Assembly: GCF_902713615.1 (NCBI RefSeq) | Contig: NC_052146.1 | Span: 69,521,238 to 69,585,237, forward strand | Source: Scyliorhinus canicula | Lineage: Eukaryota | Reading direction: 5' to 3' | Length of the DNA: 64,000 nt | Shown: one piece after another, positions 1 through 64,000 of the stretch | How positions within the stretch are numbered: the stretch's first letter is position 1 | Layout of the letters: every line of letters starts with the position of its first letter | Position numbers and translations under genes: made by a program | Notes under the pieces: generated by a model | Told to the model about the DNA's origin: nothing | The model's input: the letters and a program-made list of their open reading frames with translations, nothing else | Databases searched by the model: none

Positions 1-227
1 AGAGATAGTATTTTGATGGCAGAGAGAACAGCAGTACACCTGCTTGGTCTGACTTCAGCTCCAGCACTGAAAACGAAACTAAAACACACCCTGCAGCAAA
101 CAGCCTAAAATGAAAATAAAAAGCTGACAGACATCCCAGCTCCACCCACACTCTGACATCACTGACAAACACCAATTTCTTAAAGGTACATTTCTTAAAC
201 ACCCATTTCTTAACGGTACTTTCACAT
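1..227. mobile_element. Probable end of an LTR-like repeat
   Basis: Resembles 33421-33587 (aaaatgaaa..ctgacag..cagctcca.ccaca..tgacatc). The family is not identifiable by eye. Confidence 0.35.
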
Positions 228-514
228 GAGAGCGGTGTTACAGTGGTTTGGGATTGGACCACGATTTGTGGAGTGGGTACGGTTTGTTTAGCTTAAGGCG
301 AGTGCCCGTCCAAATAACATGAGTTTGGGATATTTTTCTCTGCATTTCTCTCCCTTCTGTTATTTACACCAGAGATTGAGCCTTTGGCCATCGCATCGAG
401 TTTGGGTGTGTGAAATGGAATAGTGCAGAGGGGGGAGGGGATGAAACATAGGGTGTCTTTATGCGCGGATGATTTATTATTGTCCGTGTCAGAGCCGACT
501 ACGTCGATACGTTT

Positions 515-843
515 GGGGCCTCACGGTAGCATGGTGGTTAGCATCAATGCTTCACAGCTCCAGGGTCCCAGGTTCGATTCCCGGCTGGGTCACTGTCTGT
601 GTGGAGTCTGCACGTCCTCCCCGTGTGTGCGTGGGTTTCCTCCGGGTGCTCCGGTTTCCTCCCACAGTCCAAAGATGTGCGGGTTAGGTGGATTGGCCAT
701 GCTAAATTGCCCGTAGTGTAAGGTTAATGGGGGGATTGTTGGGTTACAGGTATAGGGTGGATACGTGGGTTTGAGTAGGGTGATCATTGTTCGGCACAAC
801 ATTGAGGGCCGAAGGGCCTGTTCTGTGCTGTACTGTTCTATAT
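515..843 (+). mobile_element. HE1-type tRNA-derived V-SINE with CR1-derived tail (young subfamily)
   Basis: Contains A/B-box-like head (tagcatggtggttagc..ggttcgattccc), V-core (ttaggtggattggccatgctaaattgccc) and CR1 3' hairpin gggccgaagggcc plus gttctat. Confidence 0.9.
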
Positions 844-1180
844 CGGTGCAGACTGGAGCTGCTCCGAGCATTTGTGTCCTTTTCGTGGTACAAGTTAAAT
901 TTGGTCAAGAATGAATACTTTGGGGTGTCCAAGCCGGTTGGGGGCAGGAGTGAAGGGGGCTGCTATTCCGTCGGGCGACGACCCACTTTAGATATCTGGT
1001 GGTGGATGTGGGGCGGGTCTGGGGGGGGGGGGGGGGGGCTCCGTAGGTACAATTTTCCTAGTTTGGTAGGGAAGGTGAACGCGGACATGGGAAGATGGAA
1101 TGGTCTTCTCTGTCGCTGGCAAGTTGGATGCAGGTGATTAAAATTAATTTGTTTCCGCGTTATTTGTTGATATTTCAGTG

Positions 1181-1946
1181 GATTGGATTGGATTGGATTT
1201 GTTTATTGTCACGTGTACTGAGGTACAGTGAAAAGTATTTTTCTGCGAGCAGCTCAACAGATCATTCAGTACATGGGAAGAAAAGGGAATTAAACAAAAT
1301 TCAAGAAAATACAAGGAAATACATAATAGGCCAACACAAGATATACAATGTAACTACATAGCATTGGCATTGGATGGAGCATACAGGGTGTAGTGTTAAT
1401 GAGGTCAGTCAATAAGAGGGTCATTTAGGAGTCTGGTGACAGTGGGGAAGAAGCTGCTTTTGAGTCTGTTCATGAGTGTTCTCAGACTTCTGTATCTCCT
1501 GCCTGATGGAAGAAGTTGGAAAAGTGAGTAAGCCGGGTGGGAGGGATCCTTGATTATGCTGCCCGCTTTCCCCCAGCAGCGGGAGGTGTAGATGGAGTCC
1601 ATGGATGGGAGGCAGGTTCATGTGATGGACTGGGTGGTATTCACGACTCTCTGAAGTTCATTGCGTTCCTGGGCCGAGCAGTTGCCATACCAGACTGTGA
1701 TGCAGCCCGATCGGATGCTTTTTATGGTGCATCTGTAAATGTTGGTAAGGGTTAAGGTGGACATGCCGAATTTCCTTAGTTTCCTGAGGAAATACAGGCG
1801 CTGTTGTGCTTTCTTGCTGATAGCGTCGACGTGCGTGGACCAGGACAAATTTTTGGTGACGTGCACCCCAAGGAATTTGAAACTGCTAACCATCTCCACC
1901 TCGGCCCCGTTGATGCTGACAGGGGTGTGTACAGTACTTTGCAGTA
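1181..1946 (-). mobile_element. 5'-truncated Rex1/Babar LINE 3' end
   Basis: ORFs read VSSFKFLGVHVTKNLSWSTHVDAISKKAQQRLYFLRKLRKF..ITVWYG and IIKDPSHPAYSLFQLLPSGRRYRSL..RLKSSFFP. A (ATCCA)n tail is present, and cagtg is duplicated at 1176-1180 and 1947-1951. Confidence 0.85.
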
Positions 1947-2632
1947 CAGTGTCTGCCTATCTTTTGACCAAATGCATCTTTTAAGGAGGTGGAGAAGATG
2001 ATTACCTTGCTTATTTCTGGATGACAGGTGGCTAGGAGTACGAAAGTACTTCTGCAGAGAAGACGGCAGACAGGGTCTGGAGGCAGGTGAAGCAGTTCTT
2101 TGAGTTATCGGCGGGATCAAGAGAGATGCCGATTAGGGAACCCGTAGGTTTAAGCCAGGGAAGTGAGTTGGGAGATTGCCTAGATGGGAGGAGATGGGAG
2201 TTAGGGCATTAAAGGATTTGTTTCTGGGGGGGGCTGTATTATGAAGCTGGAAGATTTGGGGCAGAAATATGGACTGGGGCAGATGCAGGTATTTAGATAT
2301 GTGCAGGTCCGGGATTTTGCCAGGAAGGAGGTTCAGAGCTTCCTGATAGCATTGTTGGAAGAGGTGTTGGCGACAGGGGGAATGGAGAAGGGGGTGGTGT
2401 AGGTGATTTATGAGGGATTCTGGGGGAGGACAATATATCATTGGAGGGGAATAAAGCGAAGTGAGAGGAAGAGTTGGGGGAGGGTATGGAGGATGTGCTG
2501 TGGTGTGAAGTGCTCCAGAGGACAAACACATCAAACTCGTGTGGGAGATTGGGGCTGATACAATTGAAGGTGATATACAGGTGCTCCTCATGAGGGCGTG
2601 GATGGTCTGACTCTTTGAGGGGGTGGAGGTTA

Positions 2633-2966
2633 CATAGAACATAGAACATACAGTGCAGAGGGAGGTCATTCGGCCCATCGAGGCTGCACCCATCCACTTA
2701 AGCCCTTATTTCCACCCTATCCCATTAACCCAATAACCCCTCCTGAACTTTTTGGTCACTAAGGGCAATTTATCATGGCCACTCCACCTAACCTGCACGT
2801 TTTTGGACTGTGGATGTGGGAGGAAAGTTGAGCACCTGGAGGAAACCCACGCAGACACCGTGAGAATGTGCAGACTCTGCACAGACAGTGACCCAGCAGG
2901 GAATCGAACCTGGGACCCAGGCGCTGTGAAGCCACAGTGCTATCCACTTGCGCTACCGTGCTGCCC
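2633..2966 (-). mobile_element. HE1-type SINE with CR1 tail
   Basis: (catagaa)n tail, V-core and tRNA-like head on the minus strand. The L1 reading continues across the insertion. Confidence 0.85.
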
Positions 2967-3058
2967 TAAATGTGTGTGAACACAGTGGGAGGAATCCTGC
3001 AAGCCACTTTCAGATTCTTTGCTCCTGTGTGAAACGGGAGGTGTATTGGAGGGAGGTC

Positions 3059-3832
3059 TGTGGCCATGTAAAATGGCCACCCACAAAGGATGATGGGAAT
3101 TGTGGCCAGGTTAGGGCACAGACAAGCAACACTTGTGTGTATTTGCAAACAACAACCCAGACCTATACAGAAACTCACACGTACTGGAGGTCACCTGCTG
3201 ATCTCCCCAGGACAATGGGCCTCAGACTCAAACATAATATTAGTAGCAGACTCGGGGTGCCCATTCACTTTATTTGCGAATGCTTACGCGCCTTGGACAA
3301 TAACAACTAGTACCCGCCCAGCCATCGAGGTACCCACCCCTAATTGGCCAGAACCAATTAGGGTGATTGAAATCCTATCGATCCATTGGATCCCTACCTG
3401 GGACCACCCAAAAGAGTGTGAAAGATCGCAGGATAAGAACTGTGTGGCCAATGCTCTGCTTCCCTTGGGACTGGCTTCTATCTACCAACTTCAGCATACC
3501 GACCATCCAAGTTCAAGGACCCGCAATGTTCACCTGAAGGACGGACCTCAACCTAGATGAACCAGACAACTTTCAGCCGCCAAACACAGGGAACCAGATA
3601 AAGGCCTTATCTAACCTGCACAGAGCCGGTCACTTGAAAGTTAAATAAAGGTAATTTAAACTGCTCGATATAATCCAATATGTAGTAGCTTGTAAGTTAT
3701 CAGGTATAGAACCAATCTGATGTTTGATAATAAACTATAATTGTACTAAAATACTTGTGGGGTCATTTGTCGAATACATGGAACTCATTCACATATTGTG
3801 GTTATTAATAGTAATAAAGATAGAAGTCAACA
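3059..3832 (+). repeat. 5' LTR (774 bp)
   Basis: Runs TGTGGCCATG to GTCAACA, is colinear with 11240-12020, and has AATAAA near its 3' end. Confidence 0.9.
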
Positions 3833-4352
3833 AATTGTTGACTTGACTAGAAGTGGCTTTGTTACTCCAGAAGATCCCACAACATTGATTAAATTGGTAA
3901 TGGGAAAAAATGAACCACAAGTGCGAGTTCCCGAATTTCAGAAGTGTGTACTAACTGCTTTCTAAACTAACAGGGAAGGATGGTGTAAACTCTGAAGCTG
4001 TGCTCGCAAATCCAGAGGAAGTCTGAACTGGAACAAAGCCATAAGCCATACCCGTTGTTCAGTTGACTGCCTATCTCCTTTTTCCAAATTAAATTGTGAG
4101 GAAATGGCAGCGCAATTGTTAGCGAAGAAGATGAATCCACAGCAAACTGAAGTAGAGGTAGTCGACATGTCAGAGAAGTGTTCCGTATGGGAGGATGTAC
4201 TGCGGAAATACATAAAGTGGAAATGATGGCTCCTGTGGGCAACTTTTTGTATGAACACCGAGTCAGGTCCAGGGAAGTTAGGACGAACTTGGTAGGATGA
4301 TTTATGCAAGATTTACAAGTAGAATGTGGCAACGTTTAAAAAGCCAATGGCC

Positions 4353-4576
4353 GGGGCAGCACGGTGGCCTAGTGGTTAGCACAACCGCCTCACGGCGCTG
4401 AGGTCCCAGGTTCGATCCCGGCTCTGGGTCACTGTCCGTGTGGAGTTTGCACGTTCTCCCCGTATCTGCGTGGGTTTCACCCCCACAACCCAAAAATGTG
4501 CAGAGTAGGTGGATTGGCCACGCTAAATTGCCCCTTAATTGGAAAAAATAATTGGGTAATCTAAATTTATAAAAAA
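4353..4576 (+). mobile_element. V-SINE with poly-A tail and 15-bp TSD
   Basis: TSD aaaaagccaatggcc at 4338-4352 and 4577-4591. The insertion site reads TTT/AAAA. Confidence 0.9.
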
Positions 4577-5176
4577 AAAAAGCCAATGGCCGAAGTTTGC
4601 TGCTTGGCTCAGTTAAGAGGAACTGAGGAGGTCTTGGAGATGCTCCACTTTCAGTTAATGGAGAAGGAGGAGGAGAGTACGAAAAATTATGAGAAACACC
4701 TGGAGAAATTAGCCGCAAAGGACAGGGAAATCGTGGATGTTAAACGTGTCCACTAGTTCAGTATAATCCATTTTAGCTGCTTCCAAACCCAGTACAACAA
4801 GGCCGACCAGGACACACATGTGCTAGAGATTAAATGTGCCAATCTACAGGCAGCTTTAAGAGCACTCCACCAGTCAACTAAGGAGCAAAGGCAAACTACC
4901 GCTGACCACATCAAGTGCCAGGGAGAAATAGGGAAATTACATTCATTGCTTTCAGTTCAAGAGGCATTTATGCGTACCTTCGGGACAGTAGGGACAGAGG
5001 AAGAAGAGATGGATGATTGGGAGGAGTTACAGGAAAATGCTCAAATGTATGGAATAAGATCAGAAAGTCGAAAGCAACCACCACCAACTACCACCAACCC
5101 CAGTAATAAATGCACCAGCTGCACCAGCAGCCCCGACTGCACAGGTCACACCAACGCCAGTGAGTAGTGAAACTGC

Positions 5177-6713
5177 TCTCTCTTAAATCCTTATTCTCCT
5201 CCTCAACTTCGCTCACATCTACCTCACTATTTCTGTCTCTCTCCTCAATCTCTCTATGGAGCATCCTAATGACCTCCTCTGTGCCTCGCAATTGTGCCAA
5301 GCAGGACACGATTGCCATTGGCTTGTGAGGTTGCCCTAAGCTCTTCTTGTGGATCTCTGACAGGATCTCCCACCAAGTATGTCCTATACTCCGGGGACCG
5401 GTTTGGTCATTGGTGCAGAATTCATTCCAAAGGGGCCATCCTTTCCCTTTCAGATATTTTCTGATCTCACCTTCCCATACGGGACACTGTCCTACTCTAC
5501 TGGTAGCTTCGACCTCGAATTCCTGGGGGTTCATAAGACATTCCATTGCCTTCATTGCCATCTTCTCAATCTAGGTTCTCTACTAAATTTGGAACAGGGG
5601 GTGATAAAGTCGTGATGTAAACACAGGTACGGCTTATGCTATTTTCCGGCCCACAAAACTCCCGACAGTTTTACACAACAAAATCTCTCAGGTTTATCTT
5701 ATATCCCTGTTAGTACGCATGCATTAACACACTTCCAAATCTCAGAGGCTTGATCGGTATTGTTCAAACGCTTGTGGTTTTTCTGTTTCTCATTGGATTC
5801 TCAATTCAAATTTGGGTTCTCTCAGAGTGGTTAAGCCACTGCTAAGTCGAATCTCGTCAGATGACACCAGTAAATGTTGCTCGTTGTGTGCTCTCTTTAA
5901 TTGGCTCTGTTTATGGCGGTTAATATGGTCACCTTCCTTAATTCTAATTACGTTTGCTCAAGAGTCGCCAGGTATCTTTCGATACCACCACAAGGTTCAA
6001 AACCGAATACTGATCAAAGACTCGATACAGCAGTTAGTGAGTTCAAAATCAATGATCATTTATTTACACAGACAGTTAATTATACTCATGCACAAACTCT
6101 ACCAACTAAATATCACTACTAGTAAAGCCTCTACTTAGCATCCGGCGCCCACTCAGTCAGAGCAACAATGGCTGTTGTCCGGTTCTGAGGCTGCTGTTGT
6201 CGAGCTGGTATGAAATGGTAGCTACGAGCGTCTATCTTATAGCGTGCGTTGACTTTGGACTTTGGACTTACCTGTTCTGGTGCAGGTCTCTCATCACTAA
6301 GAGCCAAGGCCAAGAGAGCGATTCACTCTTGGGGGCTTCTTCTTATACCCAAAGGGGGCTTCACGCTCTTTTGGGCGAGCCTTTAACTTGGTCCCAATTA
6401 ATTGGACCGTCTCTTGATCATTGGTTTCGATTGCTGGGCGGGTCCTCGGTGGCCATTGGTCTGCTTTGTTATAGTCTCCTCTGCTGCCAGGGTGTCTGCT
6501 TTAGCATCGTTTACCTAAATGTTACTCTTTTGTCCCCGGAGATGGCTCATTAATATGGTAATGGCTTTGCAGTACCGGTCTTGTCTGGGAGCTACTGCGC
6601 CAATCAACAGACAACCTTGCACCTGCTTGCTTTCTCAGCATTGTCCATTTTCCCTGCATTCTTTGCAAAGTGTCCATTTTGTCATCGGGACATGGCCAAC
6701 CCAGTTGGCTACA
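5177..6713 (-). mobile_element. Inverted 5' fragment of a related LTR element (LTR about 6713-5971, PBS-like tggcgactc, leader, gag N-terminus 5561-5177)
   Basis: Starts TGTAGCC at 6713. The minus ORF MAMKAMECLMNPQEFEVE..KPMAIVSCLAQLRGTEEV is homologous to the host gag N-terminus. It is flanked by a 19/20-bp direct duplication. Confidence 0.8.
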
Positions 6714-7076
6714 CCAGTTAGTAGTGAAACTGCCCCGGCACCCATGAATCCGGTCACTCCAGAAAGAAGAATAGGGGATACTGCAGGTTCTGCTATTACC
6801 TACACCACCCCACTCATGGTAACCCAGTTAAGGGACGTGTGTAACAAAAGTATAACATTTGAGCCCACTGTGGACCCGTCATTGCTTCTTTGAAGAGGTT
6901 AACCAACGAAAAAAATTGGCACAGTTTAGATGAAAGGGAAGAGGTTAAATTTATAGTTTTGAGCCTTGGCCAATCCATATGGTCAGCTCTACCTGCGCCC
7001 CAAAATGTAGGAGGGGGACCCTAGAAAAAATGAAGGATGCCATATTAACTGCACTCGGTTATAATAGAGGGGATTC

Positions 7077-7619
7077 ATAAGAACATAAGAACTAGGAACA
7101 GGAGCAGTACCTCTGGGCCTTCGAGCATGCTCCGCCATTCAATTAGATCATGGCTGATCTTTTGTGGGACTCAGCTCCACTTTCCACCCAAACGCCATAA
7201 CCCTTTATTCCTTTATTCTTCAAAAAACTATCTATATTTATCCTGAAGACATTTAATGAAGGAGCCTCAACTGCTTCACTGGGCAGGGAATTCAATAGAT
7301 TCTCAACCCTTTGAGTGAAGACGTTCCTCCTAAACTCAGTCCTAAATCTATTTCCCCTTATCTCGAGGTTATGCCCCCTAGTTCTGCTTTCACCCGCCAG
7401 TGGAAACAACATGCCCATATCTATCCTATCTATTCCCTTCATAATTTCATATGTTTCTATAAGATCCCACCACCCCACCCGCCCCTGCATCCTTCTAGAT
7501 TCCAACGAGTACAGTCCCAGTCTAGTCAACCTCTCCTCGTAATCTAACCCTCTCAACTCTGGGATTAACAGAGTGAATCTCCTCTGCACATCCTCCAGCG
7601 CCAGTGCGTCCTTTCTCAG
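7077..7619 (-). mobile_element. CR1 LINE 3' fragment
   Basis: Reads QRRFTLLIPELRGLDYEERLTRLGLYSLE..TRGHNLEIRG..FTQRVENL, with an (ataaga)n tail. Confidence 0.9.
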
Positions 7620-8400
7620 GTTTTAAATATGTTCTGGTTGTCATGGATACATTTACTAAATGGGTAGAAGCCTTTCCCACCCGCACAAACACAAAAATAA
7701 GCTACAGCTAAATTCCTGACCCATCAAATTTTCACGTGCTGGGGTCTTCCACGCAGCATTAGCTCAAATGAAGGGACCAACTTCACCAGCAGGGTAATGC
7801 AAAATGTAATGGCTATCTTTGGGATCAAACAGAATTTCTACATCTCCTACCATCTAGTGGAACAGTCGAGCACATTAATCGCACTTTAAAATCGATGATC
7901 AGGAAGACAGTGCAGCAAAACAACACTACTTGGGACACAGTAGTTCCCTTCACCTTTGTGTTCATTAGGAACACGATTCCAAGCTCCACAGGCTTTACCC
8001 CTCACACACTTATGACTGGGAGTTCCATGAAAGGAATTGAGTATTTGTTAGGGCTTGATTTGGCCAACCCTGCAATGACTGCTCTCACACATGAAAAAGC
8101 AGTGCAACAGATTACAGAGAACATTAAACAGCACAACTGGCTGATGCTGTCCGGCTTGGCACTAGGGAAAGGCAGAGTAAAGCCTACTTTGACAAAACCT
8201 CCACCCCATAGAATATACAGTCGGTCAGCAAGTTATGATCTCGCTGTCCAACCCAAGCTCCTTCCTATCACCTAAATTCGAAGGCCCCTACACCATTTCA
8301 GACAAAGTAAGCCCCTCTGTTTACAAGATAGCATGCCGTAATGGCAAGACTGGTTGGGTCCACATCAATCAACTCAAAAGTATGGAGTCCAATGTAACCA
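7620..8400 (+). pseudogene. Integrase core and GPY/F module remnant
   Basis: Reads FKYVLVVMDTFTKWVEAFP..WGLPRSISSNEGTNFT..SGTVEHINRTLK..TGFTPHTLMTG..SPKFEGPYTISDKVSPSVYKI. It contains frameshifts. Confidence 0.85.
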
Positions 8401-10103
8401 GGCCTACCACGGCACCTTGGCAATGGGAGATGACGACGCCCCGCCCACTGACCAATCACTCCCCCCTCATGACAACACCCTTCCCTTTGCCCCGCCCAGA
8501 CCTACTGGCGCATTCTTTAATTTGACTCAGATTATCTTGATAGCAACCCGAGCGGCTGATTTACCCTTTCTGAAGACAGCGACTCTACCGACCTGATTAT
8601 CCTTTCTGAGGATAGCGACACTGGCGACCCACTTGAAACAGGGGACTTGCTTGACTTTTCTCAAGACAGCAACATGGTTTCCTAAGGCCCCATGGCTGAC
8701 TGGTGCACATCACCGATTTTTCCTCACTCCCCGAGTAGCTTTGCTTCCAGCCCCCCGATCCAAGACCATCTACTTCGCCAAACCCCCAACACTCCGCTAT
8801 GGTACCGTGACCGTACTCACGGATTGGTAAGAACAGACGGATCAGATGACTCACAGAACCACATAGCTAACGACCTGAGTAATGTTGTCAATCTGCAGAC
8901 ACGCGTCTGGCGACCAGGGGAGGCAGATATTTCAATGAATGAGTCTCTTCTTGGGATTTTAACAGAACAGTTGAGGCATGCTATATTCTAAGCAAATATC
9001 TGAGGTGTCCAGATGATGAGAAGCGGACGCCGACTAAGAATTAAGGTGTCCAATTTATCATGGAGCTTGCCTTCCTACCTCTTCTTCTTCGATTTTCTAT
9101 TTTCACGCCATGGTTTTCACTCATGTCGGCAAAATGCCACTTGTACAAGTACACCACTGAATTAACAATACAGTAGGCCACGGCCACTTTGCCAGCTTTA
9201 CTGTCTTACAGTACAACGCCGAATTAAAATAAAACCGACCTCACATGATTACTAATTCTTCCTGTTCTTTACGGTCACTCAGGTAGAGAGACACAGCACT
9301 ATCCCAACCTGGGGACTCCAGAATGGTCAGGTAATGCTCGGGTAACGGGGAAACGGCATTTCCCCAACCCTACCCGCGGATTCCACATATTCGCCATCAG
9401 CATCAGCGGACCATATGCACCTCATGGCATCTTCATATTATCTGGAATGGCTTTCCACACGCTACATAGACCTGGGCAGTCTTAATCTTCTCTTCAAGCC
9501 TGATCTATACTCTCTGATTGGTTGTGGGATTATGAATGTATTTCCTACACTGCTCTGTCCACTCTAAACCCTTGCCTCTTCAACCTTTCCAGACCCCTTT
9601 GGGTCAATCCCACATGCTATTTACACTTAAGGCACAATGGTTGTTGATCACTGTTGCTACAGAAACACGGTCTGCCCTAAAATTCAGCCCTCACAAGGTT
9701 GGAACTTCGCTCTGACGATAAATTCCTCTGTGCTCCCGGGCCGAAACTTTATAAAACTGGCCGTCCTAAAATTTGGCTGGTTAATAAAAGCCCAACCACA
9801 CATGATTGTGATCAAGATAGAGACTGGTCGAAGAAAGTGTCCAACCACTCGAAGCCTCGGCCAGACAGCCTGTGAGAAACGCGCATACTTAATTTCCTGC
9901 ACTTCAATTTGTATTTTTTGTCTCTCTCCTAAACTTATTTAAAACAAAATGGGAGAGTCACACATGATGACAATCAACACAATTATAATTGGTAATTGAA
10001 ATAAGAGAGAAAGAGTAATAAATACAGATGTTAAAAAAAAGATAACAATACGCTACTATGCTTGATTCCCTAGAACTACACGAACGACAGACAAAACCAC
10101 AGG

Positions 10104-10823
10104 ATGAAGCCAGGAACCGTCCTCCTCATCAACATTTTCATCCATTGTTGGAGCCACCGGGCTTGGCTCACAGGAAAATATGACCTCTTTACCCCCAGGG
10201 TGTCTATGGTTTGCACCACCTAGTGTAGGGGAATGTGAGGACGGTACATTATGGATAAACCGCAACATAAGCATCCTGTTTGAGTGTAACAATCAAAGGG
10301 CAATATACAAAAGGCCCAATGGGACCACATCAGAATGCTATATCAGCACAACTTGAAAAGGGGATTGGTGGGAATTTCCAAATGAAGGGTGCCTTGAAAT
10401 TGGATGTTTAGCAGAAGGCCCAGAAAAAGAATTGGGAATTGGGCAAAGATGCCCCGGGGCACACACTAAGGGTAAGTTGGCCTTGTACAAAGTCAGGATA
10501 GGACCTAAGCAGCCCCAAACACCTCCACGCGGCAATCAATAGAAACCGAGACCACCACCTGTCAGGCTATCACTTGACAATTGTTGGAACCGGAGACCGA
10601 GACCCCTAACTGGTGGGAAGATATTAGAAATTGGAACCACAGCCTTCAAAATCACACCCTAATATGCCTCATCTCCCACCTAGCCGAAGTCCTGCTCCTG
10701 ATTGCAGTAATATATATTGGCACCCTCCCATTCCAGCTCCACATGTGGAAGGCAAGAATCACCCACGCACAGATACACACAGTACGAGCTCCCATTTTCG
10801 GAAGACAATCTAGGAAAGCCTGA
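10104..10823 (+). pseudogene. Decayed accessory ORF predicted to encode a type I membrane glycoprotein (about 240 codons)
   Basis: Reconstruction needs two frameshifts and two stops. It has a hydrophobic N-terminus (MKPGTVLLINIF/SIVGATG), a Cys/Trp-containing ectodomain with NMT, NIS and NGT sequons, a TM-like LICLISHLAEVLLLIAVIYIGTL, and a basic tail ending RQSRKA. Confidence 0.5.
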
Positions 10824-11239
10824 AAATGTATACCTCATGAACGAATGGAAACAACCGCTGCGAAAATTAAACATTTGTGCCTTTGTGTTAATGTTAAGGA
10901 TAAGTCGGATGGAATATGATGCTGCTGTTTTAAATTTCGTGTTTTAAATAAGTTCATGAATGTATGAGCAAGCAGCATGAGAGTAGGTTAGCTTAGAAAT
11001 GAACTGTCTTTGAAATGAATTTGATTTAGAAATGCTTTAAATGAATTTAATTTAAAATTAAATTGTAGTTAGTAATGACGTAACCTTTATGAACTGTGTG
11101 TAATAATGAATTAGGTAAAATTGTGTGATGTATTTTTGTTAGAGTAGAGTAGGACGACAGGTGACTGGGGAATGCAGGCAGGTATTGGTTCAAGTCTGCG
11201 ATCCACCACGCATCGCGTTTATGATGAAGAGGATGGCTA

Positions 11240-12020
11240 TGTGGTCATCTGAAATGCCCGCCCGCAAAGGATAATGGGCATTGTGGCCAGGTTGGGACAC
11301 AGACAGGACACCGCTTGTGTGTATTTGCAAATAGAAATCCAGACCTATACAGAAACTCGCACCGGCTAGAGATCACTCACAGATCTCCCCAGGTCAATGG
11401 GCCTCAGATTGAAACATAACATTACTAGCAGACTCAGGGGCGCCTATTCACCTTATTTGGGAATGCCTACGCGCCATGGACAATAACAACTGGGACCCGC
11501 CCAGCCATCGAGGTATCCGCCCCTAATTGGCCAAAATCGATTTGGGTGATTGAAATCCTATGGATCCATTGGATCCCTACCTGGGACCACCCAAAAGAGC
11601 GTGAAAGATCGCAGGATAAGAAGAACTGCGTGACCAATGCTGTGCCTCTTTTGGGACCGACTTCTCTCGACCAACTGCAGCAAATCGACCAGCCAAGTTC
11701 AAGGACCCGCAATCTCCCCTGAAGGACGAACCTCAACCTGGAGGAACCAGACAACTTCCAGCCACCTGATGTGGGGAATCAGATAAAGGCCTTATCTAAC
11801 CTGCACAGAGCCGGTCACTTGAAAGTTTAGCAAAGGTCCTTTAGACTGCTAGTTATAGCCCAATGTGCAGTAGCGTGTAAGTTATTAAGTATAGAACCAA
11901 TCCTATGTTTGATAATAAACTATAATTGTACTAAAATACTGGTTGTGTGGTCGTTTGTTGAATACACGCAACACACTCACATATTGTGATTATTAAGAGT
12001 AATAAAGATGGAAGCCAACA
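11240..12020 (+). repeat. 3' LTR (781 bp)
   Basis: Runs TGTGGTCATC to GCCAACA and follows a purine-rich stretch (gaagaggatgg, weak PPT). It is roughly 80-85% identical to the 5' LTR by eye. Confidence 0.9.
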
Positions 12021-12874
12021 GATCTTTAAGGTCATCTCGGGGGTGGTGCATGTGAGGTTCGAACCAGGGCTCCAAGAAGCCATATTCGGGGTGTCGGACC
12101 AGCCTGGTTGCAGGCGGGTGTGGGGGCAGATGTCTTAGCCTTCACCTTGCTGATTGTCTGAAGGCGGATCCTGTTGGGGTGGAAGTCAGCTTCTCCACCC
12201 AGTGCCTCAACGAAGCGGGGGGCCTGCTGGAATTGTTTATGGTCTTGAAGATGAAGTTCGAGCTGAGGGGGAGAATGGAAGGGTTCTACAATTCATGGGC
12301 TTGTTTATCATGCACGTTCAAGGATTGGACGCAATCGATCATGAGGGAGGAGGGTGTTTGGGGGGCGAGGTGTTGAGTGTATTATTTGTTGTTTATCATG
12401 TATGGGATGACTGTGGATTCTCTTTTGGCCTGTCTTGTTTTGTATTTGGGATGTTTGGGTTTGTGTGACAAAGGGTTGTTGGTTGGGATATTGCGATTGT
12501 ATTTGTTATTTTTGGCTATCTTTTGTTGGGTGTATTTTGATGAAAAAGTGGAAAATGAGGAGAATAAAAATTGTTTTAAAAAAAAGTTTTGGAAATTCGT
12601 TATTCGGGTCACGTGTTCGACTGTTCTATGTAAATGTTCAAAATAGTATAATGAATATCGTCTCGCGCTTAGGAGATTTAAAATATTCATAAATTGGAAT
12701 TGAAGCAAGAAAATAATATCATCAACTGAGACATTGAAAGAATAATTTTATTGTCCTGCTGTGGTGCAAAGGTGAGATTACTGCAGAGTCAGATCATCCC
12801 CATGTTACACACAATAATATCACATAAACTAATTGGACATTGCTATTTTATATTCAAATGCTACATTTAAAATA

Positions 12875-12880
12875 TTTATT
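12875..12880 (-). terminator. Poly(A) signal of lambda cluster 1; a second candidate lies at 12747-12752
   Basis: AATAAA on the minus strand about 65 nt after the C-exon stop. Confidence 0.6.
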
Positions 12881-12944
12881 CACCATTATCTTCCAATTTT
12901 GCTCTCCCGAAGCTTGCAATAGAATAAAACGCAAGATTATTGCA

Positions 12945-13267
12945 TCACAAACAGTTGGACCGCGAGATACTTGTTTTCAGCGGGTTTGCCAGAGCCTCGT
13001 GTTTGACCAGACAGGAGTAAAGCTCGTGTGAGTCCCACTCTGAGGCTGACAGAGTCAGATAGCTGCTCACACTGAACGTGTTGTCCGCCTCCTGCTGGAT
13101 CCGACTGGTCTCAACTCCGTTCCCTCTGACACTGCCGTCTACAGTCCATTCAATCTCCGCAGCTCCCGGGTTAAACCCGCTCACCAAACACACCAGGGTC
13201 GCCGTGTCCTTCGCTGTGATTTGATCCGATGAAGGCGGGAGGACTGAGACCGAGGGGGCCTGCGGTG
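12945..13267 (-). CDS. IGLC: Ig lambda (type II) constant-region exon, cluster 1, intact
   Basis: Acceptor tttctctttccag, phase 1. Reads APQAPSVSVLPPSS..ATLVCLVSGFNPG..EWTVDG..FSVSSYLTL..YSCLVKHE..SRSNCL*, with both C1-set cysteines, the Trp and the penultimate inter-chain Cys. Confidence 0.95.
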
Positions 13268-14563
13268 CTGGAAAGAGAAAGAGAAACAACGATTGAAGAT
13301 CTTCTGCCAATTAGATGCAAACAGTCGAAATATTTTTTCGATCAAACTGTGCAAGTTATCTGTCATACCATGAAGGATTCAAAATGTGCCTTAACAAATC
13401 ACAGAGAGTCCACAGACCGAGACAACTATGTGATGAATTGAACAAGATCAGAGGGCATCGAGCATTTCGAATAATGAAACTGACAGACTATTCATTCTAA
13501 TTCAGATTAAATCCTGAATATCACCCGTTTGCTTCCTTTGCATTTCCCTGCAATGCTCAGTGCAGATTAGCTGTGCACATTGCGATGTAAATGTAACAGT
13601 GCTCAGCAGCCACAGCCACAGTTGGATTATTACATCCGAAATTCAGCAGAGAAACAGGCCGTCCTCTCCAACTGGACTATCCCAATATTCCGGCCCCATC
13701 CGAGTCTCCTCTCACCCTACCTCCTCTACTTCTATCTGCAAATTATTCTTTCCATTTCCCTCTCGTGCATTTATTTAATTTCACCCTAAAAATATGAGCA
13801 CTGTCCTTCTCGCCCACTCCACGCGGCGGCGAATTACACATCTCCGCTTAAAGAGATAAATCTCCGATTCTGTACTGACTTTATTAGTGACGATGTAATA
13901 GTTGCACAATCTGCATTTGGAGAAGCACGAAGGTTAAAATATCGAGTCCCGATCTGTACTGTCAGACTATGTATTCATGTCCTTGCGAGGTATTAACTCC
14001 TGCCAACACCCTGCACCCACTTTCGCAGCTCTCAATTTCCAGAGAAATGTTTCCCAGTTTCTATCATTTTTCAGAGAAAAGTCGAGTTTCTGGTTTGTTT
14101 TTCATTCGCCTCTGATTCGTAGCGAGCAATTCAGGCGCGAGGCACCGTGTAATCTAAACGCTCCCAGTTGGTTCAGAGTTTTGCTCTCTATCCACATGAT
14201 CTGCTGCCGAAAGCCAAATATTTCTGTTTGTTCCTCTGGCTTTAAAGGGGTCATGAGGGGCATGTTCTTGCTCCATTTCAGATCGCACACATGAAGCGCC
14301 GTGGTAGTAAATGTAGCAAGACGCTAAAAATAACAATCTGCTTCTTTTCCGGAAATCTTTCACGTGGGGAGGGGGAGGTAGAGAAAAGATGACGAACTGT
14401 GACATTTTGCTGCTCATGAACAGCCCAAACAGATTGTGAATATTCGCTTGAAGCTGGGATTTCTATTTATTTACTGAACCCGCGGTAGTATTCATATAAA
14501 ACGAATCAGATTGGAAGGTGCGAGTCACTTGGTGGTTGTGAGATCTGCGTGGGATCTGCATCT

Positions 14564-15738
14564 GGGGCTCGATTCTCCCTTCCTGAGACCAAGGGCTGGA
14601 TTCTCTCCCCCCCCCCCCCCCCCCCCCTCAAGAAAACCGCGAGCGAGACGCAATCCGTTGACCTCGGGCTGGATACTCCAGTAGCCGGCAGAGAGGCAGC
14701 AAGAGAATCCCGCCCAAAGTGTTGACGCCAGGATTCGTGGACTTTGGCAGCAAAACTGGTGCCGAACGTGCACTGATTCAGTGACTGTGGAGGGATTGGC
14801 ACCGGGACCACATGGAACACAATCGATTCCAATCAGAAACGGTGCGGGTGCGCTGGGTCGGTGATTGACACTCTGGAGGCTGACATATACAGCAGCGTAT
14901 ACACACTTCACTCCCCACACACCATCCCTGCCCAAGATGGCACAGCATGTGCTGGAGAACTCGGATACAGCTGATGGGTTGGCTGGGGCCAGAGGGCACC
15001 AAGCCGGGTGGCCTTCGGAGGACACCTATATGACCCGTGGCCCAAAGTTCACAGTGGGCTGTGGCCGGCTTGCACAGCTGCATGGCTACCTTGCAGGCTG
15101 CAGCAATGATGTTCGTGCCCATCCACCCCGACCCCACAGCCCACCTCCTGGCCACCTCCCACTACTTCCAGCCCTAGCAGAAGCCCCCTGGACAGCAGTA
15201 CAACTGTCAGCAAACTGTGGCCACGTTGAACACTTTCGGTACCCCCCTCTCTCCCTCAGCAGCCAGGATGCCTGTTTCACGGTTTTTAAAAGCACAAATG
15301 AAACACGCTGTCAGGAACTCAGTCCATTGGAGGCAGAGAATTACCGAGGCCCGAGAGAATGAAAAATGAAAAATGAAAATCACTTATTGTCACTAGTAAG
15401 CTTCAATGAAGTTACTGTGAAAAGCCCCTTGTCACCACATTCCGGTGCCTGTCCAGGGAGGCTGCTATCGTGCCGTGCTGCTGGCCTGCTTGGTCTGCTT
15501 TAAAAGCCAGCGATTTAGCCCAGTGAGCTAAACCAGCCCCTTGTCAGGCCCACTATCGATATGCAAATGGTGTTTATTGTACGTGCGTTTGGGACCACAT
15601 TGACGGCACTGTCAGGGTAATGGAGAATTGCGACTTGGCATCAAATCGGCACCCACCACGATTTTGATACCAGAACCCATTTCCCACCCAATTAGATTTT
15701 CCGATACTGGCATCAGCCAATAGATAATCCTGCCACTG
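14564..15738. mobile_element. PIF/Harbinger-like non-autonomous DNA element in the J-C intron, with a nested MITE (14593-14715) and a nested SINE
   Basis: GGGC(G/T)(C/G)GATTCTC-type terminal inverted repeats. The inner MITE runs gggctggattctct to agagaatcccgccc. The superfamily is inferred from TIR style. Confidence 0.55.
15361..15540 (-). mobile_element. tRNA-derived SINE, second head type, with (ATTTTTC)n/L2-type tail
   Basis: Tail ggcttttcacagtaacttcattgaagc..tgacaataag is shared with 22754, 33672, 35461 and 57747. Confidence 0.75.
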
Positions 15739-16536
15739 ATATTTAGCTTAATGCAGTAAGGATGTGTTGAGAAAGACGGGGAAAGAGTATCGGCACATGA
15801 ATGGCAGAGGGGCTCCATTTTGCAGCCTCCTGTTACCACAATCAACTTCAAAAACAGAAGAGCGGAAAAGACTTGTCCAATTGTAGGAAATATTTTTTGG
15901 AGTTCTTGATCGCGATCAGTTACAATCTCAGAGATTATCATTGCCCAGGAAGTTTCATTTGATCGAATTCAACTAATCTCGCTACTGTTAATATTTTCTA
16001 GTTTCTTTAAAGGAAATTGAGTCACATTAAATAGGGAACATTATCTCCATCGCTAAAGGAGGAGTGGGCTTAAGTAGGGTGCTCTATCCGGTGCAATCTT
16101 GATTGGCCGAATGGCTTCGTTCTGCATTGTAATTGCTATGATTCTATTCTATAGATTTGCTTAATATATTTCTAAAGCCTAAACGAGGAACGAATCATAG
16201 CAAGGTACAGAGTAAATAATAATTATCTGAATGAACCTCATCAGCGTCACATGCAGATCAACATGCATTATAAAAGTATTATAATTAAACTGGGGCAAGA
16301 TCCATTGCAATGCCGTTCTACAGGGAGAAAATTCCTAAAGATTTAGAACTCCTGCTTCATGTGACATTTTCTCGAGCATTTGGGAGGAAAAATTGAGGCC
16401 CACCTATTTGGAAACACCATGAGCTAATGAATGATCAATGTTTGCTCCAAAGCTATTGGCTGTTATTGGATTAATTTAGCACTTCAAATGTAGAAATTTA
16501 AAAATCTAGCATGTTCATGGCGAAAATTGCACTTAC

Positions 16537-16887
16537 CGCCCAGATTCAGTTTAGTTCCTTTCCCGAAAGTGAATCCACCAGCACTGCTATCCCAGGCGCC
16601 ACAATAATAATCAGCGACATCCTCGGCCATTACATTGGAGTTGGTTAAATGCATAACATTCTTCGATGTCTCCCTTGATCCAGTGAATCGAACAGGAATC
16701 CCCGAACCTCTGGAAGAATCATAGTCCCCCCAGACAAACACAGGGGCACTGCCGGGTTTCTGCCAGTACCAGCTCGTGTAGTAGCTGTTCATGCTGCCTC
16801 CGGACATGGTGCAAGTGATTGTGACCGTTTTCCCCAGTGAAGATGAGATAGACGCAGGCTGAGTTAGCACAATCCCGGCGTTGGTAC
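16537..16887 (-). CDS. IGLV: Germline-joined VJ exon of Ig lambda (type II), cluster 1, in frame and intact
   Basis: Acceptor tttctctag and donor G|GTAAGT give a 351-nt phase 1-1 exon. Reads IVLTQPAS..TITC..WYWQKPGSAPVFVW..RFTGS..ADYYC-GAWDSSAGGFT-FGKGTKLNLG. There is no RSS between V and J. Confidence 0.95.
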
Positions 16888-17011
16888 CTAGAGAAATAAA
16901 AAGTTATTGTTTAGCGATCCTGTAATTCAAATCCAACCAGTTTAAACACTTGCACCCGATCAGCGAAATACAAAGACACTTAAAATAATCGTTCCGAATC
17001 CCCGTACTCAC

Positions 17012-17060
17012 TTTGCAAACAAAGCACCAGGGCCACGAGAACGCGAAGCCACTCACACAT
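17012..17060 (-). CDS. Leader exon, lambda cluster 1
   Basis: MCEWLRVLVALVLCLQ plus 1 nt, donor GTGAGT. The 124-nt intron splices in frame to the VJ exon. Confidence 0.9.
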
Positions 17061-17184
17061 TCTGTAGATTATTATCAAGGTCAGGGCAAAATATTTCGCT
17101 CCACGAACCTAATAATTCGGCAGCTGCGAAACCTCTCTTTAAGACCATTCGTACAACCGGATATCACGTTCGCATCTATTGTAT

Positions 17185-17192
17185 ATGCAAAT
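17185..17192 (-). promoter_or_regulatory. Ig V-promoter octamer (ATTTGCAT on the sense strand)
   Basis: Perfect octamer about 125 nt upstream of the leader ATG, matching the spacing and orientation in cluster 2. Confidence 0.85.
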
Positions 17193-17788
17193 ACCTTTCA
17201 GGTCGTGGCCGTTCATTGGATCTTTGGAATTGGTCTGATTGACGTTTGTAAAAGTTAGTGTTGGCAACGTTGAATATCAGACTATTAATGACATTCTGAA
17301 ATCGGTGTGGAGAAATTGTATTGGCCATTTTCCAGTGGCGACACTGATTGAGTTCATATGAAGTTCCATTGTTTGATTTTAAATATATATATTTTACAAT
17401 ATAAAATCTGTTTCATTGACTTCAATTGGAATTCGTGCAAACGAAATTAAGGAAACAGTTAACCTAATGGGGTTTAAATCATTAAACATTGTTCAGTTGA
17501 AAGAAAGTTCAAGCCAACGTGCAGAGTAGACTGCGAGCAGACAGTAGCAGGTATCATATCTCCTTATTCAGGCCCCAATGATTTCCATTTCATTTCAGTT
17601 TAAGGTTAATCGCCCCGAAAACCTCATTCAGTTTTAAAATCCAAACGTGAACACAGCATAATTCCTAATCACAATGTTCTGATAACTAACTCTTCCAAAT
17701 AGCCTGAATGAAATTGAGCTTTTTATTTCAGCTTTGAATGGAAACTGAATTTCATAGCTGGCAAACTGCATCAATTTTAATGCGGTTC

Positions 17789-18013
17789 TTTTTATTTATT
17801 TATTTATTTTAAATTTAAGGACCCGATTCATTTTTTCCAATTAAGGGCCAATTTAGCATGGCCAATCCACCTACACTGCACATCTTCGGGTTGTTGGGGG
17901 GGGGGGGGGGGCGAAACCCACACAAATGCGGGAGAATGTGCAAACTCCACATGGACAGTGACCCAGAGCCGGGACCTGGGACCTCGGCGTCGTGAGGCAA
18001 CAATGCGCCACGT
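17789..18013 (-). mobile_element. V-SINE, poly-A-tail subfamily
   Basis: T-rich end, ttttttccaattaaggg..aatttagcatggccaatcc, and a tRNA-like head. Confidence 0.8.
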
Positions 18014-18269
18014 GGAAACTGCATTCCATAGCGAGGAAACTGCACCACTTTCAATGCGGTTCTGATGGAGAATGTCCTGTACATTATAGCGACCTTGGAA
18101 TCACGGGATTTCACTACCCGTGCTCGCAACAAGCTGCTCTCGTACCAAAAGATGATGCAAACTGCCGATGCTCATTCAGCACTGACTTGTGGCACTGCGT
18201 CGAAAAGTCGTGAAAGCTGTGAGACGCCAGCTTTCGTTTACTTTGGTTTACATAAAGGGGAAAGCAGGA

Positions 18270-19990
18270 AGACCTGAATATTGAAGGGTACAGCATATTT
18301 AGGAGGGCCAGAAAACGAGGAAAATCGGGTGAAGTGATTCCATCAGGTAACTGCGGTGTCAGCGCAAAAGATAGGGATGGCGTCAGTTCATGGAACCAAG
18401 ATTTGGAAATGGTTTGGAGGGAGTTGAAAAAGGGCAATTGCAAAATGTCATTTGTGAGAGTACTGTACCGGCCCCCAAACATTAACCACATTGTACGGTG
18501 GAACATAAAGAAATAAATAACTGGAGCTTGTCGGAAAGGCATGGCAATAATCATGGGAGATTTTAATTTACATATGCACTGGAAAAGTCAATGGGTAAAC
18601 CGAGGCTATATGGGGGATTCATTCTGCACAGTTTCATCAGCACGTTCTGGAGTAGGCTGTACTCAAAGTGATATTGTGAATGAAATGGGATAACGATCAC
18701 ATACTGAGTACACCCGTAGGGGCAGAGATTACAATATGATCGATTTTTCCTTTGATTTTGATTTGAGACATAAATAAAGGTATTTTTTAAGGTCATGAAA
18801 GTTGAGCTGGATGAAGAAAATTGGCAAATTCGGTTACGCATTAGGTGCATCGAGATGCATTGGCAAACATTTAAGGGGATATTTCAGAACTCTCCGAAAT
18901 GATATATTCCAACGAGTAAGAGGCAGTCCAAGCGGCAGACCCAGCATCCATGGTTAACTAAAAAGGCTAAAGATCTTTTCGAAGTTAAAGGAAAAAGATC
19001 TGCGGCTGGATACTCTGTTCCCCCAGCCGCGTGTTTCTCGGCCGTGCGCCATTCGCCGGCGGCAGGATTCTCCACTCCCACCGTTTGTCAAAGGAAATTC
19101 CAATTAAAGCCATCCCACAGTGCTGGGAAACCCATGAGGGTCGGGGGGTGGGGGGGGGGGGGGTACGCTGCTGGCGGGAACAGAGGATCCCAATTGCCGG
19201 AGAACTCCGGTGTGTAACCACAGGTGGCAGGTCGGAAAGTTGGAGAGAATACAAGGAGCAGAAAAGGATGACTAAAAGATTCCTGGGGGGGGGGGGGGGG
19301 TACAATAGGACGCTCGCCAGAAATATCAACACAGGTAGTAAGTGGTCTTTCTTTCACAAATGTTTAAAAATAAAAGGGTTATCAAAGTGAGTGTTGATGC
19401 TATAGGAAGTACGCCTGGAGAATTGATAATAGAAAACAAACAGATGGCAGAACAATTATTTTGCATTTGTCTTCACGAGAGGATACAGGTAACTTCCCAG
19501 AAGTAACTATAAACCAGGAACTGGAAGGGAGGAAGCAACTCGGGAAATTTACAGTCACCAGAGAGGTGACATTGAGTTAATTGCAGGAGCTCCAGGTTGA
19601 CAAGAGCCTGGCGCCTGCTGGACTTTATCTGATGATCTTAAAAGAAGTAGCTTGTGAGATAGGGTTGAATTGTCCAAAATTCCATAGATTTGGAGAAGGT
19701 GTTTTCAGATTCGAAGACAGCAAACATAACTCCTTTATTCAAAAAAGGAGGGATGGAGAAAGCAGAAAATTGCACAGCAGTTAGTTCAGCATCTGTTCCA
19801 GGCCAAATGTTAGATGTTATTTTTAAAGAAGTTAAAAAGGGGCACTTCAAGAAGAGCAACGTAATCAGGCACCATAAAAGGCTAGTATGTGGGTACAGCA
19901 AGTAATTAAGAAAGCTAATAAAACATTATCATTAATTGCGAGAGGAATTGAATACACAGTGAATACTAATTTATGCTTCAGCTGCACAGG
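18270..19990 (+). mobile_element. Old degraded CR1 ORF2 fragments, interrupted by a Harbinger-like MITE (about 19002-19209)
   Basis: VLYRPP, GDFNL, VDKS..P.G, TANITPLFKKG..ENCTAVS remnants. Confidence 0.7.
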
Positions 19991-21459
19991 GTATTAGTGT
20001 TTAGCTAAGATTTATGCTGTTCACTTGTTTGCAATAACTTTCCTATTGTAAATCATATCAGGTCTGCTCACTCAACACCATGGCAAAAAAGAAAACTTTA
20101 AATCGTGAATTCAGAAAGTTAATTAAACATTAAAAAGGTAACAGGTTAGAAAGATAAAAACTAGTGTTGATTAACTGTAGTTAGCAGTAATTACCAGTAA
20201 AAGGAGAACATTTAAAATTAACAATTTAACAGATTTCTCCCCACTCCTCTAAGACCAGGACGTAAAGTGAAGGCTCTGAAAACACACAGAACATGTCAAA
20301 CATCCACGGTGGCTTCCCGAGAAATTTCCCGTATACGTTGAGGAAGTTGAAAACCCATCTTGTTCAATTGTTGGAAAATAGCCAATCGGTCTATAATTTG
20401 TCAACAATGAAATAAGAGTTGACCCATTTTTTATAGCTACTTTCACACCCTGTCTTAACTTAAAAGATAATGTCTTCTTTGAATCTGTATCTCTTAGCCT
20501 GAGTTATCATACTTGTCCAACAACACTTGGTTAACAGACCTTCCTGTGAATCACAATTAAAGCATCTTGCATAAAGGCCTATTCATATTTATCAGTCAAG
20601 GTTAACGAAATGTATAGCGTTCTTGTTATCATTTCAGCCAGGCTGAGAAGACTGCATTTTATCTTCCCCATCACATTTAGGAATTGCAATAAATACAAGT
20701 ATAAAGTTTTATAATTATTAAAGTGATAAACTTTTTGTTTTGCAAGTTATATTACGAGCCTTCCTAATACATGGATTAATGAATTATTTATTATTTAATT
20801 GTCTCACAATTAAGGCTGGCTATTTAACTAACCTGTCTGGTTTCCAATAATACAGTAGCGGGGTTTGTTTAATGGCTTCTAGGTTTCTAACTGTATTAGA
20901 TTATTATGTCAAGTAACATGTTGGTTCGGACTACAGTATTGTAGATGCACAACAGAAATGGATTTTGAGATGACTGAAATGGTATGGGGAGTATTATTTT
21001 CAGCATTGGTAACCTTCTTTCACGATTGATGTAACTGTGAAAGAAGCAGATCAGAGAAGGTTTACTGTTATAATGCCTGGAGTGGTGCGGTGGGCTGTGT
21101 TAAGGGGAAAGGTTAGCCAGGTGAGGGGGCTGGAGTTTTGAAGAGTAAGAGCTGTCTTCATTGAAACATATATAGCTAGAATTCTGGCCGTTGGGATTAT
21201 GTTTCCGCTGGCTGTGCACCCCGGATAGCGGGGGTGGGATTCTGTGATCCTGAGGCTAAGTTTTGATGCTGTCGTAAACACTGTCGCGTTTTAGGCTTCC
21301 TTTTCCGCGCCTCCACCGATGCAACATGGCCTTGGGCTACAGGAGCCAGCATGGAACAAAAGAGGCCCCAGCCCTAGACAACGGACCTGATCATTTCCCG
21401 TGCACACTTTACCCTCACAAGTGATAGTGCAAGAACGCATACCCGGCAGGCGCAGCTGC

Positions 21460-21880
21460 AAGCCAATTTTGTGTCCCCACACACCATACTACACATGGAC
21501 GCTCACACACAAACTGAACCCCACCCCCCCCCCACACCCATAATCATAAAAACTACCCAAATCAGCAATCACCATTCTCACAAGGCCACCGCCCCATGCA
21601 CACACAGTGTCGTTCAATGCACATCATTCCCCCAACCCCCCCGGCCTCCGCCCAAGCTCACTCACACCCAGCATTTTCCATGCCCACCATCGGTTCTTCC
21701 TTCACACACATGCACAACAGACATACAAAAATAACCCCTCTTTACTCGCACCCAATCGCGCGAAGCAGACAAAACCGTACACGTCCACACAGTTGCCGTC
21801 CATCCCCACAACATGCACAAACGCCACACGCCTCAAACACGAAAACTATCCCAACCTGCCTGCACACGCGTTGCTTGTTT
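21460..21880. repeat. Degenerate CA-rich, G-poor low-complexity tract
   Basis: Strong strand-compositional skew with many cacac and cccc runs. No regular period is visible. Confidence 0.6.
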
Positions 21881-22115
21881 TGAGCTGCTGCTGTTGTTCG
21901 TTTATCTAATTTGTTTTATACGTGAACAGATATTGAGGAATAACTGAATGATATGGATGTTCTGCAATATTAATGCAGTCTTTGCTTGATTACAAAGCAC
22001 AATTAATTTGGGTTCATTCTCCACTGAGGCATGGAACGCCTTGTACTGTCGCCTTAGGGCACATTGAAGGGCCTAATTCAGTATAAAGAACAGGATCATC
22101 AGTGCTGGATATGTT

Positions 22116-22440
22116 ATCATAGGATTTACAGTGCAGAAGGAGGCCATTCGGCCCATCGAGTCGGCACTGGCCCTTGGAAAGAGCACCCTACTTAAGCCCC
22201 ACATCTGCACTCTATTCCCTACCCGCAGTCTAAACTTTTTTAGATACTAAGGGCAATTTAGCATGGCCAATCCACCTAACCTGCATATCTTTGGACTGTG
22301 GGAGGAAACCAGAGGACAACACAGCAGACATGGGGAGAACGTGCAGACTCCATGCAGACAGTGGCCATAGCCGGGGAATCGAACCTGGGACCCTGGTGCT
22401 GTGAAGCAACCCTGTTAACCAATGTGCTCCCGTGCTGCCC
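22116..22440 (-). mobile_element. HE1-type SINE with CR1 tail
   Basis: catagg(a)atttacagtgcagaaggaggccattcggccc tail, V-core and head. Confidence 0.85.
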
Positions 22441-22753
22441 TCCAATATCAGAAAATATCGAGTGAAATGCAACAATCCGTTAAGGGGACAAAGGGAAGTT
22501 TGCGAACTCCCGAACCTCAGAGCGGAATCTGACTCAGGATTGTGAAGGTTAGAGCAATGGTATCCTCTGGCACCCAGGGGTCCTTTGAAATAACAACAAA
22601 ACATATGTGGATTATTCAGTCGCTTGGAACCTATAGCAACACATGAGATGCATCTATTCGGTGGTATGTGTAATTAATTATTATTACTTCGCATGGTCTT
22701 GTGGCAGTTAGATGCAGATTTGGTCACCTTCGGAGCTGCCTCATTCTGTAACC

Positions 22754-23062
22754 ATAATAATAGTCTTTATTGTCACAAGTGGGCTTACACTAACCTGTGA
22801 TGAAGTTACTGTGGAAAGCCCCTAGACGCCACATTCCAGCACTTGTTCAGGTACACAGAGGGAGAATTCAGAATGTCTAATTCAACTAACAAAAAAGTCT
22901 TTCGGAACTTGTGGGAGGAAACCGGAGTACACGGAGGAAACCCACGCAGATACGGGGCGAACGTACAGATTCTGCACAGAGAGTGATCCAAGCCGGGAAT
23001 AGAACCTGGGACCCTGGTGCTGTGAAGCAACAGTGCTGACCACGTTGATACCGTCATGTCCC
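22754..23062 (-). mobile_element. V-SINE with (ATT)n L2-type tail
   Basis: ataataatagtctttattgtcacaag.. tail joined to a V-SINE head and core. Confidence 0.8.
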
Positions 23063-23496
23063 GTGCTGGAGGAGGAAGAATAGCATTTCCTTCAAGTAAG
23101 TGGTCATACAGGCCTGAACTCCAGTCTGATTTATTTCAGATAAGGAGGCCCGACGTCTAGAATTTGCCATGCCTTTCCATTAATATCAGAGACTCAGAAC
23201 TAGCAGAAGTGCATGGAGTTCACCGAAGTACGGGAAGGAGGCTCATGTGCAACATAACCTCCACTTTCCCTCCTGTCCCCATAACCATTTATTCCCTTCT
23301 TGATCCAAAGTCTGTTTGACTAACCTTGAATCTATTCAATGATCCAGCAGGCACTGCTCTCTGGGATAGACAATTCCAAACACTGAAGAGAGAAGAAACT
23401 TCTCCTTGCCCCTGTCGTAAATGGGAGAATCCAAAAAATCCAAACATCAATTTGTGCCTCCTAGTTCTAGACTCCCCATGAAAATAATATATTGGC

Positions 23497-25675
23497 CTTA
23501 ATTCTCCGCCACCCGCGGGTTCCCAATGGCGCCGATCTGTTTATTTAATACTCTGGCCGCCATTGGCGCCCGCACGCCAGCGCCCGCGTCCGATGTACGT
23601 GTCCGCAAGCCAGCAGGAGGATGCAGATTCTCCTCTCCGCACGATTCGCAGGCCAGGAATCACGTGGGCGGGAATTAGTACTACTATTTACCAGCGTGGC
23701 CCTGACATAGTGGAACCCAAGTTGGGACAAGAGTTGCCCCCAAAGTCTATTGGAGAGCCGCCCCCCTCTCTCAACACAATGCAAGATCTGCCCACTCAGC
23801 TCCACCAGATGTAAATGCTGTCAATTTCCAGCCGAGCACTTCAAAACCACTCAAGCCTGACTGAGGATGATTGGAATGCCTTTAACTCTTTTTGAAGTGG
23901 TTGATGTTTGTAAACGTTGTGGTTATAGCACTTGTGAGTTACTGAATCAGGCAAAAGATGAATGAAGCAAGACTGACAGCATGTTGTGGAAGCTATCAAT
24001 CACAATCCACTCAAGGAAATGAATGAATGGCTTGCAGCCATTCTGAATGGTTTAAACACAGTTCACTGGTTCCTCTTTCCACGAATTGACACGTGGTACT
24101 TCGTTTGTCTGAGCCACCAACTGTATGCCCAGTTAAGCAACATTAATTCTTGCACTTGCCCCTGACTGGACAGCTCTATAGCTCTCAGACAGGAGTGTCT
24201 TTTCTGAGGGGTGTATGGAGCGTCCCTTTAGGCCATCTCTTAGGAGCCCCTTTATTGAACGGATGTCTGTGAGGGGCCTCCTATTCAGGAGAAATCTTTG
24301 CGTTTCTCCTTTTCAGGGGCCTTAGGGACAGTTCACGCATTCTGTGGTCTCTGAGGGTCCCTTTAATTAGGGGGTCTCTGGAAGGCAGGCCAAATTACTA
24401 TGTACTTCGGGAAGGGCGAGGTGGAAAACCTGGGAGTGGGGTCTGCGTCAAGGTGGTGGTGGGGGGGGGGCTGCTTTACGATGCGGGGAGGGGAGGGCAG
24501 TTGGTTGGGAGTTGCTTTGCCATGCCTGAGTGGAGGGGGTGGTGGCCAGCTGGGGGACCTACAATCGGGCCACCGCTCAAACAGATAAGTGCTGTCAGTT
24601 TCTAGCTGACCACTTCAAAATCACTCAACCATGAAGCGAGGTGATTGCAATGCACATAATTCTGTAAGAAGTGGTTCACGAGCTGCCAATCAAAGCATGA
24701 TGTTTAGAAACATTACCTTTGCACCATTTCAGAGTTGTCAACAGTGAAGGAAGATGAATGTAATAAGGTTGACAGCTGGGGTGTGTGGAAACTGTCAATT
24801 AGAGCCTACTAAATTCAATATCCAAGTGAAATGAAGGAGCGGCTTGCAGATCAGTGGTCCAGGTGTTAAACCCAGCTGACATGTTTTCTCTTTCCAGGAG
24901 TTGAGAGGTGCAACCTCCTGGGTTTGTGCCAGCAAGTGATTGCCTAGATGAGTGTTAAAGCTGTGATTTATTTTCACTGCCCCTATCTGGACTACACTCT
25001 AGCTTCCAAACAGGAGACTCGATTCTGAGGGTTTGCAGCAGCAGTCTCTTTCCTGGAGGGTTTCCTGACAGGTATCCCTTTTCTGAGGGGTAGGAGTGGC
25101 TTCCTGACAGGGGTGTTTTTTCTAGGGGGTTTGAGGGTGCATCGTTCCTTGGGGGCCTCTTTCTTTGGGGGCTCAGTGGGGAATCCTTTTAGTTAAGGGG
25201 TTTCTGGAAAGTTCCGTATTCAGGGCACACTCTGTGGGGGGGGGGGGGGGGGTTCGGCAGGTTTGCTTTCTGGGATGGGAGCGTGGCCCTCAGATGGACA
25301 TTCGGAGTACCCCTCGAAATTTACCCATTGCCCCACTGTGTGGTCCACTGCATCAGGGTTACGTTTGTCCGGACAAGTAGAGTTTTTCATGATTTCAGCT
25401 CAGTAGACCGGAGAATCACGCTGGTGAGAATATATTGTCCGGCCCACGAAGTAGATGCAAATCTGACTTAATGATTTGGTTGTATCCCCCTGCTCGCGCA
25501 TGGCATGAACCTTGATTCCGACGCCGGGCTGGGGGGGGGGGGGGGGGGGGGGGGGGTGGGGGGGGGGGGGGGACACTATCGGAAACGAGTGCCTGTTCCA
25601 TTTCTGTCAAGACTCTGGGATCTCTGCCTCATCAGTAACTTCATTACCAGTGGCACAAGGCAGAGAATCCAGCCC
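23497..25675. mobile_element. Patchwork of Harbinger-like non-autonomous elements with degenerate (agggg..ccttt)n internal repeats
   Basis: TIR-like ends (aattctccgcc.., agagaatccagccc). The blocks at about 23810-24030 and 24585-24800 are related. Confidence 0.45.
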
Positions 25676-26270
25676 GTCACGTTTCTAAATTCAAACACAT
25701 TTAACTTTTTTATTATTAAAAGTAACTTTAATTAAATAGGCAACGCATTCGACTGGTTAAATACTGTCTTATCTCTAATCAACGGCCACATCCCCCATTA
25801 ACTCGCTGCACCATAGACGCACACGCAGCATGACAGAAAAACAAACACAGAGAGGAAAGATGGGTGGAAAATAATGCAGAAAATTAAAGGACAAGAGTCA
25901 TCGCTTCAGATGACCTCTTCCAATTAGTTTTCTCTTCAGCCTCGGCTTTCAGGAAATATTTACCTTTCTTTCAGCTTGTAATTCTTTTCATTGTTGACTC
26001 ACAGAAATAGTAAGCATTTGGGAGAAATGCTTCTTTCAGAGTCCATAAGCTTCTGCCTTCTGACAGTAAGCAGCAGAGAGAGAGAGCTGCTTCCAGGTTC
26101 AATGGCTACTCCTGGATTCTCTCCGAAAACGCCACACTTGATAGGAACTAATCTCCATTTGTTGCCGCACAGAATACTGTCACTGGTCAATCCATTAGAC
26201 AACCAATCGAAATTAACCCCTCCAATCTTTTCAGTGCTATAAAATTTTGGTTCTTCGAGTCATCAATGTC

Positions 26271-28370
26271 ATAGATGTTTACCATGATGTTTACAGCATG
26301 GAAACAGGCCCTTCGACCCAGCTTGTCCATGTCGCCCGGTTTCTATCACTAAGGCTCATAACCCTCTATATCCACTTTGCCCATGTAACGGTCTAACAAC
26401 TGCTTTTTAAAGGATAAAATTGTACCCGCCTCTACCACTGCCTCTGGCAGCCCATTCCAGATGCTCACCACCCTCTGTGTGAAGATAGGTCCCCTCTACC
26501 TTTGGGAAAAGATGCCGACTATCTACTTTATCTATGCTCCTCATTATTTTGTAGACCTCTATAAGTTCACCCCTAAGCCTCCAACGTCCCAGCAGAAAAG
26601 TTCCCAGCCTACCCAGCCTCTCCTTGTAACGCAGACCATCAAGTCATGGCAAAATCCCTGTAAATCTCATCTGCACTCTTTCTAGTTTAACAATATCCTT
26701 CCTATAATAGGGTGACCAGAACTGAACACAGTATTCCATGTGTGGTCTTACCAATGTCTTGTACAACTTCAACAAGACGTCCCAGCTCCTGTATTCAATA
26801 TTCTGATCACGAAAACCAAGCATGCTGAATGTCTTCTTCACCACCTTGTCCACCTGCGACTCCACCTTCAAGGGGCTATGAACCTGTACCCCTAGGTCTC
26901 CTTGTTCTGTAACTCTCCCCAACTCCCTACCATTAACTGAATAGGTCCTGCCGTGATTTGATCTACGAAAATGCATCACCTCACATTTATCCAAATTAAA
27001 CTCCATCTGCCATTCATCGGCCCACTGACCCAATTGGTCAAGATCCTGTTGCAATCTTATATAACCTTCTTCACTATCCACTATGCCACCAATCTTGGTG
27101 TTATCTGCAAACTTACTAACCATGCCTCCTACATTTTCATCCAAATCATTTATATATGTGACAAATAAGAGTGCACCCAGCACCGACCCCCGCGGCACAG
27201 TGCTGGCCACAGGCCTCCAGTGTGAATAACAACCCTCCACAACGGCCCTTTGACTTTGGTCGCCAAGCCAATTTTATATCCAATTGGCTACCTCACCCTG
27301 GATTCCGTGAGATTTAACCATTTGCAACAGCATACCGTTCGGTACCTTGTCAAAAGCCTTGCTAAAGTCCATGTAGACAACATTGACCACACTACCGTCA
27401 TCTACTTTCTTGCTTATCCCTTCAAAAAACTCAATCAAATTCGTGAGACCCGACTTTCCCCTCACAAAGCCATGCTGACTTTCCCTAATTAGCACTTACC
27501 TGTCTAAATACATGTAGATCTTGTCCCTCAGAATAACTTCCAACAATTTACCCATTACAGAAGTGAGGGTCACCGGTTTGTAGTTCCCAGGTTTATCCCT
27601 ACAGTCCTTCTTAAACAAGGGCACAATATTTGCTAACCACCAATATTCAGGCACCTCTCCTGTGGCTGTCGATCATTCAAGCACCTCAGCTAGGGGGCCG
27701 GCAAGTTCCTCCCTAGCCTCCCACAACGTCCTGGGATACATTTTATCAGGTCTCAGGGATATATCTATCTTGATGCACTTTAATACCGCAGGTACTTCCT
27801 TCTCTGTAATATGTATACTCATCAAGACATCACTTTTTATTTCCCTAATTTCCCTAACATTCGTGTCTTTCTCAACAGCAAATACTGATGAGAATTATTA
27901 ATTTAGGACCTGTTCCATCCCTTACGGATCCGCATGTAGATCACATTGTTTATCCTTAAGTCCCCTACTATTACCACTCTATTTTTCCGGCAGCTATCTG
28001 TAATCTCCTTACATTTTTGCTTCTCGATTTCCCACTGACTATTTGGGGGCCTATAGTACAGCCTCTCAAAGTGATCTCACCCATCTTACTTTTCAGTTCT
28101 TCCCACATGGACTCAGTGGGCGAACATTTCGACTTATCCTCTCTCTGGACTGCTGTGATGTTGTTGCTAATCAAAACGCAACTCCCCCTCCTCTCCTATC
28201 TCCTGGTCTATCTTTCCTATAGCATCTGTACCCCGGAACATTGAGCAGCCAGTCCTGCCCCACCTTCAGCCATGTTACAGTAATATCCATAATATCCTAG
28301 TCCCATGTATCTATCTATGCTTTGAGTTCATCTGCCTTGCCCGTTAGGCCTCTTGCATTGAAATAAATGT
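26271..28370 (-). mobile_element. CR1 LINE, 5'-truncated and internally deleted (EN and RT remnants)
   Basis: ESQHGFVRGKS.LTNLIEFF, YMDFSKAFDKVP, GSVLG.LLF, SKFADNTKIGG, CVQFWSP. Confidence 0.9.
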
Positions 28371-29683
28371 TCTGTCCATAATGTAATACTTTATAATACA
28401 GTGTACTGTTTTGTCACTTTGATTACTTTACTTCTTCTGCTCGACTTAAACATTTGTCTCCGTTAACGAATCATGCACCAAAAACTATAACGACAAAATA
28501 AAAGAAATAGGAATTAAGGGAATCAACGGGAAGGGCTCTTAATGCCCTGTACGCATCTACCCTGCCAGGCCCCACAAAAGAATGTACATATTCCAATAGG
28601 AATACCTCCCTCTTCTAAACACCAGGCCCAACTTGAACTATCTTTCCTCATTAGAAAACCACTTTACTCCAGGAATCAGCCTGGTGATCGTTCTCTGAAT
28701 TATTTCCAACGGAAGCATATCCCACTCTAAGTAAGGAGAACAAAAGAATGTTGAAGACATAGTTTCACCAACAATGTGTACAATTTTAACAATATTATTC
28801 TACATTTATACTCAATCAATCTTGCAATGAAGGTCATTATTTGCCTTCTGAATTACTTGCTGTATATGCAAGCTAACTTCTTGTGTGCTACGTGCAATGA
28901 CACTCAGAGTCATGTGCATAACAGCATGGTGCAGTGTATCTCCAATTCAAAAATAATCTACTTTTCTGCCTTTACTGCCAAAGCGCATGGCCTCATATTT
29001 CCACATTGTACACCATTTGTCAGCTTTTTCCCCACACCTTTAGCTTTTTTATCTACATTTACTCTTTGTATTTTCCTCACTATTTATTTTCCTAAATGCT
29101 TCTGTGTCGGCAAAAAATGTGGTTGCAATACAAATGGACCATTCATTTAACTCATTAATACAGATTGTAAATAGTCGACGTCCACCTTGATCAATATGGT
29201 TCTCCACTAGTTCCCGTGTGCCAAGTTGGAAATTATCTACTCACTCCAAATTTCTGTCCTTTTTTAACGAATTCTCCGCCCACATTGATATATCACCCGC
29301 TGATCGCGAAATATTAACGAGTAGAGTAACCTTTTATGTCGCACCCGGAGAAAAAGAGCTGGACATGACGTTGGATGAAGATTTGAGGAATGAGGTAAGT
29401 ACATTTAACGTGTTTGTAGGGTTGCAATAAACTTGGTATTCAAAGGGGATAAACCCCGATGCCTGGATTTGCAACCGCATTTTTTATTTTTGACGGAAGG
29501 TGGGCCTCGTTGACCAGGCCAACACTTATATTGCCCACCGTTAACTGTCTTTAAGATTTCAGTTGCCTTTGTCAAAAGATTCCTGGCAAGAGATAACAGA
29601 GGCATCGCTGCACATAATTAACAATTCATTGGAAAAAATGTATGTGCCAGAGGACTTCCATATGACTAATGCAATACCTATCA

Positions 29684-29899
29684 GGGAGACACGGTGGCGC
29701 AGTGGTTGCAAGGCTGCTTCACGGCGACGAGGTCCCAGGTTCAATCCGGCGCTGGGTCACTGTCCATGTGGTGTTTTCACATTCTCCCCATGTTTGCGTG
29801 GGTTTCGCCCCCACAACCCAAACGATGTACAGGGTAGGTGGATTGGCCACGCTACGTTGATCCTTAATTGGAAAAAAATGAATTATTTATTTCAAAAAA
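29684..29899 (+). mobile_element. V-SINE, poly-A-tail subfamily
   Basis: Head, V-core and ccttaattggaaaaaa tail. Confidence 0.8.
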
Positions 29900-30720
29900 T
29901 CTAATGCACTACGTATATTGAAGAACTTGGATAGAAGAGTACAGATAAGCATACACCAATAAACCTTTTATCAGTGGTAGGGACATTATCGAATCCCTAG
30001 TTTCGAAGAAATCTGGAAATGATAAATGTAGTAACGAATGATTAACATGCATATCCTGAATCTTACTTGTCCTACCTTATTGAGTTTTCAACGCCTTAGA
30101 AAGAGACGACAGGCAATGGTAGCAAGGTTCACAGCTGGGGTCATGTTACTGGATTATCTCCGAGCGAGGAAGCAGACGGTTTACAAGAACTATTGCCAAA
30201 AAATAGGAGTGTATGTATGTCAGTGACTGATGAAGAAGTTGGGTCGCTTTTCACTCGACAAAGTAAGGCTGAGGAGTGACCTATCGACAGTGTTCAGAAT
30301 TTCGAAAGGCTTGATAGAATGGATTCGGAGTGAATATTTGCTCTTCTGAGAAAGCTTAACGAGCGACTACCAGTGTAATAGTCATCAAGAAATCGAATCG
30401 GTAATTCAGAAAAAAATTGTCTCTACTCAAATAATGGTGAGAAAAAGGAACTCCCTACCAGAGGGAATGGCTGGTATCTGAAGCATATAGTACAGATGCA
30501 ACCAATGGGATCCTGGAAGAGCGTATGTGTGAAAAGTGGAGTGTTCCCTTATAACGCATAGTAAATGGGCAAGGAGGCTCTCGTGGAGGGTAATATCTAT
30601 TGTTTCAGAGAAATACCCATGTCTTTACTATCTTCTCCATGAGTTAATAGGAGTGGCTCATCCACCCTGGAGAGCAACCGCGTTTAAGCAACTATTAACT
30701 TTTAAGAAACTATACAAAGC

Positions 30721-30968
30721 TCGGGTGGCTGTCTGTGCGGTGTTTGCACTTTCTCCCCGTGTCTGCGTGGGTTTCCTCCCACAGTTCAAAGATATGCAGG
30801 TTAGGTGGATTGGCGACGCTAAATTGCCCCTTGTTGTTCAAAAATGGTTCGGTGAGGGTTGCTGGGTACGGGAATAGGGTGGAGGCATAGGTTTAAGTCG
30901 GCTGCTCTTTCAAGGATCAATGTGGATTGATGGGCCGAATTGCCTCCATTTGCACTGTAAATGCTATG
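30721..30968 (+). mobile_element. Head-truncated HE1-type SINE
   Basis: V-core and degenerate CR1 tail. Confidence 0.7.
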
Positions 30969-31049
30969 AAATTAGAGCCAGCGTTCACTAGGCTGAGGAT
31001 GCCTTCCTTCTTTGCGATGCCTGTGTCATTCATCCGATCTATGTTGTAG

Positions 31050-31310
31050 TGGTTTATTGCACCTGAGTGGCTTTTTGGACCTTTTCCGTGTGAAACTGAG
31101 AGTCAATCAATGGTTGTAGTTTTGGAGTTACACATATACTCAGTGGAGATGTCAGATTTCCAGCCTTAAATTGTGCTAAATAAGCCAATTGGTAATTTTT
31201 GATACATTTATTTTATGGTGAGCCCTATTATAAGTGTTGTTTCTTCCAGATTTATTGAATTGATTAAAATGGATTTCCCCAGCTGCCGGAGTGAGTTGTC
31301 AGACGGGAAC
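31050..31310 (-). mobile_element. Degraded DeuSINE (SacSINE1-like) remnant
   Basis: ctgagtggct..gagtcaa..ggagt.aca..cagatttcc..ccagatttattgaatt resembles the Deu-domain SINEs of sharks, recognised by eye. Confidence 0.45.
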
Positions 31311-32319
31311 TCAACCGAGTGACATAATCAGCAGACTAAAGCACCCTCCGTGTTTTAAAGTCCCATTTCTTGCTCCATTGTTTGGCTGTTTGATGCTGAT
31401 GCTATACCTGTCATCATAAATGTGAAATGTGTGATAAATGTACAGATACACTGAAGTTATTTTAGACACAACTGAGCCAGCGAAGCACATTTTCTTCTTG
31501 GTGTTTTTCAGTATCTCCTTCTTTTCCTCCTTGCACAGTCGCTCGGAATGACGGGCGATTTGCGTCCACACTAAAACTACACCGCTCATATGATACTGAC
31601 GTGCATCATTGTGGTCGTCTTTGTTAAAGTTTTACTCTAATTTCCGTGAACTGCAACATCCTGAACACGATTTGCGCTGAATCTACACCAACAACAATTC
31701 CAACGTGTATTGCAATGACCCGACCCCCAAAACACGTGTGCAACTATCAACCAGGTATCTCCTCGACCGTCACTCAATCCACAGTGGCAGCTCCTACAGA
31801 TGTTCAGAAGAAATACCCCGTGTAAACACTGGGCATGAAACTGGATCATGGCGCTGAACAATTTGATCGAGATTGATTCTCCGTTTTGCTGCTTAGACTG
31901 TTTGCCCATCCATTGGCCTGTTTCACGCCAACACGACAGGCAAGTTTAATGTTCCCGGCTTCCCGGGACCAAGTACACGTAGAAACCCAGAGAATATCCG
32001 TATCTACCTGCCTGATTGTCTCGGCATTCAACCGGGACATATTTTCTATTCGCTGTGGACGATCCCTTCTTTAATGAACATACCTGGGAAACCATGGGCA
32101 AATTCTTGATTTGAAGCGTTTTCAATTCATGACAACATTCTGAATAAAAATACAATCTCGATTCTATGATTATCCCAAAGTTCATTAATATTTATAAACC
32201 TGATGGACAATTCCAAAGTCATAGCAGGTACCATTCGAAAGCTACGATGCTATCTCTGTGTGCAGTTCGTAACGAAAGCAGCAGGTGGCAATGTTCCCCA
32301 TTGCATCCACAGGACAGTT

Positions 32320-32406
32320 CACCTGAGGAAGGAGCAGTGCTCCGAAAGGTAGTGTTTGAAACAAACATGTTGGACTTTAACCTGGTGTTGTAAGACTTCT
32401 TACTGT
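32320..32406 (+). mobile_element. 87-bp Penelope-like terminus carrying a minimal hammerhead-like motif
   Basis: CTGAGGA-A-GGAGC-AGT-GCTCC-GAAA at 32323-32347, flanked by a 15-bp direct repeat atccacaggacagtt at 32305-32319 and 32407-32421. Confidence 0.65.
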
Positions 32407-32930
32407 ATCCACAGGACAGTTTTGAACCGTTTGTTCTTCACAGACACTTTTTTTTAACCCTTTGGGGAATAGTGGGGGGAAGTGGGAGAAGGATGTCGAT
32501 TACCAACTCTCTGCACCGCGTTGAACGCTCCTAGCGAACAGGTCCAGACGTTGGACCCGAACCTGGAGCTTCTAGTCTAGCGGTTGGAACGTTACCACTA
32601 CGCCACAGAAACTCCAAAGACATTTAATTAAGAATGGTAAAATAACACAAAACATTAAAGAGCATTTCCAGTTTCTTCCAGTTGGCCTGCAGTACTTTAA
32701 CATTTCATAAAGCAACTTGTTAAATACTTTATACCCTATCAATTTCTAATAGGAATATATTAGTACCAACCTCTATATTTGTTTTATTAATTGTGCATCG
32801 GACCTTCTAACTCTTCCGGCAGATAACACCCTCTAAATCCATACGGAATACATATTGTTCTTTTACTCTATTATAGCCTTCCATTATAGCCGTCATTAAC
32901 ACCATTCAAACACACCATGCGCTAACCTAG

Positions 32931-33587
32931 TGTTATGGGCCAGGGCTTAGAAACCCCAAAGTGTATTATGAAGTTCTCTTGACCTACAACTTTTATGTTG
33001 AATTTTTCTAGGATGAGCACAAGATCCTTCACTTCAGGTGAGATTCATCAGACTTCCTAGGCGCTTTTATCAAAACAAGTTGATTATAAGAATGTAGTTA
33101 AACATATATAAAACACAACGATAATTTGTTATCAATTACAAACATAAAGAAAACACAACAGCTACAGTAATCTATGTACATAACCCATAACGAATCCGCC
33201 GTAGCTGTTCCAATTGAATACAAAATCAAATAAACCAAAACCCCTTCCAATGGCGGGGCCCAAACACTGTAATCTCACTTGAATGGGACTGGTCCTTTCC
33301 CTGAGCTTCTGATCAAGTTCAATCCAGCAAATTCAAAACTCATTCCGGAAAGCAACTCTATCTTTAAAGTTCACAAGGCAGTTTGCCACACTCAATGTGC
33401 CTTCAGTTCACTGGAACAGCTTTTAAAATGAAAACTGAAACACTGCTTTCTTCTTCTGGAATCCAAAGCAACAAACCTAAACTGAATCCCAAACACTAAA
33501 CTCCCTCTCCTCTGACAGCCACAGCTCAGCTCCACTCACAAATGACATCCCTGAAGCCATGCTACAGGCCATGTAGTAAGACATGAC
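32931..33587. mobile_element. Probable solo LTR
   Basis: Starts TGTTA, ends ..ACATGAC, is non-coding and is partly similar to 1-227. No clear TSD. Confidence 0.4.
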
Positions 33588-33671
33588 CTGTAGCACGAAT
33601 ACTTCCTCTGGTGATCATTTGACCTTTTGGAAAAATACCTCGAAGGTATTGGGAACTCCCCCAATAACTTT

Positions 33672-33837
33672 TGTTTAGCACAGGGCTAAATAACTGGCCT
33701 TTAAAGCAGGCCAAGGCAGGCCAGCAGCACGGTTCAATTCCCGTACCAGTTTCCCCGAACAGGAGCCGGAATGTGGCGACTAGGGGCTTTTCACAGTAAC
33801 GTCATTTGAAGCCTACTTGTGACAATAAGCAATTTTC
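33672..33837 (+). mobile_element. SINE, second head type, L2-type tail
   Basis: tttagcacagggctaaat..ggttcaattcccg..tggcgactaggggcttttcacagtaac. Confidence 0.75.
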
Positions 33838-34561
33838 CAATTGGAGAAATCCTTACAGGTCGGACTGCCAGTCTGCAGCATTCTAAACTCGAGGTGGTAC
33901 ATTTGATATTTCTAATCTAATGGCACGGTTCCAGAATCAAGATATTTTGGAAGATTAAAACGCATGCCTCTCTATCGCAGCAGCAACATCCATTATCACC
34001 CTTTGAATACGTCCAACAACTCTTAGTGACTTGTCTTCCTGTGGTTCTCATGATTTTCCCGGTGCATTTGCCTGGTGACTGTAATTGTTTTAATTCCCTC
34101 TTTCCCTTTCATCTCTTGATTTACAGGTATTTCTGGGATGCTATTTGTGTCTTCTACATTGAAGACAGACAAAATATCCAATGCTCAATACTTCCGTCCT
34201 TTCCTTAGCCACCTTGATTAAATTCATACTCCAGAGAAACTCATACTCCAGAAGTACCATACTTACTTTAGTTACTCTTTCCCTTTTTAAATACTACGAA
34301 AAACTTTGACTATCTGTTTGTATATTTTTAGATCACATTGTCTCTTATTCTAATTTGTCTTCATTACATTTTAGTGACTCTGTTTTTAATAAAAATTTAA
34401 CCTTTTCCTGCGACTTGGATACTATCTTTAACTTCATTAGTTCCACACCAATGCTGCATTCGTCTGTTAGAATCTCCCTTCTCAGTGGAACGTGCTTTTG
34501 CTGAACGTTATGAAACATTCCTTAAATTCCTCCCAGTGTATTTCAATTGATCTATCCTTTT

Positions 34562-34902
34562 CATAGAATTTACAGTGCAGAAGGAGGCCATTCGGCCCAT
34601 CGAGTCTGCACCGGCTCCTGGAAAGAGCACCCTACCCAACGTTAACACTTCCACCCTATCCCCATAACCCAGTAACGCCACCCAACACTAAGGGCAATTT
34701 TGGACACGAAGGGCAATTTATCATGGCCAATCCACCTAACCTGCACATCTTTGGACTGTGGGAGGAAACCGGTGCACCCGGAGGAAACCACGCACACACG
34801 GGGAGGATGTCCAGATTCCGCACAGACAGTGACCCAAGCCGGTATCGAACCTGGGACCCTGGAGCTGTGAAGCGATTGTGCTATCCACAATGCTACCGTG
34901 CT
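34562..34902 (-). mobile_element. HE1-type SINE with CR1 tail
   Basis: Same architecture as 22116-22440. Confidence 0.85.
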
Positions 34903-35004
34903 AACCTCTTTTCCCGGTTTGGTTCAGCAACCTGAGTGTTCATACCCTTGCCTTCAATAAATGTTAACACTTTTGTCTTTAATCCACAAATGGATTGCTT
35001 AATT

Positions 35005-35735
35005 CTATATAAAAGCAAATTACTGCGGGTGCTGGAATCTGAAACTAAAGAGAAAATGCAGGAAAATGTCAGCAGGTCTGGCAGCATCTGTAAGGAGATA
35101 AAAGAGCTTTGGTTTCGAGTCCGATGACCCTTTGTCAAAGCTAACAGACAGAGATAGTGGGAAATATTTATACTGTGGAGTGAGAATGAAAGATGAGTCA
35201 TAGCCACAGAAACCTAGGGAAACCACGTGCTAATGGTCACAGAAACCAAGAGGAAAGAGTGTTAATGGCAGTCCCCAGAGAGAACAAAAGATGTGAAAGG
35301 CCAAACAGCAGAGAAACTAACATCAGAGGGTGAACTGTGACAGATGTAGATGTGGGGTGAAGGGGAAACAAAGAGGAGAACGGCTGAGAAAAAGTGGACA
35401 AGATGGGAGGGGGGTTAAATACATATTAAGAAAGACAAGAAAGAAATGCTAAAAGACAGTTGAAATGAAATGAAAAAAATGAAATGAAATGAAAATCGCT
35501 TATTGTCACGAGTAGGCTTCAATGAAGGTGCAGTGAAAAGCCCCTAGTCGCCACATTCCGGCGCCTGTTCGGGGAGGCTGTTACGGGAATCGAACCGTGC
35601 TGCTGGCCTGCCTTGGTCTGCTTTCAAAGCCAGCGATTTAGCCCTGTGCTAAACAGCCCCAAGAGATGGGATGAAAACAAATGGGTTGAGGTGGGGTAGA
35701 GCTAAACATCTGAAGTTGTTGAATTTGATGTTGCT
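35005..35735 (-). mobile_element. Penelope-like element 3' fragment, interrupted by a SINE at 35461-35660
   Basis: Minus strand reads TTTGACAAAGGGTCATCGGACTCGAAAC (degenerate hammerhead core) followed by cagatgctgccagacctgctga. Confidence 0.6.
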
Positions 35736-35939
35736 GTTAAATTCTACATGTTCTGGTTACTATTACCTCGAGGCTTCTTTCCTACGAGATCATTCATTAA
35801 TCTTGCCTCATTGTACATGAGAACAACTTGCTCTCTGTTTGGTTCCGTAATGTACTATCTACGAAATTGCCCCGAAAAGATTCTGTGAACCAGCCTTCCA
35901 TTCTACCTTCACTGATCTCAAATCACTAAACATTTACGA

Positions 35940-37700
35940 ATGACTTTATGAAATTATGGAAGTCGTTCTGTTCGGATGATTCCATCCTCGTTTGTTGCCG
36001 GAATAGTGGGTGGAAACAACAGGTATTTTGGTTACAATATTCAAATCTTCACTCGATATATGAGTTGCGTCAGAGAACTGGAAGACAGCAATAATTACAG
36101 CCCTGTTCAGAAAGAGAAGAGGGATAAAACAGGCGTCAAGGTTTCTGCCGCCGCCCTGGAGGTGCTGCTGCAGGTGACAACGAAACAGAGGGAGGTACTA
36201 CTCCCAGTGAAAGGGAGGAGGAGGCAAGTCAGCCTCATGGAAAAGCATGGCCAAGGAGGTCAGTAATAGAACATAGAACAGCACAGAACAGACCCTTCGG
36301 CCCTCAATGTTGTGCCGAGCCATGATCACCCTACTCAAACCCACATATCCACCCTATACCCGTAACCCAACAACCCCCCCCCTCTTAACCTTACATTTAT
36401 TAGGACACTACGGGCAATTTAGCATGGCCAATCCACCTAACCCGCACATCTTTGGACTGTGGGAGGAAACCGGAGCACGCGGAGGGAACCCACGCACACA
36501 GGGGGAGGACGTGCAGACTCCACACAGACAGTGACCCAGCCGGGAATCGAACCTGGGACCCTGGAGCTGTGAAGCATTTATGCTAACCACCATGCTACCC
36601 TGCTGCCCCCTAATGGGGAGTTACATAAACAAGCTGCAGGCAACAGCCAAATGTATTTCAATTATCTGGTGGAGTGTGGAAAGGTAAATAGCATTCACAT
36701 TAGCAAGCCCACAGCTCTGCATCTGATGAACAGCGCCTAAGAGATGTGAAGTGAGGTGGTCAACTCGTGCACCGACACGACCTGTGAGATGAGGTGTAGC
36801 TGAATACCTGCTTGAGGTACACCTCCCAGTGGTGCGCTGCTCTACATGGAAACTGGCTGAAGCTGAAGAGCACAGCCGACATATAAGAAATAAATTACAT
36901 CGTGCACGCAGGTGATCGTATGAGAAGCATCCTCACAATGCCAAGTTGGAGGGAACCACTGGCGATGCTGCGCTATTCAGAGCGATGATCAGTCTGAAGG
37001 TTCAGGGGATTGTGCATATATGGTAGTTTGCAGCACGGCATCATATCGCTGAGGGTGAGGTAGTGTAATGTGATGAATGCCCGCATCCAAACTTTTGATG
37101 AGAACTAAATATGGAATCCCTGTGAAACGTGATCAACAGAGCGGGTTCTAGTTCAAGGACAGGCAAGAGGACTTGCTTTCAAGCGCAACGACCTGAGATC
37201 AATCTTGTCCCTCCCGCAAATTCATGACGTCGTAGAGTTACGGCAAAGAGGGAAGCCATTCGGCTCATTAACCCCATTACGATGAAGGGACAATAATGGC
37301 TGAAGAACAAGATGCAGAATCTTCAGAGTATAATCCAACATTTAACGAGTTTATGTCCCATTGGTCTGGCATTCTTTCCACCAGGGAATACCCCAGCACT
37401 TAAACAGAGCCGGGCATTGACTCACGGTTAGAAAGGGTTGCAGGAGCAGGTAGGCACGGCTGGACCCGTTTTCAGGTATCCACCCGATTAGATAAGCAGT
37501 GATGGAGGAATGGCTGCATAGAACCCATAGAGTCTCTTCTAAGGCATATTTGCATTGACAGTGCATTCTCTTCCGCTTTGCTGGTGATATGAACAGTTCA
37601 TGAAGCCTCGAAAACTGCTGCTGGCGGCCCACCGGTGACGCTAGAACTCAGGCATACCGAGGCGGCCCACCACGTCCATCCCATGCACCACATGGCGCCC
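35940..37700 (+). mobile_element. Decayed Harbinger-derived element with Myb/SANT-like ORF remnant, interrupted by a young SINE (36266-36609, minus)
   Basis: VSAAALEVLLQVTTKQREVLLP..GRRR resembles the N-terminal helix of Harbinger Myb/SANT proteins. Confidence 0.5.
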
Positions 37701-39297
37701 ATTGAGCTGGAGGCCATAAAGATGTGTTGGTTACGTAGATTGGCCATGTTAAATTGCCTCCAAGTCTCCAAAGATGTGCAGGTTAGCTATGGTTACGGTA
37801 TATGGCGGGGAGTGGGCCAATGTAGGGTGCTCTTTCGCAGGAGCGGCGCAGACTCGATGGGCCCAATGGCCTCCTTCTGCACTGTAGGGATTCTATGATT
37901 ATGAAGCGTGCAGAGAATGATAGCAATGCTAAATATATCCCTTGAAATTATATAGTCCCAGGGTCACTGGGATAGTCAGGGTGTTTCGTGAAACGGCACG
38001 GAGGCTACGCTAGGGAGATGATTAGATCATCTCCAGGAATGTTTAACAATCTCTCAGAATAAACCTCAAGTTATGGCTGAGTCGCGTGACTGCCTGGATT
38101 GCATATTCATGCCAATTAATCTCGACCCTGCAGTCCTGTTGCGCAGGGAACAGCATACCAGCGCCATACAGGTGACCCTTAGCAGCGTGTCCTGTTACTC
38201 TCCCCCAGATCCCTCCAAGCATCTGAACATTTTACAAGGTTGATAGCCTGTTGAATGGTGGTCTTTAGTTGTATGTTTCCTCGGTCTCCTCGCTGGGTTT
38301 CCGGAAAAGTGTAAGCATCCATATTTCTGTTGTCAATCACATGGTACCCAGAATCTTTCCATGGTGATTATTGGGTGGCCTGGAGAGCTGAGAGACTGGC
38401 GGTTGTCTCAGAATATACAAGTCGTGGTAGCTTCCATGGAACCGTACACACAACTTCAGGATTGTTTTATGATTTTCACAGACTAAGGTAAACCCTTACG
38501 GAGGCTGCTGGCTTAATGGGCATATGCGGCTTGTCGATTATCCTCTGGCATGAGGGAATCCGGAGAATGCCGCAAATCCTTTCACCCCCGATTCCCGACT
38601 AAGCAGATTGGTGTGAAACCTGATGCATTCCCCTATCCGTGGGAGAAGGGAGCTGTCACATACTTGATGCAGCGAAGGGTCACTGCTTGAGGATTCCAAA
38701 ATTATTTCAAATGATCCCTCGGAGGGACCCCGGGTGCTGCCTGCACGATAAGAAATTGGCTTGAACATATTCTCTTAATAAGAGCCTCAGATTTGTGTCT
38801 GCCCAACAGCTTCACTTGCCTGCACTCCGAGGAAATGTGTGATCGTGACCCACCACTTGACAGCCCCTCTGAAATTTACCCAGCGGTGCGAAAGTATTGG
38901 GTTACTGTCCACACCGAAGTCCGTTTCGACGGGGTCGGTAAAATTCCAATGATAGAATACAAAAACAAAGAAGTAATGTCAAACCTTCAATCTTGCTTAG
39001 ATTCTACTGGAGCAATGAGTCTAACTATTAACGATATTTATTAACATGGATGGCACGGCCTGAGAGAGGGTGAAAGAAGGATTTGTTAGCTTCGAGAAGA
39101 CGAGAGAAACTATGGTTGTCCTTCTCAGAGCTGCGCAGGGACGCGGCAATTTGATAGACGGTGCTGGATAGAGTGAATAAGCATATGTTGTTTCCAATGC
39201 CAGCATTTTTGATTACCGGAAGGCGAACGTTTAAAATAATCTGGCAATAGAAATAAGAGACGAGAGGAAAACGCACGACCCGAATTCTTATGGTCTG

Positions 39298-39614
39298 GAG
39301 CCCCTGTCCCATCTGCGTGTTCCAAAAATAAATTTAATATTTGGTCCCCAGATATGAAACGTATTAGATGTTAAACTGATAGGAACAGATTTTTTTGTTT
39401 TTTTCATCCCATCTTTAAAGTTACAAAGTCAATGGGCAGAGTGGACGGTGCAAACCCTTGATCAATTTATTGCTTGTTCCAAAAAACAATTGAAATTCAA
39501 ATCAATGCCAATTCATGGTTTCCACAACAGAGATCCAAGCTGACAAAAAAGGCATTTCATTTCATCTTGGGCTTGATAGGAGGCTTTATCTTAGCCAAAA
39601 AGCTGATACACGAT
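39298..39614 (-). pseudogene. RNU2: U2 snRNA pseudogene (nt 1-31 at 39614-39584; nt 38 to about 127 at 39390-39298) split by a 193-bp A-tailed insert
   Basis: ATCGTGTATCAGCTTTTTGGCTAAGATAAAG matches 25/31 of the U2 5' end. ATCTGTTCCTATCAGTTTAACATCTAATACG..ATATTAAAT..ATTTTTGG (Sm site)..AGATGG follows U2 from nt 38. Confidence 0.85.
39391..39583 (-). mobile_element. 3' end of a probable U2-targeting non-LTR element (Keno-like)
   Basis: An A-rich tail abuts U2 nt 38, the known Keno/Utopia target region. The insert sequence itself was not matched to a family. Confidence 0.55.
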
Positions 39615-39839
39615 TATCTATCTATCCCTGATGCCGATAAGGAATGTGGTCAAATTGCTTCACCTCGGTCCCATTATAATATTCCGGTTTCCAAACCCTA
39701 AACCTGAGATCATCTAATGTGTTCTTCAAATTTCTGTATTGAAACATTTTGTGTGCTATTCTCTGGCTTGGGAGCTTGGTTTACCATCTTTCTAAAATGG
39801 CTGCCATGCGCATTAACTTCAGTCAAGACATGGGTTCAG

Positions 39840-40439
39840 GGGGTGGCGAGGACGGTGTCAAGGGTGGTGGGATCCAGGGTCAAGCCAGGATGGGGACTCG
39901 CGATTTTTGGAGTTGGGGTGGAGCCAGGAGTGCAGGAGGGGAAAGAGGCCGGTGTGCTGGCCTTTGCGTCCCTAGTAGCCCAGCGAAGGATCTTGGTACA
40001 ATGGAAGGATACGAGGCCCCCAAGCGTGGAGACCTGGATCAATGACATGGCGGGTTTCATTAAGCTAGAGAAGATCAAATTCGCCCTGAGAGGGTCGGTA
40101 CAAGGGTTCTTTAGGCGGTGGCAAACTTTTCTCGACTTTCTGGCTCAACGATAGGGTACGGGGACAGTAGCAGCAGCAACCCGGGGGTGGGGGGGAAGGG
40201 GAGGGAAAAGGTGGGGGGGGGGTGGGGGGTGGACGATGACTATGTTTGTTTATTTAATTTAAATTTATTTTTAAGTTCTTCTGTTGTTCATTGGGGTTGG
40301 GGGTGTGGGGGATGGGATACATGCGTCGATACGGTCTGGGGTGTTGCAGTTATTATGGGTTATTTTGTTGCATTTCATTGTTTGTCGTTACTTTTTTTAT
40401 TTTCTGTAAAAAATTCCAATAAAAATTATATTTTTAAAA
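39840..40439 (+). mobile_element. 5'-truncated L1 3' end with 15-bp TSD
   Basis: Reads VLAFASLVAQRRILVQW..PPSVETWINDMAGFIKLEKIKFALRG..W, followed by a GT-rich UTR, AATAAA and an A-tail. TSD aagacatgggttcag at 39825-39839 and 40440-40454. Confidence 0.9.
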
Positions 40440-40484
40440 AAGACATGGGTTCAGATTCTTTGGACGAATTTCACGTGGATAGAG

Positions 40485-40492
40485 ATTTGCAT
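40485..40492 (+). promoter_or_regulatory. Ig V-promoter octamer ATTTGCAT, cluster 2
   Basis: About 119 nt upstream of the leader ATG. Confidence 0.85.
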
Positions 40493-40610
40493 ATCTAATT
40501 AATATTCAGTGGTCTGTGGTGTTTGAATCTTTTTTAAGGAACAGTTGGAAAGAATCAAGAAGCACATTCGTACTGGACCTACTTCCTCCTGACTCACCAG
40601 GATCTTCACC

Positions 40611-40659
40611 ATGACTGGATGTGTTCGAGTTCTGGCTGCGCTGATGCTCTGTCTCCACA
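40611..40659 (+). pseudogene. Leader exon of lambda cluster 2 (itself intact)
   Basis: MTGCVRVLAALMLCLH plus 1 nt, donor GTAAGT, paralogous to the cluster 1 leader. Confidence 0.85.
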
Positions 40660-40799
40660 GTAAGTACAGGCATCAACCTTTAGTAATGCTGATTTTAACA
40701 TTACCCTGTTTTTTGTGCTTGGGTCATAATGAACCTTAATTACCAACTATTTAAATTTTCACGCAGTGTGTGACTGACAAATAATTTGCATTTTGCCAG

Positions 40800-41491
40800 G
40801 TATAATTGCGGATCCTGTCCTGACCCATAGAACATAGAACAGTACAGCACAGAACAGGCCCTTCGGCCCTCAATGTTGTGCCGAGCCATGATCACCCTAC
40901 TCAAATCCACGTATCCACCCTATACCCGTAACCCAACAACCCCCCCTTAACCTTACTTTTATTAGGACACTACGGGCAATTTAGCATGGCCAATCCACCT
41001 AACCCGCACATCTTTGGACTGTGGGAGGAAACCAGAGCACCCGGAGGAAACCCACGCACACAGGGGGAGGACGTGCAGACTCCACACAGACAGTGACCCA
41101 GCCGGGAATCGAACCTGGGACCCTGGAGCTGTGAAGCATTTATGCTAACCACCATGCTACCCTGCTGCCCAACCAGGATCCATTTCGACCTCACCAGGGG
41201 AAACGATCACGATCACCTGTACCATGTCCAGAGGCAGCATCGGCAACCCCTACACGAGCTGGTACTGGCAGAAACTCGGCAGTGCCTCTGTGTTTATTTG
41301 GTCCGAGAGCTCTGGCACACCTTCTGGTATTCCGCAACGATTCACTGGGTCTGTGGATTCATCGAGTAAAACGATGCATTTAACCATCAGCAACGTGCAA
41401 TCGGAGGACCCCGCAGATAATTACTGGCGTGTTTGGCTAAACAGTATCGGTAGATTCATTTTCGGGAGAGGAACTAAATTGAATCTGGACA
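40800..41491 (+). pseudogene. IGLV: Germline-joined lambda VJ pseudo-exon, cluster 2
   Basis: Reads IIADPVLT[SINE]QPGSISTSPGETITITC..WYWQK..RFTGSVDSS..EDPADNYW-RVWLNSIGRFI-FGRGTKLNLD|GTAAG. The SINE lies inside the Gln codon of FR1, and YYC has become NYW. Confidence 0.93.
40827..41170 (-). mobile_element. Young HE1-type SINE inserted in V exon 2
   Basis: Nearly identical to the copies at 515, 36266 and 55514. Confidence 0.92.
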
Positions 41492-41689
41492 GTAAGTAAA
41501 TCACTTCTACTGTTCGCTAACATTTATTCCATTAACTAACTAACTCAATGTATTTTGAAATTGTCGGTTCGGTAGATCGGATTAGTTTATATCAAATTGA
41601 TTGCTCTAAGTATATTTACACCAGACTTCCCGGTCCAGTGACATTAAAATGGAATCTGGGCTCAAAACGTGCGCGATGTTGTGGGGGTT

Positions 41690-43465
41690 AGGTACGTTTT
41701 GGCGCAGCCATTTGGGCGCGGCCATTTGGGCGCGGCCGTTTTGGCGCCAACCGTTTTGGCGTCAACATGAGGGAGGTGTGTTCATCAAATTTAGTAGTCG
41801 CACAAACTTTGTTACATTTTGTTTAAAAACCAGTGTTCTTACTCATACATGATACAGTAGTCCCCCTTTATAACGCGGGTGTTGGGGTCCAAGACAGCCA
41901 CCCGCGCTGTATCGGAGCCGCGGATATCCATGATGGGGGTTTTAAATTTATTTAAAAATCTGTGCATGCGCTTCCCATTGTGAGTCTAGGGGGGGGGGGG
42001 GGGGGGGGGGGCGAGGGGAGAGGTCAGACCCCCGTAGACTCACAATGGGAAGCGCTAGCATAGATTTTTAAATAAATTTAAAACCCCCATCGTGGATCCA
42101 ATTAAAATTTCAGCGGCCGGCACACTTTGATCCGGAGAGAAGCTGCTCTCACTGAAATCAGCCGGCCGCTGAAATTGACACTGCCGGCTGCTCTCTCCCT
42201 CCAATCCAACTTTTAAGTTCTAATGTTTCTGATTGGAGGGAGAGAGCAGCCGGCAGTGTCAATTTCTTTTTTTTTCCTCCGGCTTGCCCCCTCTCCCCCC
42301 ACACCCTCCAACTAGACCCCTCTCCCCCCACACCCTCCGACTCGCCCACTCTCCCCCCCAACACCCTCCGGCTCGCCCCCTCTCCCCCCACACCCGCCGG
42401 CTCGCCCCCTCTCCCCCTCTCCCCCACACCCTCCTGCTCTCCCCCACAGCGTCCAGCTCGCCCCCTGTCCCCCCACACCCTCCGGCTCGCCCCCTCCCCC
42501 CCCCCTCTCCTCTCCCGTCCCCCAACACCCGCAGGGCCCCCCTCTCTCCCCCAACACCCGCAGGGCCCTCCTCTCTCCCCCACACCCCCAGGGGGGTCTC
42601 CCCCACACCCGCCCCCCCAACACCCGCCCCCCTCCTCTCCCCCCCAACACCCGCCCCCCACCTCTCCCCCCCAACACCCGCCCCCCTCCTCTCCCCCCCA
42701 CCACCCGCCCCCCTCCTCTCCCCCCCAACACCCGCCCCCCTCCTCTCCCCCCCCAACACCCGCCCCCCCTCTTCTCCCCCCCAACACCCGCCCCCCTCTT
42801 CTCCCCCCCAACACCCGCCCCCCCTCTTCTCCCCCCCAACACCCGCCCCCCCCCTCTCGGCAGTGTCAATGTCAGCGGCCGGCTGATTGTTTCAGTTAGA
42901 GAGCAGCTTCCCTCTCCGGATCAAAGTGAGCCGGCCGCTGAAATTGACACTGCCCGCTGCTCTCTCCCTCCAATCCAACTTTTAAGTTTTAATGTTTCTG
43001 ATTGGAGGGAGAGAGCAGCCGGCAGTGTCAATTTCAGCGGCCAGCTCACTTTGATCCGGAGAGGGAAGCTGCTCTCTCACTGAAGCAATCAGCCGGCCGC
43101 TGAAATTGACACTGCCGGCTGCTCTCTCCCTCCAATCAGAAACATTAAAACTTAAAAGTTGGATTGGAGGGAGAGAGCAGTGGGCAGTGTCAATTTCAGC
43201 GGCCGGCTGATTGCTTCAGTGAGAGCAGCTTCCCTCTCCGGATCAAAGTGAGCTGGCCGCTGAAATTGACACAACTGACAGTTTAAAATAGTAAATTGAA
43301 TGTTTCAACAACAAATACAATAGTTTTCTGAATACAAGAATTTCTGTAGTCTGCGCCCAAACGGCCGCGCCAAATTGGCTGCGCCCAATTGTCCCATGGC
43401 GCCCAAACGGCTGCGCCCAAACGGCCGCGCCAAAACGGCCGCGCCCAATTGTCCCATCCCCATGT
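41690..43465. mobile_element. Foldback-like DNA element with inverted arrays of about 15-bp subterminal repeats, enclosing a Tigger/pogo-like end, hairpins and a C-rich minisatellite
   Basis: Left (tttgggcgcggcc[ag])n at 41697-41765 and right (gcgcccaaacggcc)n at 43352-43455 are reverse complements. TA|CAGTAGTCCCCC occurs at 41853. Confidence 0.55.
42275..42858. repeat. C-rich minisatellite (about 24-26-bp unit cccccccaacacccgcccccctcctct); G-rich on the minus strand
   Basis: About 10 regular units at 42600-42850, preceded by degenerate related units. Confidence 0.85.
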
Positions 43466-45140
43466 TGGGGAGGGTGTCCAGGTATTGGAAAGGGGACAGA
43501 GCCAATTCAATGACGAGTGAAGATCATTTCAATGGGAGTTAATGGTCTGATCTGCTGGGACTGTCCAGAATTATGAGCCATACAGCCGACAACCCGAGGA
43601 CATGAATTTAATGGCATTGCTAAAATTATGGGATATTTTCCTTGATTCAGCGAGTGATAGGAGTGCAATTCCTGAGATGTAAGATTGCTCCAGCTGAACT
43701 ATGATCAGCTTCGGCGAGGAGACAGATAAACATTTCAAAAGCGATTCAAAAAATCAAACGTATGGAAGATTAATTCGGTGGACAGGAATGTTAAAAGGCT
43801 CGATTGGCCTCGTTCTATGGTCTGTAATTTCATGTTTCTATGAAATCTGCATCGTTGTTCAGACTAGCAATCCCACTTTAAAAGCTCGAATACAAACTAA
43901 AAACTTTCAAACGCAGCGGGCTCATTCTGCAGCAGTGCTGAGTTGTAATTGTTTTTATTGCATCGAGCCGGCGAATAAACGTTCTAACTATAACGCTAAA
44001 TCGATGTTTCTTCGTTATCATCCCCATAACCATCGGGAATAGGTTATCCACTCTATCCAGGCGTTTCATAATATTACATCCTTCAATTAAGCCTCAGCAT
44101 AGTCTGTTCCAACGAAAACAACGCTGGTCAGTTCAATATTCCTTCATAGCAGAACTTCCCCAATCCAGGCCATGCTTTTGTACATCTCCTCTGCACCATT
44201 TATGGAATAATTACATTTTTTTCTAAGTTACCAAAATTGCACATAGTGCTTGTTTTATGCAGTTTCAGAATAACCTCCCATTTATTGCATGTTGTCCTGC
44301 GGCTACTAAATGCTAATGTCCCATATGCTTCTTGGCCACCTTATCTATCAGCTCCGCCACCTTGAGGGATCGGTGGATATGCGCTCTCACATCGCTCAGT
44401 TTATCTATGTATAGTCTCCGCATTCTCCCATTTATAAACTGTGCTGCCTTGTCTTGTCAGCTTTTCCAAAATGCACCACCTCACAATTCTCCGTATTTAA
44501 CTCCATTCGAAAAGATTTGACTTATAACACGCTTGTGTTTCAAGGCGCCGTATAAATAGATGGTTAGAGCTGCTAATTGTTCCCGACATTTCAGAATGTT
44601 ATCCAGAACTCCCTGGGGTACAGGAAGATTATCCCAACATTGAAATGGGATCTAGTGGCTCTTGTCATGCGACGACTTGTTTCCACCTTTAAATTGTGAT
44701 GCAAGAAAAAACAGGTGAATTATTAGATTCAAAGACCAACTTCTGGTCAGCACTGCGGACTCATGGCGCCAAGGGCCGGTGTAGACTCGATGGGCAAAAT
44801 GACCTCCTTCTGCACTGTAAATTCGATGATTCTATAAGTGGTTTCACTGAGCGTTCCCGCAGTGGTTGTGCCAGATGTCGTGAATAATAGTATAAACAGA
44901 CAAGAGATTCATCGTGTCCGTTTACAGCATCCCTGCATTGGGTAACGTCTGACTGTATCACGGGAATTTGTATGTCATAACAATAATGAAAAGTATTGTT
45001 TTAGCGCCGACCACGGCCTGAGGACATTTAACTGACTTCTCGTTTGTCCTATTTTTTCGCAATTTATAAAAAGGAAAACATTAATTAAGTCACTAATTTT
45101 AATGTGAATGAATGCTCAATCATTTGTTTCCAATTTTCAG

Positions 45141-45463
45141 ATCCACGAGTCCCCACCGTGTCCCTCCTTCCGCCGTCATCGGATCAAATCGCAGCGAAGG
45201 ACACGGCGACCCTGGTGTGTTTGGTGAGCGGGTTTAACCCGGGAGCTGCGGAGATTGAATGGACTGTAGACGGCAGTGTCAGAGGGAATGGGGTTGAGAC
45301 CAGTCGGATCCAGCAGGAGGCGGACAACACGTTCAGTGTGAGCAGCTATCTGACTCTGTCAGCCTCAGAGTGGAACTCACACGAGCTTTACTCCTGTCTG
45401 GTCAAACACGAGGCTCTGGCAAACCCGCTTAAAAGAAGCATCTCAAGATCCAGCTGTGTCTGA
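45141..45463 (+). CDS. IGLC: Ig lambda constant exon, cluster 2 (open frame, but belongs to a V-pseudogene cluster)
   Basis: Acceptor caattttcag. Reads (N)PRVPTVSLLPPSS..ATLVCLVSGF..YSCLVKHE..SRSSCV*. AATAAA occurs at 45516-45521 and again near 45646. Confidence 0.92.
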
Positions 45464-45819
45464 TTCAAGGATGTTATATATTGATCTATTGTGCCATTAG
45501 TGAAGTTTATTTTAAAATAAATTCCGTGAATAGTGATTAAGCGGAACAGTTTGCAGTTGATCGACAGTCTCCCGCCGGTTGATTTTAATAGTGTTCACTC
45601 TGAACTGATCAAGGCTTCATTGAAACGTCATCGATAACGCGGCGCAATAAAATGATGATCCCATCATCCGGAGTGTCGTGATGTCATTCCCTCACTTCCC
45701 CTTGAAGCGACTCGTAACATCTTTCTAAATATGATTAACTGATGAGGTTGTATTATTAGTGACATTCTGCATAAATAATGTAAAATCAATGACATCCAGT
45801 TGTAACAGCGAGTACCCAC

Positions 45820-48310
45820 AGTGAACAAAGAACAAAGAAAATACAGCACAGTAACAGGGCCTTCGGCCCTCCAAGCCTGCGAGACCATGCTGCCCGTCTA
45901 AACTAAAATATTCTGCACTTCCGGGGTCCGTCTCCCTCTATTCCCATCCTAATCATTTATTTGTCAATATGCCCCTTAAACGTCACTATCGTTCCTGCTT
46001 CAACCACGTCCTCCGGTAGCGAGTTCCAGGCACCCAGTTGCCTCGTACATCACCTCTAAACCTTGCCCCTCGCACCTTAAACCTACGCCTCCTAATAATT
46101 GACCCATCCACTCTGGGGAAAAGCCTCTGTCCTTCCACTCTGTCTATGTCCCTCATAATTTTGTAAGCCTCTATCAGGTCGACCCTCAACCTCCCTCATT
46201 CCAGAGAGAACAAACCCAGTTTATTCAACTTCCCCATATAGCTAATGCCCTCCATACCAGGCAACATTCTGGTAAATCTCTTCTGCACCCCCTCTAAAGC
46301 CTCCACATCCCTCTGGTAGTGTGACGACCAAAATTGAACACTATACTCCAAGTGTGCCCTGAGTTTCTATGCAGCTGCAACATGACTTGCCAATTTTTAT
46401 TCTCAATGCCCCGGCCAACGAAGGCAAGCATGCCATATGCCTTCTTGACTACCTTCTCCAGCTGTGTTGCCCCTTTCAGTGACCTGTGGACCTGCACACC
46501 TAGATCTTTCTGACTGTCAATACGTTTGAGGATTCTACCCGTCACTGTATATTCCCTACCTGTATTAGACCTTCCAAAATGCATTGCCTCACATTTGTCC
46601 GGATTAAACACCATCTGCCATCTCTCCACCCAAGTCTCCAAATGATCTAAATCCTGCTGTATTCTCTGACAGTCCTCACCACTATCCGCAATTCCACCAA
46701 CCTTTGTGGCATCTGCAAATGTACTAATCAGACCAGTTACATTTTCCTCCCAATTGTTTATATATACTACGAACAGCAACGGTCCCAGCACTGATCCCTG
46801 TGGAACACCACCAGTCACAGCCCTCCAATCAGAAAAGCACCCTTCCATTGCTACTCTCTGCCTTCTATGACCCAGCCAGTTCTGTATCCATCTTGCCAGC
46901 TCACCTCTGATCCCGTGTGACTTCAACTTTTGTACCAGTCTGCTATGACGGACTTTGTCAAAGGCCTTACTGAAGTCCATATCGACAGTATACAATGGCC
47001 TACCTGCATCAATCACCTTTGTGACCTCCTCGAAAAACTCTATCAAGTTAGTGAGACACAACCTCCCCTACACAAAACCGTGCTGCCTCTCACTAATACG
47101 TTCAGTTGCTTCCAGATGGGAGTAGGTCCTTTCTCGAAGAAGTCTCTCCAGTAATTTCCCTACCGCTGACGTAAGGCTCACCAGCCTGTAGTTCCCTGGA
47201 TTATCCTTGCTACCCATATGAAACAAAGGAACAACATTGGCTATTCTCCAGTCCTCCAGGTCATCACCTGAAGACAGTGAGGATCCAAATATTTTTGTTA
47301 GGCATCAGCAATTTCCTCTCTTGCCTCCTTCAGTATTCTGGGCTAGATCCCATCAGGTCCTGGGGACTTATCCACCTTAATATTTTTCAAGACACCCAAT
47401 ACCTCATCTTTTTGAATCTCAAGGTGACCATGGCTATCTACACATCCTTCTCCAGACTCAACATCCACCAATACATTCTGTTTGGTGGATACTGATACAA
47501 AGTATTCATTTAGCACCTCGTCCATTTCCTCTGACTCCACACATAGATTCTCTCCTCTGTCTTTCAGTGGCCCGACTCTTTCCCTGGCCACCCGCTTGCT
47601 TTTTATGTAAGTGTAAAAAGCCTTGGGGTTTTCCTTAACCCGATTTGCCACTCCCCCTTTTTGTCACCCCGTTTAGCCCTCCTGACTCCTTGCTTAAGTA
47701 CCTTCCTACTTTCCTTATATTCCACACAGGCTTCGTCTGATCCCAGCCTTCTAACCCTGACAAATGCCTCCTTTTTCTATTTGACGAGACCTACAATTTA
47801 TTTCATTACCCAAGGTTCCCGAAATTTGCCATATTTATCCTTCTTCCACACAGGAACATGTCGGTCCTGAATTCCTTTCAACTGACATTGAAAGCCTCCC
47901 ACGTGTCAGATATTGATTTACCCTCAAACATCCGCCCCTAATTTATATTCTTCAGTTCCCACGTAATATTGTCATAATTAACCTTCCCCCTTTAGCACAT
48001 TTACCCTAGGTCCACTCTTATCCTTGTCCACAGCACTTTAAAACTTACTCAATCGTGGTCACTGTTCCTGAAAAGCTCCCACACTGAAACTTCTACCACC
48101 TGGCCGGGCTCATTCCCTAATAACAGGTCCAGTATAGCCCCTTCCCTAGTTGGACTATCTGCATATTGTTTTACGAAGCCCTCCTGGATGCTCCTTCCAA
48201 ACTCTGCCCAGTCGTAGTCCCTAGCACTAAGTGAGTACCAGTCAATATTGGGGAAGTTAAAGTCTCCCACCACAACAACCCTCTTGCTTTTTCTCCTTTC
48301 CCAATAACTA
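45820..48310 (-). mobile_element. CR1 LINE, truncated and frameshifted (EN and RT)
   Basis: VVVGDFNFPNIDW, SDH, NRVKENPKAFY, LTNLIEFF, QGSVLGPLLF, FADATKVGG; (ttctttg)n tail. Confidence 0.9.
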
Positions 48311-49554
48311 TGAAACATCATGTAACATAGTTTTCAAAATAGATCAATCTAACTTTTGGTTCGGGAAAAGGCAGAACCATATTTTGGTGTTCACAATACG
48401 TTCATCCCATGGGCACTTCTAAAGCATCTGATTACATAAATTCAGGGCAAACCCCTGTTGAATAAACCCGATGTGGGACAGTGCCTTGTACTGCAGGATT
48501 CATTGTCACGCTATCACATTGAATAATGATTACATTGAAGCAGGTGCTATTGTTGGCAAGTCAAATTGTTCCAGCTGCATTCACTGTGAGGCCTTGACTT
48601 GAACCAAAGCGACTTGAAATAAAATCAGCTTTGCACCAATCGCAAACTCGACACCATATCCATTTGGTATTCCGTCTTGCTTTTTCTGCATGATTTGGAG
48701 CAGCAAGACACGAATTACTAAAAGTAGCAGCAGGTAGTCGAGGTCATAAAAAGTGCAAACACGGTGCTGGTGCATTCCTGGAACAATAGAACAGAACATC
48801 AGATGATTTATTGGTCGATTTTTATTGAAGTGTTAAGGTTCAATAAAGTTAAGGTTTCCATACAACAAAAATGTTTCTGAAGGGCATGAGAAATGCAAAA
48901 GTATTTTCAAAATTGTTTCTGGAATTGGGATTATGTAGCCATCAGGAAAATAAATACGCTGTGCTCTTTTCTCAGAGGCGAAGACTGCAGGGGTTTAAAA
49001 TAGACGGCTTTAAAAACTCATGAAAAGTTGAGATACGGTGAACAAAGAGAAGTTGTTTACACCGGTGAGTCCGGAAGAAGAATAAATAAAAGATTGCCAG
49101 CTCCAGGACCAATAAACATTTTATTGGAACTTATTGGTTGAGAAATGCTTGTAGGCAGGGACGCGGGGCCGCTGATCGAGGTTTCGTTCTCTGAATAGAA
49201 ATAACGAACGCCGTTCCTAAGCAACAGTTCCCGGACGACACCTTTTCGTCATTGATATCGATGTGTTGAATGAAGGGGGTAGGGAGTTACAGATACAAGT
49301 TTATAGATCAGAGTAAGTTAAGGAGATACATTAAGTTGTCTGACGCGTCGATATGAGATCATAACTTATCTAGGTAAATAGAAGCGGTGAAAATATGATA
49401 GATGGAGATTAATGTGGCGAGGGGGAAAGTCAACCACTTTGGTCTTGAGAATGACAACTCAAAATATTTACTTAATGCAAGAATCGCTGGATGAACAACG
49501 GATTTATGTGTATAAATCACTGAGAAGGAACAGATTCAAAAAGTCAAACAGAAT

Positions 49555-52500
49555 AAGAACATAAGAACTAGGAGCAGGAGTAGGCCATCTGGCCCCTCGA
49601 GCCTGCTCCGCCATTCAATGAGATCATGGCTGATCTTTTGTGGACTCAGGTCCACTTTCCGGCCTGAACACCATAACCCTTAATCCCTTTATTCTTCAAA
49701 AAAACGATCTATCTTTATCTTAAAAACATTTAATGAAGGAGCTTCTACTGCTTCACTGGGCAGGGAATTCCATAGATTCACAACCCTTTGGGTGAAGAAG
49801 TTCCTCCTAAACTCAGCCCTAAATCTACTTCCCCTTATTTTGAGGCTATGCCCCCCAGTTCTGCTTTCACCCGCCACTGGAAACAACATGCCCGCATCTA
49901 TCCTGTCTATTCCCTTCATAATTTTATATGTTTCTATATGATCCCCCCTCATCCTTCTAAATTCCAACGAGTACAGTCCCAGTCTACTCAACCACTCCTC
50001 GTAATCCAACCCCTTCAGCTCTGGGATTAACCTAGTGAATCTCCTCTCCACACCCTCCAGTGCCAGTACGTCCTTTCTCAAGTAAGGAGACCAAAACTGA
50101 ACACAATACTCCAGGTGTGGCTTCACTAACACCTTATACAATTGCAGCATAACCTCCCTAGTCTTAAACTCCATCCCTCTAGCAATAAAGGACAAAATTC
50201 CATTTGCCTTCTTAATCACCTGTTGCACCTGTAAACCAACTTTTTGCGACTCATACACTAGCACATCCAGGTCTCTCTGCACAGCAGCATGCTTCAATAT
50301 TTTATCATTTAAATAGTGATCCCGTTTGCTGTTATTCCTACAAAAATGTATAACCTCACATTTATCAACATTGTATTCCATCTGCCAGACCCTAGCCCAT
50401 TCACTTAATTTATCCAAATCCCTCTGCAGACTTCCAGTATCCTCTGCACTTTTCGCTTTACCATTTATCTTAGTGTCGTCTGCAAACTTGGACACATTGC
50501 CCTTGATTCCCCAACTCCAAATCATCTATGTAAATTGTGAACAATTGTCGGCCCAACACTGATCCTTGAGGGACACCACTAGCTACCGATTGCCAACCAG
50601 AGAAACACCCATTAATCCCCACTCTTTGCTTTCTATTAATTAACCAATCCTCTATCCATGCTAATACTTTACCCTTAATGCCATGCATCTTTATCTTATG
50701 CAGCAACCTTTTGTGTGGCACCTTGTCAAAGGCTCTCTGGAAATCCAGATATACCACATCCATTGGCTCCCCCGTTATCTACTGCACTGGTAATGTCCTC
50801 AAAAAATTCCACTAAATTAGATAGGCACGACCTGCCCTTTATGAACCCATGCTGCGTTTGCCCAATGGGGCAATTTCTATCCAGGTGACTCGCTATTTCT
50901 TCCTTGATTATAGGTTCCAGCATCTTCCCTACTACTGAAGTTAAGCTCACTGGCCTATAATTACCCGCTCTCTGCCTACCTCCTTTTTTAAACAATGGTG
51001 TCACGTTTGCTAATTTCCAATCCACCGGGACCACCACAGAGTCTCGTGAATTTTGGTAAATTATCGCTAGTGCATTTGCAATTTCCCTATCCATCTCTTT
51101 TAGCGCTCTGTGATGCATTCCATCAGGGCCAGGAGACTTGTCTACCTTTAGCCCCATTAGCTTGCCCATCACTACCACCTTAGTGATAAAATCCTCTCAA
51201 TGTCCTCACCTGTCATACCTTCTTTTCTATCAGTCACTGGCATGTTATTTGTGTCTTCCACTGTGAAGACCGACCTAAAAGACCTGTTCAGTTCCTCAGC
51301 CATTTCCTCATCTCCCATTATTAAAACTCCCTTCTCATCCTCTAAAGGACCAACATTTACCTTAGCCACTCTTTGTTGTTTTATATATTTGTAGAAACTT
51401 TTACTATCTGTTTTTATATTCTGAGCAAGTTTACTCTCATAATCTATCTTACTCTTCTTTATAGCTTTTTCAGTAGTTTTCTGTTGCCCCCCAAAGATTT
51501 CCCAGTCCTCTCGTCTCCCACTAATCTTTGCCATTTTATATGCTTTTTCCTTCAATTTGATACTCTCCCTTATTTCCTGAGATATCCACGGTCGATTTTC
51601 TCTCTTTCTACCGTCCTTCCTTTTTGTTGGTATAATTCTTTGCTGAGCACTGTGTAAAATCGCTTGGAAGGTTCTCCACTGTTCCTCAACTGTTCCACCA
51701 TAAAGTCTTTGCTCCCAGTTTACCTTAGCTAGTTCTTCTCTCATCCCATTGTAATCTCCTTTGTTTAAGCACAAAACACTAGTATTTGATTTTACCTTCT
51801 CACCCTCCATCTGTATTTTAAATTCCACCATATTGTGATCGCTCCTTCTGAGAGGATTCCTAACTATGAGATCATGAATCAATCCTGTCTCATTACACAG
51901 GACAAGATCTAGGACCGCTTGTTCCCTCCTAGGTTCCATTACATACTGTTCTAGGAAACTATCGTAGATACATTCTATAAACTCCTCCTCAAGGCTGCCT
52001 TGACCTGGTTAAACCAATCGACATGTAGATTAAAATCCACCATGATAATTGCTGTACCATTTCTACATGCATCAGTTATTTCTTTGTTTATTGCCTACCC
52101 CACCATAATGTTACTATTTGGTGGCCTATAGACTACTCCTATCAGTGACTTTTTCGCCTTACTATTCCTGATTTCCACCCAAATAGATTCAACCTTATCC
52201 TCCATAGCACCAATGTCGTCCCTTACTATTGCCCGGATGTCATCCTTAAAGAACAGAGCTACACCACCTCCCTTACCATCCACTCTGTCCTTCCAAATAG
52301 TTTGATACCCTCGGATATTTAACTCCCAGTCGTGACCATCCTTTAACCATGTTTCAGTAATGGCCACTGAATCATAGTCATTCACGATGATTTGCGCCAT
52401 CAACTCATTTACTTTATTCTGAATCCTACGAGCATTCAGGTAAAGTACATTTATGTTGGCTTTTTTACCTCTGTTTTGAATCTTAACATCTCGATCTCGA
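49555..52500 (-). mobile_element. CR1 LINE covering most of ORF2, frameshifted
   Basis: YLNARRIQNK..ETWL, LDLVLCNE, SDHNMV, NYRPVSLTSVVGK, YLDFQRAFDKVP, FADDTK; (ttcttat)n tail. Confidence 0.92.
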
Positions 52501-52519
52501 TCAGAATGTAGATCTTTAT

Positions 52520-52679
52520 TTAATAAAAACAAATTACTGGGGATGCTGGAATCTGAAACCAAAGAGAAAATGCTGGAAATCTCAACAGGTCTGACAGCAC
52601 CTGTAGTGAGAGAAAATAGATAACGTTTCAATTCCAAATGACCAAGGCCTGCTGAGATTTCCAGCATTTTCTCTTTGGT
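52520..52679. mobile_element. Penelope-like terminus with inverted duplication
   Basis: accaaagagaaaatgctggaaatctcaacaggtc (52557-52590) is matched by its near-perfect reverse complement at about 52646-52679. Confidence 0.6.
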
Positions 52680-54022
52680 AGAGCTTTATTTCAAGTGTAT
52701 CCGAATTTAAAATTTGCATTAAAAATACTTTCTGCTGTTTATAGCTTTGATCAAATCCCATCTGGGGAATACATTCACGTTTGCACAGTGAACCTCAGGA
52801 AGGATATATTGACCTCATGAGAGGGATGCAGTGTGATTCACCAGGGTTAAACCAGCGTTTCAAGAGGTGGATTATGAAGACAGATGGCATAAACCTGGTC
52901 TGCACTTCGTTACACTATAATGCCGGACGGTAGATCTAATCAAAGTATTTGAAATGCTGAAGTGATGTAATAGGATAGATCCAGAGAAAGAAGTTCCACT
53001 AACGACAGAATCCAGAAAAAAATGCCATAATCTTGAATCGGAGTGACGCTATTTCGAAATCAGGAAACTAGATCCCTTAATTCCCTCCCACAGTTTATCT
53101 TGGCCATGCGATCCAAATAGTCCCTTGATTATTTTTCCACTAAATCACTGGCCATCCAACATCCCTTTTGCCAGCTTCTTCGCCGACTAGGTTAACTATT
53201 TCCCTCCTCAGATGCTATTCCACTTTTCATAATTGTGATCATCAACTCTCTCCTAAAACCATTACTGCCCCTTTGTCCTTGCAAACTACTACCCCATCTT
53301 CAAATACTTTTGTCAACACAAACTCATCTCTCAAATCCAGAACTATCTTCTCAGTAATTCCGCGTCTGAATTCCTCCCATCACGTTTCTGCTACTGCCAC
53401 TGTATTGGAACAAACAGTATCAACGTCACATCCTATTCAACAGTTACCGCGGTAACAATCACTGCTCGTTCATTTCAAACTAGTTCAACTTAGCCCTTGA
53501 CGTCGTTCATCACAGCATCCAATCACACTACACCGTCGGTCCTTTCGTTGGGAGCGTTTTCACCAGGCTCCATTCTTATTTCTCAAGGAGTAGCCCTATT
53601 ATTACCTGCAATTGCTTCCTGGTCCCATGCCACCAGCTCAGGTGAACACTAACATAAAAACCTTGAGTTTACCGTTCATCTAGCCTACTTGGCGACATCA
53701 TTTAAAATAGACAAGCTCGATATGCACGCTAAAATCATACAGCTCCATCTTATCGTCACCTGGTTGGGCTCTTCTACAATGCCCGATGATCAGGGATTTG
53801 TCCCAACTATTGGGAAGAACAGACCAGTTGTTTCCGCTCCACATCAAGAATTTCATTCTTTAGCCATTAACTCCATTCCTCCCACTGGAACTGTCTAAGA
53901 TCAGTCCAAATTGTTCTCATCCTTGCTGTCATTTGTGAGCCTGCTCTTGCAATTGTGAAGTTGAACCTGATGCTGCTCCCTGGCTCTGATATCTAGAATA
54001 CGAGGGCGTAGAATCTAAATGG

Positions 54023-54345
54023 TAGAATCATAGAATTCCTACAGTGCAGAGGGGAGCCATTTGGCCCATCGAGTCTGCGCAAGCCTTCTGAGAGAGCACC
54101 CCACCCAAGCCCAAACCTCCGGCCCATTCCAGCAGCCCCAGCACACATTTTGACACTAAGAGGCAATTTAATACGGCTAATCCACCTAACCTGCACATAT
54201 TTCGAATGTGGGAGAAAAGTGGAGTACCCAGAGGAAGCCCACGCAGACGAGAGGAGAATGGGCACACTCCTCACAGTCACCCATCCCGAAATCAAACACG
54301 AATCCCTAACGCTGTGAGGCAGCAGGAATAACCACTGTGCCACCC
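54023..54345 (-). mobile_element. Older HE1-type SINE
   Basis: Tail, V-core and head are recognisable. Confidence 0.75.
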
Positions 54346-55098
54346 TTGAGTGGTCACTATTTCCGACAGAGACGAAGAAACGCAAAGCTGTCCAATTATA
54401 CCCAGACCCGTGTTATTTCTCCATAACCCTCAAAAGTTCTTATTTTCAAGCATAAATTCTACTCATTTTTAGAAGTGATTATTGAACATGATTCATCATC
54501 TTTCTAAACCTTGCTTCCAGATCATAACAACTAGCTGTATAGCTTTTTTCACAATCTGGGGAAATGTAGGTGTGCATAAAACGGATTAAGCATAGTTTCC
54601 TCCAAAATAAATTAAAATTAAAATGATTCCTATTAGCCTAATGAACTTGGCCTGCCACGTTCATATTGAAATATTTGTGTAGTTACATGTAGCCCTGTCC
54701 TTACACCTCCTTTAATATTGTAGAATTTCGTTTATATTGACTTCGGAACAAAATCGCAGTTAGTTCGTCTTTATTTTAAACTTCATTTGCCATGTCTGTG
54801 CCCGTTGTGCACACATTCTCCAGTTGGATTTTACCGGCCTGTTTAGCTCCCTTGGCTTGACTGCTGGTTTGTGATGCAGCGCAAACTCTGCGGCCGTACT
54901 GGTTGAAGTTATTCATGATGAAGGCCCGCCTTCTCAACCTTGACCTTCGCCTGAGGTGTTGTGATCCTCAGGTTAAACCATGACCAGTCAGCTCTCCCCC
55001 TGCCCAGAGTGGTGGGGTGTCGGTGTCCACGTGTCACCTGTTACAATCTTTCTCATTGCTATAAACTTTGGCAGTGTACCCTATGTACCCTATATCTA

Positions 55099-55310
55099 GC
55101 GGCATGGGAGCACAGTGGTTAGCCCAGTTGCTCGACAGCTCCAGAGTCCCAGTTTCGATTCCGGCTTGGGTCACTGTCTGTGCGTAGTCTGCACGTTCTT
55201 CCCGTGTCTGCCTGGGTTTCCTCCCACAGTCCAAAGATGTGCAGGATAAGTGGATTGGCCACGCTAAATTGCCCTTTGTGTCCAAAATGGTTAGGTGGGG
55301 TTACTGGGTT
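55099..55310 (+). mobile_element. V-SINE, tail-truncated
   Basis: Head and V-core present. Confidence 0.75.
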
Positions 55311-55513
55311 GCCCTATGTGGTAGCAGTCGTTATTTTGGAGGGGATGTCTGCGGAGCGAGCTCTTGCATCCAGTAGATGGTGCACACTGCTGCTACTATG
55401 CCTCTGTGCTGGAGGGACTGATTGGCGGCGGAGCACCGATCAAGTGGTTGTTTTGTACAGGATGATGTTGAGCTTCTTGAGTATTGTTGGTGCTGCACTC
55501 ATTCAGCCAAATT

Positions 55514-55831
55514 ATAGAACAGTACAGCACAGAACAGGCCCTTCGGCCCTCAATGTTGTGCCGAGCAATGATCACCCTACTTAAACCCACGTAACCCGTA
55601 TCCCAACAATCCCCCCATTAACCTTACACTACGGGAAATTTAGCATGGCCAATCCACCTAACCCACACATCTTTGGACTGTGGGAGGAAACCGGAGCACC
55701 CGGAGGAAACCCACGCACACACGGGGAGGACGTGCAGACTCCACACAGACAGTGACCCAGCCGGGAATCGAACCTGGGACCACTGGAGCTGTGAAGCATT
55801 GATGCTAACCACCATGCTATCGTGAGGCCCC
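55514..55831 (-). mobile_element. Young HE1-type SINE inserted in a LINE fragment
   Basis: Head ggggcctcacgatagcatgg closely matches the copy at 515, and the CR1 tail is present. Confidence 0.9.
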
Positions 55832-57746
55832 TAAATGGAGAGTCTTCCATCACACACCTGACTTGTGCTTGTGGGTGGTGGAGGAGTTTGGGGAGTCAGA
55901 GGTGAGCCAGTCACTGTGGATTCATAAGCACTGACCTACTCGGATAGCTACAGTGTTCATATGGCTAGTTCAGCTCAGTCTTTGGTCAGTGCTAACCACT
56001 GTGCTACCGTGCTGCCTTTAGTGTATAACACAGGAATCAAATTGTTCGGGGACATTCTTTGCGTTTGATTGGTACTGACTCGACAGTCACAGGCGCTGAA
56101 CAGCACACTGAAAGTGAGGAGGCACACACAAACACGAGGTAGCCGTGATGAGTAGATGACGGGAGACACGCGGTTGGCAGACTTTGACCAGAGTAATGAT
56201 GAGGACCAGGCTAGCGCTATTTCTTTCACAGGGCAACGACCTAAAGTGGGGCCAAATGAAACAGAAAGGACTAGTGTGTGGAAGGTGGTTACTATTATAG
56301 ACTGAGTAGGAAAGGCCTCTGGAAAATACAAAAAATAGTTTAAATGTGCGGGAAGATGGGCAAGAGGCAAGATCTAGGCATTGGGAAAACGATGTAAAAA
56401 TGTGAAAACCAAAAAGTGAAGGATCAGTTCTGACACTGAACCAGAAAGTGGCCTTGAGCTCAGAAAAAAAAATCACAAACTTGCGGACGAGTTTCTGCTC
56501 GTCTGAGGGAACGGTTTGCAGTCCAAACTAGCGCCAACGCTTGAATCGCTTGCATCTACAGGATGCAACGCTTGAAGTTTCTGGGCACCCGACTGGCCAG
56601 AAGTCCTCTATTATGGAAACTCCTTCGCAGAAAGATGTCAAGTCTTTCCCTTTGCCAATTTCTGTCCCCACCATCGGTTAAATGGCAGCGGGAAAGACAG
56701 CATGAGCAAAGAAGTGAGTTGGCGGGGTAGACAACCTGGCTATCCGAAAAATACTGTCCTTGCAACTGAAAAGTCCTGCCGGATATTTGCATTGGCTGTG
56801 AAATCCAGAACGAGGGGTCAGTGGTCAAATTCTTAGGACTGAAACGAAGCGATGTAAAGCTGTCCAATTATTCCAAGGCACCTTAACGTTTCAATTGTTC
56901 TTCTTTTCAAGGATAAATTATACTCACTCTTAGAAGTGATTCTGGATATGGCACATCGCCATTTAAAGCCTTTCATTTCACATAAACAAAACTAGCTCCG
57001 TAGCTTTATATCATCAGCTAAAGAAAAATATGTCTGCATAGATGGGATAAGTACCTGGTTCCCATCAAAAAGAAACACAAATTGAAATAATGTGTGCGGA
57101 ACCTTGTATTGTGCTCAGTTTCCAACCATATTACAGAGGAACGCAACACAAAAATCGTACTCTTTCCAGTAATCGCACTCCGGTGCTCGACCAACATTCC
57201 ATGCAGGCCTTTCAGTTTCATGAATTTATCTTATTTCCTTCTTGATGTTTTCATTGGATCCGTTTCCTTCTTTTTTCGGCGAATTCCACGTCAACACAAC
57301 TCACTGCAAATGTTTTCCCCATGGCACCTTTGATCGCGCGAAATGTTCACTCCGTGTCTGCCTCCACAGATGCTTCCGGGTGAGTTGATTTTTTCCCCGA
57401 ATTATCTATTTTATTTCAGTTTTATTTCAGTTATTTATTGCCTATTAAAAAAAAGAAAACAGGTAACAAATTGATCGATGACCCTATGGGAAGTGAGTCT
57501 GGAATTATTACTCCTGGAAAATAAGATTGCAGCTGAGGGGAACAGACAGCATCATAGAAATAGCTGCCAATCAGGAAATGGTAGAGAGCGGAACTCTGGA
57601 AAATCGCAATCGTCCGGAAGTGGCACCAAGAAAGGTGCGGGCCAACAACTCGGTCGTAAAGGACGTGACTAATGTGATAATTGATTGGTTGATGTTAATT
57701 TTCCGAAATTTCATGCAAAAAGAAAGGGAGACGAAAAGCAGGAACC

Positions 57747-58047
57747 GGGCGGCACGGTAGCATAATGGTTAGCACTGTTACTTCACGGTGCCAGGGTCCC
57801 AGGTTCGATCCCTCGGCTTGGGTCAGTGTCTGTGAGGAATCTGCACGTTCTCCCCGCGTGGGTTACCCGGGCACTCCGCTTTCTTCCCATAAGTACCAAA
57901 AGTCATGCTGTTAGGTAACTTGGACATTCTGAATTCTCCCTCAGTGTGCCCGAACAGGCGCCAGAATGTTGCGACGAGGGGCTTTTCACAGTAACTTCAT
58001 TGCAGTGTTAATGTAAGCCTACTTGTGACAATAAAGATTATTATTAT
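57747..58047 (+). mobile_element. V-SINE with (ATT)n L2-type tail
   Basis: Head and core followed by ggcttttcacagtaacttcattgcag..gacaataaagattattatt. Confidence 0.8.
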
Positions 58048-58360
58048 CAGTTAACGGAACATGTGAAATGTAGGGAAAACGTTAGAAGCTATTATTAAAA
58101 ACTTGGTGTCAGAAATTGCTGGATAGCACATAAGAAAAATCAGGGTAATCAGGTAGAAGCAGCACGCTTTTGTAAAAGGGAAATCATGTTTAATCATTTA
58201 TTGGAATTATTTCAGGAAGTAACATATATTGTGGACAAAGGGGAGCAGGTGGATGTACTGCACTTCATAGAACATAGAACATAGAACACTACAGCGCAGT
58301 ACGGGCCCTTCGGCCCTCGATGTTGCGCCGACCTGTGAAACCATCTGAAGCCTATCTGAC

Positions 58361-61252
58361 CTACACTATTCCATTTTCATCCATATGTCTATCCAGTGAC
58401 CACTTAAATGCCCTTAAAGTTGGCGAGTCTACTACTATTGCAGGCAGGGCGTTCCACACCCCGACTACTCTCTGAGTAAAGAAACTGCCTCTGACATCTG
58501 TCTTATATCTCTCACCCCTCAATTTAAAGCTATGTCCCCTCGTGTTGGTCATCACCATCCGAGGAAAAAGACTCTCACTGTCCACCCTATCTAACCCTCT
58601 GACTATCTTATATGTCTCTATTAAGTCACCTCTCAGCCTTCTCCTCTCTAATGAAAACAACCTCAATTCCCTGAGCCTTTCCTCGTAAGACCTTCCCTCC
58701 ATACCAGGCAACATCCTAGTAAATCTCCTCTGAACCCTTTCCAAAGCTTCCACATCCTTCCTATAATGTGGTGACCAGAACTGCACGCAGTACTCCAGGT
58801 GTGGCCGCACCAGAGTTATGTACAGCTGCAGCATGACCTTGTGGTTCCGAAACTCAATCCCCCTGCTTATAAAGGCTAGCACACCATATGCCTTCTTAAC
58901 AGCCCTATTAACCTGGGTGGCAACTTTCAGGGATTTATGTACCTGGATGCCGAGATCTCTCTGTTCATCTACACTACCAAGAATCTTGCCATTAGCCCAG
59001 TACTCTGCATTCCTGTTACTCCTTCCAAAGTGAACCACCTCACACTTTTCCGCATTAAACTCCATCTGCCACCTCTCAGCCCAGCTCTGCAGCTTATCTA
59101 TGTCCCTCTGTATCCTATAACATCCTTCAGCACTATCCACAACTCCACCGACCTTCGTGTCATCTGCAAATTTACTAACCCATCCTTCTACACCCTCTTC
59201 CAGGTCATTTATAAAAATGACAAACAGCAGTGGCCCCAAAACAGATCCTTGCGGTACACCACTTGTAACTGAACTCCAGGATGAACATTTGCCATCAACC
59301 ACCACCCTCTGTCTTCTTTCAGCTAGCCAATTACTGATCCAAACCGCTAAATCACCTTCAATTCCATACTTCCTTATTTTCTGCAATAGCCTACCGTGGG
59401 GAACCTTATCAAACGCCTTACTGAAATCCATATACACCACATCAACAGCTTTACCCTGATCCACCTGTTTGGTCACCTTCTCAAAAAACTCAATAAGGTT
59501 TGTGAGACATGACCTACCCTTCACAAAACCGTGTTGAGTATCGCTAATCAACTTGTTCTTTTCAAGATGATTATAAACCCTATCTCTTATAACCTTTTCC
59601 AACAGTTTACCCACAACCGAAGTAAGGCTCACAGGTCTATAATTACCAGGGTTGTCTCTACTCCCCTTCTTGAACAAGGGGACAACATTTGCTATCCTCC
59701 AGTCTTCCGGCACTATTCCTGTCGACAAAGACGACATAAAGATCAAGGACAAAGGCTCTGCAATCTCCTCCCTGGCTTCCCAGAGAATCCTAGGATAAAT
59801 CCCATCTGGCCCAGGGGACTTATCTATTTTGACATTTTCTAAAATTGCTAACACCTCCTCCTTTTGAACCTCAATTCCATCTAGCCTGGTCGACTGAACC
59901 TGAGTGTTCTCCTCGACAACATTGTCTTTCTCCAGTGTAAACACTGACGAAAAATATCCATTTAATGCTTCCCCTATCTCCTCTGATTCCACACACAACT
60001 TTCCACTACTATCCTTGATTGGCCCTAATCTTACTCGAGTCATTCTTTTGTTCCTGATATACCTATAGAAAGCCTTAGGGTTTTCCTTGATCCTATCCGC
60101 CAACGACTTTTCGTGTCCTCTCCTCGCTCTTCTTAACTCTCCCTTTAGGTCCTTCCTGGCTAACTTGTAACTCTCAAGTGCCCTAACTGAGCCTTCATGT
60201 CTCATCCTAACATAAGCCTTCTTCTTCCTCTTGACAAGTGCTTCAACTTCCTTAGTAAACCACGGCTCCCTTGCTCGACAACTTCCTCCCTGCCTGACAG
60301 GTACATACTTATCAAGGACACGCAGTAGCTGTTCCTTGAAAAAGCTCCACATTTCGATTGTACCCATCCCCTGCAGTTTCCTTCCCCATCCTATACCTCC
60401 TAAATCTTGCCGAATAGCATCATAATTGCCTTTCCCCCAGCTATAATTCTTGCCTTGCGGTATATACCTATCCCTGCCCATTGCTAAAGTAAACATAACC
60501 GAGTTGTGATCACTATCACCAAAGTGCTCACCTACATCTAAATCTAACACCTGGCCGGGTTCATTACCCAGTACCAAATCCAATGTGGCCTCGCCCCTTG
60601 TTGGCCTGTCTACATACTGTGTCAGAAAACCTTCCTGCACACACTGCACAAAAACTGACCCATCTATAGTACTCGAACTATAGTATTTCCAGTCAATATT
60701 TGGAAAGTTAAAGTCCCCCATAACAACTACCCTGTTACTCTCGCTCCTGTCAAGAATCATCTTTCCAATCCTTTCCTCTACATCTCTGGGACTATTCGGA
60801 GGTCTATAGACAACTCCCAACAGGGTGACCTCTCCTCTACTGCTCCTAACCTCGGCCCATACTGCCTCAGTAGACGAGTCCTCAAGCGTCCTTTCTACCG
60901 CCGTAATACTTTCCTTGATTAACAATGCCACACCCCCCCCTCTTTTACCATCTTCTCTGTTCTTACAGAAACATCTAAATCCTGGAACCTGCAACAACCA
61001 TTCCTGTCCCTGCTCTACCCATGTCTCCGAAATCGCCACAACATCGAGATCCCAGGTACCAACCCATGCTGCAAGCTCACCCACCTTATTCCGGATGCTC
61101 CTGGCGTTGAAGTAGACACACTTCAAACCAGCGTCCTGCTTGCCGGTGCCCTCTTTCGAACTTTTAACCCTATCCCTGACCTCACTACTCTCAACATCCT
61201 GTACACTGGGACTACAATTTAGGTTCCCATCCCCCTGCTGAATTAGTTTAAA
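58361..61252 (-). CDS. CR1 ORF2: APE endonuclease plus reverse transcriptase; the frame is open from the ORF1 overlap, with no AUG before EN motif I
   Basis: YFNARSI, SETW, GDFNFP, SDHN, YMDFSKAFD, QGSVLGP, FADD. The track start at 61126 is a TTG. The frame stays open 42 codons further upstream to TTT at 61252. Confidence 0.93.
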   Translation of the reverse strand, partial: FKLIQQGDGNLNCSPSVQDVESSEVRDRVKSSKEGTGKQDAGLKCVYFNARSIRNKVGELAAWVGTWDLDVVAISETWVEQGQEWLLQVPGFRCFCKNREDGKRGGGVALLIKESITAVERTLEDSSTEAVWAEVRSSRGEVTLLGVVYRPPNSPRDVEERIGKMILDRSESNRVVVMGDFNFPNIDWKYYSSSTIDGSVFVQCVQEGFLTQYVDRPTRGEATLDLVLGNEPGQVLDLDVGEHFGDSDHNSVMFTLAMGRDRYIPQGKNYSWGKGNYDAIRQDLGGIGWGRKLQGMGTIEMWSFFKEQLLRVLDKYVPVRQGGSCRAREPWFTKEVEALVKRKKKAYVRMRHEGSVRALESYKLARKDLKGELRRARRGHEKSLADRIKENPKAFYRYIRNKRMTRVRLGPIKDSSGKLCVESEEIGEALNGYFSSVFTLEKDNVVEENTQVQSTRLDGIEVQKEEVLAILENVKIDKSPGPDGIYPRILWEAREEIAEPLSLIFMSSLSTGIVPEDWRIANVVPLFKKGSRDNPGNYRPVSLTSVVGKLLEKVIRDRVYNHLEKNKLISDTQHGFVKGRSCLTNLIEFFEKVTKQVDQGKAVDVVYMDFSKAFDKVPHGRLLQKIRKYGIEGDLAVWISNWLAERRQRVVVDGKCSSWSSVTSGVPQGSVLGPLLFVIFINDLEEGVEGWVSKFADDTKVGGVVDSAEGCYRIQRDIDKLQSWAERWQMEFNAEKCEVVHFGRSNRNAEYWANGKILGSVDEQRDLGIQVHKSLKVATQVNRAVKKAYGVLAFISRGIEFRNHKVMLQLYITLVRPHLEYCVQFWSPHYRKDVEALERVQRRFTRMLPGMEGRSYEERLRELRLFSLERRRLRGDLIETYKIVRGLDRVDSESLFPRMVMTNTRGHSFKLRGERYKTDVRGSFFTQRVVGVWNALPAIVVDSPTLRAFKWSLDRHMDENGIV

Positions 61253-62178
61253 CCCCCCCGAAGAGCACTAGCAAATCTCCCCCCCAGGATATTGGTACCC
61301 CTCTGGTTCAGGTGAAGACCATCCTGTTTGTAGAGGTCCCACCTACCCCAGAATGAGCCCCAATTATCCAGGAAACCAAAACCCTCCCTCCTGCACCATC
61401 CCTGTAGCCACGTGTTCAACTCCTCTCTCTCCTTATTTCTCACTTCGCTAGCACGTGGCACGGGTAACAACCCAGAGATAACAACTCTGTTTGTTCTAGC
61501 TCTCAGTTTCCACCCTAGCTCCCTGAATTTCTGTCTCAAATCCCCATCTCTCTTCCTACCTATGTCGTTGGTACCTATGTGGACCACGACTTGGGGCTGC
61601 TCCCCCTCCCCCTTAAGGATCCCAAAAACACGATCAGAGACATCACGAACCCTGGCACCTGGGAGGCAACACACCAACCGTGAGTCTCTTTCGTTCCCAC
61701 AGAACCTCCTGTCTGTTCCTCTAACTATGGAGTCCCCAATGACAAGTGCTCTGTTCCTCTTCTCCCTTCCCTTCTGAGCAACAGGGACAGACTCTGTGCC
61801 AGAGACCTGCGCCCTATTGCTTACCCCTGGTAAGTCGTCCCCCGCAACAGTATCCAAAACGGTATACTTGTTATAGAGGGGAACGACCACAGGGGATCCC
61901 TGCACTGCCTGCCGGTTCCCTCTCCCTCCCCTGACGGTAACCCATCTACTTTCTTCTTTTACCTGAGGTGTGACTACCTCCCTATAACTCCTCTCAATAA
62001 CCTCCTCCGCCTCCCGAATGATCCGAAGTTCATCCAGCTCCAGCTCCCTAATGCGGCTCTCGAGGAGCTGGAGTTGGGTGCACTTCCCGCAGATGTAATC
62101 AGAAGGGACACTAGAGGTGACCCTTTCCTCCCACATTCTGCAGGAGGAACATTCAACTGCCCTAGCCTCCATTCCCAC
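61243..62178 (-). CDS. CR1 ORF1: CxxC..CxxC zinc finger/coiled coil plus SGNH esterase domain (311 aa)
   Basis: CSSC..CGKC and the esterase blocks GDS, PGA, GTND and DGLH. Confidence 0.92.
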   Translation of the reverse strand: MGMEARAVECSSCRMWEERVTSSVPSDYICGKCTQLQLLESRIRELELDELRIIREAEEVIERSYREVVTPQVKEESRWVTVRGGRGNRQAVQGSPVVVPLYNKYTVLDTVAGDDLPGVSNRAQVSGTESVPVAQKGREKRNRALVIGDSIVRGTDRRFCGNERDSRLVCCLPGARVRDVSDRVFGILKGEGEQPQVVVHIGTNDIGRKRDGDLRQKFRELGWKLRARTNRVVISGLLPVPRASEVRNKEREELNTWLQGWCRREGFGFLDNWGSFWGRWDLYKQDGLHLNQRGTNILGGRFASALRGGLN

Positions 62179-62337
62179 TGAACTAACTTCCCAACTACTG
62201 AAAAATAAAAAACTTGTTAGTTTAGCAATCCAATGGACAGAGCTTTTTTTTTGGTTAGAGGAGGAGGATGGGTGGGAGACACTACGTAAGTAGTGTTTCG
62301 GGTAAAGCTGTCACTCGAGAACAGCCCCTTCACAAAC

Positions 62338-64000
62338 CACCTTCAACTTACGCTGACCGCACTGCACGTATGCAAATCTCCCCGGAACAGCCAATCAGAA
62401 GCTCTGCTCTGCTGCCCTCTGCTGGATGCTCACCTTCCGTCGAACTCCTCGGGTCACTGATGCAGGTGCACCTTCAACTTACGCTGACCGCACTGCACGT
62501 ATGTAAATCTCCCCGGAACAGCCAATCAGAAGCTCTGCTCTGCTGCCCTCTGCTGGATGCTCACCTTCCGTCGAACTCCTCGGGTCACTGATGCAGGTGC
62601 ACCTTCAACTTACGCTGACCGCACTGCACGTATGCAAATCTCCCCGGAACAGCCAATCAGAAGCTCTGCTCTGCTGCCCTCTGCTGGATGCTCACCTTCC
62701 GTCGAACTCCTCGGGTCACTGATGCAGGTGCACCTTCAACTTACGCTGACCGCACTGCACGTATGTAAATCTCCCCGGAACAGCCAATCAGAAGCTCTGC
62801 TCTGCTGCCCTCTGCTGGATGCTCACCTTCCGTCGAACTCCTCGGGTCACTGATGCAGGTGCACCTTCAACTTACGCTGACCGCACTGCACGTATGCAAA
62901 TCTCCCCGGAACAGCCAATCAGAAGCTCTGCTCTGCTGCCCTCTGCTGGATGCTCACCTTCCGTCGAACTCCTCGGGTCACTGATGCAGGTGCACCTTCA
63001 ACTTACGCTGACCGCACTGCACGTATGCAAATCTCCCCGGAACAGCCAATCAGAAGCTCTGCTCTGCTGCCCTCTGCTGGATGCTCACCTTCCGTCGAAC
63101 TCCTCGGGTCACTGATGCAGGTGCACCTTCAACTTACGCTGACCGCACTGCACGTATGTAAATCTCCCCGGAACAGCCAATCAGAAGCTCTGCTCTGCTG
63201 CCCTCTGCTGGATGCTCACCTTCCGTCGAACTCCTCGGGTCACTGATGCAGGTGCACCTTCAACTTACGCTGACCGCACTGCACGTATGCAAATCTCCCC
63301 GGAACAGCCAATCAGAAGCTCTGCTCTGCTGCCCTCTGCTGGATGCTCACCTTCCGTCGAACTCCTCGGGTCACTGATGCAGGTGCACCTTCAACTTACG
63401 CTGACCGCACTGCACGTATGCAAATCTCCCCGGAACAGCCAATCAGAAGCTCTGCTCTGCTGCCCTCTGCTGGATGCTCACCTTCCGTCGAACTCCTCGG
63501 GTCCCTGATGCAGGTGCACCTTCAACTTACGCTGACCGCACTGCACGTATGTAAATCTCCCCGCAACAGCCAATCAGAAGCTCTGCTCTGCTGCCCTCTG
63601 CTGGATGCTCACCTTCCGTCGAACTCCTCGGGTCACTGATGCAGGTGCACCTTCAACTTACGCTGACCGCACTGCACGTATGCAAATCTCCCCGGAACAG
63701 CCAATCAGAAGCTCTGCTCTGCTGCCCTCTGCTGGATGCTCACCTTCCGTCGAACTCCTCGGGTCACTGATGCAGGTGCACCTTCAACTTACGCTGACCG
63801 CACTGCACGTATGCAAATCTCCCCGGAACAGCCAATCAGAAGCTCTGCTCTGCTGCCCTCTGCTGGATGCTCACCTTCCGTCGAACTCCTCGGGTCACTG
63901 ATGCAGGTGCACCTTCAACTTACGCTGACCGCACTGCACGTATGCAAATCTCCCCGGAACAGCCAATCAGAAGCTCTGCTCTGCTGCCCTCTGCTGGATG
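62338..64000. repeat. 131-bp tandem array (at least 12.7 units, running off the window) fused to the CR1 5' end
   Basis: Exact 131-bp period. There are 13 octamer positions from 62370 (9 ATGCAAAT, 4 ATGTAAAT), 13 CCAAT from 62391 and 12 CAGGTG from 62463. Confidence 0.97.

What the first reader, a model, noticed from the sequence alone, without database searches (positions are those of the whole stretch)
61200..61275. Candidate programmed -1 ribosomal frameshift fusing CR1 ORF1 to ORF2
ORF1 ends CGG GGG GGT TTA AAC TAA. In that frame there are two overlapping X_XXY_YYZ heptamers, G_GGU_UUA (61255-61249) and U_UUA_AAC (61252-61246, the coronavirus slippery sequence), directly before the stop. 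A -1 slip gives TTT AAA CTA ATT CAG, which is the ORF2 frame, open to 58361. That frame is closed by TAG just upstream, so the roughly 25-nt overlap holds only the slippery site and no AUG. The first in-frame Met lies over 100 codons into the endonuclease, after essential motifs. The inference is that ORF2 is made as an ORF1-ORF2 fusion, as with retroviral gag-pol, unlike the termination-reinitiation described for L1. The G-rich sequence downstream (GGGGGAUGGGAAC..GUCCC) could be a stimulator. Frameshifting may already have been proposed for other CR1s, which needs a literature check.
Basis: partly seen in the sequence, partly recalled or inferred. Interest (0 to 1): 0.75.

Follow-up and report, generated by a model that had tools for sequence, protein, structure and literature searches.

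The report
Ribosome-slip junction in CR1 jumping genes
An abundant vertebrate jumping gene (a CR1 LINE) ends its first gene on a seven-letter slippery sequence plus a stop, followed 11 bases on by a run of Gs, and its second gene starts one base back with no start codon, so its copying enzyme is likely made by ribosomes slipping back one base and fusing the two proteins.

Summary
Observation confirmed. The element is a young, intact CR1 LINE (esterase ORF1, endonuclease-RT ORF2), probably of a shark. ORF1 ends U_UUA_AAC-UAA. ORF2 lies in the -1 frame, and its first Met falls after the residues that match L1 endonuclease E43 and Y115. The heptamer stands in 109 of 115 own-genome loci. It is kept codon for codon in 18 picked lineage representatives, including bird/reptile-like ones, while nearby Leu codons vary. 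Distant ORF1 relatives end in Gly-Asn or Lys-Asn, the dipeptides of other strong slip sites (protein only). Instead a G-run starts 8-13 nt after the heptamer in 16 of 16 representatives. Pairing of that run with the 5' UTR or the 3' tail was not supported. Best reading: programmed -1 frameshifting (0.8), not shown experimentally. Main rival: AUG-independent reinitiation. Ten searches found no paper describing it for CR1, but older CR1 papers were unreadable. This scan noted the same signal before in other genomes.

The parts
62338..64000 (-). 5' UTR tandem array, 131-bp unit x 12.7 (runs off the window)
62173..62337 (-). unique 5' UTR, with a hairpin plus C-rich module shared by some other subfamilies
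61243..62172 (-). ORF1, 309 aa from ATG 62172: Cys-pair N-terminus and SGNH/GDSL esterase, ends Leu-Asn-stop
   Evidence: (PF13472, E 3e-14)
61268..61270 (-). TAG closing the ORF2 (-1) frame upstream; leaves a 25-nt ORF1/ORF2 overlap
61249..61255 (-). G_GGU_UUA, second possible slip site; present in 9 of 18 lineage representatives only
61246..61252 (-). U_UUA_AAC slippery heptamer in ORF1 phase; inferred -1 frameshift site
61243..61245 (-). ORF1 stop TAA directly after the heptamer (stop adjacent in 16 of 18 representatives)
61226..61235 (-). G-tract GGGGG-AT-GGG starting 11 nt after the heptamer; conserved in position; candidate 3' stimulator (inferred)
61121..61245 (-). -1 frame linker between the shift site and the endonuclease; no ATG, no stop; length and sequence differ between subfamilies
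58361..61267 (-). ORF2 frame, 968 codons: APE endonuclease (about 61120-60506) and reverse transcriptase (about 59665-58997)
60758..60760 (-). first in-frame ATG of ORF2, aligned near residue 131 of the L1 endonuclease, after the E43 and Y115 equivalents
58266..58360 (-). 3' UTR: CR1-type stem-loop and three GTTCTAT tail repeats

Best explanation
This is an intact young CR1 LINE whose ORF2 is likely made by programmed -1 ribosomal frameshifting at the U_UUA_AAC that ends ORF1. Shown: the heptamer, the adjacent stop, the -1 register, the missing AUG and their conservation. Inferred: most ribosomes stop at UAA and release the 309-aa esterase ORF1p. A minority, with tRNA-Leu and tRNA-Asn on UUA-AAC, re-pair one base back on UUU-AAA and continue at the CUA codon, giving a predicted 1270-aa esterase-linker-endonuclease-RT fusion at a fixed low ratio, as in gag-pol. 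The pause likely comes from the adjacent stop together with the G-tract at +11, which shows no conserved base-paired fold. It would act as a protein-binding site or a G-quadruplex seed; which of these is untested.
For: (1) Heptamer at a position-anchored site (the HMM used for anchoring lacked the last ORF1 columns) in 109 of 115 own-genome loci from 11 clusters. (2) Codon-level constraint: 18 of 18 picked representatives read N|TTA|AAC, 17 with T and 1 with G at the wobble position of a variable residue (Gly, Thr, Asp, Ala, Cys, Ser), while conserved upstream Leu codons vary; background joint frequency 0.013. (3) ORF1 homologues from sharks, rays, frogs and turtles end in Leu-Asn: 42 of 50 with a DG.H motif; snake, lizard, varanid, swallow and sturgeon proteins do too. 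(4) Of 108 of 150 distant representatives that reach the esterase end, 53 end LN; of the other 55, 10 end GN and 2 KN (background 0.079 per dipeptide, P = 0.001 ignoring relatedness). These are the dipeptides of G_GGA_AAC and A_AAA_AAC, which PMC5009743 lists with U_UUA_AAC among the most shift-prone heptamers (passage). (5) The endonuclease motif is in the -1 frame in 73 of the 96 loci where its frame could be called (115 examined). (6) Between heptamer and first Met or endonuclease the -1 frame has 0 stops in 289 codons over 10 lineages, against 49 in the other two frames (copies picked as intact). (7) The first Met sits at codon 4, 5, 23, 26, 29, 30, 37 or 49, or after the endonuclease start: no conserved start. 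(8) A G-run of 4 or more starts at +8 to +13 in 16 of 16 representatives (background 0.025 per 5-nt window); 29 of 34 Gly codons there are GGG against 30% in ORF2. (9) No splice joint over the junction in 4 RNA runs.
Against: No translation product, reporter or ribosome profile was seen. No conserved stimulatory hairpin was found: z-scores were -1.1 or higher in 16 representatives; pseudoknots were not modelled. One subfamily has TAATG, the SART1-type stop-start overlap. Lineages share ancestry, so the probabilities above are not independent trials. Queries contained the terminal Leu or Leu-Asn, which favours hits that keep them (this does not affect codon choice). For the GN/KN-ending relatives no DNA could be obtained. 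37 of the 55 non-LN relatives have no slip-compatible end. 23 of 96 loci have the endonuclease in another frame (read as decayed copies with indels).
Confidence: 0.8

Rival explanations
1. AUG-independent termination-reinitiation, as proposed for L1: ribosomes finish ORF1 and restart in the -1 frame at or near the stop (ATT at 61243 here; ATG in the TAATG subfamily), making a separate ORF2p.
For: It needs the same open linker and no AUG. One subfamily has TAATG, the overlap used by SART1 (PMC3708506 passage). L1 ORF2 is thought to use AUG-independent initiation (PMC5009743 passage). PMC3708506 argues that ORF1p must be separate from ORF2p.
Against: It does not explain why T|TTA|AAC is kept letter for letter, or why distant relatives switch to dipeptides of other slip sites. 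The -1 frame codon overlapping the stop varies (ATT, GAG, ATG, GTA, GTT, AAA, GAT, GGT).
Confidence: 0.11
2. The frame is corrected at the RNA level: polymerase slippage adds one G in the G7 run before the heptamer, or a splice joins ORF1 to ORF2.
For: 6 RNA reads carry one extra base in that run (2 of 14, 4 of 39, 0 of 114, 0 of 30), which would put ORF2 in frame. All 30 genomic copies of this subfamily examined have G7.
Against: The G7 run is peculiar to this subfamily; others have GGAGGG or GGAC/GGGC before the heptamer. The reads may come from rare genomic copies or from sequencing error in a homopolymer. The only joint seen (61130-61211) has non-canonical ends and does not span the stop.
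Confidence: 0.04
3. Leu-Asn is a protein-level requirement of the esterase C-terminus, and ORF2 starts independently at a downstream AUG or near-cognate codon.
For: L308 and N309 are invariant in alignment A1 (rows were picked among LN-ending proteins). Several subfamilies do have a Met before the endonuclease.
Against: Codon identity and the preceding wobble T are fixed. In this subfamily the first Met would drop the E43 and Y115 equivalents. The stretch before the first Met is kept open. A sister clade of 8 esterase ORF1s that includes a teleost protein has no such end.
Confidence: 0.03

Closest known systems
Canonical vertebrate CR1 LINEs with esterase ORF1 (PMC13343379; PMC3905857)
   Same: SGNH esterase ORF1, APE-RT ORF2, 5' tandem subunits, stem-loop 3' UTR with short tail repeats. 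This element is a member.
   Different: The word 'frameshift' occurs 0 times in the main text of either paper; how ORF2 is translated is not described in the passages seen.
Dictyostelium TRE5-A and TRE3-A (APE-type non-LTR elements)
   Same: A figure legend in PMC5911963 states that both need a -1 frameshift for ORF2: precedent for -1 frameshifting in a LINE.
   Different: Different clade and host, different ORF1, oligo(A) tail. I did not see the primary evidence or their slip sites.
Coronavirus/arterivirus ORF1a/1b and retroviral gag-pol -1 frameshifting
   Same: Same heptamer class: U_UUA_AAC; G_UUA_AAC as in equine arteritis virus occurs in L069 (PMC5009743 passages). Polymerase is made as a C-terminal extension.
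   Different: Those usually use a pseudoknot or hairpin 5-9 nt downstream (recalled); none is conserved here. This is a non-viral LINE.
Protein-stimulated arterivirus nsp2 frameshift (nsp1beta plus PCBP on CCCANCUCC)
   Same: A short sequence motif 11 nt after the shift site (PMC5009743 passage); the CR1 G-run most often starts at +11 (11 of 16).
   Different: C-rich there, G-rich here; no binding protein is known for the CR1 tract. An analogy only.
L1 and SART1 termination-reinitiation
   Same: Bicistronic LINE RNA, ORF2 made at low level near the ORF1 stop.
   Different: Those give a separate ORF2p; L1 has a short gap between the ORFs and SART1 a UAAUG. Here the ORFs overlap at a conserved slip site.

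Membership tests
Canonical CR1 LINE | ORF2 with APE endonuclease and RT | tested here: met
   PF03372 E 5e-20, PF00078 E 2e-36; L1 endonuclease structures hit
Canonical CR1 LINE | esterase-type ORF1 | tested here: met
   PF13472 E 3e-14
Canonical CR1 LINE | 3' stem-loop and short tandem tail instead of poly(A) | tested here: met
   stem-loop then three GTTCTAT repeats
Canonical CR1 LINE | RT phylogeny placing it in the CR1 clade rather than L2 | not tested
   No RT tree built; the ORF1 tree (quick tree) groups shark/ray-type proteins with amniote ones
Programmed -1 ribosomal frameshift signal | X_XXY_YYZ heptamer in the 0-frame phase inside a short ORF overlap | tested here: met
Programmed -1 ribosomal frameshift signal | downstream ORF in the -1 frame without its own usable start | tested here: met
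Programmed -1 ribosomal frameshift signal | nucleotide-level conservation of the heptamer beyond protein needs | tested here: met
Programmed -1 ribosomal frameshift signal | 3' stimulatory hairpin a few nt downstream | tested here: not met
   No fold better than shuffles in 16 representatives; a positioned G-run is conserved instead
Programmed -1 ribosomal frameshift signal | 3' stimulatory pseudoknot | not tested
   RNAfold does not model pseudoknots; no conserved local complement of the G-run appeared in the duplex scan
Programmed -1 ribosomal frameshift signal | trans-frame product or reporter activity | not testable with these tools
   needs reporter, mass spectrometry or ribosome profiling
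Long-distance (BYDV-like) frameshift stimulator | covarying pairing between the post-heptamer region and the 3' end | tested here: not met
   8x8 cofold matrix: cognate mean -6.8, non-cognate -7.3 kcal/mol, permutation p 0.72; single copies per family, so weak pairing is not excluded
G-quadruplex-stimulated frameshift | stable G4 within about 6-8 nt of the heptamer | tested here: inconclusive
   G4 is the predicted minimum in 5 of 16 representatives, not in the window copy; G4Hunter windows rank in the top 0.1-12% of the element
SART1-type UAAUG reinitiation | overlapping stop-start UAAUG | tested here: not met
   Window has TAATT; ATG in that place in 2 of 16 representatives

The most novel reading that the evidence does not exclude
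Esterase-type CR1 LINEs from sharks to birds, and distant relatives that swapped to other slip heptamers, make their reverse transcriptase as an ORF1-ORF2 fusion by -1 frameshifting, driven not by a pseudoknot but by the adjacent stop plus a G-tract at +11 that binds a protein (host G-tract binder or ORF1p itself) or folds as a G-quadruplex. That would be a protein- or quadruplex-stimulated frameshift in a cellular transposon; the 2016 review says no natural G-quadruplex stimulator was then known.
Probability: 0.35. Interest if true: 0.87.

Novelty: new variant of a known kind. Interest (0 to 1): 0.72.

Why it matters
How LINEs translate ORF2 is open outside L1 and SART1 (PMC3708506 passage). 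The CR1 group is the dominant retrotransposon of most vertebrates and 22-34% of shark and ray genomes (PMC13343379). If true, its RT is a gag-pol-like fusion tethered to an esterase that has been linked to lipids, the annotated ORF2 starts of CR1s are wrong, the ORF1p:RT ratio is set by one short signal, and a compact eukaryotic frameshift cassette without a hairpin can be tested in a week with standard reporters.

Tried and rejected
Pairing of the G-tract with a C-rich 5' UTR stretch: 10 bp possible in the window copy, but the module is missing in other subfamilies and shows no covariation: rejected. Pairing with the 3' end (lead from earlier scan notes): the window and one other copy score well against shuffles (3 of 100 and 0 of 100; others 3 to 83 of 100), but cognate pairs are no better than non-cognate (p 0.72): not supported. 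Second heptamer G_GGU_UUA as the main site: not conserved. Calicivirus-type UGGGA reinitiation motif (recalled): here it lies after the stop and is not shared by bird-like copies; dropped. DNA for GN/KN-ending relatives: none in viral contigs; genome contigs gave 2 loci that did not reach the junction. Of 31 metagenome loci: 7 gave an anchored junction, all with the heptamer; 3 decayed ones showed TTTAAAC on direct search; 5 ran off the contig; 4 were weak matches without it (L084, L087, L088, L098); 12 did not reach the ORF1 end. Fixed in-frame ORF1-ORF2 fusions: the search of longer proteins gave 4 hits, none a full fusion (weak evidence). Run finder: no listed holder on record as RNA; raw RNA runs were laid instead. 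The careful tree did not finish; the quick tree was used. Literature: 10 searches listed no paper describing frameshifting in CR1; one search was uninformative. Papers seen as passages only: PMC5009743 (first 300,000 of 449,034 characters held; 'CR1' 0 times), PMC3905857, PMC13343379, PMC3708506, PMC2734521, PMC5911963, PMC4255032, PMC3919603 (abstract and passages). Not held: four look-ups meant for Haas 2001, Kojima 2005, Kapitonov and Jurka 2003 and Alisch 2006. Haas 1997 and Kajikawa 1997 (recalled) were not looked up; these older CR1 papers and Repbase entries may already mention the overlap or a frameshift. No supplements were read.
Full report
The observation. On the minus strand ORF1 ends CGG GGG GGT TTA AAC TAA. 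G_GGU_UUA is at 61255-61249, U_UUA_AAC at 61252-61246 and the stop at 61245-61243. The -1 frame is closed by TAG at 61270-61268 and then runs 968 codons to 58361. Its first Met is codon 170 (60760); the endonuclease motif begins at codon 50.

The element. ORF1 (309 aa) is an SGNH esterase; ORF2 has an APE endonuclease and RT. Upstream lies a 131-bp tandem array; downstream a stem-loop and three GTTCTAT repeats. This is a canonical esterase-type CR1 LINE. The closest named ORF1 homologues are from sharks and rays, so the host is probably a shark (inference). The subfamily is young: all 150 scored hits were 100% identical over the last 80 residues of ORF1.

Why ORF2 cannot start at its first AUG. 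The N-terminal part aligns with L1 endonuclease residues 23-149. The first Met falls near residue 131, after the ISET Glu (L1 E43) and the VYRP Tyr (L1 Y115) (that these are active-site residues is recalled). Of 30 copies, 29 have no Met in the first 46 codons of the -1 frame; the one exception has lost a G. Across lineages the first Met is at codon 4, 5, 23, 26, 29, 30, 37 or 49, or beyond the endonuclease start. Yet the stretch before it is kept open: 0 stops in 289 codons over 10 lineages against 49 in the other two frames (these copies were picked as intact, and an eleventh had no recognisable motif). Translation therefore most likely enters ORF2 at the junction itself.

Conservation of the heptamer. 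I anchored the junction by position with a profile that lacked the last ORF1 columns. In 115 own-genome loci (67 from four searches plus one fused copy, 48 from a fifth; they include the window's own copy), falling into 11 clusters, 109 have TTTAAAC there. The six others carry single substitutions or indels. Queries did contain the final Leu or Leu-Asn, which favours such hits. The endonuclease motif is in the -1 frame in 73 of 96 loci where a frame could be called, in 0 or +1 in 23, and uncalled in 19. Among 31 metagenome loci, 7 gave an anchored junction: 6 TTTAAAC and 1 GTTAAAC. Most of these resemble bird or reptile CR1 by their ORF1 end (inference; the hosts are not named).

The constraint is on nucleotides. 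In 18 representatives (one picked per lineage, unmutated copies preferred) the last codons are always TTA AAC. The base before is T in 17 and G in 1, although the residue there is Gly, Thr, Asp, Ala, Cys or Ser. Conserved Leu codons a few residues upstream vary freely. Background in the same ORFs: TTA 0.11 of Leu, AAC 0.48 of Asn, T 0.24 at four-fold sites, joint 0.013. A stop follows at once in 16 of 18. The upstream G_GGU_UUA is present in only 9 of 18.

Reach. ORF1 homologues end in Leu-Asn in sharks, rays, frogs and turtles (42 of 50 with a DG.H motif; most of the rest are fragments), and in snake, lizards, swallow and sturgeon. Of 150 distant representatives, 108 reach the esterase end: 53 end LN, 10 GN, 2 KN, 6 more have a slip-compatible pair one residue in, and 37 have none. 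LN, GN, KN and GF are what U_UUA_AAC, G_GGA_AAC, A_AAA_AAC and G_GGU_UUU encode, the four heptamers that PMC5009743 names among the most shift-prone for mammalian ribosomes. On a quick tree the GN, KN and FF ends sit in one clade of 24 rows that also holds an LN, so several switches seem to stay inside the slippery set. A well supported clade of 8, with a teleost protein, has no such end. These relatives are unnamed and I have no DNA for them, so this line is suggestive only.

The stimulator. What is shared is a G-run of 4-7 starting at +8 to +13, at +11 in 11 of 16, usually followed after two bases by GGG. Background for such a run is 0.025 per 5-nt window, and 29 of 34 Gly codons in this stretch are GGG against 114 of 377 in ORF2. 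So the tract is selected as RNA. Three partners were tested. A 5' UTR C-rich stretch pairs over 10 bp in this copy but is absent from other subfamilies. The 3' end, a lead from earlier scan notes on other LINEs, shows no cognate preference (p 0.72), though two of eight families bind their own end better than all ORF2 windows. A G-quadruplex is the predicted minimum in 5 of 16, not in the window copy; synthetic G4s do stimulate -1 shifts at UUUAAAC with a 6-8 nt spacer (PMC3919603). The +11 spacing equals that of the protein-bound arterivirus motif. A stop near the shift site is known to matter in an umbravirus. I favour stop plus protein-bound or quadruplex-forming G-tract; this step is inferred.

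RNA. Four raw RNA runs of the same species label cover the junction (mean depth 13-106 in that bin; reads come from many copies). No joint spans the ORF1 stop. None of the 40 substitution rows shown lies in 61243-61255 (166 further rows were not shown). Six reads have one extra base in the G7 run, which would fuse the frames; that run is peculiar to this subfamily, so it is not the general mechanism. One genomic copy of another subfamily (L059) has an extra T in the heptamer and a continuous 1330-codon frame; it is a single mutant copy.

Mechanism and rivals. Programmed -1 frameshifting to a predicted 1270-aa fusion explains the overlap, the register, the missing AUG, the open linker and the codon-level conservation together (0.8). 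AUG-independent reinitiation explains all but the last (0.11); one subfamily's TAATG keeps it alive. RNA-level correction (0.04) and a protein-level constraint with a downstream start (0.03) fit poorly.

What is known. -1 frameshifting is stated for the Dictyostelium LINEs TRE5-A and TRE3-A (PMC5911963 legend). L1 is thought to use AUG-independent initiation and SART1 a UAAUG. Ten searches listed no paper describing a frameshift in CR1; a 2026 survey of the CR1 group and the esterase structure paper do not contain the word, and the held part of the 2016 frameshifting review does not mention CR1. The original chicken and turtle CR1 papers could not be read and may note it. This scan recorded the same signal in other genomes; those are unchecked AI notes, and my reading was fixed before I saw them.

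Verdict. A real, deeply conserved recoding-type signal in an ordinary CR1 copy. New variant of a known kind; interest 0.72. It is cheap to test and would settle how the commonest vertebrate LINE group makes its RT.

Noticed in passing
window 62338-64000 (-): 131-bp unit x 12.7, 99% identical, forming the element's 5' end; each unit has a CCAAT-like (ATTGG) and an ATTTGCAT octamer-like word (motif names recalled), as expected for a monomer promoter.
   Followed up: partly
window about 62300-62254 (-); L032, L033, L041, L060, L065: A small hairpin followed by a C-rich tract is shared by 5' UTRs of subfamilies whose ORF1s are about 40% identical, while the rest of those UTRs is unrelated; absent in L031, L036, L042, L051. 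Function unknown.
   Followed up: partly
L032, 5' UTR: Carries the window-type tandem 5' UTR on an ORF1 of another subfamily: a 5' UTR swap between CR1 lineages.
   Followed up: no
L059 (G000:C5:162603000-162608500): One extra T in the heptamer gives a single 1330-codon ORF1-ORF2 frame in this copy.
   Followed up: partly
window about 62215-62197 (-); also L031, L041, L051 5' UTRs: Pyrimidine tract and AG just before the ORF1 ATG, with GTAAGT/GTGAGT words further up in several subfamilies: possible 5' UTR intron.
   Followed up: no
L153, L154, L166, 3' UTR: All three copies of this subfamily carry the same SINE-like insert of about 250 nt between the ORF2 stop and the terminal stem-loop.
   Followed up: no
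window 61130-61211, RNA reads: A transcribed sibling subfamily keeps the junction through about 32 nt after the stop and then has a different linker until the endonuclease (joint and loose ends).
   Followed up: no
window 46248-48300, 49921-51031, 26615-27663 (-): Older, 5'-truncated CR1 ORF2 fragments at 63-72% identity, and several short 3'-end matches (40826-40884, 791-841, 55514-55564) that look like CR1-tailed SINEs.
   Followed up: no
protein P0007: A 73%-identical CR1 ORF1 is filed as a Pseudomonas aeruginosa SGNH hydrolase, most likely host DNA contamination of that record.
   Followed up: no

What the first reader, a model, noticed from the sequence alone, without database searches (positions are those of the whole stretch)
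62338..64000. CR1 5' end amplified into a tandem array of octamer, E-box and CCAAT motifs near Ig genes
Each 131-bp unit carries ATGCAAAT (the Oct-1/Oct-2 site used by both V promoters here), GCAGGTG (kappa-E2/mu-E5-type E2A site) and CCAAT. The last unit runs seamlessly into the CR1 5' UTR, like the tandem promoter monomers of mouse L1. The result is at least 9 perfect octamers and 12 E-boxes in 1.7 kb, about 17 kb 3' of lambda C2. Hypothesis 1 is that this is a monomer-type LINE promoter expanded to unusual length. Hypothesis 2 is that it acts as a B-cell-responsive enhancer cluster or drives CR1 expression in lymphocytes. The motifs are seen directly; function is inference.
Basis: partly seen in the sequence, partly recalled or inferred. 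Interest (0 to 1): 0.7.

Follow-up and report, generated by a model that had tools for sequence, protein, structure and literature searches.

The report
Repeated promoter-like head of shark CR1

Summary
Window 62338-64000 holds 12.7 head-to-tail 131-bp units with only 6 substitutions, running off the window end. It contains 9 ATGCAAAT, 12 GCAGGTG and 13 AGCCAATCAG.

The array lies directly 5' of an apparently intact minus-strand CR1-like LINE. That element has an esterase ORF1, an APE+RT ORF2, and a hairpin plus (GTTCTAT)3 tail.

The monomer is the family's own 5' end, not a local satellite:
- RNA-type contigs from two studies carry the same monomer/UTR/ORF1 junction, with an 8-bp insertion this copy lacks.
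- Monomer k-mer depth is roughly 3.5 units per ORF1 genome-wide.
- Poly(A) RNA reads cover the monomers in LINE sense.

The array is CpG-island-like. A locus-specific octamer-killing variant recurs in units 2, 4, 7 and 10, which points to growth by 2- and 3-unit block duplications.

There are 13 hits against 0.02 expected.

Promoter function is inferred: no start sites were seen. Nothing supports a B-cell role.

The scan has met this same 131-bp monomer family before on other DNA of this genome, with 1.6 to 59 units. I found no paper describing CR1 monomer heads.

The parts
62338..64000 (-). Tandem array of 131-bp monomers, 12.7 units inside the window. It continues beyond the window end; an earlier scan note gives 2186 nt in all. 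It is the 5' head of the LINE.
   Evidence: TRF. Unit-by-unit comparison shows 6 substitutions in 1663 nt, GC 57% and CpG o/e 0.70. No monomer copy occurs elsewhere in the window.
62370..62377 (+). Octamer ATGCAAAT of unit 1 (ATTTGCAT on the LINE sense strand). It recurs every 131 bp and is changed to ATGTAAAT in units 2, 4, 7 and 10.
62389..62398 (+). Extended CCAAT / NF-Y-type box AGCCAATCAG of unit 1. It reads as a Y-box, CTGATTGGCT, on the LINE sense strand, and is present in all 13 units.
   Evidence: 13 hits in the array, 4 elsewhere, 3.19 expected in the window
62411..62425 (-). Perfect match to the 15-nt CTCF core consensus (CCAGCAGAGGGCAGC) in unit 1. There is one per unit, all on the minus strand, and the motif contains no CpG.
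   Evidence: 13 hits against 0.02 expected; only one other 1-mismatch site in 64 kb
62462..62468 (+). E-box GCAGGTG at the unit junction. There are 12 copies. It forms the 8-bp palindrome GGTGCACC with the start of the next unit.
62179..62337 (-). Unique 5' UTR ('tether') between the last monomer and ORF1. It shows no similarity to the monomer. It holds an A9 run and a branch-point/polypyrimidine/CAG string just before the ORF1 ATG.
   Evidence: unspliced contigs span it (records 8 and 24)
61243..62178 (-). ORF1, 311 aa (ATG at 62172). It has an N-terminal CxxC...CxxC motif, a coiled-coil-like stretch and a GDSL/SGNH esterase domain.
   Evidence: Pfam PF13472 at 3.5e-14; PDB 4c1b ORF1-encoded protein at 1.2e-26
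58361..61126 (-). ORF2, an open frame of 921 aa with apurinic-type endonuclease and reverse transcriptase domains.
   Evidence: Pfam PF03372 at 4.6e-20 and PF00078 at 1.8e-36
58266..58360 (-). Short 3' UTR with a GC-rich hairpin followed by the (GTTCTAT)3 microsatellite tail, with no poly(A). This is the 3' end of the element.
   Evidence: The hairpin is present but not better than shuffles (z -0.69).

Best explanation
The array is the repeated 5' untranslated head of a young, apparently intact CR1-like LINE on the minus strand. The layout is monomers, then a 159-nt unique tether, then ORF1 (esterase), then ORF2 (APE+RT), then a hairpin and a (GTTCTAT)n tail.

The 131-bp monomer is the normal 5' end of this abundant catshark family. 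It most likely serves as its internal RNA polymerase II promoter, in the way the roughly 200-bp monomers of mouse L1 do. Each unit is a CpG-rich cassette with an NF-Y-type CCAAT box, an octamer, an E-box and a CTCF core.

Shown:
- the anatomy;
- that the monomer belongs to the family;
- that monomer sequence occurs in poly(A)-primed RNA in LINE sense.

Inferred:
- that transcription starts inside the monomers;
- that the named factors bind.

This copy has far more units than the family average (at least 12.7 here, about 16.7 by an overlapping-window note). Blocks of 2 and 3 units appear to have been duplicated at or near this locus by unequal exchange or replication slippage.

Its position between Ig light-chain clusters is best read as a chance insertion of a very common element.
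For: Anatomy:
- The array, tether, ORFs and tail are contiguous and co-oriented.
- Domains are confirmed by Pfam and PDB.

The monomer belongs to the family:
- A 314-nt contig in two RNA-type runs from different studies spans 62063-62367, from the ORF1 start through the UTR into the monomer.
- That contig carries an 8-bp insertion and a 1-bp insertion, so it comes from another copy with the same junction (table 4 and records 8 and 24).
- DNA k-mer depth over the two monomer bins is 150,809 plus 90,318, against about 69,000 over ORF1. That is roughly 3.5 units per ORF1 equivalent.
- Earlier scan notes list the same monomer at other loci with 1.6, 2.7, 7, 9, 12.7 and 59 units. These are leads only.

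Promoter-like nature:
- GC is 57% and CpG o/e 0.70, against 47% and 0.44 in the LINE body, and 88 CpGs remain in the array.
- Four canonical motifs sit in each 131-bp unit.
- Raw poly(A) RNA reads cover the monomer bins, 116 in LINE-sense orientation against 13 antisense.
- The chicken CR1-H 5' UTR is a demethylated CpG-island promoter and start site in oocytes (bioRxiv 10.64898/2026.03.19.712899).
- Mouse and rat L1 5' UTRs are monomer arrays joined to ORF1 by a tether (PMC5381506).

Local growth:
- The C-to-T change at unit position 36 recurs in units 2, 4, 7 and 10.
- Family-wide RNA reads show C at that site in 60 of 62 reads.
Against: - No transcription start was seen. table 6 reports no places where molecules begin, and the only raw-read run is a single-cell poly(A) library.
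- In that library, coverage and strand bias may largely reflect internal priming at A-rich runs. The A9 run lies just 3' of the monomers in LINE sense.
- The two 'RNA?' runs are RNA by guess only.
- K-mer depths are summed over contigs and are not copy numbers.
- The unique-UTR bin is oddly low (9,718), so ratios depend on the chosen denominator.
- The 5' boundary of the array and any target-site duplication lie outside the window.
- Short-read contigs cannot confirm the array length.
- CR1 versus L2 placement was not tested by RT phylogeny. The ORF1 PDB match is a zebrafish L2-type element.
Confidence: 0.75

Rival explanations
1. CTCF-site array (compatible with the promoter reading). CTCF binds the core motif in each monomer. 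The array would then be a cluster of about 13-17 same-orientation CTCF sites that shields the LINE promoter from its surroundings. It might act as a boundary or loop anchor between neighbouring Ig light-chain clusters, in the way B2 SINEs spread CTCF sites in mouse or the gypsy 5' UTR carries 12 Su(Hw) sites.
For: - There are 13 perfect matches to CCASYAGRKGGCRSY, all on the minus strand, against 0.02 expected in the window. Only one other 1-mismatch site exists in 64 kb.
- That is about 4e-5 per random 131-bp unit, the one motif that survives a look-elsewhere correction.
- The motif contains no CpG (consensus).
- The CTCF motif and its orientation code operate in an elasmobranch, the little skate (PMC10115646).
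- Retrotransposons are known carriers of CTCF sites (PMC3368268).
- The minus-strand motifs point toward the Ig cluster at 36-45 kb.
Against: - There are no occupancy, accessibility, methylation or contact data.
- Young repeats are usually silenced, and TE-borne CTCF motifs are often masked by H3K9me3 (titles and abstracts).
- Every family copy carries the motif, so nothing is specific to this locus.
- No forward-oriented partner motif was found in the window.
Confidence: 0.2
2. B-cell-responsive enhancer cluster, or lymphocyte-specific driver of CR1. Oct-2/OBF-1 and E2A would bind the octamers and E-boxes and act on the neighbouring Ig genes or on the LINE.
For: - There are 9 octamers and 12 CAGGTG E-boxes in 1.66 kb.
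- Ig C exons lie 16.9 kb away, and the VJ gene at 16601-16813 has an octamer about 370 bp upstream.
Against: - The motifs come with every copy of an abundant LINE family (earlier notes, including copies near non-Ig genes).
- The same octamer is bound by ubiquitous Oct-1 and by POU5-class factors, and CAGGTG also by ZEB/Snail repressors (established knowledge). The strings therefore do not imply B-cell specificity.
- Four of the 12 complete units in the window have lost the octamer.
- The copy-specific T variant is in only 2 of 62 monomer RNA reads.
- Selection on a LINE promoter acts in the germline or early embryo, not in B cells (inference).
Confidence: 0.05
3. The array is not part of the LINE, or is not real. 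Either it is an unrelated satellite that the LINE landed beside, or its length is an assembly artefact.
For: - The 5' end of the array and any target-site duplication are outside the window.
- Short-read contigs cannot span 1.7-2.2 kb of 99.6%-identical repeats.
Against: - The same monomer/UTR/ORF1 junction occurs in contigs from other copies in two studies.
- Several other loci have been reported by the scan.
- The units carry an ordered pattern of one recurrent and two singleton variants, not a featureless loop.
- An array of about 2 kb is well inside long-read length (inference).
Confidence: 0.04

Closest known systems
Monomeric 5' UTR promoters of mouse and rat L1 (A, Tf, Gf, F monomers plus tether)
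   Same: - Head-to-tail monomers sit at the extreme 5' end, joined to ORF1 by a unique tether.
- They are CpG-island-like.
- Unit number varies between copies.
- The layout is described in PMC5381506.
   Different: - The LINE clade differs: here ORF1 is an esterase and the tail is a microsatellite, not poly(A).
- The unit is 131 bp, against about 200 bp in mouse and about 650 bp in rat.
- There is no YY1 core (GCCAT/ATGGC) in the unit (read from the consensus).
- The motif set is CTCF, NF-Y, octamer and E-box.
- Arrays reach at least 12.7 units here, and 59 at another locus according to an unchecked earlier scan note.
- Promoter activity is not shown here.
Chicken CR1-H 5' UTR promoter
   Same: It is a CR1-type LINE whose 5' UTR is a CpG island. 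That UTR is demethylated and used as a start site in oocytes (bioRxiv 10.64898/2026.03.19.712899).
   Different: That paper describes no tandem monomers in the CR1-H 5' UTR. Here the CpG-rich part is a tandem array.
Retrotransposon-borne CTCF or insulator sites (mouse B2 SINE; Drosophila gypsy 5' UTR with 12 Su(Hw) sites)
   Same: A mobile element carries consensus sites for an architectural protein and spreads them (PMC3368268). The gypsy comparison, with sites clustered in the 5' UTR, rests on my own knowledge.
   Different: B2 carries one site per copy, whereas here there is one per 131-bp unit, in arrays. Binding is not shown here.
Satellites and minisatellites born from parts of transposable elements
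   Same: A segment of a TE is amplified in place into a longer tandem array (review PMC9659126).
   Different: The examples listed there for LINEs derive from ORF2 or 3' parts. Here it is the 5' promoter-like head, still attached to an apparently intact element.

Membership tests
Monomer-type LINE 5' UTR (mouse/rat L1 layout) | Head-to-tail monomers at the extreme 5' end, co-oriented with the element and joined to ORF1 by a unique tether | tested here: met
   The array is at 62338-64000, the tether at 62179-62337 and ORF1 starts at 62178/62172, all on the minus strand.
Monomer-type LINE 5' UTR (mouse/rat L1 layout) | The same monomers head other copies of the family | tested here: met
   Contigs from two studies span the monomer/UTR/ORF1 junction and differ from this copy by indels. 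Monomer k-mer depth is about 3.5 times ORF1 depth. Earlier scan notes of other loci are unchecked.
Monomer-type LINE 5' UTR (mouse/rat L1 layout) | CpG-rich, CpG-island-like monomers | tested here: met
   GC is 57% and CpG o/e 0.70 over 1663 nt, against 0.44 in the LINE body.
Monomer-type LINE 5' UTR (mouse/rat L1 layout) | Transcription starts within the monomers, which have promoter activity | tested here: inconclusive
   Monomer sequence is present in poly(A) RNA reads in LINE sense (116 against 13). No start sites were resolved, and internal priming may explain the pile-up (tables 2 and 6).
L1 clade | L1-type ORF1 (coiled coil, RRM, CTD) and a poly(A) tail | tested here: not met
   ORF1 is a GDSL/SGNH esterase and the tail is (GTTCTAT)3. 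The element works like an L1 monomer head but is not an L1.
CR1 clade of LINEs | ORF2 with an APE endonuclease and a reverse transcriptase | tested here: met
   PF03372 at 4.6e-20 and PF00078 at 1.8e-36.
CR1 clade of LINEs | ORF1 with an esterase domain preceded by a Cys-rich finger. This type is shared by CR1 and L2 (own knowledge: Kapitonov and Jurka 2003; Kajikawa et al. 1997). | tested here: met
   PF13472 at 3.5e-14, PDB 4c1b at 1.2e-26, and an N-terminal CxxC...CxxC motif in the translation.
CR1 clade of LINEs | Short 3' UTR ending in a hairpin plus a short microsatellite of the ATTCTRTG type, with no poly(A) (own knowledge: Suh 2015) | tested here: met
   The 95-nt 3' UTR has a GC-rich hairpin and then (GTTCTAT)3 followed by G. 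The unit is 7 nt, not 8, and the fold is not better than shuffles.
CR1 clade of LINEs | RT phylogeny places the element in CR1 rather than L2 or Rex1 | not tested
   No reference RT set was at hand, and the large protein searches were spared.
B-cell octamer/E-box enhancer | Octamer and E2A-type E-box present | tested here: met
B-cell octamer/E-box enhancer | A feature of the Ig locus rather than of a dispersed repeat | tested here: not met
   The monomer is abundant genome-wide and heads other LINE copies.
B-cell octamer/E-box enhancer | B-cell-specific accessibility or activity | not testable with these tools
   No tissue- or cell-resolved data were available. The only raw-read run is an unsorted single-cell library.
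TE-borne CTCF sites | Match to the CTCF core consensus | tested here: met
   13 of 13 units match perfectly, against 0.02 expected per window.
TE-borne CTCF sites | CTCF occupancy in vivo | not testable with these tools
   No ChIP or ATAC data were available.

The most novel reading that the evidence does not exclude
The CR1 monomer is an 'insulated promoter' cassette. CTCF really binds its CpG-free core motif, so this abundant family has seeded the catshark genome with clustered, same-orientation CTCF anchors. Long arrays such as this one have about 17 sites facing an Ig light-chain cluster and lie between two clusters. They would act as boundaries or loop anchors at antigen-receptor loci, a shark counterpart of the clustered CTCF elements that flank mammalian Ig loci.
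Probability: 0.15. Interest if true: 0.7.

Novelty: new variant of a known kind. Interest (0 to 1): 0.4.

Why it matters
Monomer-built LINE promoters are textbook for rodent L1 only. A CR1-clade family with the same architecture would be a case of convergent evolution, and it bears on an old puzzle: how can a LINE whose transcripts start inside its own promoter keep that promoter? Block duplication of units, as seen here, is one answer.

The family also turns a promoter into minisatellite-like DNA while still attached to an apparently intact element. Every unit carries a perfect CTCF core, so a very abundant shark repeat may shape chromatin architecture.

For the Ig locus itself, the practical message is cautionary. 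Octamers and E-boxes near shark antibody genes can simply be LINE cargo.

Tried and rejected
- Monomer copies elsewhere in the window: blastn found none. The older CR1 fragments at 26.6, 46-48, 50-51 and 52 kb are only 63-72% identical and have no monomers.
- Similarity between the tether and the monomer: none.
- An intron in the 5' UTR. Each monomer has a GTAAGT donor, and a CTAAC branch point, polypyrimidine tract and CAG lie 30 nt before the ORF1 ATG. No spliced reads or contigs were found, and contigs are unspliced. Rejected for now.
- RNA structure of the monomer dimer and of the 3' UTR: neither is better than shuffles (z -1.14 and -0.69).
- Histone H2B-type promoter, suggested by an earlier first-reader note: CCAAT and octamer are present, but no TATA follows the octamer in LINE sense (read from the consensus).
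- The + strand ORFs of 98 aa that repeat through the array are by-products of the 131-bp period, antisense to the LINE.
- Literature searches for CR1 or other non-L1 LINE monomer heads, and for catshark repeats, returned no description of this. The library is incomplete, so this is not proof of novelty.
- The findings search by sequence was blank.
- Strand bias of the RNA reads as proof of autonomous transcription: set aside, because a poly(A)-primed single-cell library favours A-rich priming sites.
- An excess of opposite-strand reads at 61875-62168 has the same possible explanation.

Full report
**Observation**

Reading the sequence and Tandem Repeats Finder agree. Window 62338-64000 is one tandem array of a 131-bp unit, 12.7 copies, 99% matches, no indels, cut off by the end of the window.

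A unit-by-unit comparison finds only six substitutions in 1663 nt:
- C to T at unit position 36 in units 2, 4, 7 and 10;
- a singleton in unit 9;
- a singleton in unit 10.

- ATGCAAAT occurs 9 times in the array.
- GCAGGTG occurs 12 times.
- CCAAT is in every unit, as the extended NF-Y-type form AGCCAATCAG, 13 times.

The position-36 change is exactly what turns ATGCAAAT into ATGTAAAT in four units. The E-box occupies the last seven bases of the unit, so it sits at unit junctions.

All these counts descend from one 131-bp sequence copied many times. The statistical question is therefore per unit, not per array. Scaling the window expectations to 131 bp gives about 0.009 for the octamer, 0.017 for the E-box and 0.007 for the extended CCAAT box. 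Each is unremarkable alone, given how many motifs one could look for.

**Surroundings**

The array is the upstream end of a LINE on the minus strand. Going leftward from the array:
- a 159-nt unique stretch (62337-62179) with no similarity to the monomer;
- ORF1 (62178-61243, 311 aa), with an N-terminal CxxC...CxxC motif and a GDSL/SGNH esterase domain (Pfam PF13472, 3.5e-14);
- ORF1's one PDB match at the E 0.01 cut-off used is the esterase of an 'ORF1-encoded protein' (4c1b, 1.2e-26), which I take from my own knowledge to be zebrafish ZfL2-1;
- ORF2 (61126-58361, 921 aa open), with endonuclease (PF03372) and reverse transcriptase (PF00078) domains;
- a 95-nt 3' UTR with a GC-rich hairpin, ending in (GTTCTAT)3 at 58266-58288, with no poly(A).

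This is the build of the CR1/L2 group, and the hairpin-plus-microsatellite tail is the CR1 signature (own knowledge). An RT phylogeny was not done, so 'CR1-like' is the safe name.

The Ig context is real. C1-set exons lie at 45134-45436(+) and 12972-13274(-). A germline-joined VJ lies at 16601-16813(-). The array starts 16.9 kb from the nearer C exon. The 'lambda' isotype was not tested.

**Is the monomer the family's own 5' end?**

Several lines say yes.

1. In two RNA-type contig sets from different studies, the same 314-nt contig spans 62063-62367, from the start of ORF1 through the unique UTR into the first monomer. It carries an 8-bp and a 1-bp insertion relative to this copy (table 4, records 8 and 24). 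At least one other copy therefore has the identical junction.
2. In a DNA run, summed k-mer depth is 150,809 and 90,318 over the two monomer bins, against about 69,000 over ORF1 and about 500,000 at the 3' end (table 2). That is the usual 5'-truncation gradient plus roughly 3.5 monomer equivalents per ORF1 equivalent. The tool warns that these depths are not copy numbers. The unique-UTR bin is oddly low (9,718), probably because of indel variants, so this is an order-of-magnitude statement.
3. The scan's own earlier notes report the same 131-bp monomer heading CR1 copies on other pieces of this genome, named there as the small-spotted catshark. Reported unit counts are about 1.6, 2.7, 7, 9, 12.7 and 59, and other CR1 subfamilies have different monomers.
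   - I treat these as leads. My depth ratio agrees with their 'short head is normal' statement.
   - An overlapping-window note gives this array 2186 nt in all, about 16.7 units. I could not read past the window.

The catshark genome paper reports LINEs as 34% of the genome and as the recently active class (PMC11979771).

**Promoter-like properties**

The array has 57% GC and CpG o/e 0.70 over 1.66 kb. The LINE body has 47% and 0.44, and the window 0.55. The array is therefore CpG-island-like, and 88 CpGs remain in it.

In LINE sense, each unit reads: CTCF core, then Y-box (CTGATTGGCT), then an ETS-like GGAA, then ATTTGCAT, then the E-box at the junction.

I checked it after seeing it in earlier notes:
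- CCASYAGRKGGCRSY matches perfectly 13 times, once per unit, all on the minus strand.
- 0.02 matches are expected in the whole window.
- Only one other site in 64 kb comes within one mismatch.
- Per random 131-bp unit that is about 4e-5, so this is the one motif that stays notable after allowing for motif shopping.
- It contains no CpG.

CTCF motifs with the usual orientation code mark TAD boundaries in an elasmobranch, the little skate (PMC10115646).

**Expression**

The only raw-read run is a poly(A) single-cell RNA library.
- Reads cover the whole element, mostly with the first mate on the + strand, which is LINE sense for such libraries.
- They cover the monomer bins 116 against 13, and 43 against 3.
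- So RNAs containing monomers in LINE sense exist.
- No start sites were detected (table 6). The pile-up in the proximal monomer lies just upstream of an A9 run in the UTR, and an opposite-strand excess at 61875-62168 lies upstream of an A-rich run on the other strand. Internal priming may explain both.
- Transcription from within the monomers is therefore inferred, by analogy with two cases: mouse and rat L1 monomers (PMC5381506), and the chicken CR1-H 5' UTR, a demethylated CpG-island start site in oocytes.

**How this copy grew**

The T at unit position 36 is rare in the family. Of 62 first-mate-plus RNA reads laid across that site, 60 have C (table 3). Here it sits in units 2, 4, 7 and 10, giving the pattern CT CT CCT CCT CCC.

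The simplest history has four steps:
1. one mutation;
2. duplication of a 2-unit block;
3. duplication of a 3-unit block;
4. two later point changes.

This is growth by unequal exchange or slippage at or near this locus, not unit-by-unit addition. It also means this copy contributes little to the monomer RNA pool in that sample.

The ordered variants argue against an assembly loop. Short-read contigs cannot confirm the length.

Hypothesis 1, a monomer-type LINE promoter expanded beyond the usual, fits all of the above, with promoter activity still unproven.

Hypothesis 2, a B-cell enhancer or lymphocyte-specific driver, has nothing in its favour beyond the strings themselves:
- The strings travel with every copy of an abundant family.
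- The octamer is equally a site for ubiquitous Oct-1 and POU5-class factors, and CAGGTG for ZEB/Snail repressors (established knowledge).
- A third of the units here have lost the octamer.
- Selection on a LINE promoter acts in the germline and early embryo (inference).

The more interesting open possibility is the CTCF one: an array of same-orientation CTCF cores facing the Ig cluster, lying between Ig clusters. Retrotransposon-borne CTCF sites are well known from B2 SINEs (PMC3368268), but such sites are often masked. I have no occupancy data.

**Novelty and verdict**

In the library searched I found no description of monomer heads in CR1-type LINEs or of this catshark family. Reviews of TE-derived tandem repeats list ORF2- or 3'-derived cases for LINEs. 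The library is partial, so this is absence of evidence.

I class it as a new variant of a known kind: the rodent-L1 monomer architecture arising in a CR1-like element, with a different motif set and a tendency to grow into minisatellite-like arrays.

This particular locus is one more instance of something the scan has already met several times on other DNA of the same genome. Its Ig neighbourhood does not make it special on present evidence.

No contig was taken for human, and no N stretches were involved.

Noticed in passing
window 62198-62230 (minus strand) and unit positions 9-14 of every monomer: In LINE sense the unique 5' UTR ends with a textbook 3' splice site: a CTAAC branch point, a long T-rich tract and CAG, 30 nt before the ORF1 ATG. 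Every monomer holds a GTAAGT donor-like string. No spliced read or contig was seen, and contigs run through unspliced.
   Followed up: partly
window 61875-62168: In the poly(A) single-cell RNA run, opposite-strand reads (103 and 69 per bin) exceed LINE-sense reads only over the first 300 nt of ORF1. This could be an antisense promoter as in human L1, or internal priming at the A-rich run at 62200-62213 on host read-through RNA.
   Followed up: no
window 62423-62427 joined to 59036-59043: A DNA contig and two RNA reads join a monomer directly to the middle of ORF2. This suggests an internally deleted family variant that keeps the monomer head.
   Followed up: no
window 791-841, 2632-2690, 36266-36318, 40826-40884, 55514-55564: Five short matches (51-60 nt, 80-90% identity) to the last ~60 nt of the LINE, the hairpin and tail region. 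They are either extremely 5'-truncated copies or SINEs that borrow this CR1 tail.
   Followed up: no
window 16601-16813 (minus strand): An Ig light-chain V region already joined to J in the germline (...YYC GAWDSSAGGFT FGKGTKLNLG in one frame), with an octamer at 17185 upstream.
   Followed up: partly
window 57760-58030: A tRNA-related SINE-like sequence (T-arm-like TCGAACC core) lies just beyond the 3' end of the LINE.
   Followed up: no
window 61127-61242: ORF2 has no ATG at its listed start (TTG) and lies in a different frame from ORF1, after a 116-nt gap. How ORF2 is translated is open. Another first-stage note proposes a -1 frameshift.
   Followed up: no
window 62206 and 62243: The contigs present in RNA-type runs carry an 8-bp insertion (AAAAATTA on the + strand) and an extra T in the unique 5' UTR relative to this copy. 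The expressed or commonest subfamily therefore differs from this copy in the tether.
   Followed up: no
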